A stretch of 64,000 nucleotides of DNA, taken from the NCBI RefSeq assembly GCF_022045235.1, contig NW_027266275.1, positions 57,846,001-57,910,000 on the forward strand. The letters run 5' to 3'. Origin of the DNA: Haliotis cracherodii. Its lineage: Eukaryota. The notes beneath the pieces were generated by a model. It had not been told where the DNA came from. It was given only the letters and a program-made list of their open reading frames with translations, and did no database searches. Each line of letters starts with the position of its first letter. The first letter of the stretch is position 1. Positions 1 through 64,000 of this stretch are shown here, piece after piece. The position numbers and the translations under genes are program-made.

Positions 1-3000
1 ACATTTTAGATTTGATTAAAAAAGACATTTTCCTTGATCGTGAGACACTTTCAGAGGCTTATGTGAATAGCACCAGCCTAATGCAGCGTTCCAACTGTGG
101 CAATATCCTCAAAAGTGCTGTATTTACTATGCACTTACATCGCTAATTTCATCTTGGTAACTTGTCACATTAAAACTTTTGTCAATATTTGACAGCCATT
201 TCTAAGCTTGGGAAGTGATTGCAACAGTTTAGCGTCTTGAACGATTTAATCAACTGAGTCTTGCAGGTGATAAATAGTACAGAATAGACAAGGGTTTGCT
301 GAAGAGAAAAAGAACAAAATGTATGACAACAGAGCGATGAAATGGAGCGGTGATAAAGAAGCTGATGAAGGGGCATCATGTGAGCTGAGTTTGAATATTC
401 CCCTGCGCCCATGTTAGGTTAATCAAGCAGCTCCAGATGGGACTCCCTGTCCCATCCATGATCAGAAAATGGCAGGTTATTGCAGTGGGTGATCCACAAT
501 GGTAAAATCAATGGAGGAAGACTTTCAGACTGTTGCTTTTTACAGGAATTGCAAAGACCTTGAGGCCCTGATGGTAGGAATGTTATAGACACATTCTAGT
601 GTATTAGGATCACTTTGTCAAATTGAGTCCCATAAGTTACTGGATTAAAAACTGAAAACGTGTCTGGCATCACATTCATATCTGTGTGGGCCAATTCTAA
701 GTTTGCAAAGGTGACCAATTTTAGATTCAGGGGATCCTGTCATGAACAGTGTCTTAGAAATAAATATGCTTCGGGTATTCAGTGTTTATCTTACGAGAAT
801 CTCAGACACTCATCACCAAACTTTCTATCAGAAGACAATCCATCCTCCGTAATCTAGAGAACTATATATCCATTCTATTATGATGATTGTAAATACTCTA
901 GTCCAATTTCCAACCATAGCTTTGTTCAGCAGGTGACATAACCATAACCATCACCATTTCTCTTGTCAATAATTTCGCACAGAATTCCTTTCGCCCGTGG
1001 GTGTACTTTGAATGGACACATGTTTAGCATGGCCTGTTTTGAATCTGACACTAAACAAAGCTATGGAGATGAATGGGTCCAAGGTATTAATCATAACAGA
1101 GTGGCCATAGATCAGCCTTCTCAGCCTGTGGTTCCTCTTCACCAAGTCTGATTAAACACATCGCAGGTCATTGTCATGTGAAAAATATGTCAGTTCTATC
1201 ACCCTTGAGTCCATGGTGAGTTAGATCTGCCTTGCTGCAATGAACGCCTGATGGAAGGGGCCAAGATGGGTACGGTTCAAGGCTCAGACTCAAATTGCTG
1301 ACAATAAATGAAAATGGTGGTAGCTGATTATCCAAGAACTTATGTATTAGTGAATCTCTGGCCAGATCAGATCATGTTATGCGAGCACAATGTTTTCTGA
1401 TACTGAGTATGTGTGGTGTAATAGTGAGCTTTGGACAATATTCTCTTATATGATGGCATGTCAACTTCATGTGATGCAGGTTTTCGACAGAACACTATGG
1501 GGAAACCCATGAACGCAGGCATGGTCCTGACAAACCTAGAGACATAATCTGGGATTCAAACCCATAATCATAGGTTTTTGACATGCCTAAGGGACATAAC
1601 GCTGTATAATGCTGTCGGATTGTATAATGGGACATCTGTGCCCCTTTACCTTCTACGAAGATTTTCAGCCTGAAGTATCACTGTATGTGTTCCTTGCCAA
1701 TGTTATGTTCTATATTACATTTATTATAATATGATGCATACCCCTCTCCTATGTTGATATCCCAGGAACTCACATAACTTTAAATAACTCAATATCAATC
1801 ACACCAACTGAAAAAAAAAATTCGTTTCTGATTAAATTTAATTTTCTAAGCAGCTGAAGAATTTGTGAGAGCTACAGAGCAAGTGTTACAAGCTTGTTCC
1901 AGTGTTCATACAAAGACAGTCATGAATATTTCAAGCCCCATTTCATGGTTTAGGCTGTGATCCAGTGTCCTTGCAACACTGCTCTGCTGCCTATAACATG
2001 TCTTAAATGTCCATTTACAGGAAACATAAATCAATATGCTGATGAGAAATGGATGGCCGAACCCAGTCCATAATCAACTTTATGCTGTCATTCAGTTAAA
2101 TCTTTTCCATGAGAGCAATATAAATTCTATGATTAGTTCTGTCGTATTTTTCAAGCTTGGGACACATTTCAGTGTGGTTCTGCTTTTTTCAGCCATAGTA
2201 CTGTTGAAGGGACCCTTGGAATTTGGTGTCAATTTCATTACTAGTCATGTCTATTTCACAAGCAGGTCTTATTTTCAGCATCAGTGTTAGGTAAAACTGT
2301 GATCACTTTGAGTATTTATGAAGGTAATAAAGAGAATTTAGTGTTCGTCACGATGTTGGAACAGTTCATGTACTGGAGAGTTTGCACTTAGCTGTAATGG
2401 ATTGAATGAGGTAGAAGATTATGAATGTGTAAGAAGATAGGCGTAAAATGTTCAGGATGGAAAACTTAGATAATGTAGTCACTTGCAATTGATCTTCATC
2501 TTGAGCTGTCGACACTTACATTTTTCTATTGACCCTGAAATTTTCACAAATATCTCTTCACTGAAGCATGCAGACAGAATTCATTCTATTTCTATTGTTA
2601 GTACCTGTCATATTTTCAGTCACAAAGTTTGATCCCTATGGTAAGTAACCATAACTCAAAATGCCAAACATGGGAGTTGGTGCATTGCTGACATAAATGC
2701 TGATTGGTGAGCACCTTCAGTTTTGGTTGTGAGTTTGGTAAGTTGTAGACTAACGTCTCTGAAAAATATAATTTTGATAGAAACAAACAACTCCATATAA
2801 ATTGAGATGGAGCCCCAGTCAGATGGGAGATTCCTGAACCTGTGGAATATCTAGACTTGTTTCATTTAGGGCTATATCAATACAGAAAGGGCTGGGCGGA
2901 AGGAAAAATACGATGGTTCAGGGACTGTGATACAGACTAGTAGACTAACATCTAGTCTCCGAAATGAACATATCGTACAGAAAAAAAAACAGTTGTTAAA

Positions 3001-3159
3001 TTATCTTCATAAAAATATAATAAAAAGGAGCCCAGATACTGCAGTAATCTATACTTGCCAAACATATCGACTTGCATGGGCTGTATTGGATATATTTGTA
3101 TCAGGGTCTGTAAGACAGACAACAGACCAGATATGTTAGGGACTAGCACGATACTATGA

Positions 3160-3326
3160 GTGAGTGAGTGAGTATGGTTTTACGCCACTTTTAGCAATAC
3201 TCTAGCAATCTCACAGAGGGGGACACAAGAAAAGGGCTTTACACATTGTACCCATTTTGGGAATCGAACCCAGGTCTTCAGTGTGATTAGCGAATGCTTT
3301 AACCACTAGGCTACCCGACCGCCCAC
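3160..3326 (-). mobile_element. SINE family A (tRNA-derived, ~165 bp, (ACTC)n tail)
   Basis: A-box TAGCCTAGTGG and B-box GGTTCGATTCCC on minus strand; TSD GATACTATGA. Other copies at ~9660-9812(-), 48580-48716(+), 62447-62530(-, partial) and several decayed ones. Confidence 0.9.
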
Positions 3327-6300
3327 AGGATACTATGAAAAGGGCTCTGGGTGATGATCACAGCTGAACCCGTAGTGTATTGCTAGTTGTCCTAAGTTTC
3401 ACCCAACATGAACAGTCCTGGCAAGAAGAAAGAACTGTGAGAGTGAAATATTTTGATCCCTGTTTCCATTTGCTGTGTCGGATTGTGTTATGCTCCAACC
3501 TGAAAAAGAGAAATCAAAGAAAATTACAGGAAGCTTTTATCCTGATTTTCTTTAACACGTTGCCAATTGAGACCTGTCGCAGTTGTCTGAGTGCGTTGGT
3601 GTGAAGAGTTGTCTATTTCACCGTTCGAGTTGTTGATATCGGTGATGCGGTTATTATTATTTCATGTAAAGTTTTTGTGTGCCAGCTCTGATTTGCTTTA
3701 CACATAGTGATAAAGCTATCATAATGATGATCAGGTATTAAATCCCATTCGATCACTCATTCTAGCTTCAACTTTAATAACCAATGCATTTGCAGTTTTT
3801 GTTGAGTCAGCAAAATTGATAAAGTTCAAAGAGAATATTGGGACTTTATTATGAGCTTGTGAAAGGGATTCCAGTATGGAAACTTTTAGTGACTATATTT
3901 ACCTCATATGAGTGACATGCAGTATAGTTCTTGGCATGAAAGATGCACTCAAGAGGCTGTTGATATTCACCAACCAATTAATATTGTAGATAGCTGATTT
4001 CCCTAAACCTTCAGTTTATGTCCTTATGCTTTCATAAAGCGATTATGTTTTCAGTAAATAGAAATTCCACTTTTTTAACCATCAAGTTAAAACCTTCATC
4101 TGAAAGATCCCCAACTCAGGAACGTCTATGAAGACATAGTTTATCATGCTGGTAATTCACCCATTTACTTATCGTAATTTCCCTAAAGTATTGGAGTGGC
4201 TGGGGTTATTGACGTCGTGAAGAATGTGCATATTCCGCTGTCTATGAAAAAACACTCTGAGAATCTTTGAGTGCCAGGATGCCATGAAAGTTGATGTCAG
4301 AGAAGCAAGAATTGGACCATCTTTTCCAGAAAGAATTACCAGTGAGACTGTTTGTTATGGCCATGCACCTCTCCAGCCGTACACCAGTCACCTTTTTAGA
4401 GGGATCCTAGAATATTAAAGCTGGTCCCTCATGTCTCCTTAACTAGTACTCCTCAACTTCATTAAAAAAAGACTGAGTGCCATACTTCTTTAAAGAGAGA
4501 CTAACTGCTGTTGAATTGAGAAAAATATGGTTATAATTTGAAGGTGTGCAAAGACACTGATATTTATGGAATGTTACTTGGTGTCTAATCTGACTAGTGT
4601 GTATTAATGAGATCAGTTTATGGTTTTTTTTATAGAATATCTTATCTTTTTCAATGAGATGAAAGATGTGGGTTCCTTTGGTATATTTTATTTTCAGATG
4701 TAGAATGGCAGGTGAGGGCCTGGTTAGTGTGTTCACTTTCCAGTCATAAGTCTTGGGTTTGAATCCCTATATGATCCCTCAAATACATGTTTATTCAACT
4801 GATCATGCTTACAAATTCAAAGAGAACGTCTGATTGTCATGTTTCAGTTGCAATGATGATTTGTGGCTTCACTCTTGTTGCCAGCTCGTCCATATACTCA
4901 TCCACCCACTCACCCAACCGCCCGCTCACCCACCCACCCGCTCTTTTGTTATGATGTTTGACTATAGAATGTAGGTACAATATATGTAGCCCAATCCTAC
5001 ATGTTAATTAGTTATTATCTCAAACAACTACCCATCCACCCACCCATCCACCATCTCACTCAGGGGTTTTACCTTGCACAACTCACAAAATACACAGCAA
5101 GTATGGGTAGATCTTCAGCAACCCCTACTTGCCGTAAAAGGTGACTATGCTTGTTGTAAGGGGCGACTAACAGGATCAGGTGGTCAGGCTTGCTGACTTG
5201 GTGTTTGTATGGCATCGTATCCCAACTGCGTTGATCAATGCTCATTATAACAATCCCTGGATTGTCTCGTCCAGACTTGATTATTTACAGACCGCCGTCA
5301 TATAGCTGGAATATTGCCGAGTACGGCATTAAACAACAAACCAACCACAAAATACATTTCTCTTGGACTTTGTTGGAAAGGAAAGTGCTAAACCTCGCCA
5401 AGTAGTTGATGTCCTGATTCAGAATGATAAACTGCTTTATGCTACTGAGAGCTTAAAGACAGTACATGTGTCTGTAAAAAGATATGTAATAAGTGACACA
5501 TGGATTATTCTGTTTGGGACAGGGTTGTCTGGTCGTTTGTCTGATTTTCTTATATTGCTAAATTTGGGGGAGAAAAAACTAGCTGCAGAGAGAATTTATC
5601 CTTCTGCAAATGATTAATGTGCCTGGTTGTACGTGTCTAGGAACTTAAATCCTGTAAGTTTATGTGTTGAAATGAGAGGATATGTATTGGTTTGTAACCC
5701 TGCCGTCTCCTACATTGCCTCCCTGATTGCATATGTATGTAGTAACGCTGGAATGTTATTAACGACTGGACCAATGAAATATACAACTATTTTTTTCATG
5801 CTGTCAAGTGTCAAGAGGTTATCAGGAAATGAGTTAAACAGTGTCGGCGACCGTCATCTGGCACCTTTTTCTTTGTAGTAGTTATGTAAGGTAATGCTAC
5901 TTTCCCAATGGCTTACTGTAAATCTTCAGCAATAAGACATAGGTCATAGCTCGGTGTAAACACAAAATGCAGAGTGTGATGAAGTGCCAAGATGGTAGTA
6001 TTTTGTGATTTATGAGGATGAAATTGTTACAATGAACATGGAAAAGGACATGATTTAAGTCCTGCCTTGCCATCACCTTATCTTATCACAAGATGTGTCA
6101 GATAGATACTTTGTAAGAATAGGTGTTTGTGTAAACAGTTAGGTATGGAGGGGCCAAGGTGCTATAATTCACAATGCAGAGTTCAGTCCCTTTCATGTGC
6201 AAGGATCTACTGATTCACCCCCAATATGATTCCTGCACCTTATTCATATGGTTATGGCTTTCAACAAAGTGGTAAACATCTACATCCTGTGTCACGTTGA

Positions 6301-9300
6301 CCTGTTTGCCTCATCAAACTGACATACATGTAGTATGATACATGTATAACTGAAATACTGTTCAAAGTGGTGTTAAGCCCAACTAACACTCACTCAATGT
6401 AAATATTAGGAACAATTCATTACCACTAGCCCGAAATAAATCATCCTTTCCAGATTATGATTCCTCCCCCTTGGAAACCAGCATAGCCTGTTTTCTCTGC
6501 ACTCCTGATATAGCGTAGGATTATGAGTGAAACAGTGCCGGGGAATCTATGTTGTGTCAATACAGTTTTACCAGAGCATCAATATTTTCACCGCACTCCA
6601 TGCCTGGTGATAGGCTGTGGTGGCTAAACATTTGGTGCAGTGTTATATTTGTAGTGGAAGAATTTAGGATGTTCCTGGAGGATTTAGACTATGTAGTATT
6701 TGACTCCTAAATGGGCTACTTTTTTAACATTTGAACCCCTTGACTTTTAAGGGCTGGTTTTGGTACTTTGTCATTTGCACTGTAAAAAATTACATTTGAG
6801 TTAGTATGGTTTTATTCTTTTATGCCTTTAACAATATTTCAGCATATTGTGACAGGGAATGTACCCATTTGGGGTATTGAATCCAAGCTTTCAGTGCAAC
6901 AGGTGAACACTTTTGCCACGAGTCTACCCCTCACTGAGAATGGCCTTGTGTCCTCTTGTTTGTCTCGTACATATTGGATACAGCTAGGCCAACAGGATCT
7001 TCTTTCTAACAGTGTTAAAATTGAATATCACCTGATAACCTTTAATATTGTTTTACCATTGCATTCACCTGTCAGCCTTTCTTGTGAAAAAAACCCAGAT
7101 CCCTGAATCAGTTGATGGTCTTACATGAAGTGTTGCAGGAATGTTGTAACGTTGGCCTGTGGTACACTGACATATATACATGGTTTCTCTACTAAACCAG
7201 ACAGTTATGTTTCTATGCCTGTTGTTATTCTACTTGAAATAGGTGTATGAATTCCTCTGCCTTTGAAGGCTAACATCAGTGGGGCCAAGTCCATCTGGTT
7301 TTATACTGGGTGGACAGGTGATCGCTTGCACTGCTATTTTTGAGCCCCTCACCAAACGTACAGTCTTTCTGATTTATGACCTAATTGAGCTGCCATACAT
7401 CAGTAAAATCACTTTTCTCGATGCAACTTTGTCATCACCTCCCAAAATAAAGGAGGACAAAATGGTGGAAGGCTTTGAAAAAAATTCATAAGCATATAAT
7501 AAATTTAGGAATAGCATTAGTGTTTTTGTACCACTTCTTTTTCTGAATTATGATCAATCCGATGGCTGTATTTTTTGTAGCCAAGGGAGAAGAACTTGTA
7601 GAGAAGTTGGTATGTTTTTTACGGATGTGATATCTTTTTTGTAGTTCTGCAGTTTTTGTCTCCAGACTGGCTTGTTTCAGATGAAACTGAATATATCTTT
7701 TAGCATATCTGCCTTGCTTTGGTTCTGAAAGGTTTCTGTTTAGTAGAGGTGTTTTTCGTATCTATTCTTGAAGTGTCCCTCACTCATCACAGATTATGAT
7801 GTAGATATGTTGGAATAAATTACATTTTCATATGTCCTTCCTGAAGGATGCCCTTGGTAAGTCCAGTCAGGTGTTCTTCTTAATGTCCAGATTGTACTTC
7901 AGTTCGGCCTGCAAGACATTGGGTAGAATAACTCCCCTGTGTACTGTGCAAGCTGCAAGTAGAGACAGCTGAAATGAGTATCCATTGGTAACAATGGCTG
8001 CTCATATGAATGATCATTACATTGGAGGGTGAATGTCCTTCCTTGTGCCACAGAAAGTAGGATCTGGAGGTAATTTGAGATATAACTGATGGAGAGGTGT
8101 ATTCCAGGGTAATTCTAGGGTGGGGCCTTGTGTTTTTAGTCCCTAAATTTGAATAAAAGCCCGCATTTTCAAAGACAATGGGGCATTTTAGCATTGTGCT
8201 GTATGGGCAAATGTAGGTGTACCTCTGGAATGTTTAAAATTTTCTGATAAACTTCCTGGAGTGAACCCTGGTGTTTGTTATACCTTCTATGGTACCAACA
8301 AACTACTGAATGTCTTTAAAAATCCACAAAACTAGCGATGGAGCTTGTGTATATGTAATCTATTAATTGTTGATAAAAACAACAGAAGATTTGGCCCATA
8401 CTGTTCACACTGTACATGTGTTTCTGGAAATGAAATAAAGCATCAGAGTGTGAACAATATGTGTTCAAGGTTCATGGTTCACATTTCAAATCAGAACAGG
8501 CTCTGGATGATGGCTTAGTCATAAAACCATTGTCACACTGGTTTCGATTTTGCAAGTGGGTACAATGTGTGAAGCTCTCTGCTGTCACCGTGTTGATATT
8601 CATGTGATTGCTGGAATATTGCTGAAAGCAGAGCTCACTAAAATCCAAACACGAAACTGCCAGTGGGTATTATTATACTGTAGGTGTTTCTAAATATCTA
8701 CCATTTCAACACAGCTCATCAGCTTGCGCTGATCAAAGCTAATGCTATCATTGCTGGGTAGATGCAGAATTCTCACATGTCAGAATTGGCAGGCCTATAT
8801 TCTGGCGATATGAGTGTTTCACTGTGTTCTGAGGATGATTCATGTAAGGAATAATTTCACTCATCACATTTCTTGTATTTCATTTCCTGAAAGTTTTTAC
8901 TGGAGCATGAAGATCTGTGCGGGCAAGACATGACTACCTGCTTGCTTACATCTGATGAAACAAGTAGAAACATATGTCAAATGGCGCCAGACAGATATCA
9001 GTAATTATTTACACACTTTTTTTCCCCTCCTAGGTGGCTCAAGTTATCATCCTTCTAACTTTGGGTATTTTTTTGTCAATAGTTTTAACAATTGCAACAC
9101 TTTGTAGTGTTGCTTTCAATTAAAATCAACAAGGAGAAGCCCCTGTGTGATTTAGTTCATGTTGGTTGCATTGAAAGATACTTCATGCTGCTAAGATGGG
9201 CCCATGCTGAAATTGACAACACATGTATGTAGCATGTGTATTGCGGTGCTAAGTGGCCATGAAGACCGGTAGGGAGCACATGATTTAATACAGGAGCAAG

Positions 9301-11860
9301 GTACATGTGTGTTAACACACGCAAGGGGTGGCACGGATAATTCGCCAATTTCTCAAGTGTAATAGATGGGAACTTAATGAACTGCTTTGAAAATGGGATT
9401 GGCCTGTCTCGCAGTGTCACGATGAGGGATTGGAATTGTTTGCACTGAAAAAGTGTAATGAGCTTGCACTTGTAGCTCTTGAGATTGGATGATGAGAAGG
9501 GAAATATTGAAAAAAGCTTTTTTTCTCTGTTGATTGACGGGAGGTGGTTAGGTGGCCCAATGTGTAGTGTGTTCACTCATTAGCCAAAAGGCCTAGATTA
9601 GATTCCTTGCAATGACTGAATTATTGGTAGTGACAGCATAATGTCTGATTTGTTCACTTGTGAGTGAGTATGGTTTTACACCACTTTTAGCAGTATTCCA
9701 GCGGGGCTGGGGACACCAGAAAACGGTTTCACACATTGTACCATTTATGAACAAACCAGGGACTCTCATGTTACTAGTGAACACTTTAGCCACTATGGAA
9801 CCCCACCGCCCATGTTCACATGTATGAGTGACTGAGTGAAGGTTGTTTTATGCCACAGTAAGCAATATTCCAGTTTTATCATAGCAGCTTATGGTTAAAA
9901 ATTCTGGGACCGAAACAAACCAATAGTTGATAGATCAGTACCCTTCGGGTACAATGACACACAGAAAGCCAGGTCTAACATTGTGACACCCCATCCTCAT
10001 TGTAATCCGCTCTTGTGACATAAATGCAGTGCTTGGAACCTATCCTGACCTAGCGGCGTCACAAGGGCAACTTGCAAGAACATGGTTGACTAATAAACAG
10101 TCTTTGCAGATATGTTTCTTTGTAAGTTCTGAAAGTCTTCGTGAATATCATTGATTACATATATATGAATCTCAGATCAAATTTCAACCATGCGTCTGGT
10201 TCAATGTACCTGGTTTCAGTAGGTAAGGCTATGTGACCATGTGTCTGAGTGCAAATCTCCAATTTCAGACGAGATGCTGAACATTGGCCATCTAAGTCTG
10301 TGCAAGACCCTACTCCAACAGGCCTGCTATATTGCTGGAATGGAAATCTATTCCATATACAGGGGGTTTAGACATGGGTCAGGGTAATCATTGATTTGAA
10401 GCCAGGCTGATGAGGGAGTTTTAGGAGCCGATGGAGCCATGGTATCGGCAGAGGCTGAAGTTAACAGTACACACTCCACTCGATTGCTTTCTGAACATGC
10501 TGGTCTGGGGTGGCGGAAAGGAATCTGTTTTCAACTGTAATTTGGTGGCATATGGGAACACAGCTGCCCTATTTGGAGACTATAGACTTGGGTCATCTCT
10601 GCAGAATTTGTCAATTGGGGCAATAAAATTGCATTTGGCAGTAATTTAGAGTGATTTGATAATAATTGAGGAAGAAATTGTCTGAGCTGGTGAAATAGGG
10701 AATGTATTGGCTTAACTGATCCGTTATTGACTATGATAGATCGAAGGGGTACATGTCTGTCGTCTGGTGTTTTCTGTCCATGCTTATGCTTGAAAAAGAA
10801 CAGATTTTGTTGTTGAGACATATGGCTATGTCTAGTGAGGTTTCCATTACCGTCCTTAAATTTAAATGCAGGACTTTCTGACCTGAAGGCAGGCACTTGA
10901 TCCATGCCTCCAAAGATATAGTTGGACACTATTTTACACATGGGACTCAAACCAGGGTATCGTTCAATTAGTTTAAGATGAACACCTAACCCACTTGACT
11001 ATACCCCCACTGCAAGGTTATTCGATTATGTTCAGTTCATTGAAACATAACCGATAAATGTGTTTCCCTTTAAATATGGTCACAAATGTTTCCTAAGCAG
11101 TGGTGATAGTCACTGGAGCATGACTGTTTCTCTGTGCAGCATAGAGTCTCACACATAGCTTGTTGTCAAGTGATTGACAGAAACATGTAACCCCAAAACT
11201 GGTTTATGAGTCTGGGATATCTTTATTAAATAGCTACTCATTTCCTTTCCTCCCCTGCCTATAGCCCAAGTGTGAATAGCATATACCCTTCTCTAGCCGA
11301 TCATGTCAAGTGCTGCTGTCTGATTCGCTATCGAAAACATTCATTTCAGATTCCATGAATATTTATAGAATTCAGCAAGCATGGCGTGTCCAAAATAAAC
11401 GTCTGCCTTTGTATTCGGTGTCAATGAACCTCTTGATAATCCAAATTAGTGTTTAAAAATCCTGCTTTCTCCCTTTGGGCTCTTTTCCTCCATTTTTCAT
11501 TTGATTTATGTTGTTCCACACTTCTTGTAATATCGATTTCATGTAATCAACGTCCGGTAAATGTCATATTGTCATACTACAAGTTATCCACTATTGAAAT
11601 TGACACACAAATGCTATAAACTCTTCATATATTGATCTTCAACTAAACACATGGCTTTTACTACTTCAGTTGCCTCCCTTTGAGCTTTCTTTTTTTTTAG
11701 CTTTAATTACCATTACAAACGCTATGATCTTATTAGGTTAATCAAATGATGGCATCTGGAATGAATGAGGTTTATTTCAATTTGTATGAGCACTTAAAGG
11801 TTAAGATGACAATGTGGGCTCTGAAACAAATGACATGACATTCATTTATGTGCCACATGT

Positions 11861-12121
11861 TTTGTTTTGTTTGTTGTTTAACGCCACACTTAGCAATATT
11901 CCAGCTATATGACGGCGGTCTGTAAATAATCCAAGTCTGGACCAGACAATCCAGTGATTGATAACATGAGCATCGATCCACGCATTTGGAATCGATGACA
12001 TGCATCAACCAAGTCAGTTGATCACCCGATCCCATTAGTCGCCTCTTACCACAAGCATAGTCGCCTTTTACGGCAAGCATGGGTTGCTGAAGACCTATTC
12101 TACCCCGGATCTTCATGGGCC
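11861..12121 (-). mobile_element. SINE-like family B (~250 bp, no tRNA head)
   Basis: shares the GCTTGTCGTAARAGGCGACTAA core and GCTGGAATATTGCT...GGCGTTAAAC tail; TSD ATG(T/G)GCCACATGT. Other copies ~5100-5348(+), 13510-13744(-), 20143-20370(+), 50265-50453(-), 54865-55098(-), 56954-57187(-). Confidence 0.88.
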
Positions 12122-14241
12122 ATGGGCCACATGTGGTATGTGTCAAAGATGCATGTGAATTTATGATTTAATTATATGCAAATTTAGCACACTGAGCAAT
12201 ATCTGATGTCCATTGAGATTGTTACTTTTTCTTGTAGACTGGTTCATTGTCCTGTGTACTGGAAAATCTTCTTGTCTATCTCTAAATGCTTTTCAAAATG
12301 ATTTATCTCAACTTCTGCAAGTAGTTTTTAAGGAATTTAGAAGTTAAGGAATTCCTGTTGGTGGTGATATAACATTTGAAACATTGATTGTGGAAATGCA
12401 CATCATCACAGATTGGTCGATAAATTAGATCCATTGCATCAATACTGAGTAACCTGCATGGCTTCTTACAAAGATGGGTGGAAAAACCACGCTCGGTGCA
12501 CGAGAGAAAGTATCGGTCCACAGTCAGCTTTGTTTGTCTGAGAAGAGCTTGTTAGGGACGGATGAGGCCAATTGAAGTGAAATTGAATCACGGAGTTTGG
12601 ATAAAGACATTATCGCATTTCGACTGAGACCTGATCAGAAGAGTCGTGAAATGTTAAAGGGCAAGGTCAACAGAACTCATTTTCTTGCCAGAATTATCAA
12701 TTAGTTGTTACAGTTTATGAGATTTTGATTTTTGTATCAGTTTTTCTGCTATCTCACTGGATGACAGTGTTTTGGAGCATGGGATGAATAAAGGGATTGA
12801 TCCTCATATCATTGTGATCTTGGTAATCTTTTGTAAAGGCCATATCTAAAAGTAGCAGTTTTATGGTAGGAGTTTGGCCATTACTACCACATCCCATTTA
12901 CTGCTGCCATCGCTGTGTCGACCATTATTCATTCTGTCAAATTACACAGGTTTTTCGGTCAGACACAAAGACTGGGATATTCATTATGAACGGGAATTAA
13001 TTTCCTATGCATGCAGCATTATCACTGGACACTACGTCGTGCAGTATGATTGCTTCCTTATGTTACAGTAACTTATAATGACTTGAATCACGATTGCTTA
13101 GTCAAAGCTCTACAGCACTGATAGGAACGTGTTTACTCTACTCAGAGCCCTCATTGTGCATTGATTAAGTGTGTGTTTTAATAGGACCTGAACATATGCA
13201 TTGCATGCATGTGTCCTCTCACTCTCAGATGGGACACTTTGTTAGACCGATGGGTCACTGCCAGGCTGGGTGACTTCGGTGATGGCATGTTATTGTTTCC
13301 CAATTGCCTGGATCAATACTCATGTCAGTCACTGGATTGTCTGACCCAGACTTGATGATTAACAGACCCTGGTCATACTACTAGAATATTAGTCTGGCAT
13401 TAAACAACAAACATACCTTTTCAATCTTGAAGTTTCAACATCAGTATTTGTGACCAATGTAAATCTAATGACGTTATTATTCAGACTCATGGTAACTTTG
13501 TTTCTATATTTGTTTGTTGTTTAATGCCTCACTCAGCAATATTCTAGCTATATGGCAGCAGACTGTAAATAATCGATTCTGGACCAGACAATCATGTGAT
13601 TGACATCATGCGCATTGATCTACGCAATTGGGAAATGATGACATGCATCAGCCAAGTCAGCGAGCCTGGCCTCCCGATCCCGTTAGTTGCCTCTTCGGCA
13701 TGCATGGGTTGCTGAAGACTTATTCTACCCGGATCTTCACGGGCACAGTAACTGATGTATATAGTCACGCATGCTGTGTAAGATGTCTGGCAACACAAGT
13801 GAGCAGAACTCTGACACAATAACACTTAGTCTCTCTCTTACAGACCCCTGAGCAATATGTGTAACATTCACCCCCATTTCACGCTCATCCCCCTTTCAGA
13901 TCTCGGAGAATGAGGGTTCCTAAATACTTAGGGTTTCTTCATAGAATTATTTGATACATAAAGTTATTTGAGGGTCAAATGAATCAGCCATGACATATTT
14001 GAAAGGACTGTTTATGTCAATGGACATGAGTCCATAGTAGCTAACATGGTCAGTCATCTGAAACCTGTGGCTGAGCTAGATGCTGGTGTAGGCAGTATTG
14101 TTATTTGATAATGCTGGACACATTAGCTTGAAGGCCGGAACTGACAATATTTGCCTGGAGGGACATTGTAGAGGTCAGATGGTAAAACAATGACCCCATC
14201 AGCTTAACTGTATTGGCCCTATTGGATAGCTGTCACATCAC

Positions 14242-15002
14242 TCAAACATAGAATCAATGTATTGGAGGTTCCATAAGGGTGACTGCATGCACCATAGAGA
14301 ACAATAGTGGACCTTGGATCAAACATAGAATCAGTGTATTGGAGGTTCCATAAGGGTGACTGCATGCACCATAGAGAACAATAGTGGACCTTGGATCAAA
14401 CATAGAATCAATGTATTGGAGGTTCCATAAGGGTGACTGCATGCACCATAAAGAACAATAGTGGACCTTGGATCAAACATAGAATCAATGTATTGGAGGT
14501 TCCATAAGGGTGACTGCATGCACCATAGAGAACAATAGTGGACCTTGGATCAAACATAGAATCAATGTATTGGAGGTTCCATAAGGGTGACTGCATGCAC
14601 CATAGAGAACAATAGTGGACCTTGGATCAAACATAGAATCAATGTATTGGAGGTTCCATAAGGGTGACTGCATGCACCATAGAGAACAATAGTGGACCTT
14701 GGATCAAACATAGAATCAATGTATTGGAGGTTCCATAAGGGTGACTGCATGCACCATAGAGAACAATAGTGGACCTTGGATCAAACATAGAATCAATGTA
14801 TTGGAGGTTCCATAGGGTGACTGCATGCACCATAGAGAACAATAGTGGACCTTGGATCAAACATAGAATCAATGTATTGGAGGTTCCATAAGGGTGACTG
14901 CATGCACCATAGAGAACAATAGTGGACCTTGGATCAAACATAGAATCAATGTATTGGAGGTTCCATAAGGTGACAAGATGCACCATAGAGAACAAGAGTG
15001 GA
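14242..15002. repeat. 77-bp minisatellite, ~10 copies
   Basis: unit TCAAACATAGAATCAATGTATTGGAGGTTCCATAAGGGTGACTGCATGCACCATAGAGAACAATAGTGGACCTTGGA, nearly invariant. Confidence 0.97.
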
Positions 15003-17420
15003 TCCAATACCAATTTTGGTGTATTTGGTGAAGTCAAGTATTCAGATCAACAGGACATTTATTTGGCTAATTATGAGGACTGTTTCTCACCAAGGTTTTT
15101 GTCATGTGTAGTGGTTGATAACAGCATGGGTTCTTCATTAATTCCAGCCAGTGTTACTGTTTAAGAAAAAGATTATTGTCATCCATAGTGCTTGCAGTAT
15201 AACAACTTCAAGAAGGAAATATAACTGATAGACAGTCTATGACTTTAGCCACCAGTCCGAAACCTAAGTGTAGTCAAATTCTTTTCGGTCTAGTTAGCAC
15301 AGCTAAAAATTGTCCAAATTGTAATATGACATCAACTGAAAGTGAAGGTAAGAGCCAAGCTTGGGGAGTAGACTCAAATGTTTTTGGTTGGTTTGGTTTG
15401 TTTCTTGTTTTATGCCAGACTCAGCAATATTCGGCTGTCTGTAAATAATCGAGTCTGGACCAGACAATCCATGGCACAGACTGACACAATATATTGTTGT
15501 ACATGGTGGAAAGATACATGTCAGTCATGTAAGAGTCATTACAGAAGCATGTGTTAAGTCTGCCTTGTAATATTCTCCTATGGAGGGAGTAGATTGCATA
15601 GTGATGGTTCTGCCTTTCAAGATATACACAGCACAGAGTTTTAACCACTGCCCTCTACCAGCATGTAGTGGCATAAGTTGTCATTCACCATCCACGGCAC
15701 CAAGTATTCTGGCGAGAAGACTTTGGTTATTCCACTGTCATGCATAGAGTCCAGGCAATGAGAGTGATAGTCGTCAGGGTCCTCATCATCTACAATTCAG
15801 ATGAGGACAGCGTGGCAGTTGGAAGAATGCTTACTGTCTCAATGGTAATGGCTGGTTAAGAAGATGAGGTCTTTGTACAAGCTAAAGCAACACGTATTAC
15901 ATAAAGAAATGGTGAGCACGTGAAGTGGTGATTCTTGTAGCTTCGTGAAGGGACAACATTGGTTGTGCAGTTTCGCTAAGAGTTGTTAGGATTCATGTGT
16001 CTGCGTCTGCTGAAGTGACACTTCAAGATGAATCGGCAGCTCTAGAAGACCAAGTGCTTTGTCTGTCTGTATATCTTTGTGTCTGTGGCATATAAACTGA
16101 TCAAATTGAAAAATGACATGTGACTGTAGTTGTTCATAGTTCAAAGGTTGTTTACTCTATCAGAACATTTTGGGGTTGTGTGTATATATGGTAGATATAT
16201 TTGTCTGATATCAACATATAAATGACTGAAGTTATTGACAGCCAGTAGATCATAAGAGTCATATTTACAGCAGAAGTTACAGGATTTGTTTCGTAGTTTT
16301 CTCACTGGACCAAGCATCAAGTGATGTTCATGTGTAAGTCAGTGGTTTGGGGGCTCATTTCTTCGGACTCTGATATTGGAAATATGATAATGTGTTATAC
16401 AGGCTTATCTGATGTAACCACAAAGGGAAATTCGACAAGACAATTTTCCTAGTTCTAAAAAGTAATTTTATCTTGCTTCTGCTTGGCTGGTTATTAGAAA
16501 TGAATGTGTTTGTCAACAATGGAATTGAAAGTTTGTGTCTTGCAAAATTTGAATTTTATGTTTTTTTAGCTGATTAATAAGTGCAGGAAGTACAATCAAC
16601 ATTGTACTATGACAGAATTTCCGATTGCACGCTTCTGAAGTGCATACCAATAACATTTGTGCCTTGCTTCAAAAGCCTGTTGGATTTCATCTGGTGTGTG
16701 GTTTATATCAGTGACACAGTATGCTGATATGGGGAATATGGTATGTATTCCTTGTCAGTGCTATGTTAATTTGCCCACTGACATAGTTCTTACACTGCAG
16801 AAATATACAGATTGTCATTTGTTGTTCTCATGAATGTAAAATGTAAGTATTCATGTTAAAACCGTTCTATATTCAGAGTTTACTTTCAGGGAGGCTTTAG
16901 AAATACTTCTTCAAATCTGTAAAACAAATTCACAATACATAGCCAGCTAAAACACTGATGGAGATTTTATGCTGAACTTCATTTTAATGTTTATAAATGA
17001 GTTGTTTTTATTATGAATTAGTTTGAAACCAGATAGCATATCTCTTCCAGAGTAATTTAATTTTCTGTAACTGTTTTGCGTCTGTGGTGTTCCCAAGAGC
17101 TTAAGCTGGTTCTTGTTAATATTTGCACTCAAGATAAACTGTTCATGCAGACAGTGTACTTGAATAACTCAGTGGAAGTCACATTTCCTCTGCAGTTTTC
17201 AATATGTTATGTTAAGATGTGACACCTTGCCCTAATAAAGTTTTATCTGTTGATGGCAATAAAAAATCTGGGGTAAATAGATAGGAAACTCACATGTCAA
17301 TTCCAACTTTGTGCATGATATACAGGTACAGGCAAGAGTGTCTCTGTGACGTTGGTGTGAGTAAATGTACTTAATAACCTGGTGGCATGTAATGCATCTC
17401 TCAATTTTCATTCTATGGAG

Positions 17421-17752
17421 GACCACCTCCGTGGTCTAGTGGTCTGGGGTTCAATCCGAGGCCGCGTCATACCAAAAGACGTTAAAAGATGGTACTTGTG
17501 GTTACCCTGTCTGGCGCTCGGCATTAAGGGGCTAAAACAAGGACTGGTCGGCTCGGAGTCAGTATACTGTGTCTGAGTGGGGTATTCATGTTAAACTGCG
17601 GCATGGTATCTCAGTGGGCTAGCGCTATAAATCGGCATCAGTCCAGACTAGTACAAGCAGCCACACACACACACACACGTGCATGCACGTCGCTATATAA
17701 GTGCAATAATCTTGGACGCGATGTTAAACCCCATTTCACCTCATCTCACCTC
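17421..17752 (+). mobile_element. SINE family D (~330-380 bp, internal (CA)n; resembles V-domain-type SINEs)
   Basis: tRNA-like head, GTCATACCAAAAGAC..ATGGTACTTG core; TSD ATTC(T/C)ATGGAG; other copies 53197-53455(-), 60808-61140(-). Confidence 0.8.
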
Positions 17753-17805
17753 ATTCCATGGAGCTTCAGGCTTTCAGGACACCAGAAATAAAATATTGTT
17801 TAATA

Positions 17806-17808
17806 AAA

Positions 17809-17839
<31 letters not shown>

Positions 17840-17840
17840 A
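17806..17840. repeat. (AAAT)n microsatellite
   Basis: direct reading. Confidence 0.9.
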
Positions 17841-18254
17841 AAAGGATAGAAAACTCTTGCGAGTATTCTGTTAAAGTTGAAAATTATTCAGGTCAGTCTG
17901 ACAGTGTATCAGTGCATCAATATAAATGTTAAATAAGTTTTTATAACATTTAATATTCTTTAGTGCATTGGTTATTCTTGAGTTACGATGTACAAATTGC
18001 TGCTTGGACTGCATGGAAACAACTCAGCACTACCCCCTGGCCTGACTTTATCTAATATTATCAGAAAGTATTGTATTAAAGTGCCAGTAGAATTTCACTC
18101 TTTTTAAGCTGTCACTGTTCGGGGCAGTAACATTTCATGCTAAGTTGCATCCATGTTGTAAGTTTGTATTTTTCAAATACGCCTGTGCCATGTATTTGTC
18201 AGATTTGTGTGTGTCATAATGTCCTATGTTAACTAAGAAACTATACCAGTGTCC

Positions 18255-18531
18255 GGGGCATGGGTGGCCCAGTCGTCTAAGGTGCCGCGATTCGCTGTGC
18301 AGAGTTGCGTCCCTTGGGCACGCCAGAAACCTAGGATTGTGGGTTTGAATCCCGGTTCGCCCCAATTATGTTTCTAGGTTTGTCAGCACCATACCCATGC
18401 TCGTGGGTTTCACCGAAGTGGTAAACGTCTTAGACCAGCATCACTTCGGGCTTTCCTCCCTCATTAAGCTGACACGCCGTGATATAACTGGAATAATGTT
18501 AAAAGTGGCGTTAAGCCAAACTCACTCACTC
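18255..18531 (+). mobile_element. SINE family C (~285 bp, tRNA-Leu-like head)
   Basis: GGTGGCCCAGTCGTCTAAGG...GGTTTGAATCCC head; (ACTC)n tail; 3' fragment of the same family at 18731-18845. Confidence 0.9.
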
Positions 18532-21500
18532 ATTTCATTTTACCGACTTTGATCAAACTCACACATGCTCAAAATTAAAGTCTGTTTTACATTTGAATTT
18601 TGAAGGGACAAATCAAGTGTGTTTGATGTAAAAACATCTAAGTGAAAAAATGCGTTGAAATGTTGGAAATTTGGGCGCATTCAGGAAAAGACTGTGAAGG
18701 GATTGCTTCTTTTTCTACATGTGTAGTTCAAAGTGGTAAACGTCTTAGACCTGCATCACTTCAGGCTTTTCTCCCACATTAAGCAGACACGCCGTGATAT
18801 AACTGGAATACTGTTTAAAGCGGCGTTAAACCCAACTCACTCACAATACCAGTGTCAACACACTGGTCTGCAACTTAGGCTCAGCAGGTACATACATGGA
18901 AGGTGGCTGGCCATGTGTTTTCCAGGTTCAGTTTTGGCATTCATCGATAATTTCTTGTTAATATCTGTACAAATTAATCATAGCAAATATAATCCGCTGG
19001 TAATCTGCCAGGTGTGAAGTTCCCTGTGAAGTGTTCTCCCATGGATACTTCAGAAATAAGCAAACACACACTTTCTTATCTTCGACCAAATGGCAATCTG
19101 TTCATTGCCTCTTAGCACCGTGTTACCATGGATACAGATGTGTAAACCTCCCCCTGCCCACATGATGATATCTCGGGTAGGATTTTCAAATCTACAACAC
19201 TAATCTAACCTTTGCATGCTGAGTGCAACCAAGAGGACCAGGTCAGTATGGACGTTGGTTTTTCTAAAAGTACTAGTTGTAGTACAATGGGAATCTCTGC
19301 TAATTCCTCCTATCAGGCTATTTGTCGAAGAGTAATTCCTGGTTCTGCACATGCAAGAAGACTTAGGCATTGCTACTCTATAGGCATGGAGTGAGTGATG
19401 GAGGTGGTTGTAGGTACTGAGCTCTGGCTCAAGTGACAGGCGACACAATTTGCCGTTTTTGCATTGTTTTTTAGCATACTTCTTGGTTACACCCCATGGT
19501 AAATCCAGGGTGAAATATATCCCCCCAGTACCCCATGCTTGTTGTAAAAGTGGACAACAAAGAATGGTGTTTTAAATTAAATGTGTGGTTTATCTGATAA
19601 TGTGTCTTTATACCGTAGTGTTGTAGATTTGTGATCATTCTATCAACCTCATATTTGCCTGGTCTAAGATATCATTCACGGGCTAATATGTTTGTTTATC
19701 AAAATATTGCTGATTGCAGCCTAAAACCACACTCACTTGCTCACTCTAAACAGAATTGAGTGAATGAATGTTGTTTTACACCCAGTTCAGCCATTTTGTC
19801 AAATGTATCACGTCAACCTCTGAGCTTGGATCAGACAAACCAATGGTTGACAGTATGAGCTACAATCCAAGCCATTGGAGTATGATAACACTCACTAAGC
19901 AGGAGTCCTGCCCAGGAATTGAGACAAATTGTAGAAATACTGAGAGGGTGTCATGATACCGTTGCCAATACTTCTGTCACAATAGTATGTGTGTATCATG
20001 ATCGATACTTTGCACCGTTCCTGCATGATATTCTACATGGTCCTTGTGCCCCAGCTAACAAGAGGTTGTTGCTTTAGACCAGTTTTTGTTTCATCTAATT
20101 TAGAAAATAGTAAATAAAAAAAATGAAAAAAATGATTTAGGACCAGTGAAGATGTGGGATAGAATTGTTGTAAGAGGTGATTGCTTGTCGTAAGACGTAA
20201 CTAAAGGGATTGGGTGCTCAGAATTGCTGACTTTGTTTATGTGTGTCATCGTATCCCAATTACGTAGGCCGATGCTCATAATGTCAATCACTGGATTGTC
20301 TGGTCAAGACTCAAATATTTACGATCTGCAGTCATAAAGCTGGAATATAGCAGAGTGTGGCCTTAAACCATGGAAAAGGGTTGACTTAATATTGGGTTCA
20401 TTTTAGAACTGTGAATAGTATACGCAATCGGATTAGAACTGTGATAGGCACAAGGGTAATGCTATACCAGGAAGACTGCATGCCAGGTAATTGCAGATCT
20501 TCTGGATACTTTTATTTTTAAATTGATACAGAATATAAACATGAATCTATTCATACGTAGGCGTATCCTGTACTATATCGTCAAATCTATGATGCATCAA
20601 ACGTCAGTGGGTCGTGACAACCCTGGTACTGGGGCTATAAGCCTGCTCTTGAGGCTTTGAATTATGCAACAATTTCTTTGCGATGAAATCATTAATACTG
20701 TTTATTAATATCCTCCTAGATTGATGGTTTCTTTGAAGTGGTACAGCTGGTGTTATTCTTCCAAATGATAGACCAACTCATAAAATGTATATTAAAGTTT
20801 ATTTTGGGTTTTATTCTTCGGGAAATATTGATTGCAGGATGTAATATTTCGTTGAATTTTTTTCTAATGTAGAATTTTGTTTGCTGATGATTGTTCAAGA
20901 ATTCCATGTATGTTATACAAAACATTTGCAGTAGGGCCTTCAGAAGCAGTGGAAAGCTGGAAGAGTCTCAAACTCAGGCATCTTTTAAACAACATGTTTT
21001 CTTGCTACAATTCCTGATGTGAATGTAAATACTTGATTCAAAGTTCTTCCATCCATCAATCTTGATTGCTTAAGTCTATTAGGTCCTTTTGTGAAATCTT
21101 GATTAGATTTGAAAATCACAGCGAGACTAATGAAATTCTGTTGAATTGTCATATTTCAAGATGGTGGACATTTGGAGCAGAAAGACAAATTTCAGCTAAC
21201 TTGTCAGTTTTTAGTTTCATTTGTTCATTGGATCAATAGACAACATCTGAATTTGAATCACAGTGCTTGCAACAGTACAACTGAGTAAAGATTAGCAAAT
21301 AGGATAGTGAGGAATGGGGTCCATGTTTGTCAGTAGAATATGCAGTAGGTGATTGGTATGGATTCCTCTTGTAAATTACACACGATTGGACAGACTGCAA
21401 TGTGCGATGATTGATGACATGTGGAGAGCAATGAAATTGTTCCATCTCTTTTCCCAGCCAATAAATCGGCCACAGAGGCACCAGCATCTACTGATATACA

Positions 21501-22469
21501 CTGGACAATGACCTTAATCAAGCCTCAGCAATTCATGTCCTTCTCCACTATGTTGTGAAATATGGACTGACGGGTTCTTGTGGCCATTGTAGAAGCCTTG
21601 AACTATCTGACTGAGAGTCATTGGATACTTTCTGAAGGAAGCACTTGACAACTGGGAGAGCTCCAGTTTCTCTGTGGCATCAGCTTGGGATGGCATAGTT
21701 TCATGTTAGGTCAATGTTTGTTGAAAAGCAAGGAATTACCAAGTCTGTAGTGGCCACAAGTGCTAGAAGATGGAGCGATGAGTTGAGTTTTTGACAAGCA
21801 GCGTTTTGTCAGTCCAGACATTTAAATTATTTCCCTAGTTCCTGTGTCATTCAATTCAAAATCAGTCAACACTAAAAAGAAAACTTTGTTACAGTCTTTA
21901 TTTGGTTAATTCAATTGCAAGTATTCTGAGCTTCTGTTGTGTCAATGATTTTGATCATGCTAAGATGACAAAACCTTGAATAACTTGCCCAAACTGTTAT
22001 ACTGTTTAACAGAGACGTGAGTCAATGACATTGTATCGATTTTCATTAATTAAATTTTCAAAGCAAATAAAACCATCAGTCCAGTTAAGAAAACCAATGG
22101 CTTTTTGTGATGTCAAAGGGAGGTAGGATTACTTGGGCTATTTCTGAATGACAAGAGAGCTCTTCCCACTGCTCTGATGTCCTTTGTTTTTTTTCACACA
22201 TGGATTTTAAGGGACTACTGCTTCACATTAGAAACTTGTGAGTTACTTTGTATTTGTCTTGGGATTCCATATTGACTACTCTGGCATGGAATAATGGTCA
22301 GTATGGATGACAGCCGACTATGGCAAGAGCTGTGTACATATTATAGCCTGAGTTCAGTGTGTGAATGTAGTTTTACTCCACTTCTATCAATATTCCCATA
22401 ATATTATGATGGGGATGTAAAAGGTGGGAAATTAAAGTCAGATCTTTGGCATTATGAGTGAATGGTATA

Positions 22470-24095
22470 AGATGCTAGAGCGGAGAAGGGGATGAGATGG
22501 GGATGCTAGACCTGAAGAGGGGTGAGACTGGGATACTAGAGCTGAAGAGCAGGTGAGATTGGGAACTTGAGCTTAAAAGGGGTGAGATTTGGATGCTAGA
22601 AAGGGGGTGAGATTGGGATGTTAGAGGTGAAGAAGGAATAAGATTGGGATGCTGGAGCTGAAGAGGGGGTGAAATTGGGATGCTAGAGATGAAAAGGGGT
22701 GAGATTGGTATGTTAGAGCTGTAAAAAAGGTGAGAATAGGATACTAGAGATGAGAAGGGGTGAGAATGGTATGTTAGAGCTGTAAAAATGGTGAGAATAG
22801 GATACTAGAGATGAGAAGGGGTGAGATTGGTATGTTAGAGCTGTAAAAGGGGTGAGAATAGGATACTAGAGATGAGAAGGGGTGAGATTGGTATGTTAGA
22901 GCTGTAAAAATGGTGAGAATAGGATACTAGAGATAAGAAGGGGTGAGATTGGTATGTTAGAGCTGTAAAAATGGTGAGAATAGGATACTAGAGATGAGAA
23001 GGGGTGAGATTGGTATGTTAGAGCTGTAAAAATGGTGAGAATAGGATACTAGAGATGAGAAGGGGTGAGATTGGTATGTTAGAGCTGTAAAAGGGGTGAG
23101 AATAGGATACTAGAGATGAGAAGGGGTGAGAATGGTATGTTAGAGCTGTAAAAGGGGTGAGAATAGGATACTAGAGATGAGAAGGGGTGAGATTGGTATG
23201 TTAGAGCTGTAAAAATGGTGAGAATAGGATACTAGAGATGAGAAGGGGTGAGATTGGTATGTTAGAGCTGTAAAAGGGGTGACAATAGGATACTAGAGAT
23301 GAGAAGGGGTGAGAATGGTATGTTAGAGCTGTAAAAGGGGTGACAATAGGATACTAGAGATGAGAAGGGGTGAGATTGGTATGTTAGAGCTGTAAAAGGG
23401 TGACAATAGGATACTAGAGATGAGAAGGGGTGAGAATGGTATGTTAGAGCTGTAAAAGGGGTGAGAATAGGATACTAGAGATGAGAAGGGGTGAGAATGG
23501 TATGTTAGAGCTGTAAAAGGGGTGAGAATAGGATACTAGAGATGAGAAGGGGTGAGAATGGTATGTTAGAGCTGTAAAAAGGGTGAGAATATAGGATACT
23601 AGAGATGAGAAGGGGTGAGAATGGTATGTTAGAGCTGTAAAAGGGGTGATAATATAGGATACTAGAGATGAGAAGGGGTGAGAATGGTATGTTAGAGCTG
23701 TAAAAGGGGTGAGATTGGTATGTTAGAGCTGTAAAAGGGGTGAGAATAGGATACTAGAGATGAGAAGGGGTGAGAATGGTATGTTAGAGCTGTAAAAAGG
23801 GTGAGAATATAGGATACTAGAGATGAGAAGGGGTGAGAATGGTATGTTAGAGCTGTAAAAGGGGTGATAATATAGGATACTAGAGATGAGAAGGGGTGAG
23901 AATGGTATGTTAGAGCTGTAAAAGGGGTGAGAATGGTATGTTAGAGCTGTAAAAGGGGTGAGATTGGTATGTTAGAGCTGTAAAAGGGGTGAGAATAGGA
24001 TACTAGAGATGAGAAGGGGTGAGAATGGTATGTTAGAGCTGTAAAAAGGGTGAGAATATAGGATACTAGAGATGAGAAGGGGTGAGAATGGTATT
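22470..24095. repeat. purine-rich minisatellite, 61-bp dimer of 30/31-bp monomers
   Basis: GAGAATAGGATACTAGAGATGAGAAGGGGT + GAGAWTGGTATGTTAGAGCTGTAAAAGGGGT. Confidence 0.96.
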
Positions 24096-24934
24096 GGGCT
24101 GGTTCATAAGACTCCAGGGCCTACAAGAGAAACTACCAATTCCATTGCTACTATTCAGCACCTCATAATGGTTTCTGACATGTTTTGTTTTTGTTAAGAA
24201 TTATTGGTTTCTGACATTTTGACCTGTCACCTATTAGTGTTGCTGTTTCTTCTTAATATCCTGTGCATGTTAAGGTGAAACATATTATATACATCAAAAC
24301 TATGTGTGTGTCCGTATTATGACAGTTTGCTTGCTATTATCCCAAGACCTGAAACATTTACATATTCCATCTATCTTCGTGGATGTAATGGATATTAAAT
24401 TGTGGGTGGTTGTCACTTTTATCTTCTTTGAGTAGTCACAGAATATTGCGTTGCAGAAATTTGCAATCTAGATGCGGATGTCTCTGTTCTGCAAACTGCA
24501 TGGAAATAGCAGTTTGAGAGGTGCCAAGATGTGAATCAGTGATAGAGCAAGATAGCCTAGTGTCGAGTGGTAGGCCCCAGTCAGGCCCGGTATTATTAAC
24601 AGGTTTCTCAAAATACTGATATAGCCGTGAAAACAGGTGGAAATAAGAAGTTGTTGCTTGAATGCTGGTGTTTGTAATTTTTGGATGCCAACCCAAACAA
24701 TATGATTAACCTTCCTATACAGAGCGCTTGGTTGGGGTGAATACTTAGGGGTCAAGCAACTCTACCTGTGGAAATTATGGCACAGCCGTCAGATATGATA
24801 GGGCCTGGGTACTGTACAGAATTGTTTGTTCACAGGGGTCACTAACCAAGGCCCCTACCCCCACTGCATGTATGATATGTAATGTGTAGTGGGTGGAGGG
24901 TCACGGCTACCCAACAATGTATGTATAATATATA

Positions 24935-25265
24935 CCATATTCGACGTAATAAGCACCCACGGCGATATTTGCTAATATATTGGCTAGTGAACAATCCCAA
25001 TTAGCACCCCTTCCGATTGATCAATGTACACTTATTTATTCGTGTATAATACGCACTCGTGTGTTTTATGCACCCTTAATTATGGGCAATTCAATTTTGG
25101 AAAATATATCTGAGTTTTCTTTTGTATCATTTCAGGCTGTCAGCATAAACCACGAAATTTACGATCTTTCAGCTCTGTTTCCTTTATCACCAAAATTATA
25201 TTTTGATAAGAGCCCCCTATTTTTAATTTTGAGAGCGCCCTGAGCGCTTATTACGTCGAATACAG
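24935..25265. mobile_element. MITE, Tc1/mariner-pogo type
   Basis: TIRs CCATATTCGACGTAATAAGC / GCTTATTACGTCGAATACAG (2 mismatches), TA TSD both sides. Confidence 0.85.
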
Positions 25266-26929
25266 TAACATATATTGTTGTGTGTTTGAAGTGGATTTTG
25301 TTGGAGTCTACGATATGTATTGCCTATCAGAATTAGTGAGATCTGTGACATTAGAACCATAAAAACTGATTTAGTGAGTGAATAACATTCAACACTGCAT
25401 CAGCAAGTACTGTAGTTAAACTCTATCAACAGTAATTTATTTTCTGTTGCCTTTCTGAAGCGGTTGCACAATTTTTGAAGGTTTAATGACAGTCAAGATT
25501 TTGTATGTTTTTGAGTTGAAATTTTTCTGTTCTGTATTTGAAGAAGATTTATCTTGAGAAATGTTGCGAATGGACAGCCCACATTTGTGAATGTCATGTG
25601 CTGATTAAAGGAGTAGGGTCATGAATAATGGATAAGGCGCTCTACCCTGAGGACGAGCCATCGTGGCATACCTGATGGTGTTCCTGCTGAAGGAAACCTT
25701 CTTCTTGACTGCCAGTATTGGGCTTCAGAACGCTGTGAATATATTTCTGTATATATATGGCTGTCAGGGTCGGACTGTAGCAGGCAGATTAAGGAGCATA
25801 TCTTGGACTGGTATTATCAGATTGTGTTAACTGTTTTGACTTGCGAGTTATTGTTGGCTGATAAATGCTGTTATGAATAAATGTCGTGTGTGGCTTCCTC
25901 TTGGAGAAGGGGCTTATTGTGTAGTGGGCTTATTGCAGCATGATATCATCATCATCATCACTATCATCATCATCATCATCCAATGGGATGAACATGAAAA
26001 TTGGTTAGCCATGTAGGCAATGTGTTTGCTCATAAATCATAAACTGGGTTTGATTCCATATATGGTTAAAATAATTAGGTTTTTCTTGGTTTGCCCATAT
26101 ATTGGATATTTGAAAAACAATTTTGAGGATGTTCATGTAAAACCCTATCATCAGCATCATTGTCATCATCAGCATCACCAGGCAGTGTTCGAAATTAATG
26201 GGACTCCTGGGGTCCTAGAGGCCTTTTCCTTTGATACTTGAATCTAGGGATCCCCTATATCTGTCACTTGTAACTATAGGGTTATGACAAGGACCCCCTG
26301 ACTTTGTAATCAGTCATGAGTTATTACCATACAGTGTCGTAGGATACACTCAATGGCCCTTCCCTGTTGACTCGGCCTCCAGCGCCCCATGCTTGTTTTA
26401 AATGCTGACTACCAGTGATGAGGATACCAAGGTTATTGTGTGTCACTCTGCCCAAACTCCATCGTTTGCTGCCCTTGCTGTCAACCACTGGTTTGTCTAA
26501 CCCAGATTGGATTGTTTCAAGCTGCCAGGCTATAGCAGGAACACAACATTACTAAATCTTTGAAGTGAATGAATCAGATATTTGCTATATTTACAAATGA
26601 TACAGTACCCTCACTGCAACTACACAAACACAAAGAATTAACTGTCTCAACTCTCATGATGTACTCTTCCATTAATGTTGATTTGTTTCTTTGTACCTCT
26701 GCACTTTGCCATATCCAAGCTATATGACGACAGTCTGTAAATAATCAGGCCTGAACCAGACAATCCAGTGACTGATGATGTGAAGAATGGCCATGCAGTT
26801 TTGGCACGGTGACACGCTATCAGCCAAGTGACCAAGTCTTTGTGGGGACCTGTTCTAACCGTGAATACAGTGTTATGTTGAGGCTATGTTCTGCTGTATG
26901 TTTATGCCTGGGTGTTTCTCTGCTTGCAG

Positions 26930-27133
26930 TACCTTGGAGGCAAGGTGTTGGTGAGCCACAGTGAGCATGCTGCCGACTGGCCACCATCATATACATCGTT
27001 ACAGGCCGGCCAGGGGGACATGAGGGCCTCCAGCCCTGCCAAGGACACCCACAGCCCTGCCAACAGTAACCGCAACAGCGCTGCCAGCAGTGACAGCGGC
27101 AGGGGAGTCAGCACTGGACATCTAGAACCTAAG
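26930..27133 (+). CDS. CASKIN: Caskin-like exon (linker upstream of SAM domains), phase 0/0
   Basis: ttgcag|TAC...CCTAAG|gttggc; 204 nt open (YLGGKVLV...NRNSAASSDSGRG...LEPK); GC-rich against AT-rich flanks; phase matches next exon; donor is weak. Confidence 0.75.
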
Positions 27134-28284
27134 GTTGGCGCATGTGTTGATGTTAGGTTTACTTCCCTCATCAGATGTAGTCGCTGGCTCCAGGCACCAT
27201 GGAGATCCAGCCACACTGCCATCTAATCTGATCCTTGTTAGCTGCATCAGAAAAATTTGACTGACTTAAGAATGTGTGAATTGATCCGAATGTATGGGAA
27301 AGAAGAACACTTGGTCTTTGTTGGGAGAGAGCTGGAGGGTTGTCTCAACATTGCAACCTGCTATGTTCCCACAACCCACAGCCCTGATCCTTGTATGCAC
27401 CAACCCACCCAGGCCAAGGTGCATATTATCTTACCCCACCCTTCTTGCTGAAGACCTTACCGTACTCCCAACCCCACACCCTATGCTCCACATCACTCTC
27501 TCTTCCCCTCCCCTCCCTCACCCCTCACCCCCAATCCCCAACCCCCAAACCCTCACCCCCACACTGCTACTGAATAACGAGATGAATATCTCACTGTCAG
27601 TCAACCTATTAGGAGCTGAATGAAATTATTAAATATCTAAAATATAAGTAAACAGTTTGAACACCTGAACAAGCATGTGCTTGCAGTTGCACTTCCATGT
27701 GCATTTGTAAACCTAGGATGTGTCAGGCGAGCACTGGCTCGAAGGCAGATGCAGCTATATGCACACTGCATCTATTTACTAACATGGATCTATTCCCAAT
27801 CTGCAGAGACCAAGTCAGCACTGCAATAACAGACCCACTGACCTGTATGCTCGTCAGTATTTACATCGCCAGTCTTGTGGTGCACCGCCACATCAGCTTC
27901 TTTCATCTTCATCGGGTGTAATTTCTAGAGAAATTAACAGCGGATGCTGTGTGCTTGTACGTTTTTCTAATGCCACATTTTTAACAGACTGAGCAGATTT
28001 GTAGAGAGTTTGTATTTAATGAAGTCAGAATTGTAATCTCGATCAGACATCAGGTAATGAAATTGAAGACATTTTCAAATTTGATAAGCCAAGTAAATAA
28101 ATTTGGTTGAAGATTTAACTGATTGTACACACAGACTTCCTTCTGGATTTAAGACTTCAGACAATTTGAATTGATGGTAAACTGAACACCACTGTGCGGA
28201 TGTCATACTTGTATTTAATTAAGATGTACACTTCTATATCCATACTAGGTTGAGGCAGAATGTTCATCTATCTCTGATGAGAAA

Positions 28285-28447
28285 GGGGCGGCTGGGTAGC
28301 CTAGTGGTTAAAGCGTTCACTCGTCACGCCAAAGACCCGGGTTCGATTCCCAACATGGGTACAATGTGTGAAGCCCATTTCTGGTGTCCCCTGCCGTGAT
28401 ATTGCTGGAATATTGCTAAAAGCAGCGTAAAACCATACTCACTCACT
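28285..28447 (+). mobile_element. SINE family A, near-intact copy
   Basis: ggggcggctgggTAGCCTAGTGGttaaagcg...GGTTCGATTCCC...actcactcactc; TSD TCTGATGAGAAA. Confidence 0.92.
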
Positions 28448-28820
28448 CTGATGAGAAAAACTCTGAAAAGTTTCAAAAGACCTCAAGATGATTGACTTTT
28501 CATTTTGTTATGAATCAACTAAGCTGGTATGTCACAGTATGTCAGTGGTGCATTGATATGCATGTTGTCATATCAGCAAGAGCTAGTTGGTTGAAAGATG
28601 TTTGGTTCCAAGTCACTGTGAGTTTGGAATATAGGTTTTGGTAATTCAGAATGAAGGAGTTCTTGTCATAATCCTAATGCCAAAAATGACTTAGAAGCTC
28701 TCTCGATTAAAGTACTATTGCAGAAACCTCAGGAATCCATTAATTTCTGAATTACATCCATGGTGTCTGTCCTTGTTGGTTATGTGTATTGATTTGTGGC
28801 GCAGTTGGGATGTTAAAGAA

Positions 28821-29519
28821 GTCCTTAGCTTGTCCAAGGAAGTCCTTAGCTTGTCCAAGGATGTCCTTAGCTTGTCCAAGGGAGTCCTTAGCTTGTCCAT
28901 GGATGTCCTTAGCTTGTCCTTAGCTTGTCCAAGGGTGTCCTTAGCTTGTCCAAGGATGTCCTTAGCTTGTCCAAGGATGTCCTTAGCTTGTCAAAGGGTG
29001 TCCTTAGCTTGTCCAAGGATGTCCTTAGCTTGTCCAAGGGTGTCCTTAGCTTGTCCAAGGGTGTCTTTAGCTTGTCCAAGGGTGTCCTTAGCTTGTCCAA
29101 TGATGTCCTTAGTTTGTCCAAGGGTGTCCTTAGCTTGTCCATGGATGTCCTTTGCTTGTCCAAGGATGTCCTTAGCTTGTCCAAGGATGTGCTTAGTTTG
29201 TCCATGGAAGTCCTTAGCTTGTCCAAGGGTGTCCTTAGCTTGTCCAAGGGTGTCCTTAGCTTGTCCAAGGGTGTCCTTAGCTTGTCCAAGGGTGTCCTTA
29301 GCTTGTCCTAAGATGTCCTTATCCAAGGGTGTCCTTAGCTTGTCCAGATGTCCTTAGCTTGTCCAAGGATGTCCTTAGCTTGTCCAAGGATGTCCATAGC
29401 TTGTCCAAGGGTGTCCTTTGCTTGTCCAAGGGAGTCCTTAGCTTGTCCATGGATGTCCTTAGCTTGTCCAAGGGTGTCCTTAGCTTGTCCAAGGATGTCC
29501 TTAGCTTGTCCAGATGTCC
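28821..29519. repeat. 21-bp minisatellite
   Basis: unit GTCCTTAGCTTGTCCAAGGRT, ~33 copies. Confidence 0.97.
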
Positions 29520-29954
29520 TGATGTCAGAGTTATGATGATTCAAATTATCCCAGGCATAGATCTGGTATTTGACATTTGTAGCTGATATCGGAAGATCCA
29601 TCCTGTAATCAGTCTGTCATTATAAGTTGAACTATTGTCTTGTCTAGCTGTTCTGCAGACAGGTCTCTTAAAGAATTCACCAGAGACAAATGTTGATGTG
29701 CCTGGTAATTTTACGCTCCTCTATAAGTTTGAAGTAGAATACATCATTTAAAGTCTTTAACTGAACCTCATGCTAGTCATAAGAGCTGGGGGCGGTGGGG
29801 TAGCCAAGTGGTTAAAGTGTTAGCTCATCATGGGGAGGCTGTGTTACTTGGCTTATTGTGGGTCATGATACCCCAGTGGAATGGATCCATACTCGAATAT
29901 CTACAGGTGCCGTGACAAGCAGATATAGTGCTGACTGTGGCGTATAACAACATT

Positions 29955-30180
29955 CACTCACTCACTCACTCACTCACTCACTCACTCCATTTCGTGTTTT
30001 TTGTTTGTCATTTTACCACAACACTCAACAATATTCCATTTCATAATTGAGTTTCGACCAATTTTACTCACTCACTCACTCACTCACTCACTCACTCACT
30101 CACTCCATTTCATGTTTTTTGTTTGTCAGTTTACCACAACACTCAACAATATTCCAGTACATAATTGAGTTTCAACCAAT
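29955..30180. repeat. ~115-bp tandem duplication spanning (ACTC)n and a SINE-B tail
   Basis: (ACTC)n-CATTTC-TGTTTTTTGTTTGTCA...CATAATTGAGTTTC-ACCAAT occurs twice. Confidence 0.85.
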
Positions 30181-31626
30181 CCAGTGATTGATATTATGAG
30201 CAACAAACCATGCTGTTGTGATACGATGACATGCTACGTAGCAAGACCCGGAGCATGATGACCCGATTCATTAAGTCACCTCTTACCTCACCCCTCAAGT
30301 CACCTCACAACCAACATATGTTACCGGGGATCAGTTCTGACCCAGAATCCCCATGGGGCCTCCACTCTAAACAACAAGATAAGACTATCAGATTCCCAAT
30401 AAGATGAGGAACAGCTAGTCTTGATCCTCAGTTACCTTGTTGCTGAATGTATGTGTATGTTTTCTTGATCTCATAATTTGTAGAGCCAAACTTGGCGCTG
30501 GGGAAAAAAGATTTGCAGAAACTATCACGATGTTGTTTGAGAGCAATATATTCTTCTCTGGAAACAAATATACACATACGGCGAATCTATTCTTGTGCAC
30601 AGATGCATTCACATACATTAAAAACACATACACACCTTGAAAAGCATGCATGTAGCTAGTGTGTGTTGACTCATTTGTGTTTCTTATACCAACAGGCTTG
30701 CGGACCCTTTACACAAATAATGCACATCTCGGCTTCCGAAACAAGATCACTTCATCAAATGCTCAAACTCCCAAACTGTGCTTCTTCTTGCAGTCTTTCT
30801 TGGGAAGGTTTAGCCTAAAGGTTATAGAGACATTGGTTGTTTGTGATGCATATCTATTTATGAAATTAAACCTTCACCATAAACATACATACACTTTTGA
30901 CAGGAATACATACTGAAACAAGTCAAGCTTTAGCAGTAGATGGCAGAAAGGCATTTTGAAAATACAAACAGTGGCATGATATTTATGGTAATGGCAAATG
31001 CTGGATTTGTGTTCGTATGGTGTTGGGAATGCAGAATTAGACATCAATGTTTGCCTGTTCGGGGGGGGGGGTGGGGGTCGTAAAACTTTATTGTTCTGTT
31101 GACTGGCTCAATCTTACAGAAAACTATATTCTCCTGGGGTTGCTCCCGAAAGCGATTAGCACAAAGGTGATCATAATGCCCATACTTTAACATAGACCAT
31201 GACTGTCATAGCGCTATGATTGCTTTGTGGAACCAGGGCCCTGGGTGGGAGACAGTAATGTCAGATCATTCTTTTACAGTTCTGAAATCCAGCTATTTGT
31301 GATTCACAGCACACTGTACAAAGCATATGTGTCAGCCAAGAACAGAAAACTCACTTTATCATATTCTACATTAAAAAAATCAAGACAAGGCCAGCCAAAG
31401 TTCAACTCTAACTCTTAGGGGATTGATTGCTTTATTGTCAATCAGACATTTGACAGACAGATCACAACAAGAGTCTCGTTTTTGGGTAATTTAATCAGAT
31501 ATTCACAGAGGCCTTTTGAGACCAGGTGTTGAGGTTGGAGGGATTGTGGCCTGATCATATTAGACTTCTTACACTGGGCACTGGATGCAGGCAGTCTGTC
31601 ATCTTGTACACTCACTATTCTGTAGT

Positions 31627-31906
31627 GAGTGAGTGAGTTGGGTTTTTAACGCCGCTTTTAACAGTATTCCAGTTATATCGCAGCGTGTCAGCTTAACGTG
31701 GGAGGAAAGCCTGAAGTGATGCAGGTCTCACATGTTTATCACTTCTGTGAAACCCATGAGCACAGGTATGGTGCTGACAAACCTAGAAATATAATCGGGA
31801 CCAACCGGGATTCGAACCCACAGTCATAGGTTTCTGGCATGCCCAAGAGACACAACTCTGAAAAGCGAATCGCAGCGCCTTAGACGACTGGGCCACCCGT
31901 GCCCCC
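31627..31906 (-). mobile_element. SINE family C
   Basis: reverse complement of the 33277 copy; TSD ACT(A/G)TTCTGTAGT. Confidence 0.9.
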
Positions 31907-32224
31907 ACTGTTCTGTAGTAGAGTGTGGGTTGTTCCATGCTCCGTGGACAAGAAGTAGAAGCTGTTGTATCTTGCTTTGTGGAGTTGTATCCCTGGGCTG
32001 CTAGATGTGCTGGTTGGGGGTTTGAATCCCAGACTCACCCAATTATGATTTGTAGGATCCAGATCCATGTTCATGTTTTTTTACCAAAATGGTAAGCATG
32101 AAAGATGTGAATCTCTTTGAGCTTTCCTGCCAGATTAAAACAAACTGACCATCATGAAATATCTGTTGTTTTGAACTCTAATACCATGTTGTTGTCATGC
32201 TGTGATGTTGTTAAATCTATTACC

Positions 32225-32835
32225 AAATTGTTGTCATATAGAGTTGTTGGGAAGTCCAACATTGCATTGTCATAAAGTGTTGTTGGAAGTCTAAAAAAAC
32301 ACATTGTCATACAGTGTTGTTGGAAGTCTAAAAAAACTCATTGTCATACAGTGTTGTTGGAAGTCTAAAAAAACACATTGTCATACAAGTGTTGTTGGAA
32401 GTCTAATATCACATTGTCGTACAGTGTTGTTGGAAGTGCAAGACCATGTGTTGTTGTACAGTGTTGTTGGAAGTCTAAGACCATGTGTTGTTGCACAGTG
32501 TTCTTGGAAGTCTAATATCACATTGTCGTACAGTGTTGTTGAAAGTGCAAGACCATGTGTTGTTGGAAGTCCAAGACCATGTGTTGTTGCACAGTGTTCT
32601 TGGAAGTCTAATATCACATTGTCGTGCAGTGTTGTTGGAAGTCCAAGACCATGTGTTGTTGTACAGTGTTGTTGGAAGTCCAAGACCATGTGTTGTTGTA
32701 CAGTGTTGTTGGAAGTCCAAGACCATGTGTTGTTGCACAGTGTTCTTGGAAGTCTAATATCACATTGTCGTACAGTGTTGTTGGAAGTCCAAGACCCTAT
32801 TGTTGTACAGTGTTGTTGGAAGTCTAAGACCCCGT
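32225..32835. repeat. 35-37-bp minisatellite with two unit variants
   Basis: CAGTGTTGTTGGAAGTCCAAGACCATGTGTTGTTGTA / CAGTGTTCTTGGAAGTCTAATATCACATTGTCGTA. Confidence 0.95.
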
Positions 32836-32848
32836 TGTTATGTTGCAG

Positions 32849-33040
32849 GTACACAACCTGGTGAATGTGCAGGTGTCGAGCCAGCACCGTCTGTCAGGCC
32901 AGAGTTATGAGTCAGGTGTGTCGTCCAGACAGAGCTACCATTCTACGTCCAGTTCCAGCCTCGGTAGTCTTGACCGTCTAGAGGAATCTGGGTACACTAG
33001 CACCATCAACGTGGCGGAACTATTCCATGCCGGAATGCAG
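32849..33040 (+). CDS. CASKIN: Caskin-like exon preceding SAM1, phase 0/0
   Basis: gttgcag|GTA...ATGCAG|gtgagt; 192 nt, VHNLVNVQ...SSSSLGSLDRLEESGYTSTINVAELFHAGMQ. Confidence 0.88.
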
Positions 33041-33276
33041 GTGAGTTAGCATCCCATCTGTGTGCAGTGACAGGTGCATAGCAAGCCAGTTGGTTCAATT
33101 CTTTTCTAACATTTCTGATTTTTAAAAATCCTTTTGAAACTTTGATTTTCTCCCTAACTCTTGACAAATTTGTTCAATCGACTTTAAACTCTTACCAAGA
33201 TTTTAATTTGTTGAGAAAAGAATTAGGACATAACGATCAGTTGAGGTTTTTTGTTTTTGTCTTTCACATTTCTTTT

Positions 33277-33567
33277 GGGGGACACGGGTGGCCCAGTCGT
33301 CTAAGGTGCCGCGATTTGCTGGGCAGAGTTGCGTCCCTTGGGCACGCCAGAAACCTATGATTGTGGGTTCAAATCCTGGTTCGCCCCGACTATGTTTCTA
33401 GGTTTGTCATCACCATAACCGTGCTCGTGGGTTTCACCAAAGTGGTAAACGTCTGAGACCTGCATCACTTTGGGCTTTCCTTCCACATTAAGGTGACACG
33501 CCACGATATAACTGGAATACTGTTAAAAGTGACGTTAAACCCAACTCACTCACTCACACTCACTCAC
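33277..33567 (+). mobile_element. SINE family C
   Basis: full-length copy; possible TSD ATTTCTTT. Confidence 0.9.
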
Positions 33568-33739
33568 ATATATTTCTTTCCTTAAAAAAAGTCATTTCCA
33601 TTGTTATAAATAAAAATAATTATATCCGTACAGGCAGACCAGAAGACTTTCATGGATTTTTACAGGACGGCAACTAGCCAATCAAATAGCTAGCTTATTT
33701 AGTGAGTAATGATAAATAATTATACGTTTGTATTTCTAG

Positions 33740-33850
33740 GACCATGAGGTGCTCCACGCATGGCTGTGTGACCTGAAGTTTGAAGAGTACTATGACAAGT
33801 TCAGCCAAGCTGGATACGACATGCCCACCATATCACGCATGACTCCTGAG
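33740..33850 (+). CDS. CASKIN: Caskin SAM1 domain, first exon
   Basis: tttctag|GAC...CCTGAG|gtaagt; DHEVLHAWLCDLKFEEYYDKFSQAGYDMPTISRMTPE matches the Caskin SAM1 signature AGYDxPTISRMTPE. Confidence 0.96.
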
Positions 33851-34163
33851 GTAAGTCACATGACTCCTGACAGTAAGTCGCAGCTGAATTTGTTGTACAA
33901 TATTTTACTACCTTGTGAATATTTTTTTCTATGTTCTGCAATTTATGAAATTAAGAGTGGTTTGGGGTCTTTAAGGACCTACGGCATTTGTATTTAGTGT
34001 CAACCCTGAATCTTAAACTTTTAACATTGGGGTTATGACAAAGATTTTCATGCTTAATTTCGAACAATGTTCTGTGTGCATTATCTTAAATACGTAGTGC
34101 AGGCAGATCCTTGAATTAAAAAAGTTTGAAGTTAACAAAAACACATACAGGTTGACACATAAG

Positions 34164-34620
34164 TAGGGGTGACTATTGGTCTGGAAATGCGATAACTATT
34201 GATATTGAAAGAAACTATTGTGATAAATATCGATAGATTTCAGTGTATCATTTTAGATGGATTTTAGAGTTGAATTAAACCTTGGAACTGAAGTTTCCTT
34301 TGATTGTGATAACCCTAACAACAAATAAAAAGTAAAGTTTGAAATATGACCGATTTGTTTTGTTTTTTACTCAAATAATTAAAGAAAAAGAAACTTCCAC
34401 ATTGCCATGTGTAAATTACTACCACTCATGATCCAAAGAAAAATAAATTTGAACAGCATTGCATGTATTTTATTGATATGGTAAATAAAATCGAAACTAT
34501 CGATATCCCTAACTGAAATCGATACTATTGATCGGAAACTGATTTAACAATTGATTTATTGTCTTTTAAGTGCTTACCAATAGGAATATGTCAATATTTC
34601 GATTTATCGTCACACACCTA
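34164..34620. mobile_element. hAT-like MITE
   Basis: ends TAGGGGTGA.../...TCACACACCTA; perfect 8-bp TSD CACATAAG; many ATCGAT-like subterminal motifs. Confidence 0.85.
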
Positions 34621-34938
34621 CACATAAGGTGTCTGAAAGTGCATTTGTGCATTTTCTGGGGGGATGGGAGAAGGGGGTGCCTTCGGGAACCACCGATGAG
34701 TGCTAGGATACCACAGTTGTAACAGTGTTTGATGGTCACTCTGAAGCCTACCTAGGTTCACATCAGTATAAATGTGTGAAGCTCATCCTTGTTGTCTTCA
34801 GCAGTGTGATGTTTTGTGCTGAACAAAACGTTAAACTATGACAACTCGCTTATTATCTAGACAACTGAAATATGCAATACACACATCGTGAAGATGCTGA
34901 ACTGTAGATAATGTAAGTATGGTATGTTGTCTTTGCAG

Positions 34939-35040
34939 GATTTGACAGCTATTGGGATTACCAAGCCAGCGCATCGGAAGAGGTTAAAAGCTGAGATAGC
35001 ACGCATGAATATTCATGATGGAATACCCGATTTCAAACCG
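34939..35040 (+). CDS. CASKIN: Caskin SAM1 domain, second exon
   Basis: tttgcag|GAT...AAACCG|gtatgt; DLTAIGITKPAHRKRLKAEIARMNIHDGIPDFKP (cf. Caskin DLTAIGVTKPGHRKK). Confidence 0.96.
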
Positions 35041-35532
35041 GTATGTAAACATGCAGAACATGCTGTGTAAAGATCTACATGGAGATTGTCAAACCCTGCC
35101 CATCTGTAAGCCTTGATTGTGTAACAATGAAAACCTGTTACGTGAGACACTGTCAACCTCGCCTTCTGGGCCATTGTGATGGGAATGTCATGTAATTGAA
35201 GGTGGTGGAACAGGACCGGCAAATTGGCAGTCCCAGCGAATATGTTTCATTTAGGTAGTTTAAAGATCACATGTATCTTCTGACTCCAATTTTATGCCTG
35301 ACAGTTGATAACCCCAACAAACCGGAGACAATGTCTCAAGTTCACACATGGCGCTGATTATGCAGTCTAGACCTGGACTTAAGCCGGGTTCCAAACCAGG
35401 GAGCACACTGCCCACTCACTCAAACTATATATCTGTGCTGGGGAAGATCATTATGGAGTAGTTTGGTAGTGAAATTCCCTCCACATCAGTTTAACCCATT
35501 AAGGTTTGCCTTAAGTCTTATAAGTCCGAACA

Positions 35533-35814
35533 GGGGTCATGGGTGGCCCAGTCGTCTTAGGCGCTGTGATTTGCTGGGCAGAGTTGCGTCCTTTGGGCAC
35601 GCCACAAATCTATGATTGTGGGTTCAAATCCCGGTTCGCCGGTTATGTTTCTAGGTTTGTCAGCACCATACCCGTGCTCATGGGTTTCACCGAAGTGGTA
35701 AACGTCTGAGACCTGCATCACTTTGGGCTTCCCTCCCACATTAAGCTGACACACCGTGATATAACTGGGATACTGTTAAAAGAAGCATTAAGCCCAACTC
35801 GCTAACTCACTCAC
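35533..35814 (+). mobile_element. SINE family C
   Basis: full-length copy between the SAM1 and SAM2 exons. Confidence 0.9.
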
Positions 35815-36987
35815 TATCAGGGACACAGGGATAGATTTTCTGATGTTCTGTACATAGTACTGTGATAGTGTATATAGCGTCTGAATGGATTTGGGGATTA
35901 ATGGATCGGGTGGTCAGGTTCGGTGACTTGTTTGATTACATGTCATTGTGCCCCTATGGCATGGATCATTGCACACAATATTTATCATTGGATTGTCTGG
36001 TCCAGACTCTATTATTTACAGACCGACACAATATAGCTAGAATATTGCTGAGTCCTCGTTAAAAAACAGTAGTAAACAATTATATCTGTAAGAGACATGT
36101 TTTCCTGAAATGTAATGAAACTGTTACCATGGTTTCTGACTCACACGAAGTGGCCTGTGTTCATCCGTGTGTGGAGAAGAAATGTCATCTACAGCTAGTG
36201 GTTTAACAGATAGAACACAGGTGTTCACTTGCCTCATGTATAATAATATTAGCATAGCTTAGTGTATATAAGAGAGCTCCATGTTAGGTTGTACCACATA
36301 CATTAGGCAGAGCTGGCCGGAGGATGTGGAGGGCCTTGGACCTTGGGTCTTGTTTATTTCACTTTGGTGGACTTTGTGTTGTGCTGAGCTGATGGTTGAG
36401 TTTGATGTAAAGTTCCAAGTAGAGGAAATTCACTTTGAGCAAGGGTTTAATACCAGCATTTCCACAGCAATTCAACTTCAGATTTTGGAATTTAAAACTT
36501 GATGTTTTTTCCTGTTTGTAGACTTGAGAAAGAATCGTTGCACAGCAATTCAGCTCTGACATTTGGAACGTATTGCTTACCTGATTTTCCTGTTTGTTTA
36601 ACTTGAGAAACATAAGCAACTTTTCAAAATTGTTCTGAAAATTGAAAGTTTTTCACCTTCAAAGCAGGTTTAGGCTCATCTGTTTTGTTGTTTGGCTAAA
36701 GTAAACCTGCTTTTCCTGTGAAGAGTGTTTAGTGAAGAACATGATCTCTCGTTAGTTTGACAGTGTTAAACTGGTTGGCTGTGAAGCTGCCTTGCTGGTT
36801 CTCTATATAGACACGTCTGTTCAGACCCCCCCTGCTTGTAGGCCTGTACAACTAGACTGGCATCCTGCTGGTGTAGACAGGAGTGGTCACGCTGCCGAGG
36901 CGAACACCCGACCTACAGGGCCAACACACCTCCTGACATGAGGACATTTGACACGCACATTTCACGTTCCTTTCACATGCATTGCAG

Positions 36988-37126
36988 AATGACATGCTAG
37001 AGTGGCTGCATCTACTGGGCCTCGGACAATACTGCCAGACATTGACCGGCCAGGGTTACGACAACATCGACTTCGTCACCGACATCACTTGGGAGGACCT
37101 AGAGGAAATTGGCATTCAAAAACTAG
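36988..37126 (+). CDS. CASKIN: Caskin SAM2 domain exon, phase 0/1
   Basis: attgcag|AAT...CTAG|gtcagt; [47 protein letters not shown]. Confidence 0.96.
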
Positions 37127-39239
37127 GTCAGTAAATATTTACGTAGTCATTTTCATTTTCAATTCCAAAACAGGTTTAAGGTACATTGTTAAACCTGTAT
37201 AGGAGTGGTTATTGTGTTAAAATAGAAAGCTTACCTTCACATAGTCTGTTGATGTGAGCTCTGTTTGGAGGTAAGGCTATGATCATTTCTTGTACTTTCT
37301 TGCATATATATATATAGGCTGGTGTAATTGCTGTTGCTAAATTTCTTAAGCGTCATGTTTGGAATGGATGAAGGTATTCCTATCTCCCCAGGGAAAGATA
37401 AAGAGAACTTATGTCTGTCTGTTTGAACACTGGAAAGAATTAACAGACATGAATTCAGTTGGTGCTGTTGCAGCTGCTGTGGTTATCGCTGTTAGATTGT
37501 AGCCATGTTCATTCTCTGCCCTTGTACAAATTTATCTATCTATAACACAGCTGTTAGTAAAGGTTATATATTCACATTTGCACCTGGGCTTCTGTTGAGA
37601 TAATATTAAACCTTTGAGGACCTTTCTGTAAAGCTGGCACTAAATCTGTATCGAAACAAATTAGCAATGTAAATATTTTAGATAAGAATTTGTGTTTGTT
37701 TTATTTTGGGGAATTAATTCTTTATGGTTTTTATTTAGTTATACACATCAGTGATGATGATTAACTGGTTGTTTATTCCTTGCGTTAAGACTGGAAGGTA
37801 AAAAATCTGTCTAAACTGCTTGTATAAGTGAAGGGAAAGTCTTGCATCAAATATCGCTAGACGCCTTCCTCATGCCAAGTCAGTCTGAAGATTGACAAGC
37901 TTTAAGACCCAGCAGTTGTTGTCTGTGGGGTATGATTCAGGTGTTATGCTTGGCGCACAGCTGGACTGGGTTTGTTTTAATACATAATGGACCCAGCTAT
38001 TGTAATCAGGGATGTAGTGATACCATCATTTGCTGATCCAGTAGAGAATGACAGGTTTTATCCTTGCATCATCCTGGAAATACCACCCTCATCTACAACG
38101 AGGGCTTCGGCATGGTTTCGGGTTTGTTTGAGCTTCACTGGGAGACATGTGCTAAAACAATTGCATTTTTCCTAAAATAAGTCAACACGTTCACAGTAGA
38201 TCTGTCTTCTTGAAAAGATTACCGTTTTCATGTTTTGGATGAGGTATTTTTACAAATGTTGAAGGTTGTCAGTGATTAACAAAAAACTCACTATGTATGT
38301 TACCGACTTATAATCACCTGAGGGAATTGTGGTGGGATGATTACAGAGTTATCTCCCTTTAACACAGATCAATTATGATAGACAGCTGTGCAGGGGATCT
38401 GTGCTTGAAATATTTTACCCGGTTTTGCAATATGAACATGTATACAATTATTTCAGATTTGCTTTTTATTCTCTTAAATAGGTTCAAGTTGTTGAAGATA
38501 AACTGAAGTAACCAATTTTATGGATGGTTATTTTCTTTAAAAAATTGTTTGTTTAGGGGGTAGTGAAGTGTGAAGAAGAATTATGATAGACGAACGGCAG
38601 CATTGTGATGAAACATTTGAAATTGTTTTGGCAAGGCTCCAGCCCCATAAGGGCCAACGTTATGTGTAGTGAGCTGGTACCCTTGATCTAGTGATGAGTT
38701 AGATGATGGCTATATATATCCACCCCCTCCTGGGTAATGTAGGAAGTGATAAGGCTGGAGCTACCTTGCAGGGCCAGATAAGATGACCGCAATAGGAAGA
38801 TGGGGGATGTAATTTGAAGCCATGTTATCGGGCTGTAGCACCCTGGCCTGCATGGTGGCAGGGCGCAGTGACGAACATACTGACTACAGTTACATAGCAA
38901 TAAACTTGAGATGGCACAGATAATTTTCATTTATTTGAGATTTGAAAAAAAAAGATTTTGACATATTTTTCAGAATTTGTTTTGTTTTTTTAATGAATTT
39001 GACCTCGTAACATTTGATGATATGTGGAATTAGTTGTGTTTGTAATGTGTGCAGAGGAACGTGTGTTAAGAAGGAGAAAAGGGTGTCACAAATGGGAATT
39101 AAGATTAGTAATTTCTTCGTTTCTCAGAGATAAAAACATTTGAACTGAATCTCTTTTCTTAAACTAAGGGTGGTGGGGGAGCATAGTGGTTAATGCATTT
39201 GCTTTTCATAAAGTAGGCCCAGGTTTGATTCTCAGTATC

Positions 39240-39319
39240 GGGACCATATGTGAAGCCTATTTCTGTTTGATGTCATGATGGGACCATATGTGAAGCCTAT
39301 TTCTGTTTGATGTCATGAT
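39240..39319. repeat. 40-bp exact tandem duplication within a decayed SINE A
   Basis: GGGACCATATGTGAAGCCTATTTCTGTTTGATGTCATGAT x2. Confidence 0.9.
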
Positions 39320-39473
39320 ATTGCTGCTATAACCATACTCGTTCAAATTTTGCTGTTGATGAGATGTGATGTGAGGAGTTTTCAAATGTCCTGAGATGAT
39401 GCTAGGATTGTTAAAAATGTTTGAATACTCTTTCATTTTACTCTACTCTACATATTCTGTTTTGGCGTTCCAG

Positions 39474-41615
39474 GTCACCAGAAAAAGATCATGTTAGCCA
39501 TCGACAGACTCAAGAGAATTATGTCTGGCAGCAAGAGGTTATCATCTGTGGAAAAACGACGTGGCTCACAGGAGTTGCTGGAGCCACCATCCCAGATGAA
39601 TAACTTGAGGTGGTCAGGCGACATGGCTCCACAGTATGTACAGGAGCTTGGTGTAGGTGCCAAGCCGAAGAAGTCACCATCGGGGGACAGTATTGCCACC
39701 GTTAGCAGTGGCAGCAGTGGCACCAGCGGGACCAGCAGCAGCGGTGGCAGTTTGAGCAGCGGGGAGATAAGGATCATGCACATCCGGGATGGGGACAGTG
39801 TGTTCACTCGGCAGAACTCAACCGGTTCTGGAGGACCTGATGTTGTTGCCATCCAGGTAAAGAGGTCATCGAGCAGGACACCCAGCACCACAGAGTCAAT
39901 ACCAGAAGGCAAGGACATGGCAGGCCAGCCAATTACATATCAGTCTTTTCAAACTCCAGGAGGTGACCGGCGGTCAGGGAATTCGTTGGATAAGGACATT
40001 GCTGGTGGCGTTGTTATGGCGGAACAGCCTCGGGATGAGGACCGTGTGCTAGTGGCTCCAGTTGCACCTAAAGTGCAAGTCAAAGCTAAACCCGTTGCTA
40101 AGATCATTGCTAAGACAAAAAGATCAAGTCGAGAGTATTCACCTGATAATATTGAAATTGAGAAACATGAGTCAGAGTGTAATTCTGACGGGAATAAGAA
40201 CTCGGTTCTTGCAGGTGGAATGGTGTTTTCAGGTACGTTGAAGAAGAATCAGACGAGGTCTGGCTCCCAGCAAGAACACATCTATGATACCCCCCATGTT
40301 GCACCTCCGCCGAAAGCTCCAAAACCAAAACCAAACCTTGCGATCCCCAAAATGCCTGTTAATGAATCTACAAGCCCAGGACCATCAAGTCCACTGTTTG
40401 TCAACACACAGAACCAAGACTCGGGCCCGTCCACCCCTTCCCCCACAGGAAGGGGCAAGCGAGCACCGCCACCACCTCCCAAACGAACACACTCAATCCG
40501 AAATGAGGGACCAACTCCTCGAGACGATATCCAAGAATTGCCCAGTCAACGACCAAGCATGCACCAGAGTGCACACTTTGGGGGGGAGGCTCGGGAACAG
40601 ACAAGGATGACGGCTTCGGCCGGGCCTCCAGCTGTCAGTGTCAAGCCCCAGCAGCTTGTGCAGGCTCAGCCTCAGGCCTCCCCCCAGCATCATGCTGCAC
40701 CTCAGCATCAGGCCTCGCCCCAGCATCATGCTGCTCCACAGCATCAGGCCTCGCCACAGCATCAGGCCTCGCCCCAGCATCAGGCCTCGCCCCAACATCA
40801 GGCATCACCCCAGCACCAGCAACACCAGCAAGAGATCCCGCCCAAGCAGCAAGCATTTGCCAGCTGTGTTCAAAGTCTCTCTCAAAGATTTGGGTCAAAG
40901 CGGGAAGAGAATGGTGCTCAAGAAAATACCTCTTCGGATGGGGAAGAGTTCCCACCTCCCCCTCCTCCCATCGCCATGGATATCATCACACCCAAGATTC
41001 ACAATTACGGAATTCCTAGTAAATCAGACAAGGCAGCAGCAGGGGAGTTCGGAGGGCTACAGAGTAAGATAAGGAGGGACCTCAGTCACAGTCCTCACAG
41101 TCCTCATGACAAGAGGGCCTACGGGGGAGAGAAAAGCGAAGGTAGAACATTTGGGGTGAATCTGCGCAAACACATGTCTCCCCCAAAGGAAATACCGCGG
41201 AATAATGTGAATGAAAATGTGAAACCCTCCGAGGTTGAGAACTTGAGAACAGGTTTAGGTGACAAACGCAGTGACTCTACAACTAGTTTCGAATCAACAT
41301 CATCAACTTCCAGTGTGGATTCAAACACTTTGCCTTTTGCCAATGAAAATGTTGGCACAATTAAGCAAAGAACTCCTGCTGCTAAACCCTCTATAGTAGA
41401 AATTTCTGATGGAATGAATGGACAGAGAAGTGTAGATTTAAATTCAAGTATGTTTGAGGAGAATTCAGGGACGTTGAAACGGACTCCGATGGGCTTCGGC
41501 CATAGCCCTGTTAGTAAGAACTCAATGATCTCACATTCACAGCCCAATCCAATGATGGCGGCGGGCCCAAGACCAGTAGTGACAGTGTCAGGCATGTCCA
41601 ACCCTACACAGAAAG
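39474..41615 (+). CDS. CASKIN: Caskin large exon: end of SAM2 plus disordered proline-rich region, phase 1/1
   Basis: ttccag|GTCACCAG gives (G)HQKKIMLAIDRL completing SAM2; 2142 nt open; motifs PPPPPKR and LPFANENVGTIKQR; donor AAAG|gtaatt. Confidence 0.93.
40670..40830 (+). repeat. coding 18-bp tandem repeat (QHQASP/QHHAAP)n in Caskin
   Basis: CAGCATCAGGCCTCGCCC-type units in frame in the large exon. Confidence 0.9.
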
Positions 41616-43161
41616 GTAATTGTAGGCACTGATACACCTATGTCACAATACAATTTCATTTCTTCCACTTTCTTGTTAAAACAGCCAACTAGTAAATCAG
41701 GTTGTTACAGTGTGTGGCATGTTTGAGAAGCTCACCTATGTGTCTTTTGATACCATACATATAGACGAGTGTTGATATGTATAATATCAAAAGACATGAA
41801 TGTCTTCTATTTATTCAAACCAAATCATTCCTCCAGTTTGTAAACACTTTCTTGGGTAAAACAAATTACAGCTAACCAGACTCAGAGGCAGAGTGATTAG
41901 TAATGTTCGATTTTGACGTCATGCTGAAGGTGGATTAAACTGCTTTATTATGTAGCCAGTATGATGTCTAATACAATGGCAGAGAAAAAATGTAAATTTA
42001 GCGCTGTTGCGCTGTACATATTTCGATGTCCGTATTTGTTACAACCCAAACGAATATTAAAAGCTCTAACGAGGAGGCGTAGCTTAATTAGCACAGCCGG
42101 CTAGGCCTGCAAGCTGATTGGGTATTGCTGCCAGCCGGGTACAGAATATACACGATTGTTTCATTAGTTCTTGGGAGACCTGTGTTGTATATATGATACT
42201 GGTATGGATTCCATGCAATGTCAAGAGTATGGCTAGTATGAGCGGGTCAAGTAACCTTGATTTAACGTGATTATGTTTGTCACTTTTGTCGGTCACAGGT
42301 ATATTTCTTCCTCAGATATCACCTATTCATCTTCTGAAGAAAATTAGCATTCTATGATAACTTGTAAACCAGTGTCACTGTCAGGGTGGGCATATTGAAA
42401 AGTTAGGATTGATTTGAGCTCGTGATATTACAAAAAGGAACGAAATAAGTTCTTTTCTTCATCATTTTATACAGATCAGGCAATATGTTAGACAAAGGAA
42501 AGTCTCACAATGAAATAAATCAGATTAGTACTGTCATGCAAACAATAAACACAATTGAAGAAATAGTTGTATGTTGCGCACATCGTTTCGCTACCGAATA
42601 TTGACCTCAATCTGTGATCAAAATAGCCTTTTTCACGTTTCCGTTGTAAGCAAGAGGAGTATATTTGGATCCTTAAATCCCACTCATACAAAGGAAAGTA
42701 CAGTGTATAACTGGTCATTGCTAATTGTAGAAAGGAGAATGTCTGAGGGTTAAGGGGGAAGAATAGGTTTGCCGATAATGGCTAGAGTGCAAACGGAGGA
42801 GCGGGCTTGTTGTGTGATCAAGTGTATAATTTTGGAGGTAGCTTGTGCAATCAACCAAGTTATTTTGAAGGTAATTTCCACCGACAAGACCATATATGGA
42901 GGCCTTATATATAAAGGCTCCGCCTCTGCTATATTTTCGTTTCAGCTTTGAAATTGATAGACAGGACAAAAGTGCAAATAAACATTATTTACGCGCCACT
43001 TTCGATGGTTTGAATACTATATTTGCGTTAACTACGTTATGTTCTATCCAAATCTGCAAAGTTGTATATGCCCATGAGACTTGCATTTAGAAGCCACATT
43101 ATCTACAGACTGCAGTGGAAAATAGTGTTCATTGCATCATTTTGCAGTATTTAACTTCATT

Positions 43162-43439
43162 CAATCACTTAGTTCAATGTAGACTTGTTACATGAAATAT
43201 AGCTAAATACAATCACTAAGTTCAATGTAGACTTGTTACATGAAATGTAGCTAAATACAATCACTTAGTTCAATGTAGACATGTTACATGAAATGTAGCT
43301 AAATACAATCACTTAGTTCAATGTAGACTTGTTACATGAAATATAGCTAAATACAATCACTTAGTTCAATGTAGACTTGTTACATGAAATGTAGCTAAAT
43401 ACAATCACTTAGTTCAATGTAGACATGTTACATGAAATG
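43162..43439. repeat. 48-bp minisatellite, ~6 copies
   Basis: unit CAATCACTTAGTTCAATGTAGACTTGTTACATGAAATRTAGCTAAATA. Confidence 0.96.
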
Positions 43440-43898
43440 GCTTGTTTATACCCGTAAAACCTTTACATTTGCCAAGATATATTGTGGGAAATATCCTACA
43501 ACTGTAACAAAGACAGTAAGATTCTTATCAGGATACACAAATTGGATGCACAAAACAGTCTACACAGTAAGAAATTTTTCCCAGTGAGACCACACTTCCA
43601 TTTGCTATACAGTGATGTGCCGTATCTAAGCATACTGTGTGAACAGCGGCCGAAGGCCACAGCAGTGACTTGTTTATAAGCTTACTGGATGAACTGCCAC
43701 CAAATTTTATTTACTTAAAAAATATCTATTTCCCAGTTGTGCCCTGACTTTAATGTCACATACTGTGAAGTGTGATGTCAAGATGTCTCAGCATTGGCTT
43801 AGTCATGATAGTGATTTAAAAAAACAACGTCAGTGTCTCTGACGACTGCAAATCCAAGTGTGTTGTTCTTGAATATATGCAACGCCTTGATCTTACAG

Positions 43899-44013
43899 GA
43901 ATAGCGCGTCCACCTGTACCGGCCCACAAGCCCAAACCAGTGGTACCCCTGCATCATCAGCAGCAACAACATCAACACCATCAGCATGTGGGCAACCAGG
44001 ACAAAGCTCCTGT
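43899..44013 (+). CDS. CASKIN: Caskin penultimate exon (Pro/His/Gln-rich), phase 1/2
   Basis: cttacag|GA...CCTGT|gtaagt; GIARPPVPAHKPKPVVPLHHQQQQHQHHQHVGNQDKAPV; phases bridge the flanking exons exactly. Confidence 0.85.
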
Positions 44014-44663
44014 GTAAGTCAATCAGGAATTATGTATGGAATGCCATTAGATTGTGTTTGTCATTTGTGCTAGGGACCGACTATTTAATATTCTGGTGGG
44101 GTCACTGCTTCACAACGTACAATAATTACATGTACGTGTATTTTCTCTGGAACGAGGAGCTGTACATTTTTATTTTCTTTAACAACACATGTATTTCTGT
44201 AGCTCTAGACCCGGCATGTCCAATGTATAATTTATATTTATACCTGAGGCAAAACTATGTTTTTCTACCATTTTCTGGAACAAATGATCTCTGTGAAACA
44301 AAATCCCAGCACCCCGTCCCAGAATATCCAATAACTGGTCCCTGGAGCAAAATGTTCGCCAGTTAACAATGTGAGGCTATCTTTACATTTTATTTTTGAT
44401 CGGCCCAGAATTATGCATCAGTTTGCACAATTATGAATGGTGTATTGGGTACTGAGACATTAAAAAATATTTTGTTTCATTTGCACTGTGATCAACCATC
44501 GAAATCATGATTAATAGCACAAGTAGTCAACCCACTACCAGTAATTTCTACTTGTACCAATATCTGTCAGTTGTTGAAAGTTCATGCCACATTACAAATA
44601 ATATTTTTTGGTATTGCTTCTGAAAACTTTCTCTACACAATCTCTTACATTGCTTTTGACATG

Positions 44664-44941
44664 GACCACCCCTGTGGTCCAGTAGAGTATCTGCCTGGAG
44701 AGCAGAAGGTTGTGGGTTCGATCCCCGGCCATGTCATATCAAAAGACGTCTAAAGATAGTATTTGTTGTTACCCTGCCTGGCATTTGGCATTGAGGGGAA
44801 CAAGGACTGCTCGTCTCAGAGTAAGTATACTGTGTCTGGGTGGGGTATCCATGTGAAACTGAGGCACAGCATCTCGTGGGCTAGCACTATGAAACAGGCA
44901 TTAGTTTGAACACTAGTTTCAAGCACACACATACACGCACG

Positions 44942-44988
<47 letters not shown>

Positions 44989-45046
44989 CGCTATATAAGT
45001 GCAATAATCTTGAACGTGACATTAAACCCATTACACCTCACTTCAC
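44664..45046 (+). mobile_element. SINE family D
   Basis: B-box GGTTCGATCCCC; expanded (CA)n at ~44945-44986; TSD CTTTTGA(C/A)ATG. Confidence 0.82.
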
Positions 45047-45127
45047 CTTTTGAAATGTTGCACAATTGTGACATGTAAGTCTAGGTCATGTAAGAGGATC
45101 ACTCTATATTTACGGCTCTGTTTTCAG

Positions 45128-45239
45128 TTCGAAGAAGCCTGGCGGTGACACGGGTGATGTGCTGTTTGACATAGACAATATGTTGCAAGGACTGACGGAA
45201 GAGCTTGACGCCATGCTGGAGGAGGAGGTTGCCACATAG
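45128..45239 (+). CDS. CASKIN: Caskin last coding exon (C-terminal helix) with stop
   Basis: ttttcag|T TCG...; SKKPGGDTGDVLFDIDNMLQGLTEELDAMLEEEVAT*, matching the Caskin C-terminal D-I-x-x-M-x-x-x-L-x-x-x-LDAML motif. Confidence 0.94.
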
Positions 45240-48200
45240 GTCACCACGGAGGCGACCTCGTACATCGCACGTCACTTTCATGTACATAGACATCGCTCAA
45301 TGCTTGGAACCTTGTGGTGATGGGGATACAGCCCTTACCATAAGGCTGGCTGGAAACTTGGTGCACAGTGCTAGTGCTTAGCAATCTATTTCACCTGAAT
45401 TTGACATTGACATATGCAAGTCTTTCAGTGAGGACAGACATGCCAGTTACTGAAATGGACATCTTTGGAGTGAATTAAGGCCTTTGGTGATGTTTATAGC
45501 AGTGTTGTGAACGTTTTCAGTTGGATTGAGGCCTGTGAAGGGATTGATATTTCAACTTGCCTTGTGCCAAAAGTTTGACAGTTAAACAACTGGAGTGCTG
45601 TGTACATAGTCTAAGGGAGACAACTCTCTTTCCACTTGGAGTACTATGGATAATGCTTTTGGATACAGATTTCCTTGCCAGACTGTGGCACATTTCTTCC
45701 TCATGATTATGCATCAGGGATAACCCAAGTGAGCAGCTTCCATTTAAGTAATTCTGATGGATTTTAGCGGTCAGTGTTGCTAAGTTCTAGAAAACGAAAT
45801 CTAAAATCAACGAGGAACTTCTAATCCAGATGACTCCAATCTCCATCAAAACATGTGACTTGATTTGTTTATGTCTAACAGAACCTGTGGTGTGATATGA
45901 ATGTTTTAAATGTGCTAAACTGCTGATTGATTGAAGACACCATGTCTGTGCGCAGTTGTTGCTTTTTTAACTGTAACACCATGAATGACCTGGGTTGAGT
46001 CCTGCATTAACCCAACACTGTCTATGCACGTGCTTCGTACTGCAGTGAGGTTCCTTCATATCCAAGACACTAGATATTGCAGGAGTTAGTCTCAGTCAGT
46101 GTAGTCAAGGAAGCCTAACTTATATCAGTGTATGTTTTCAGGTGCATGAAGAATTTCAACAGAAACAGCACACTGATTGAACAGCAATAACAATGTCAGC
46201 ATTTTGTGATGTTTTCCTACTTGTGACGTCAGGGCAGGATGTTGTCGAACCGAATTCTTTCGTCTGGTCTGACTCTTCGTACAGTTTCTATATGTGTCTT
46301 TCTTTAGTCTAGCATTAGGTACAACAGAGTCTCTGTCCGGCATATTCTGGAATCATGAGGAAGTCCCCCTTTGCCACTTGGCAGTTTATTGAGCTTCAGC
46401 ATCAGAGATCCAGCTGTAGGACTTGGAGGTTGGACTAGCATGAGATAACTGCATGTGGAGATCTGACTTCTAGCTACGGTACTCCACGATCCTGTAGACT
46501 GGAGCATCAGTGAGAAGACTGCCATCTCATGTTGTAGTCACACCAGCAGACAGTAGGGCCAGATGTGGAGCAGCAATGTTCAAAATTAAGCCTGATCATC
46601 TAGGGATCCAAGTTAAAGATTCAGATTAAAAGTTAAAGATTTTGGGGTCCCTAGACTCAAATACTCGAACAGCAAACTCCTTACGCCAGGCCCCCTATTA
46701 TTTTTTAACTCTGCTTCTTCTTACTGTAATCATGGGTTTTGTTTGATATACACCTTACACTAGATATCTTTGGCCGGCCACTGATCTTTGAATTTAGTAA
46801 GAAGTGGATCATAATGTGTTAAAAATCATACTCCAAATGAAGATTTCGCATCCTTCTGTGTGGAGAATGTTTGCTTGTGCACGGTCTATATGCTGCTCCA
46901 CTACAGTGTTAGACCACCTGACTCTGTGAGGAGCCACCTCGCTGTGGTAATGTTGATTTTAGAATCTCTAGTGAGAAGCCCTGGCTTTGGTAGTGATGTA
47001 ATTGATATGACAGTACATCTCACATTCTTCATACAAACGTAACAACAAATATTGTTTTTAATGCTAGTTTCTTAAATGCTATAATAATATGTTTTTAAAA
47101 ATACCAAATAGTCATGTTTAGGGCCAAGAGAAAAGAATAATGTTTCACCTATAAGATCTTATGAATCTAAAATTTTGAATTATTTCATACCATGTCAATA
47201 AAGACAGATTAATCAGTAAATACCATATACCATTCAGGGCTTCTCACAGACAGATTTTTTTTTTTTCGCGTGTTTCGCAATAATGTTTACCCAAGTTGAT
47301 TTCAAAGAAGAGATTAGTACGACAAGGGGGGACTGTTTCCTTCTGTCCTGTATAGTGATTAGGTACAAACCAATGTTATGGTATTATTATTTGATAAAAA
47401 TCTTTACATCACTGGTTGTGTCCGTTCTAAAAATGGCTCATTTGAACTATCAGGTGACCTGATTGTATAAAACTGTTGAATATTTGTGAAATACTTTTTA
47501 TATTGTACATGGTTCTACAGATGTATTCTCCTTCACAAGTTGCTTGTTAAAAACTAACCTGTCGCTCATCTCTGTGTTATTTTAAGCTAAAAAAAAAGTC
47601 AAATGTCTAATTGTCCAAATCAATGTTGAAGTCGCACATACTGTCATATTCACTTGTGTTAATTGAACTGGCTTTTAGTGGGACATTTGTTTATTTGAAC
47701 ATCCTTGCTTACAAAACTGTTGGCTACTTCTGTCCTTAATTCACTGGTGTCTTTTTACTTCATTTTCATTGTAAAGTGACAGTTCTTTCTACTTGATACA
47801 AGAATGAATCCTTCTTTTCATGTTTTGATAATTCTTCTATTGACAAGCCTGATCTGTTGTCCATTTCGCAATGTATGACCGGAGCACCTGTCACCCAGAT
47901 GTCTCTTGACGCCATTGCACTGAGAAATACACCGTTGATCTCTCGGGTTGTATGCAATAGCTGCTGTTCACAACATTAGCAGGAGTGAAATGTAAATACA
48001 GAATATCGCCATGTCCATGTCAGTAGCAAGACGAAGCGGTCATGGCATGATGCATCTTCCCGAGGCAACAGTGTCCTCTGGCCTGATATCACAGCCTAGT
48101 TTATTCTTGGGAAGGTGGGCACAATGTTGAAATAAAAAGTCGCTGAGATTCCATCCTGCAAAAAATAATGTCATTTGACCATTAAGCTCCTGTCATTTAT

Positions 48201-50644
48201 TTAGTGGGGGGGGGGGGTGGGGGGGTGGCAGAGGGAGGATCACCAAAAAGTATTTATCTCTAGGTGAGACTCGGTTATTAAAAAATAATGCACATATTTG
48301 GGGAGCCTCATGAATATTTGGACATTTCGTATTAAGATATTAATTCTTTTCAGGGAGGGCCTTGAAAAAAATGTACAAGGACATTGGGAGGGTCATCCAA
48401 AAATATGATAAGCATTAGGGGTTGATCATTATTTTCACTGCAGTAGTTCACCACCACCACCTCCTCCAAATCGTAACATGAAATATTCATATGCTTTGAA
48501 ACTTTGTTTTATAAAAAACACGAGTTGTTTGTGAACCTTTGATTCAATCAGTGTCATTCAGTCTGTTTCCTTAACCTGTCGGGGTGGTGGGGTAGCCTTG
48601 TGGTGAAAGCTTTCGGTCCTCATGCCGATGGGTACAGTCTGAAGCCCATTTCTGGTGTCCCCTGCTGTGATAGTGCTGGAATATTGCTGAAGCAGCATAA
48701 ACCATACTCACTCACTGTTACAAGATTGTGTCAGCAGGTCTCTTGAGCAGTTATTCACATAAAATCTGTCAGAATTTGACTGTTTGAAGGATCTGAAGAT
48801 CTAGGATAGTTTGTGTTAATCATCATCGTTGCTTTGGCTTGTGAAGTGATTGCTGCTGGTATGGACACTGGTACAGTTGTACTGATATTGCTGGTGTACA
48901 GAAGAGTGTAAAGTTGGGTGTATTCTCGAGGACAAAAATCTCAGAATGTGTAGACACTTTTAGCATAGCAAAATGCACAAATGATAATGTTGCTTATAAA
49001 GCTTCCCAGCTATGACGTATTTATTAAGTAGTTTTACTATTTATGTATACATGATATTGTTTATTTTATTAGTAAACCCAAATGATTCAGAATAGTGCAT
49101 ATCCATTCCTCATCCAATGAACTAGCGTGGAGTATATGCAAGGTTTCGTACGAACATTCTAACAAGTCGTGAAGACAAGTCTGTTAGACCACATAGTGGC
49201 TCACCAATATGTACAGATAATTATATGCTTTTATGTAATATTCTCCCTAAATCTTACCTCAAGTTATGTGCAGTGCTTTAACGTTCGGTTGTTATTGTTG
49301 GAACTACTTAGGATCAGTTCATGCTTTGAGATTTTAAAGTTACAAGTGCCTATTGGACAGATTTGTCTGCTGTTTTAAAGCTATGACATTTTTATGAGAG
49401 AATGGTTGCAGAATTTGCAAAAGGACAAATCATTAGAAGAGAGACGTGCTACATTAAGACTGCAAAATGTATTTGGAATGTTTCGTAAGGTAGTTGTTTT
49501 CTTGTCCCTATTCAAAGAAATTGAACTGAAAAAATATATTTCGAAGCAGTTAGAAGTTCCAGTGTTAAATCTCTGCCTGCCAACTCCCAGTAGTGTCCCT
49601 CTAGATAAGCACATCACTTTGTTATGTATCATATGCATGTTATTACAATGGTTAATGCATTGTTGTTGTCATTGAGTACCAGTTATTTAATAAAAGGAGG
49701 TATTTAAACCCTACAAGGTGTGCATGTAGATGTATCACTTCCGACATGTAATATATTGGTCAGAATAAACAGTTGACAGTGGCAGCTCAGTGTTCTGTTG
49801 TGACGATGAACATGAAAGGGAGACAACCGACATCCATTTAAGAGAAGTGTTTCATTACATGGCATGGTTTGTTTGATGCAGTGAGCGGGTGTGATGATGA
49901 AAGGGAGACAACTGAAGTCCATTTAAGAAAAGTTTTCAAGACATGGCTTGATGCCACTCCACTACATGACTATTGCTTGTAAATAATCCAGCCTGGGCCA
50001 AACTGGTGATTGATATTATTAGAAACGTCCCACGTCAAGAATCTTTAAGAAAACCCAAGGCACAGAGATCTTCCAAATGTGTGTGTGTAGCACACATGCA
50101 AATAGGGAATGTACATGGCATAAAATTGAAAGGAGAAAAAACAATTAACATGAAAATCAAAGTCTTAGTTTTGTATCCAAGTTTTCAAGCTGGAACCTGT
50201 GTAATTAGTATATCATCTGCCCTCAACTTCTAGCCGTTGTCAAGTCTGGGGAAATAAAATCATCTTGGTTGGTTGGTTTTACACAGTACTCAGCAACATT
50301 CAGCTATATGATGGCGGTCTGTAAATAATCAAGTCTGGACCAGACAATCCAGTGACTGACATGTGCATCGATCCATGCAATTGCCATCAATGACATGCAT
50401 CAACCAAGTCAGCGAGCCTGACCACCCGCTCCCATTAGTTGCATTTTACGGCAAAATCATCTTGGACACCAGTGTCCACCATTGTCACAACGACTTGTCT
50501 CCCATCGATCAATGCAAGGTGCAAAAACACAACAAATCAGTTCGAATGTGCGTATGGTTCTATATAGATCCTTCCTGAATATTCACAATTGTTCACCATA
50601 CTGAATAACAAGTACATGTACACTAGAAATGGTAATTGAGTTAC

Positions 50645-51000
50645 ATACTGAACTGCAAAAAAAATGTCACTACATGAAAGTTTCCCACTTTGTGGAGGTA
50701 TCTTGTTTTCGACTTTAGTCTGTATCCAAATTTAATGCTAAGTTGATGCTACCCAAAGAGTGCCACAAATATGGATGTAATGGGTCGCCAAAATGCTGCT
50801 TAACTAACAGCCATGGTTTACCATACAAAGTCCCAAATGCTTTCAATGAAAATCAAAATTCATTTGAGTTTCTTTTTGACTTTTCTTATAAATGGGACCC
50901 CCAATACAAGGATCCAACATTTTTGTATTGATACAAGCGCCATGCCAAGACTTACGAGGAATCGGAGAAACCAGGCTTTTGGAAGACTGCATGCGTTTGA
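50645..51000 (+). pseudogene. Tc1-like transposon remnant
   Basis: ATG at 50942 encodes MPRLTRNRRNQAFGRLHA, resembling the N-terminus of Tc1-type transposases; frame closes soon after; TIR-like CTGAACTGCAAAAAAAATGTCAC upstream. Confidence 0.5.
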
Positions 51001-51290
51001 TGACCTGGCATCCTTACTGTAGATAGTTCTCACGTGGACATTAAAAGCATTTCGTGCAGTCTGGCCAGAATGCAGTCCTAAAGCCAGGGTTTCTGATTCT
51101 GGGGTGAGCATTATCTGTAGACTTTGCACACACATTAACACACATCTGTATCAAACAGGAGACGAGCCAACATTCAGAAATACTCAAGTATGCAGTCTAG
51201 GAGCCTATCAGTGACACTGCACATTCACTAAAGGACGGTCTCGACAACCTGTCATGGCTACATTTTCTTTTCTCACAGGCAAGCAAATAG

Positions 51291-51554
51291 TGAGTGAGTT
51301 GTGTTTAACGCAGCTTTTAACAGTATTCCAGTTATATCACGGTGTGTCAGCTTAATGTGGGAGAAAGCCCAAAGTGATGCAGGTCTCAGACGTTTACCAC
51401 TTCGGTGAAACCCACGAGCACAGGTATGGTGCTGACAAACCTAGAAAGATAATTGGGGCGAACCGCGATTCATAGGTTTCTGGCGTGCCCAAGGGACACA
51501 ACTCTGCACAGCGAATCGAGGCACCTTAGACGACTGGGCCACTCGTGCCCCCCC
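51291..51554 (-). mobile_element. SINE family C
   Basis: TSD AGCAAATAG on both sides. Confidence 0.9.
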
Positions 51555-51825
51555 AGCAAATAGAACCACATATTGACCATAAATGACTGAATTATAGCAC
51601 CTTCTCATGTCTCAAGGATTGTTTTGTGAAAAACAAAGTATTCCAATGTAGAACTGTGAGGCACTTGATTAACTAGTCAATGTACATACATCACTTATAC
51701 CTATTCTATAATATTTCTAAATGCAAGATCGTCTCTCTCAATGTACAAATGTCTGTTAGGCCTGTGATCACTTAACTGTGATCCTTAAGCAATGAACCAA
51801 GAAAAGAGACATTTCCCAGACAGCT

Positions 51826-51831
51826 TTTATT
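51826..51831 (-). terminator. RPL18 polyadenylation signal AATAAA
   Basis: TTTATT on + strand, 22 nt past the stop codon; a short 3'UTR is typical of RP genes. Confidence 0.8.
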
Positions 51832-51853
51832 TGGGTGAAGTTTGTACACAGAT

Positions 51854-51949
<96 letters not shown>

Positions 51950-52187
51950 TCAGAGCAAGAAACATTGGCGTCATTCACTTAAAACAAATAAGCGACATAA
52001 CTAAAGCTGCAAGAAAACAAATGTAAACTGTAAAGACAGAAAGAATTATCTCCCTTCAATTACCTCACACCATTCATAATCAGAACCTTCAATCCAGAAT
52101 TTAACTTAATTAAATTCATTTATCATGATATTGCCAACATTGAAGAAATAAAATGTGCTTAGATATTTGACAATGTGTTGTACATAC

Positions 52188-52257
52188 GCAGTATTGCTGT
52201 GTGGCACACCAGGGGCGGTTCCGAAGTGTCTGTATGCTTCACGGGCCTTTCTGCGAC
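52188..52257 (-). CDS. RPL18: RPL18 exon 6
   Basis: tgtag|(G)RRKAREAYRHFGTAPGVPHSNT(A)|gtatgt, 70 nt. Confidence 0.98.
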
Positions 52258-52702
52258 CTACAACAAGTCATGTTCATATTAAACAATGACGTCTTTCTAA
52301 AGAAGTGTAAGGGTAAACATTGTTTTAAGCCACAGTCAGCAATATTCCAGCCTTTACATAACCAAGACTAGTCCAGTGGCTGACAAAAGCAATGATCCAC
52401 GCACTCAGCAACATTCCGGTTATAATATGACGGCCTGTAAATAATTGAGTCTGGACCAGACAATCAAGTAAATCAATATTGTGTGCAACAATCCATGCTG
52501 ATAGATATGAGGACTTGCTTTCAATGAAGTCGCAGAGTCTAACCACCCAAGGCAGGTCAACACCATGACCTATTCTATTACTAACCAGGAATCCCCAAAA
52601 GGTTTTGTCTGCTCTGAAGAGAAGCATTGAGCAATAGGGGCCTTTTCTGCCCTGGAATATTCAAGTGCCTATGAAGAGCCATCTAAAAGAGCAGAGTTGG
52701 AT

Positions 52703-52772
52703 GGCAATGTTCAGCTAAGATTTTGTCTTCAATGGGATCAGTCTCGAAAGATGAAAACATCATTACAATGCC
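52703..52772 (-). ncRNA. SNORD2: box C/D snoRNA, SNORD2/snR39B family (RPL18 intron 5, distal copy, guide variant)
   Basis: boxes intact; guide CATCTTTCGAGA (one substitution); perfect external stem GGATGGCA/TGCCATCC (52699-52706/52769-52776). Confidence 0.8.
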
Positions 52773-53878
52773 ATCCTATTTTTAAACAATTAAAATAAAT
52801 ATACCCGAGACCACAAAAATGGCTACTTGAAACCTTCACAGTCCTTGTCAAAAGTTGACAGTCCCAAATCTTATGGAATAAAAAGTGATGGTGCACCATT
52901 CCCACACTGGTGGGTTTCACCAAGTGGAGAACACCAAACACTTTGGGCTGTCCTCCAACCTTAAGCTAATACGCCGAAATATAACTGGGATACTGTTAAA
53001 AAACGGTGTTACGGCCATCTCAGTACCTCAAACCACATAACAAAATCCAGTCACCTCGTGACCAATCTCATGAAAGTCTGATCTTCGTTACTGCTACCGA
53101 TAAACAATCCATTACAGGTCACGCCAGAAGGAACCGACCAATGAAATGTCTAACAAGAAGTCGACAGTCGATCAGAAAGCAGTTTTCTCGAGCTAAAGGT
53201 GAGGTGAGGTGAAATGGGGTTTAATGTTGTGTCCAATATAATTGCACTTATTAAGCAACGTGCTTGTACATGTGTGTGTTTGTGTGGCTGCTTGTACTAG
53301 TCCAGACTGATGCCAATTTATAGTGCTAGTTCACCGAGATACCATGCTGCAGTTAAACATGAATACCCCACTCAGACACAGTATACCGACTCCGAAACGA
53401 CCAGTCCTTGTTTTAGCCCCTTATTGCCGAGCACCAGACAGGGTAACAACATTATCCAGCTAGATGGCACAAGTTTCAAAATGAAGTTATTTCGGGTTGG
53501 GTTTCAGTGAATGGTATTTTTACAAAAGCCAATCACCTGTGGATACATTTCATGGTCTTTGCAGTACACAAACAACTTCCTTGTTCATGAGATGGACAAT
53601 ATCGCGGTGCTCAAGACTACAGCGTATCTTTGGAAACATTATAGGTTTTTTAATTTTTGTACAAAATAGACATGGAGATATGTATTAGTAATTGGCATAA
53701 CAAAAATGACCATCCACAGGACGGGCTATCATGGACTGAGGGAGGGGGATTATTTGCAACTCTGATTTTAAGTTCTAACCCAAGGGGTTTGTCCGCTCTG
53801 AAGAGAAGAATAGGGGTCTATTCTGATCTGGAATCCCCAAATTCATATGAATAGCCATTTAAATGAGCAGAGTTGGAG

Positions 53879-53948
53879 GGCAATGTTCAGCTGAGATTTT
53901 GTCTTCAACGAGATCAGTCCCGAAAGATGAAAACATCATTACAAAGCC
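53879..53948 (-). ncRNA. SNORD2: box C/D snoRNA, SNORD2/snR39B family (RPL18 intron 5, proximal copy)
   Basis: GGCTTTGTA-ATGATGT-TTTCATCTTTCGGGA-CTGA-TCTCG-TTGAAGA-CAAAATCTCAG-CTGA-ACATTGCC; extended terminal stem. Confidence 0.9.
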
Positions 53949-53998
53949 ATCCTTATTTTAAACAATAAATTTGCTCATCCCAGCTCAATCTTTCTCAC

Positions 53999-54122
53999 CT
54001 TGCATCAGCACTGTGTTCTGTCCCTTAGGAGATCTCAGCGCCAGCTGGTCAAATGTGATGATCTCACCACCATTGCTGAGGATACGGCCACGTGCCCGCT
54101 CAGTGACACGCAGAGCGCATAT
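53999..54122 (-). CDS. RPL18: RPL18 exon 5
   Basis: tgtag|[42 protein letters not shown]|gtgaga, 124 nt. Confidence 0.98.
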
Positions 54123-54171
54123 CTACAAAGATAAAATGTGCATTTGGAACAGACGGTCAACCACATTATAG

Positions 54172-54441
54172 TTAGTTGGGTTAAACGCTGCTTTTTACAG
54201 TATTCCAGTTATATCATGGTGAGTCAGCTAATCACTGTTAATGTGGTAGGAAAGCCCGAAGTGATGCAGGTCTGACGTTTACCACTTCGGTGAAACCCAC
54301 TATGGTGCAGACAAACCTAGAAACAAATCCAAGGCGAACTGTGATTCGAACCGATAATCACAGGTTTATGGTGTGCCCAAGGGACGCAACTCTGCACAGC
54401 CAATCACAGCGCCTTAGGCGACTGGGCCACCCGTGCCCCCC
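54172..54441 (-). mobile_element. SINE family C
   Basis: TSD AACCA(C/A)ATTATAG; ~50 nt from the RPL18 exon 5 acceptor. Confidence 0.88.
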
Positions 54442-55712
54442 AACCAAATTATAGATAGCAGTGTTAGTTTGAATATTTATAGAAGTTAGTATATTAAAGA
54501 TCACATGAAATAGTTATGTACATTATCACAGTAAGGTAATGATGTCAATTGCCCCCCAAAATCAAAACAACCAACAGGCTTACTTATTTACAATTATTGT
54601 TGTTTAACACAGTACTCAGCAATATTCCAGCTTTATCACAGAAACCTGTAAAAACAGTCTGGGTCAAACATCCCAGTGATTGATAAAGTCACTGAGCCCA
54701 ACAAACCAACCATAAAGTCATCTGATTCCACAACCCTAGGTTGCTGTTGACAATTCAGACCTGGAATTCCCATGTGGTCTCACTACAATCAGGGATAGAA
54801 ATTAGCACTTGTCCATTAGCATGATTAGGACTATCCCTAGCTAGTTTCCCTAATGTTAAGGTTTGGTTTTTGTTGTTGTTTAACGCCGGACTCTGCAATA
54901 TTCCAGCTATATGACGGCGGTCTGTAAATGATCGAGTCAGGGCCAGACAATCCAGTGATTGACATCATGAGCATCGATCCACGCAATTTTGGATCGATGA
55001 CATGCATCAACCAAGTCAGCGAGCCTGACCACCCATTCCCGTTAGTCGCCTTTTACGACAAGCATAGTCACCTTTTAAGGCAAGTATGGGTTGCTGTAAA
55101 GTTAAGGATATCCTATGGCTGGTAAACTTTCAAACCTTTTGGGGGATGTTCATCTAGTATTTCGGCTAGTAAACTTCCTCCGTTAATTAATATGCCTGCT
55201 ACAATTGAAGCATTAACTGCACACAGCTTCAAAAACACTGTGCACTTTGTGATTGGGAAAGACTTTGGCCCCGCATTTACAAAATTTACCAGCCATTTTG
55301 GTATATATGGGCCATAAATTTCACAACATTGGCCATCAATAATTGCAATGGGCTATAAATTCAATATCATGCACAACTGCATCCACATTCAACAATATCA
55401 ACATCACCCTAACTATCACTGCTATCTTTGTTTGACGTTCAAAAACAAAAGTTTTCGGTCGGAAACAATCTGTTGTGTCTACATATTCCATGTATTAAGT
55501 TGACTGTACCAATAACTTCAATTCTTGTGAAACTGAGCAAAAGCACTTATTTCTGTCAGTGGATCAAGTTTCAGTTGATTTTTTTTTTTGACAGGAGGGA
55601 ATCAGTGGATATACGATCTTCCCATCGACAAACTGTACAAGTTATTGTCATCATCTTATTCTAAACAGCATGTGCCACCTGATCACTCGCATCTCTTCAG
55701 ATATACAAATTA

Positions 55713-56480
55713 CAGTCAAGTCTCGTTCATCCGACAATCGGCTTTATCCGACACTAATGATGGGAACTAAATAAATCAGTACTATTTTGACAAGTCTCGC
55801 ACTGACTCCAAAACACCTAATTTGTGATGAATTAAGGAAATCACTCATTAATCAGTCTTGTTAATCCGACACGGTGATCAGAGTACTCCTTGGTCATCTG
55901 CCCGCAAATACACAGCCTGTGTTTTGATGCGAGACGAGTCGGCTACAGAGATAAACTTGCTTAACAATAAACAATTCATGCTTTAACAAAGAAAACAGGA
56001 TTTATCCCATACTTAGATTACCTCAATCTCATTAAAATCAGATACAAGTTCTTGCTATCGCTGAGGACATCCCATTACAGGTCACGTCACAACCTTTCGC
56101 GAACTATGACCGACCAATGAAATGACTAACAGGACGTCAACATTAGCCACTTAGAAAGCAGCTTTCTTAAGCTTTGCGGTACCAATTTCAAACTTGCGAC
56201 TTCCATTCCAGACTATAATTTTTAAGTATTTTGAATAAGTCATACAGGTCATAAGAGTTTTGTGTTGAGCTTTAGAGGTTGCATGATTAGAAAATCTATT
56301 CCGCTAACAATGTAACATAACAATATGAATACTTCATTTGTTTTTTTAATAACACCTTTGTATCGTTATTTATCGTGTAGTTGTTGGATTTCCGATCATG
56401 AACAATTGATACTACTTAATTTCGCTTATCCGACATACTTGTCGGATGTCCAACCATGTCAGATAAACGAGATTTGACAG
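55713..56480. mobile_element. pogo/Tigger-like MITE (degenerate)
   Basis: imperfect TIRs CAGTCAAGTCTCGTTCATCCGACA / TGTCAGATAAACGAGATTTGACAG; repeated ATCCGACA motifs; TA on left only. Confidence 0.65.
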
Positions 56481-56521
56481 TTCATTTTTTAATATTTTAT
56501 TTTTTCTAATCACAAAGGGCA

Positions 56522-56585
56522 TGGTGTTCAGCAAAGATCTGACTTCATTAGAATCAGTCCCGAAAGATGAACCATCATTACACCA
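56522..56585 (-). ncRNA. SNORD2: box C/D snoRNA, SNORD2/snR39B family (RPL18 intron 4)
   Basis: TGGTGTA-ATGATGG-TTCATCTTTCGGGA-CTGA-TTCTA-ATGAAGT-CAGATCTTTG-CTGA-ACACCA. Confidence 0.93.
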
Positions 56586-56653
56586 GATTCTGCTGAAGAT
56601 CCTCTCGCACCACAACTTAATTGTTAAAGACCCAGGACTGAAGTGATTATTAC

Positions 56654-56752
56654 CTTCAGCTTGGGCACCTTGAGAAGACGGATGTCGTCTGTGACAGTTC
56701 CAACAATAACAGCAACCTTTGTGTCACGACCTGGCTTCCTCATCAGACGAAC
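56654..56752 (-). CDS. RPL18: RPL18 exon 4
   Basis: ccag|[33 protein letters not shown]|gtaata, 99 nt. Confidence 0.98.
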
Positions 56753-57200
56753 CTGGCCAGATAAACATCACCATTAACAACCACCTCAATTTGTAACAAT
56801 ACCGTCAAAGTCATCAACAGATCCAGTGGATCCTAATGGATGCATACATGGCTATACATGGTTCATACAAATCTTGAGCCAAGAAATTGTAGGCCATTTT
56901 CATGGCAGGGGTGGAGTAGCCTTGCGATTAAACCTGTTTGATTGGCATTCTAGTTTTGTTTGTTTATTTATTGTTTAACGCCGCACTCAGCTATATGACG
57001 GCAGTCTGTAAATAATCGAGTCCGGACCAGACAATCCAGTGATTGACATCATGAGCATCAATCCACCCAATTGGGATACGATGACGTGCATCAACCAAGT
57101 CAGTGAGTTTGACCACTCGGTCCCGTTAGACACTTCTTACGACAAGCACAGCTGCCTTTTGTGGCAAGCATGGGTTGCTGCAGACCTATTAGCATTCCAG

Positions 57201-57361
57201 TGAGTGAGTATGGTTTTACGCTGCTTTTTGCAATATTCCAGCAATATAACGGCGAGGGACACCAGAAACTGGCTTCACACATTGTACCCATGTAGGGAAT
57301 CGAACCCAGGTCTTCGGTGTGACGAGCTAACCCTTTAACCACTAGGCTACCCCATCGCCCC
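57201..57361 (-). mobile_element. SINE family A
   Basis: reverse complement of the 28285 copy; flanked by ATT(A/G)GCATTC repeats. Confidence 0.9.
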
Positions 57362-57465
57362 GATTGGCATTCAAGAAGTTGGTGAGTAAAAATGAAAACA
57401 TACAACTTTATGGATAACAGCTTCCGGTTTACTGCGTTAAGCGACATTTTGATGTACATTCTTAC

Positions 57466-57850
57466 GGGGGTCGGAACGATACATTGATGCACTGGTACAT
57501 AGTGAGTTTTCATGTGACGATACAACACACAGTGCATTTTTCTCTGTATTGATACAAGATGATATTGCTGAAATAAATTACTTACTACTTGTTAATATAC
57601 CCCTGGCGTTTTTATCAGTCAGATATAGGAAAATGATTAGCGTTTCAGGTTCACTACACACACAAAAAATCAACAACAAAAAATCGCCATTACAAACATG
57701 TCTACAGCTAGCTCTTCCTTTTGAACCTGCTCTGGAATATTTATTGTCAAGATGTTTCCATGCGATTTGACGTAATTATGTGTATCGCCATACATATCGC
57801 ATTGTGACCTATGTATCATATGGGTATCATGCTATATCGTTTCACCCCTA
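57466..57850. mobile_element. hAT-like MITE
   Basis: 8-bp TSD ATTCTTAC (57458-65, 57851-58); right end TATCGTTTCACCCCTA, left end degenerate GGGGGTCGGAACGATA. Confidence 0.72.
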
Positions 57851-57979
57851 ATTCTTACATCGTTATGAAGCTGAAGTGACTACAAGCAAGTAATGAGAAG
57901 TATATATTTTACACCTGACACAATTATGTTGTGATAAGCAGCAGATTAATCAACAAAAACAGGTAATGGATAACAGGTA

Positions 57980-59104
57980 CCGTATTTTCTTGAGTATAGT
58001 GTGCACCCCCCTCTAGCAGATTCAGTGTTTTGAAAAAAAAATGATTGAATGGCATGCGCAGAAAAAAAATACACCGTAGATCTACCCCTTCAGTGAATTC
58101 CGGTAAACGAAAGGGTCATGAGAAACTTGGTCAGTACAAATTCGAAATTTGAGATAAAAAAAAATATATAAAAAAATCTTTAAAAAAAATCACCAGACAT
58201 GTTTATTTAACGTTTAAATTGTATTCTTTGTTCGGCTAGGCATTGTTTTACATCCAGGGATTAAGATTACCTTGTGTATTTTCTCATAAACTAAGCCGGA
58301 AACAGCAATCAGCTGTACACTCGTTTTCTTGGAATCTACTGGTGACACCCCCAATGATATAACTTTACAGGATTTTAATGCAAGGATCGGCTTAAATTGT
58401 ATCTGAAACTAATTTATTGATTAGGAATAATATATCCCAATATCTTGTTAATTTAGTTGCAGCTTTCACTAAACATGTTTTAAACAATAATACCCCTAAG
58501 CAAAGCAGCTGATCGCTATTGCCGGTTATTATTTTTCACATGGAACCAGTCTGACCAGTCACCGTCAAGGCTCCCGCGCACGTGAACTACGTGTTGACAT
58601 AGAATCGTCAAACTATAACAAATATGACTTTTAACGAGTCAAAGTATGGCATTTATGATATATGTATCCATTCTCTGTCAACTAATGTTTGTTTCAAGGC
58701 GTCACTAGTGGTAATCTGACCGTGGTTGCTGTTAATAACGGTGAGTTGTGCCATCTTCAGATCGCTTCACACACGATTTCGCCGAAACTATTTAAAACAA
58801 TATTAAAAGGAATTTTGAATACAATTAATGAAATAAGTTACATACATAAGTCCGGAAATACAAAGAACACTTTTTATAGCCAGACAGTGTAATTACATGA
58901 TTAATTTGCGTACATCAGTATGGATTTGTTGACATGGTATTTCCGATATTTCCGATGTTACGTGTTCACTGTAATATCTTTCGATGGGGGGGGGGGGGGG
59001 GGGGGGGAAGGAAAAACCTCATATTTTGTGTATAATGCGCACCCCCTTCTACACAGCTTTGTTTTTTGGAAAAAAAGTGTGCACTTATACTCATGAAAAT
59101 ACGG
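57980..59104. mobile_element. non-autonomous Tc2/pogo-like DNA transposon (~1.1 kb)
   Basis: TIRs CCGTATTTTC(T/A)TGAGTATA, TA TSDs, repeated subterminal GTATARTGYGCACCCCC. Confidence 0.85.
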
Positions 59105-59424
59105 TAGAACAGATAAATGGATTGGACAATTGGACAGATGCACAGCATGAATAACAAATAAGACACGGGTAATGAACATGATGAAGCCAGTTATACAGTA
59201 AAGATTAAAAAGTTCAACAAGCTGATTGGATATAAAAAAAATGGATTGCTAGATTAGATCTTCATCGGCAGACGGGACAGCATTATGACATATGCATCCA
59301 TTCTCTGATAAGTAAGGTTCATTTCAAGGTGTCAGATTTGTTGACATGTTATTTCCTCTTATCACAAGTTACTATAAAGATAACTTCTTTGAGTGGCATT
59401 TAGAAGTTGGAATGGTAACTAAGA

Positions 59425-59480
59425 TTTGCTTGATAACGGTGTTGGAATCTACACCGAAACGTCGCCCAATTGTAATAAAG
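59425..59480 (+). other. Penelope-type minimal hammerhead ribozyme-like motif followed by AATAAA
   Basis: GC-TTGATAA-C-GGTGT(TGGAATCT)ACACC-GAAA-CG-TC-GC, AATAAA at 59474-79. Confidence 0.6.
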
Positions 59481-59561
59481 AAGTTGCTCATCCATAACAA
59501 TTTTGTCTTAGTTACTACAAAGATTCTGCCAATTCCTCAAAAAGGATAGTTATAGATATGT

Positions 59562-59623
59562 GGTGTTCAGCAAAAACGTGACTTCATTAGAATCAGTCCC
59601 GAAAGATGAAACATCATAACACC
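59562..59623 (-). ncRNA. SNORD2: box C/D snoRNA, SNORD2/snR39B family (RPL18 intron 3)
   Basis: GGTGTT-ATGATGT-TTCATCTTTCGGGA-CTGA-TTCTA-ATGAAGT-CACGTTTTTG-CTGA-ACACC; terminal stem; guide complementary to 28S CCCGAAAGAUG. Confidence 0.92.
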
Positions 59624-59694
59624 TGTTTCCTTACAAGCATCAAAACAGATTTCCAAACCTTATTTCATTTTTTTAAGTTACACGCACTACTTAC

Positions 59695-59802
59695 TATTTT
59701 AGCCAGTGAGATGGGAGGTTTGTTGGTGTTGCTCATGAACAGCCTCCTGAGGATCACCTTGTTAAACTTGGCATTGGTTCTCCTAGCCAAGAAGCGGTAT
59801 AG
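59695..59802 (-). CDS. RPL18: RPL18 exon 3
   Basis: ttcag|[36 protein letters not shown]|gtaagt, 108 nt. Confidence 0.98.
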
Positions 59803-60104
59803 CTGAAAACAGGCAAAAGAAACAGCTGTGCTGAACAAGAGCATTATTTCAAGAAAAATTGAACTGTTAAATCTGTCAAAACATTGATCAAATGGATTTC
59901 CATAAACAAGAATTTATTAATCAACACTTGGGGTATGATAGACAGGTAAAGGCATCATGGATTTTCTCAAGTGAAGGTTTTATTTGTGAACAATACCTAA
60001 TTCTCCATTATTATAGATCCCATCATCAACTCTGTGGTATAATCATGCACAAAACTACCTAAAGGCATCGCATTTCGAGTGAATGTTGATAAGACCTGTG
60101 AAGA

Positions 60105-60356
60105 CCTGTGAAGATCCGGGTTAGAATCGGTCTTCATCAACCCATGCTTGCCGTAAAAGTGAGTATGCTTGTCGTAAAAGGCGACTAACAGGATTGGGTG
60201 GTCAGGCCCGCCAAGTTGGTTGTAAATGTCATCGTTTCCCAATTACATGGATCAATGTTCATGATGTCAATCACTGGATTGTCTGGTCCAGACTCGATTA
60301 TTTACAGACCGTCTTAAAACTGGAATATTGCTGAGTGTGGTGTTAAATAACAAACG
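60105..60356 (+). mobile_element. SINE-like family B
   Basis: full-length copy starting CCTGTGAAGATCCGGG, in RPL18 intron 2. Confidence 0.88.
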
Positions 60357-61721
60357 AATGTTGGTAATGGTATGGGATGTTGGGTGAGAAAGTCAAGGAA
60401 ATATTTCCAAAAGAAACAGTCTTCCTCCAAGGCATTTTATTTTTTCTTCTTTAAGCTTGGATATTGATGACAATGCAATAAACACATACCTGCAACACAC
60501 CCTTCTCATCCATGCACACACATTTGGACTCTTCATTAAGAAAAGATGTTTGAAAACTATCCTTTAACTTGTTTAACCATGTTAACAGTAACATTAATAG
60601 TACTACTTGTTGCTAGATGCATGTCGTGGGGTTTCTAGGTAAGAATAGTCACTGCTTAATGAGGAATGGGTGGTGAGATTCGTTATGGTAGATTCTGTGT
60701 TTTTTTTGTTCATGTTTTCAGTCACTGTTAACGTGGTCCAGAATTTCCACAGGCCAATGTGATATAGCTGGAGTATTGTCAACTGCTAGCTGTTGGTGTT
60801 TATACTTGAAATGAAATGGGGCTTGGGGTTTAACACATTCAAGATTGCACTTATATAACGACATGCATATGTGTCTGCTTGTACTAGTCCAGACTAGCAA
60901 GTATTACACTGTAATAGTGCTAGCTCACCATGTTGCAGTTTAACACATACCTCACCAGCTTAACACAGATACCTCACTCAGTCTACAGACTTCAAGCTGA
61001 CCAGTCTTTGTCTTATCCCCTTATTGCCAAGCGCAAGGCAGGGCAACAACATGTAACATCTCTTGATGTCTTTTGGAAAGCAGCTTGGGATCGAAACGAG
61101 GTGTCATTCTCCAGGCAGAAGCTCTATCCACCAGACCACAAGATTCATGTTGCAGGCTTAGCTATGATCATGACGACAGCATTGTTTATATTACGTTCAT
61201 AGATTTACAAGCATTGCTTGTTGTATAACACCAAACACAGCAATCTTCCAGCCATATGACGTTGGTCTCTAAATAAACAAGTGTGGACCAGACAATCCAG
61301 TGATTGATATATCATGAGGTTCCTGAAGACCTATTCTAACCCGAATCTTCACAGGTTTCACAAGCATTGAAGCAACGAGTCCGAGAAAGCTAACGAACTG
61401 TAAACAGACTTTTCGGTAAGTCGAGGCTAATAGCATACTAGTCAACACGGAATAGAAGACAGCATTGCTAATTTGCAAGTAAATAAGGCATCCTTGTAAT
61501 CTTGAAGATTAATATAACACGTGTATGAGCATTGTAAAATGTGTAAAAGTTATACGAAGTCATAATTACAACACGATGTCATTCTTGGATCATGAAATAG
61601 ATCGAAACTTCTAAGTGCTTCACATGTTTCCGTAGTGTCTGGAGAGTCATAAGGTTACACTAACAGTTAAATATAAGTTTCCAAAGAATAACATGAATGA
61701 GAAAAATGACACAAAACTTAC

Positions 61722-61808
61722 TTTCACCAAAAGCCTCAGATAGATATCCTGGCTCCTGGGCTGGGTCCTTCTGACCTTTCGGTCATACTTATGTGTAATG
61801 TCTATACC
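61722..61808 (-). CDS. RPL18: 60S ribosomal protein L18 (eL18) exon 2
   Basis: tttag|[29 protein letters not shown]|gtaagt, 87 nt. Confidence 0.98.
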
Positions 61809-61937
61809 CTAAAAAGAAAAGAAAACGATAGTTTAATCATTGTACTTTCAGAAAATATTTATTACTGGAAGTTGAAACAACTGATTGGCACGATACAAGG
61901 ACGATGATTAGACATGTATTGATGTCTACATGCTCAC

Positions 61938-61940
61938 CAT
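61938..61940 (-). CDS. RPL18: RPL18 exon 1 (ATG only)
   Basis: minus strand cttcctttcaacaagaccccaaagATG|gtgagc; ATG-only first coding exon as in vertebrate RPL18. Confidence 0.93.
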
Positions 61941-61955
61941 CTTTGGGGTCTTGTT

Positions 61956-61964
61956 GAAAGGAAG
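61956..61964 (-). promoter_or_regulatory. TCT initiator / 5'TOP pyrimidine tract of RPL18
   Basis: minus strand CTTCCTTTC 15 nt before the ATG; characteristic of ribosomal-protein genes. Confidence 0.85.
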
Positions 61965-63429
61965 TTGCAAGGGATTTTGGGAAATATTCAAGGGAGGTTA
62001 CTCTCAGCTAAACATTCATGAGCTATTGGTTCGAAGCGCAGTTTTACCATTTGTTCCCACTTTTATTATAGTTATATATTATACTAAATCATAACTGATA
62101 TGTATTTTTAAATATCGAAAAATCAATCTGAGATATCCTATGATTTATTTTCTATTTAGAAAAATCAAAATTGTGATAGATCTAGCTCTAGATCTATCTA
62201 AAAATGAAATCTTATTGTCGAATTTCCGAATTTGTTATATCAATTTTTCAATAAATCAATAATTGACATAATGAAACGGCAAACAAACCGGCGCCTTATT
62301 CTAGGAGTTATCACTCATGAGAAAACATGCATTTTCAATGTTTACCAGTCTCGTAATCCGGGAGTTTTTTTCTACTGCGACATTCAACAAATCAATTGTG
62401 CGTTGCGATGCTTTTTGCATTAATGTCTACACCAAGAATGAGCTCCACACAATGTACCCATTTGGGAATCGAACCCGGGTCTTTGGCATGACTGCGAACG
62501 GTTTATCCACAGGGCTACCCAACCGCTCCGATGTAACTAATCCCACATAAAATCCTGCGTTTTATGTAGTAATATTCAAGAGTTTTTTTTTTAAAATAAT
62601 GTGTTTTACTTGTGCTGAAATTATATCGCAAAATCGGATTTTTCGTCTCAAGTCATTGGCAGTTATGGGTTATAGAGAAAACAACCCCTTGCAAAAAAAT
62701 GTAAAGTAATGGGAATTGTGTGTAATAAAGAAATAAGTACACGATTAACATGACAACTCTAATTATGTGTCCACATACATATATATATTTATGCAAGACA
62801 GTGTTAATGAGAGTGAACTGTAACAACGGGAGGTGGGGAGCTATTGGTATGGAGCATTCTGTTTCCACCATCGACTGTCCAGTGTATAATATTCCCATTC
62901 TGTTACATCTACCACGGTAGAATGAAAACTAATACACAGGATAATCGAGTGCTGCTCTTGTAAATTTCATTTTTAAGCCATGATGCAACTCGAGAAACAC
63001 GAGAAAACAGGTTAAGGTTGGAGTTACAGAGTTGAACGGTCGGAAAGTCGGGAACATATATTTATTTTCTGGCCTAATTATTTATAAAAACATGTCATAA
63101 ATCCATTATTACCCACAAGTAATAACTTTATAAGCTGGTCAAGTGGGCGACACACGGGAGTATGTTTTTGATGTCTATAGCTGGTAAGAGGAAATGCTTG
63201 ACAAGTCGTGGTCCGTCGGCATATATCAACATACAGGACAGTTCATGTTGTCTTAACTTTTTGGAAGACATTTGTGACTGTAATGGCTGACACCAGTCTT
63301 ATCCTATCCTATCCTATCCACATTTCTAACAAAGATGAGTGGCCTTTGCTTTATTAACCCACTTCCGTGGTTCTATATTATTTACAGCTGAATTATTATA
63401 CGTTACAATTAAAATTCTAAGATAATTTA

Positions 63430-63650
63430 CCTGTGAAGATCCGGGTTAGAATAGGTCTTCAGCTACCCACGCTTGTCGTAAAAGGCGACTAACGGGATCG
63501 GGTGGTCAGGCACGCCCACTTAGTTGATGCATGTCATCGTATCCCAAATGCGTGGATCGATGTTCATGATGTCAATCATTGGACTGTCTGACCCAGATTC
63601 GATTATTTACAGAATATAGCTGGAATATCGCTAAGTGCGGCGTGAAACAC
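63430..63650 (+). mobile_element. SINE-like family B
   Basis: copy starting CCTGTGAAGATCCGGGTTAGAATAGGTCTTC. Confidence 0.88.
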
Positions 63651-64000
63651 CATCGAATAAACACATTTATAAAATTTAATACGAAAACATTGTTACCTTT
63701 TGAAGTGTCATAAAATCTGTCATATGGCCCTGAAGGACATACCTTGAACCTCCGGCGATGGGCTGAACTTGACGCTTATCAGTATATATTTGTGTACATT
63801 TAGACAGCATTGATACATATAAATTATATTTGTATTGTGATCATATGATAGAAAGATAGATCAAAACATTTGCAAAGTCGCTAACAATTACTTATAAAAG
63901 AAGAGACAGAAAGCAATGTTTACCTGATGGTAAAAGTCGCTGAATATTTGCCTTCGGATGTGATTCTTTTTGTTTCATTTATAAACTTCCACCATGGTTT

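What the first reader, a model, noticed from the sequence alone, without database searches (positions are those of the whole stretch)
52699..59623. Four-copy SNORD2/snR39B snoRNA cluster hosted in RPL18 introns
Seen: four ~62-70-nt minus-strand elements (introns 3, 4 and two in intron 5), each with box C (AUGAUGG/U), guide UCAUCUUUCGGGA, D' CUGA, C', D CUGA and a terminal stem. Known: the guide pairs with the conserved LSU rRNA segment CCCGAAAGAUG, and the D'+5 rule selects the G of CCCG (yeast Gm805 via snR39B; human SNORD2, whose host is EIF4A2). Inference: this lineage hosts the family in RPL18 and amplified it into two subfamilies (intron 3/4 type and intron 5 type) that differ in the D-box-side region while keeping the D' guide. 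It is invisible to the ORF track and easy to miss in annotation.
Basis: partly seen in the sequence, partly recalled or inferred. Interest (0 to 1): 0.75.

Follow-up and report, generated by a model that had tools for sequence, protein, structure and literature searches.

The report
Four SNORD2-type snoRNAs in RPL18 introns
Four copies of a well-known small guide RNA, which directs methylation of one conserved G in the large ribosomal RNA, sit in three introns of a ribosomal-protein gene (RPL18); this is a real but ordinary intronic snoRNA cluster, in a different host gene from the one vertebrates use.

Summary
Rfam's SNORD2/snR39B model (RF01299) hits four minus-strand elements of 64-66 nt: c1 59561-59624 (39.9 bits), c2 56522-56585 (47.5), c3 53881-53946 (33.7, below the 37-bit cut-off) and c4 52705-52770 (37.3).

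They lie in introns 3, 4 and 5 (two copies) of a seven-exon RPL18/eL18 gene. Pfam matched all six exon peptides tested, and all three splice joints appear in RNA-like public contigs.

In c1-c3 the D' guide forms 11 Watson-Crick pairs plus one G-U with the genome's own 28S. It places G1000, the G of CCCG, at the fifth pair. The D-box-side regions have no rRNA target.

Genome-wide motif and model searches found no copy outside this gene.

c1 and c2 are alike only within the snoRNA. c3 and c4 lie in a local tandem duplicate of about 215 bp and are better conserved than their flanks.

Mature RNA and methylation were not shown. This is a new member of a known kind. Earlier scan notes record several similar multi-copy intronic snoRNA arrays elsewhere in this genome.

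The parts
59561..59624 (-). c1: box C/D snoRNA, SNORD2 type A, in RPL18 intron 3. It starts at intron nt 71 and its 3' end lies 2808 nt before the 3' splice site.
   Evidence: RF01299 39.9 bits, over the cut-off. The guide gives 11 WC + 1 GU pairs on 28S G1000. 5-bp terminal stem. Distances.
56522..56585 (-). c2: box C/D snoRNA, SNORD2 type A, in intron 4. It starts at intron nt 69 and ends 2399 nt before the 3' splice site.
   Evidence: RF01299 47.5 bits. Same guide and target as c1. Perfect 6-bp terminal stem UGGUGU/ACACCA. Distances.
53881..53946 (-). c3: box C/D snoRNA, SNORD2 type B, first copy in intron 5. It starts at intron nt 53.
   Evidence: RF01299 33.7 bits, below the 37-bit cut-off. 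The guide is intact. An interrupted terminal stem is extended by an external stem (z -2.07). A 198-nt contig of RNA-like run X1 covers 53740-53937 with 0 differences.
52705..52770 (-). c4: box C/D snoRNA, SNORD2 type B, second copy in intron 5, 447 nt before exon 6. A G>A change sits at the third guide position upstream of D'.
   Evidence: RF01299 37.3 bits. The guide reads UCAUCUUUCGAGA, so the contiguous duplex on G1000 is lost. 11-bp external stem with one mismatch (z -2.66).
53763..53968 (-). Tandem-duplicate block holding c3: about 22 nt upstream and about 118 nt downstream of the snoRNA.
   Evidence: Aligns with the c4 block. Identity is 61/66 in the snoRNA against 108/140 in the flanks, Fisher one-sided p 0.0048.
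52579..52792 (-). Tandem-duplicate block holding c4.
   Evidence: Its 135-nt downstream flank is found at only 2 places in the genome, here and beside c3.
61938..61964 (-). RPL18 exon 1. ATG at 61940-61938, and a pyrimidine tract CTTCCTTTC at 61964-61956. The 5' end was not determined.
   Evidence: Read from the sequence: ATG|GTGAGC. Not confirmed by reads.
61722..61808 (-). RPL18 exon 2
   Evidence: PF17135 profile positions 1-30, E 3e-6. AG/GT borders read.
59695..59802 (-). RPL18 exon 3
   Evidence: PF17135 positions 30-63, E 5.6e-15. Its 3' end is joined to exon 4 in a contig of X1 (loose end at 56752).
56654..56752 (-). RPL18 exon 4
   Evidence: PF17135 positions 68-100. Joint 54122/56654, skipping 2531 nt with GT..AG ends, in X1 and X2.
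53999..54122 (-). RPL18 exon 5
   Evidence: PF17135 positions 100-140, E 1.4e-18. The loose end at 53997 in X1 reads the start of exon 6.
52188..52257 (-). RPL18 exon 6
   Evidence: PF17135 positions 141-163. Borders read.
51854..51929 (-). RPL18 exon 7, coding part including the stop codon
   Evidence: PF17135 positions 165-187 of 188. Borders and TAA read.

Best explanation
These are four paralogous intron-encoded box C/D snoRNAs of the SNORD2/snR39B family. They are carried on the RPL18 pre-mRNA.

Inferred mechanism, from the general pathway for intronic snoRNAs. The host gene is transcribed and introns 3, 4 and 5 are spliced out. The box C/D core proteins (Snu13, Nop56, Nop58, fibrillarin) assemble on the C/D and C'/D' motifs, and exonucleases trim the debranched intron to a snoRNA of about 64-66 nt. 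The D' guide UCAUCUUUCGGG then pairs with 28S CCCGAAAGAUGG, and fibrillarin 2'-O-methylates the G opposite the fifth guide nucleotide (G1000 of this genome's LSU). That site is homologous to yeast Gm803/805 and human Gm1509.

The region before box D is not a second rRNA guide.

c1-c3 are predicted to be active. c4 has an A-C mismatch two pairs from the target nucleotide and is probably weakened or inactive.

History of the copies: c1/c2 and the ancestor of c3/c4 are old duplicates that spread between introns. c3/c4 arose by a later local tandem duplication of about 215 bp.

Shown here: the sequence features, the family match, the target complementarity, the host identity, host splicing, and the absence of other copies. 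Inferred: the mature RNA, snoRNP assembly and methylation.
For: - Family: RF01299 hits on all four copies, 3 of 4 over the curated cut-off.
- Conservation: boxes, guide and stem are invariant or nearly so across the copies, while the D-side region varies.
- Target: the motif is present once in 4 of 4 LSU copies.
- D' guide: best rRNA duplex is 11 WC + 1 GU at 28S G1000, reached by only 1, 5 and 8 of 300 shuffles for c1, c2 and c3. The D-side regions were reached by 60-277 of 300 shuffles.
- c1 against c2: similarity is confined to 69 nt around the snoRNA, with unalignable flanks. This implies selection on the RNA itself.
- c3 against c4: 61/66 identical in the snoRNA against 108/140 in the duplicated flanks, p 0.0048.
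- Host: RPL18 by Pfam on 6 of 6 exon peptides. It is highly represented and spliced at introns 3, 4 and 5 in RNA-like contigs.
- No other locus: 0 of 8 and 0 of 10 motif sites elsewhere are SNORD2-like. The model built from the copies finds only these four.
- Literature: the family and its target are ancient (PMC3511168, passages).
Against: - No mature 64-66-nt RNA was seen. The runs found are contig sets with RNA only guessed, and contigs cannot show RNA ends or levels. Bin 56450-56649, which holds c2, has zero depth in X1 and X2.
- c3 is below Rfam's cut-off, and its terminal stem has two U-U mismatches.
- c4's guide is altered.
- Whole-molecule fold energies of c1 and c2 are no better than shuffles, z 0.93 and 0.02. 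This is usual for C/D snoRNAs but gives no support.
- All copies lie 0.4-2.8 kb from the 3' splice site. That is far from the roughly 70-80 nt position reported as optimal in vertebrates (recalled, not checked here).
- The whole-genome RNA searches scored only the best candidates, 61 of 273,116 and 150 of about 657,936. Rfam's model missed c4 in that mode.
Confidence: 0.85

Rival explanations
1. Only one or two copies, most likely c2 and c1, are working genes. c4, and perhaps c3, are decaying duplicates that are no longer assembled into snoRNPs or no longer guide methylation.
For: - c4's G>A change removes the contiguous duplex on G1000. Its best rRNA match is then at chance level, reached by 71 of 300 shuffles.
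- c3 scores 33.7 bits, below the 37-bit cut-off, with two mismatches in the 6-bp terminal stem.
Against: - c3 and c4 are more alike within the snoRNA (61/66) than in the co-duplicated flanks (108/140), p 0.0048. Both were therefore constrained for most of the time since duplication.
- All four boxes are intact in both copies.
- Both have extended external stems with fold z-scores of -2.07 and -2.66.
- c4 still offers 10 contiguous pairs from guide position 4 onward (read).
Confidence: 0.35
2. Besides or instead of guiding rRNA methylation, the copies act in cis on RPL18 splicing by pairing with neighbouring intron sequence, as shown for human SNORD2 in EIF4A2.
For: - Human SNORD2 pairs with its downstream intron and masks the branch point (PMC10324135, abstract and section 7).
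- In c2, the 12 nt upstream plus its first 4 nt can pair with the D-side region and box D in the minimum-energy fold.
Against: - That c2 fold is no more stable than shuffles, z 0.02.
- The complementary 5' flank is not shared with c1; flanks are unalignable.
- The copies are 447-2808 nt from the 3' splice sites, so the human geometry does not apply.
- No alternative exon was seen. Only the constitutive joints appear among the 15 joints listed; 4722 more were not shown.
Confidence: 0.07
3. The elements are chance motif matches, or pieces of a dispersed repeat, and are not RNA genes.
For: The introns are full of high-copy repeats; depth reaches 1e5 to 1e7 in many bins.
Against: - Four independent Rfam hits to one family.
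- The exact guide+D' 17-mer occurs nowhere else in 1.18 Gb.
- The flank of c4 occurs at only 2 places, both in this intron.
- The bins holding the snoRNAs are low-depth, unique sequence.
Confidence: 0.01

Closest known systems
Vertebrate SNORD2 (snR39B), in intron 3 of EIF4A2
   Same: - Same Rfam family, RF01299.
- Same box order.
- Same D' guide core, CAUCUUUCGGGACUGA, in the family consensus.
- Same conserved LSU site: human Gm1509, chicken 28S-G1457 (PMC3511168 and PMC2653536, passages).
- No second rRNA guide found here.
   Different: - Host gene: RPL18 here, and no copy elsewhere in this genome. In vertebrates the EIF4A2 host is annotated in 84 of 109 species (PMC13736004, passages).
- Copy number: four copies of two subtypes here. 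The chicken table lists one copy (GGgCD34) (PMC2653536, passages).
- Position: 53-71 nt after the 5' splice site and far from the branch point here. The human copy pairs with the branch-point region (PMC10324135, section 7).
Yeast snR39B (25S Gm803/805) and Arabidopsis snoR39BY (Gm812)
   Same: The homologous target G in the conserved CCCGAAAGAUGG segment. The family is traced to the last eukaryotic common ancestor (PMC3511168, table passage).
   Different: Their genomic contexts were not checked here. The paper files the plant RNA near RF00055 rather than RF01299.
Multi-intron snoRNA paralogues in ribosomal-protein genes, such as chicken U18 in RPL4 introns 2, 5 and 6 and U38 in RPS8 introns 4 and 5
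   Same: Several copies of one guide family spread over successive introns of a ribosomal-protein gene, one per intron as a rule (PMC2653536, table passage).
   Different: A different family and a different host. Here one intron also holds a tandem pair.
Other multi-copy intronic snoRNA arrays noted in this genome by the scan (CCT5 x12, RPL13A x10, ATIC x5)
   Same: The same genome, with the same pattern of amplified box C/D guides in the introns of one host (unchecked AI notes).
   Different: Other families, targets and hosts. I did not re-examine them.
snR39 / SNORD32-SNORD51 / nematode ceN109
   Same: Their guides overlap the same 28S segment. This explains the weak ceN109 hit on c2 (22.5 bits, cut-off 52) and the snR39 hit on a metagenome contig.
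   Different: In the ceN109 consensus the D' box follows CAUCUUUCGG directly. The register is therefore shifted by 2 nt, which points to the A two positions downstream rather than the G (read from the alignment).

Membership tests
SNORD2 / snR39B (Rfam RF01299) | Covariance-model score at or above the curated gathering score (37 bits) | tested here: met
   Met by 3 of 4 copies: c2 47.5, c1 39.9, c4 37.3 bits. c3 scores 33.7 and does not meet it.
SNORD2 / snR39B (Rfam RF01299) | Box C (RUGAUGA-like) near the 5' end and box D (CUGA) near the 3' end, bracketed by a terminal stem | tested here: met
   AUGAUGU or AUGAUGG, and CUGA, in 4 of 4 copies. The stem is 5-6 bp in c1 and c2. In c3 and c4 it is interrupted and extended by flanking pairs.
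SNORD2 / snR39B (Rfam RF01299) | Internal D' (CUGA) and C' boxes | tested here: met
   D' CUGA is invariant. C' is UGAAGU (c1, c2) or UGAAGA (c3, c4), matching the family consensus aUGaAGA.
SNORD2 / snR39B (Rfam RF01299) | A D' guide complementary to LSU CCCGAAAGAUG, with the G of CCCG opposite the fifth nucleotide upstream of D' | tested here: met
   c1-c3 give 11 WC + 1 GU on the genome's own 28S at G1000, reached by 1-8 of 300 shuffles. c4 does not meet it because of an A-C mismatch at guide position 3.
SNORD2 / snR39B (Rfam RF01299) | Accumulates as a stable snoRNA of about 60-70 nt | tested here: inconclusive
   Only contig sets were available. A low-depth contig in each of X1 and X2 covers most of c3 plus downstream intron. 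c2's bin is empty in X1 and X2. Contigs cannot show RNA ends.
SNORD2 / snR39B (Rfam RF01299) | 2'-O-methylation present at the cognate 28S G and dependent on the snoRNA | not testable with these tools
   Needs RiboMeth-seq or primer extension, plus knock-down.
Ribosomal protein eL18 / RPL18 (Pfam PF17135), the host gene | Exon peptides match successive parts of the profile across its full length | tested here: met
   6 of 6 exon peptides match profile positions 1-30, 30-63, 68-100, 100-140, 141-163 and 165-187 of 188. 4 of 6 exceed the 28-bit cut-off singly; exons 2 and 6 score 27.2 and 25.8. The exons were searched one by one, and the joined protein was not searched.
Ribosomal protein eL18 / RPL18 (Pfam PF17135), the host gene | Transcribed and spliced as modelled | tested here: met
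   The intron 4 joint with GT..AG ends is in X1 and X2. The intron 3 and intron 5 joints show as loose ends in X1 that read the neighbouring exons. Introns 1, 2 and 6 lie outside the stretch laid.

The most novel reading that the evidence does not exclude
SNORD2 is described in vertebrates as unusually faithful to one host, EIF4A2, where it regulates host splicing in cis. In this mollusc it has instead moved entirely into a ribosomal-protein gene, multiplied to four copies of two subtypes, and sits right after the 5' splice site.

If RPL18 proves to be the host across molluscs or lophotrochozoans, two things would follow. The vertebrate SNORD2-EIF4A2 coupling would be a derived state rather than an ancestral one. 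The 5'-proximal position, kilobases from the branch point, would point to a processing route that does not depend on branch-point proximity.
Probability: 0.3. Interest if true: 0.4.

Novelty: new member of a known kind. Interest (0 to 1): 0.27.

Why it matters
- It supplies an annotation that gene and ORF tracks miss, with a precise, testable prediction: Gm at 28S G1000.
- It adds an invertebrate data point on host-gene mobility for a snoRNA family that recent work presents as tightly tied to EIF4A2 in vertebrates.
- It offers a natural series of paralogues for studying what keeps duplicated guides alive: two old copies, one recent pair, and one copy with a guide mismatch.

It does not change what is known about how box C/D snoRNAs work.

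Tried and rejected
1. A second, D-box guide. The regions before box D differ between copies. Their best rRNA duplexes are at chance level, reached by 60, 179, 269 and 277 of 300 shuffles. c1's 12-pair match at 28S A3038 (8 WC + 4 GU) is not shared by c2. Rejected.

2. Further copies elsewhere, for example in an EIF4A gene.
- 8 one-mismatch sites and 10 'box C + guide' sites outside the window gave 0 SNORD2 hits.
- One site, G000 C56:6280011, has box C and the 13-nt guide but no D' box. It has no Rfam hit, and I saw no DEAD-box-like open frame by eye in 20 kb around it. I treated it as chance or a decayed relic.
- I did not locate the EIF4A gene itself.

3. Rfam's model over the whole genome scored only 61 of 273,116 candidates and missed c4. 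I therefore built model R1 from the four copies. It found only those four, which match it by construction.

4. Further snoRNAs in the other RPL18 introns. A crude C..D-plus-stem scan of 51800-62000 gave 3 candidates: c1, c2 and one at 55654-55571 with no rRNA target. It missed c3 and c4 because their stems are interrupted, so it is insensitive.

5. Mobile-element origin of c3/c4. The flank occurs only at these two places. Rejected.

6. Comparison with other organisms.
- One scan of metagenome contigs with a 17-nt guide+D' motif returned 119 stretches, of which 80 became loci.
- 0 of 80 matched R1 at E 0.01.
- 0 of 80 held an RPL18 exon by tblastn with the six exon peptides searched separately.
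- 6 of 80 had TGATG within 22 nt upstream.
- 3 of those 6 gave sub-threshold hits to SNORD2, SNORD96 or snR39.
- Their organisms are unknown, so this says nothing about molluscs.
- L085 and L106, with 4 and 3 motif matches, were not examined.

7. Literature on the host.
- SNORD2 + RPL18: 9 papers, judged from the listing only; by title all are human or mouse expression studies.
- snoRNA + abalone: 33 papers, 10 listed.
- snoRNA + Lophotrochozoa + host gene: 6 papers.
- In PMC11067994 (passages), snoRNA reads were only filtered out.
- I found nothing on SNORD2 hosts in molluscs. Supplementary tables were closed; those of PMC3511168 and of the Drosophila maps could bear on orthology.

8. Drosophila Me28S-G1083. 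I recalled it as a possible counterpart. A passage of bioRxiv 10.1101/2023.05.25.542231 places Me28S-G1083b in Nop60B, guiding G1108 and A1117. bioRxiv 10.64898/2026.05.21.726978 (one passage) only reports its renaming. I could not show that it targets the same site, so I make no claim of orthology.

9. Expression. No listed run is on record as RNA. The laid contigs confirm host splicing but not the small RNAs.

Full report
OBSERVATION

A scan of window 50000-62000 against all Rfam families gave five matches at E up to 1. Four were to SNORD2 (RF01299), all on the minus strand:
- c2, 56522-56585: 47.5 bits, E 3.3e-7.
- c1, 59561-59624: 39.9 bits.
- c4, 52705-52770: 37.3 bits.
- c3, 53881-53946: 33.7 bits.

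The fifth was a weak ceN109 match lying on c2 (22.5 bits against a cut-off of 52). At Rfam's curated thresholds the whole 64-kb window holds exactly three matches, c2, c1 and c4. c3 falls 3.3 bits short.

The sequences are 64, 64, 66 and 66 nt long. Aligned, these features are invariant:
- AUGAUG of box C;
- UUCAUCUUUCG.GACUGAU, which is the guide plus D', with one variable position;
- UGAAG of C';
- GCUGAACA, which is box D and the start of the 3' stem half.

c4 reads UCAUCUUUCGAGA, not ...GGGA.

HOST GENE

Stop-free stretches on the minus strand and the sequence itself give a seven-exon gene:
- exon 1 ends with ATG at 61940-61938;
- exon 2 is 61808-61722;
- exon 3 is 59802-59695;
- exon 4 is 56752-56654;
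- exon 5 is 54122-53999;
- exon 6 is 52257-52188;
- exon 7 runs from 51929 to the TAA at 51856-51854.

I searched the exon peptides one by one; the joined protein was not built or searched. All six hit Pfam Ribosomal_L18 (PF17135), at successive profile positions from 1 to 187 of 188.

Introns 3, 4 and 5 are 2942, 2531 and 1741 nt long and all begin GT and end AG.

Public contig sets laid on 52650-58649 confirm the splicing:
- A joint 54122/56654 skipping 2531 nt, with ends CT..AC on the plus strand, is present in X1 and X2.
- In X1, a loose end at 56752 reads the end of exon 3.
- In X1, a loose end at 53997 reads the start of exon 6.

I checked both loose ends.

In X1 and X6 the exon bins are hundreds of times deeper than unique intron bins. 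In X20 they are not. X1 and X6 therefore behave as RNA and X20 as DNA.

TARGET

The genome's LSU rRNA was found at four places. All four carry GGGACCCGAAAGATGGTGAAC once, at the same position.

Counting from the Rfam-delimited 5' end of the 3719-nt LSU, the G of CCCG is G1000. The guide of c1-c3 forms 12 contiguous pairs with it, 11 Watson-Crick and one G-U. The pairing starts at the second nucleotide upstream of D', and G1000 lies opposite the fifth.

This was the best duplex against 18S, 5.8S and 28S. Only 1, 5 and 8 of 300 mononucleotide shuffles of the c1, c2 and c3 guides reached it.

For c4 the G>A change puts an A-C mismatch at guide position 3. No contiguous duplex on G1000 remains under my criterion, and its best alternative is at chance level, reached by 71 of 300 shuffles.

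The 14 nt before box D gave only chance-level matches, reached by 60, 179, 269 and 277 of 300 shuffles. They also differ between c1 and c2 at 3 of 10 positions. They are not a second rRNA guide.

ARE THERE OTHER COPIES?

- The exact 17-nt guide+D' string occurs three times in the 1.18-Gb assembly, all here. With one mismatch there are nine more places: c4 and eight others. The reversed control gave two.
- None of the eight gave a SNORD2 match at E up to 1.
- A 'TGATG, 2-9 nt, CATCTTTCGG' pattern found 13 places: c1-c3 and ten others, against one for the control. None of the ten gave a snoRNA match.
- A covariance model built from the four copies found only those four at E up to 10. They match it by construction.

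The RNA searches of the whole genome score only the best first-look candidates, 61 of 273,116 and 150 of about 657,936. The Rfam-model search missed c4. 'No other copy' therefore rests mainly on the pattern scans.

HISTORY OF THE COPIES

c1 and c2 are 89.9% identical over 69 nt around the snoRNA and unalignable beyond it, within 400-nt flanks. The two types match each other only within the snoRNA, over 31-61 nt at 80-94%. These are old duplicates in which only the RNA has been kept.

c3 and c4 share a block from about 22 nt upstream to about 120 nt downstream of the snoRNA. The downstream flank occurs nowhere else in the genome. This is a local tandem duplication, with 1110 nt between the two snoRNAs, and not a mobile element.

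Within that block the snoRNA is 61/66 identical and the flanks 108/140 (Fisher one-sided p 0.0048). Both intron-5 copies were therefore under constraint for most of the time since duplication, whatever c4's present state.

Type A (c1, c2) and type B (c3, c4) differ in:
- one extra U after box C;
- the D'-C' spacer;
- C' (UGAAGU against UGAAGA);
- the D-side region;
- the stem (GGUGU/ACACC against AUUGU/ACAUU).

ANATOMY RELEVANT TO PROCESSING

c1, c2 and c3 begin at intron nucleotides 71, 69 and 53, just after the 5' splice site. They end 2808 nt (c1) and 2399 nt (c2) before the 3' splice site. c3 ends 1110 nt before c4, and c4 ends 447 nt before exon 6.

Most of the rest of these introns is high-copy repeat. 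Summed contig depth reaches 1e5 to 1e7 in bins such as 53250-53449, 54050-54449, 54850-55249 and 56850-57449, against 3-70 in the unique bins that hold the snoRNAs. My inference is that repeat insertions downstream of the snoRNAs inflated the introns.

Predicted folds with 12-nt flanks:
- c1 shows the terminal stem.
- c3 and c4 show extended external stems: 11 bp with one mismatch in c4 (z -2.66), and a weaker one in c3 (z -2.07).
- c2's minimum-energy fold instead pairs its 5' flank with the D-side region, and it is no better than shuffles (z 0.02).

EXPRESSION OF THE SMALL RNAs

This was not settled. No run is on record as RNA, and only contigs were laid.
- One 198-nt contig in X1 (53740-53937, 0 differences) covers most of c3 plus downstream intron. 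One contig in X2 (53783-53941, 1 difference) does the same.
- c2's bin is empty in X1 and X2 and has depth 17 in X6.
- X20 contigs reach into c2, c3 and c4, with 4-10% differences over their length.

Contigs cannot show RNA ends or levels.

COMPARISON WITH WHAT IS KNOWN

- The family and its target are ancient: Arabidopsis snoR39BY Gm812, human Gm1509 and yeast snR39B Gm803, in the table of PMC3511168 (passages read).
- In chicken the orthologue sits in EIF4A2 intron 3, as in human (PMC2653536, passages).
- A 2026 survey reports SNORD2 with the same annotated host, EIF4A2, in 84 of 109 vertebrates and calls the association remarkably stable (PMC13736004, passages).
- Human SNORD2 pairs with the downstream intron and masks the branch point, regulating an alternative exon (PMC10324135, abstract and section 7).

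Here the host, the copy number and the intron position are all different. The human cis geometry cannot apply at 0.4-2.8 kb from the 3' splice site.

Several copies of one guide spread across the introns of a ribosomal-protein gene is itself a familiar pattern. Chicken has U18 in RPL4 introns 2, 5 and 6, and U38 in RPS8 introns 4 and 5 (PMC2653536).

Earlier, unchecked notes of this scan call the genome an abalone. They list several similar arrays in it: CCT5 with twelve copies, RPL13A with ten and ATIC with five. I did not verify the organism or those arrays.

My searches found no paper on SNORD2 hosts in molluscs.

OUTSIDE THIS GENOME

No collection of animal genomes was available. A metagenome scan with the guide+D' motif returned 119 stretches, 80 of them as loci.
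- None held an RPL18 exon.
- None matched the abalone model.
- Six looked like box C/D snoRNAs.
- Three of those gave sub-threshold hits to SNORD2, SNORD96 or snR39.

Their organisms are unknown, so the reach of the RPL18 association remains untested.

VERDICT

This is a real cluster of four SNORD2/snR39B-family box C/D snoRNA genes, in introns 3, 4 and 5 of RPL18.
- Three copies are predicted to guide 2'-O-methylation of 28S G1000.
- The fourth copy carries a guide mismatch.
- There is no copy elsewhere in the genome.

It is a new member of a well-known kind. Its mild interest lies in the host switch relative to vertebrates and in the graded series of paralogues.

Noticed in passing
window 56586-56597 with 56527-56545 (minus strand, around c2): The 12 nt upstream of c2 plus its first 4 nt can form a helix of about 16 bp, with one bulge, with c2's D-side region and box D. 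This would compete with the C/D kink-turn. The fold is no more stable than shuffles (z 0.02), and c1 does not share the flank.
   Followed up: partly
G000 C56:6280011-6280031, minus strand (locus L028, about position 1500): UGAUGA followed by the full 13-nt SNORD2 guide, but with GCGU where D' should be. There is no Rfam hit, and I saw no recognisable coding frame by eye in 20 kb around it. It is either chance or a decayed relic copy.
   Followed up: partly
window 53250-53449, 54050-54649, 54850-55249, 56850-57449 (RPL18 introns 4 and 5): Very high-copy repeats fill most of the introns; summed contig depth reaches 1e5 to 1e7 in all four runs. By eye, several look like tRNA-derived SINE heads, for example near 57300-57365 and 54360-54430 on the minus strand. 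The snoRNAs sit in the unique remainder.
   Followed up: partly
window 58986-59007 (minus strand, intron 3): A run of 22 C residues inside intron 3.
   Followed up: no
loci L056 (about 4876-4929 +), L077 (about 2228 +), L089 (5169-5245 -): Metagenome contigs of unknown eukaryotes carry box C/D snoRNA-like units with the same guide+D' string but a longer spacer between box C and the guide. Their Rfam hits are sub-threshold: SNORD2 at 31 bits and SNORD96 at 32 bits. No RPL18 exon lies nearby.
   Followed up: partly
loci L085 (2471-3073) and L106 (841-1462): Two metagenome contigs hold 4 and 3 exact copies of the 17-nt guide+D' motif, spaced about 180-410 nt apart, with no TGATG within 22 nt upstream. 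They may be tandem snoRNA clusters of another lineage or an unrelated repeat.
   Followed up: no
window 56522-56583 (minus strand): The weak ceN109 hit on c2 arises because the nematode snoRNA's guide covers the same 28S segment in a register shifted by 2 nt. That register points to the A two positions downstream (the snR39/U32/U51 site) and not to the SNORD2 site.
   Followed up: partly
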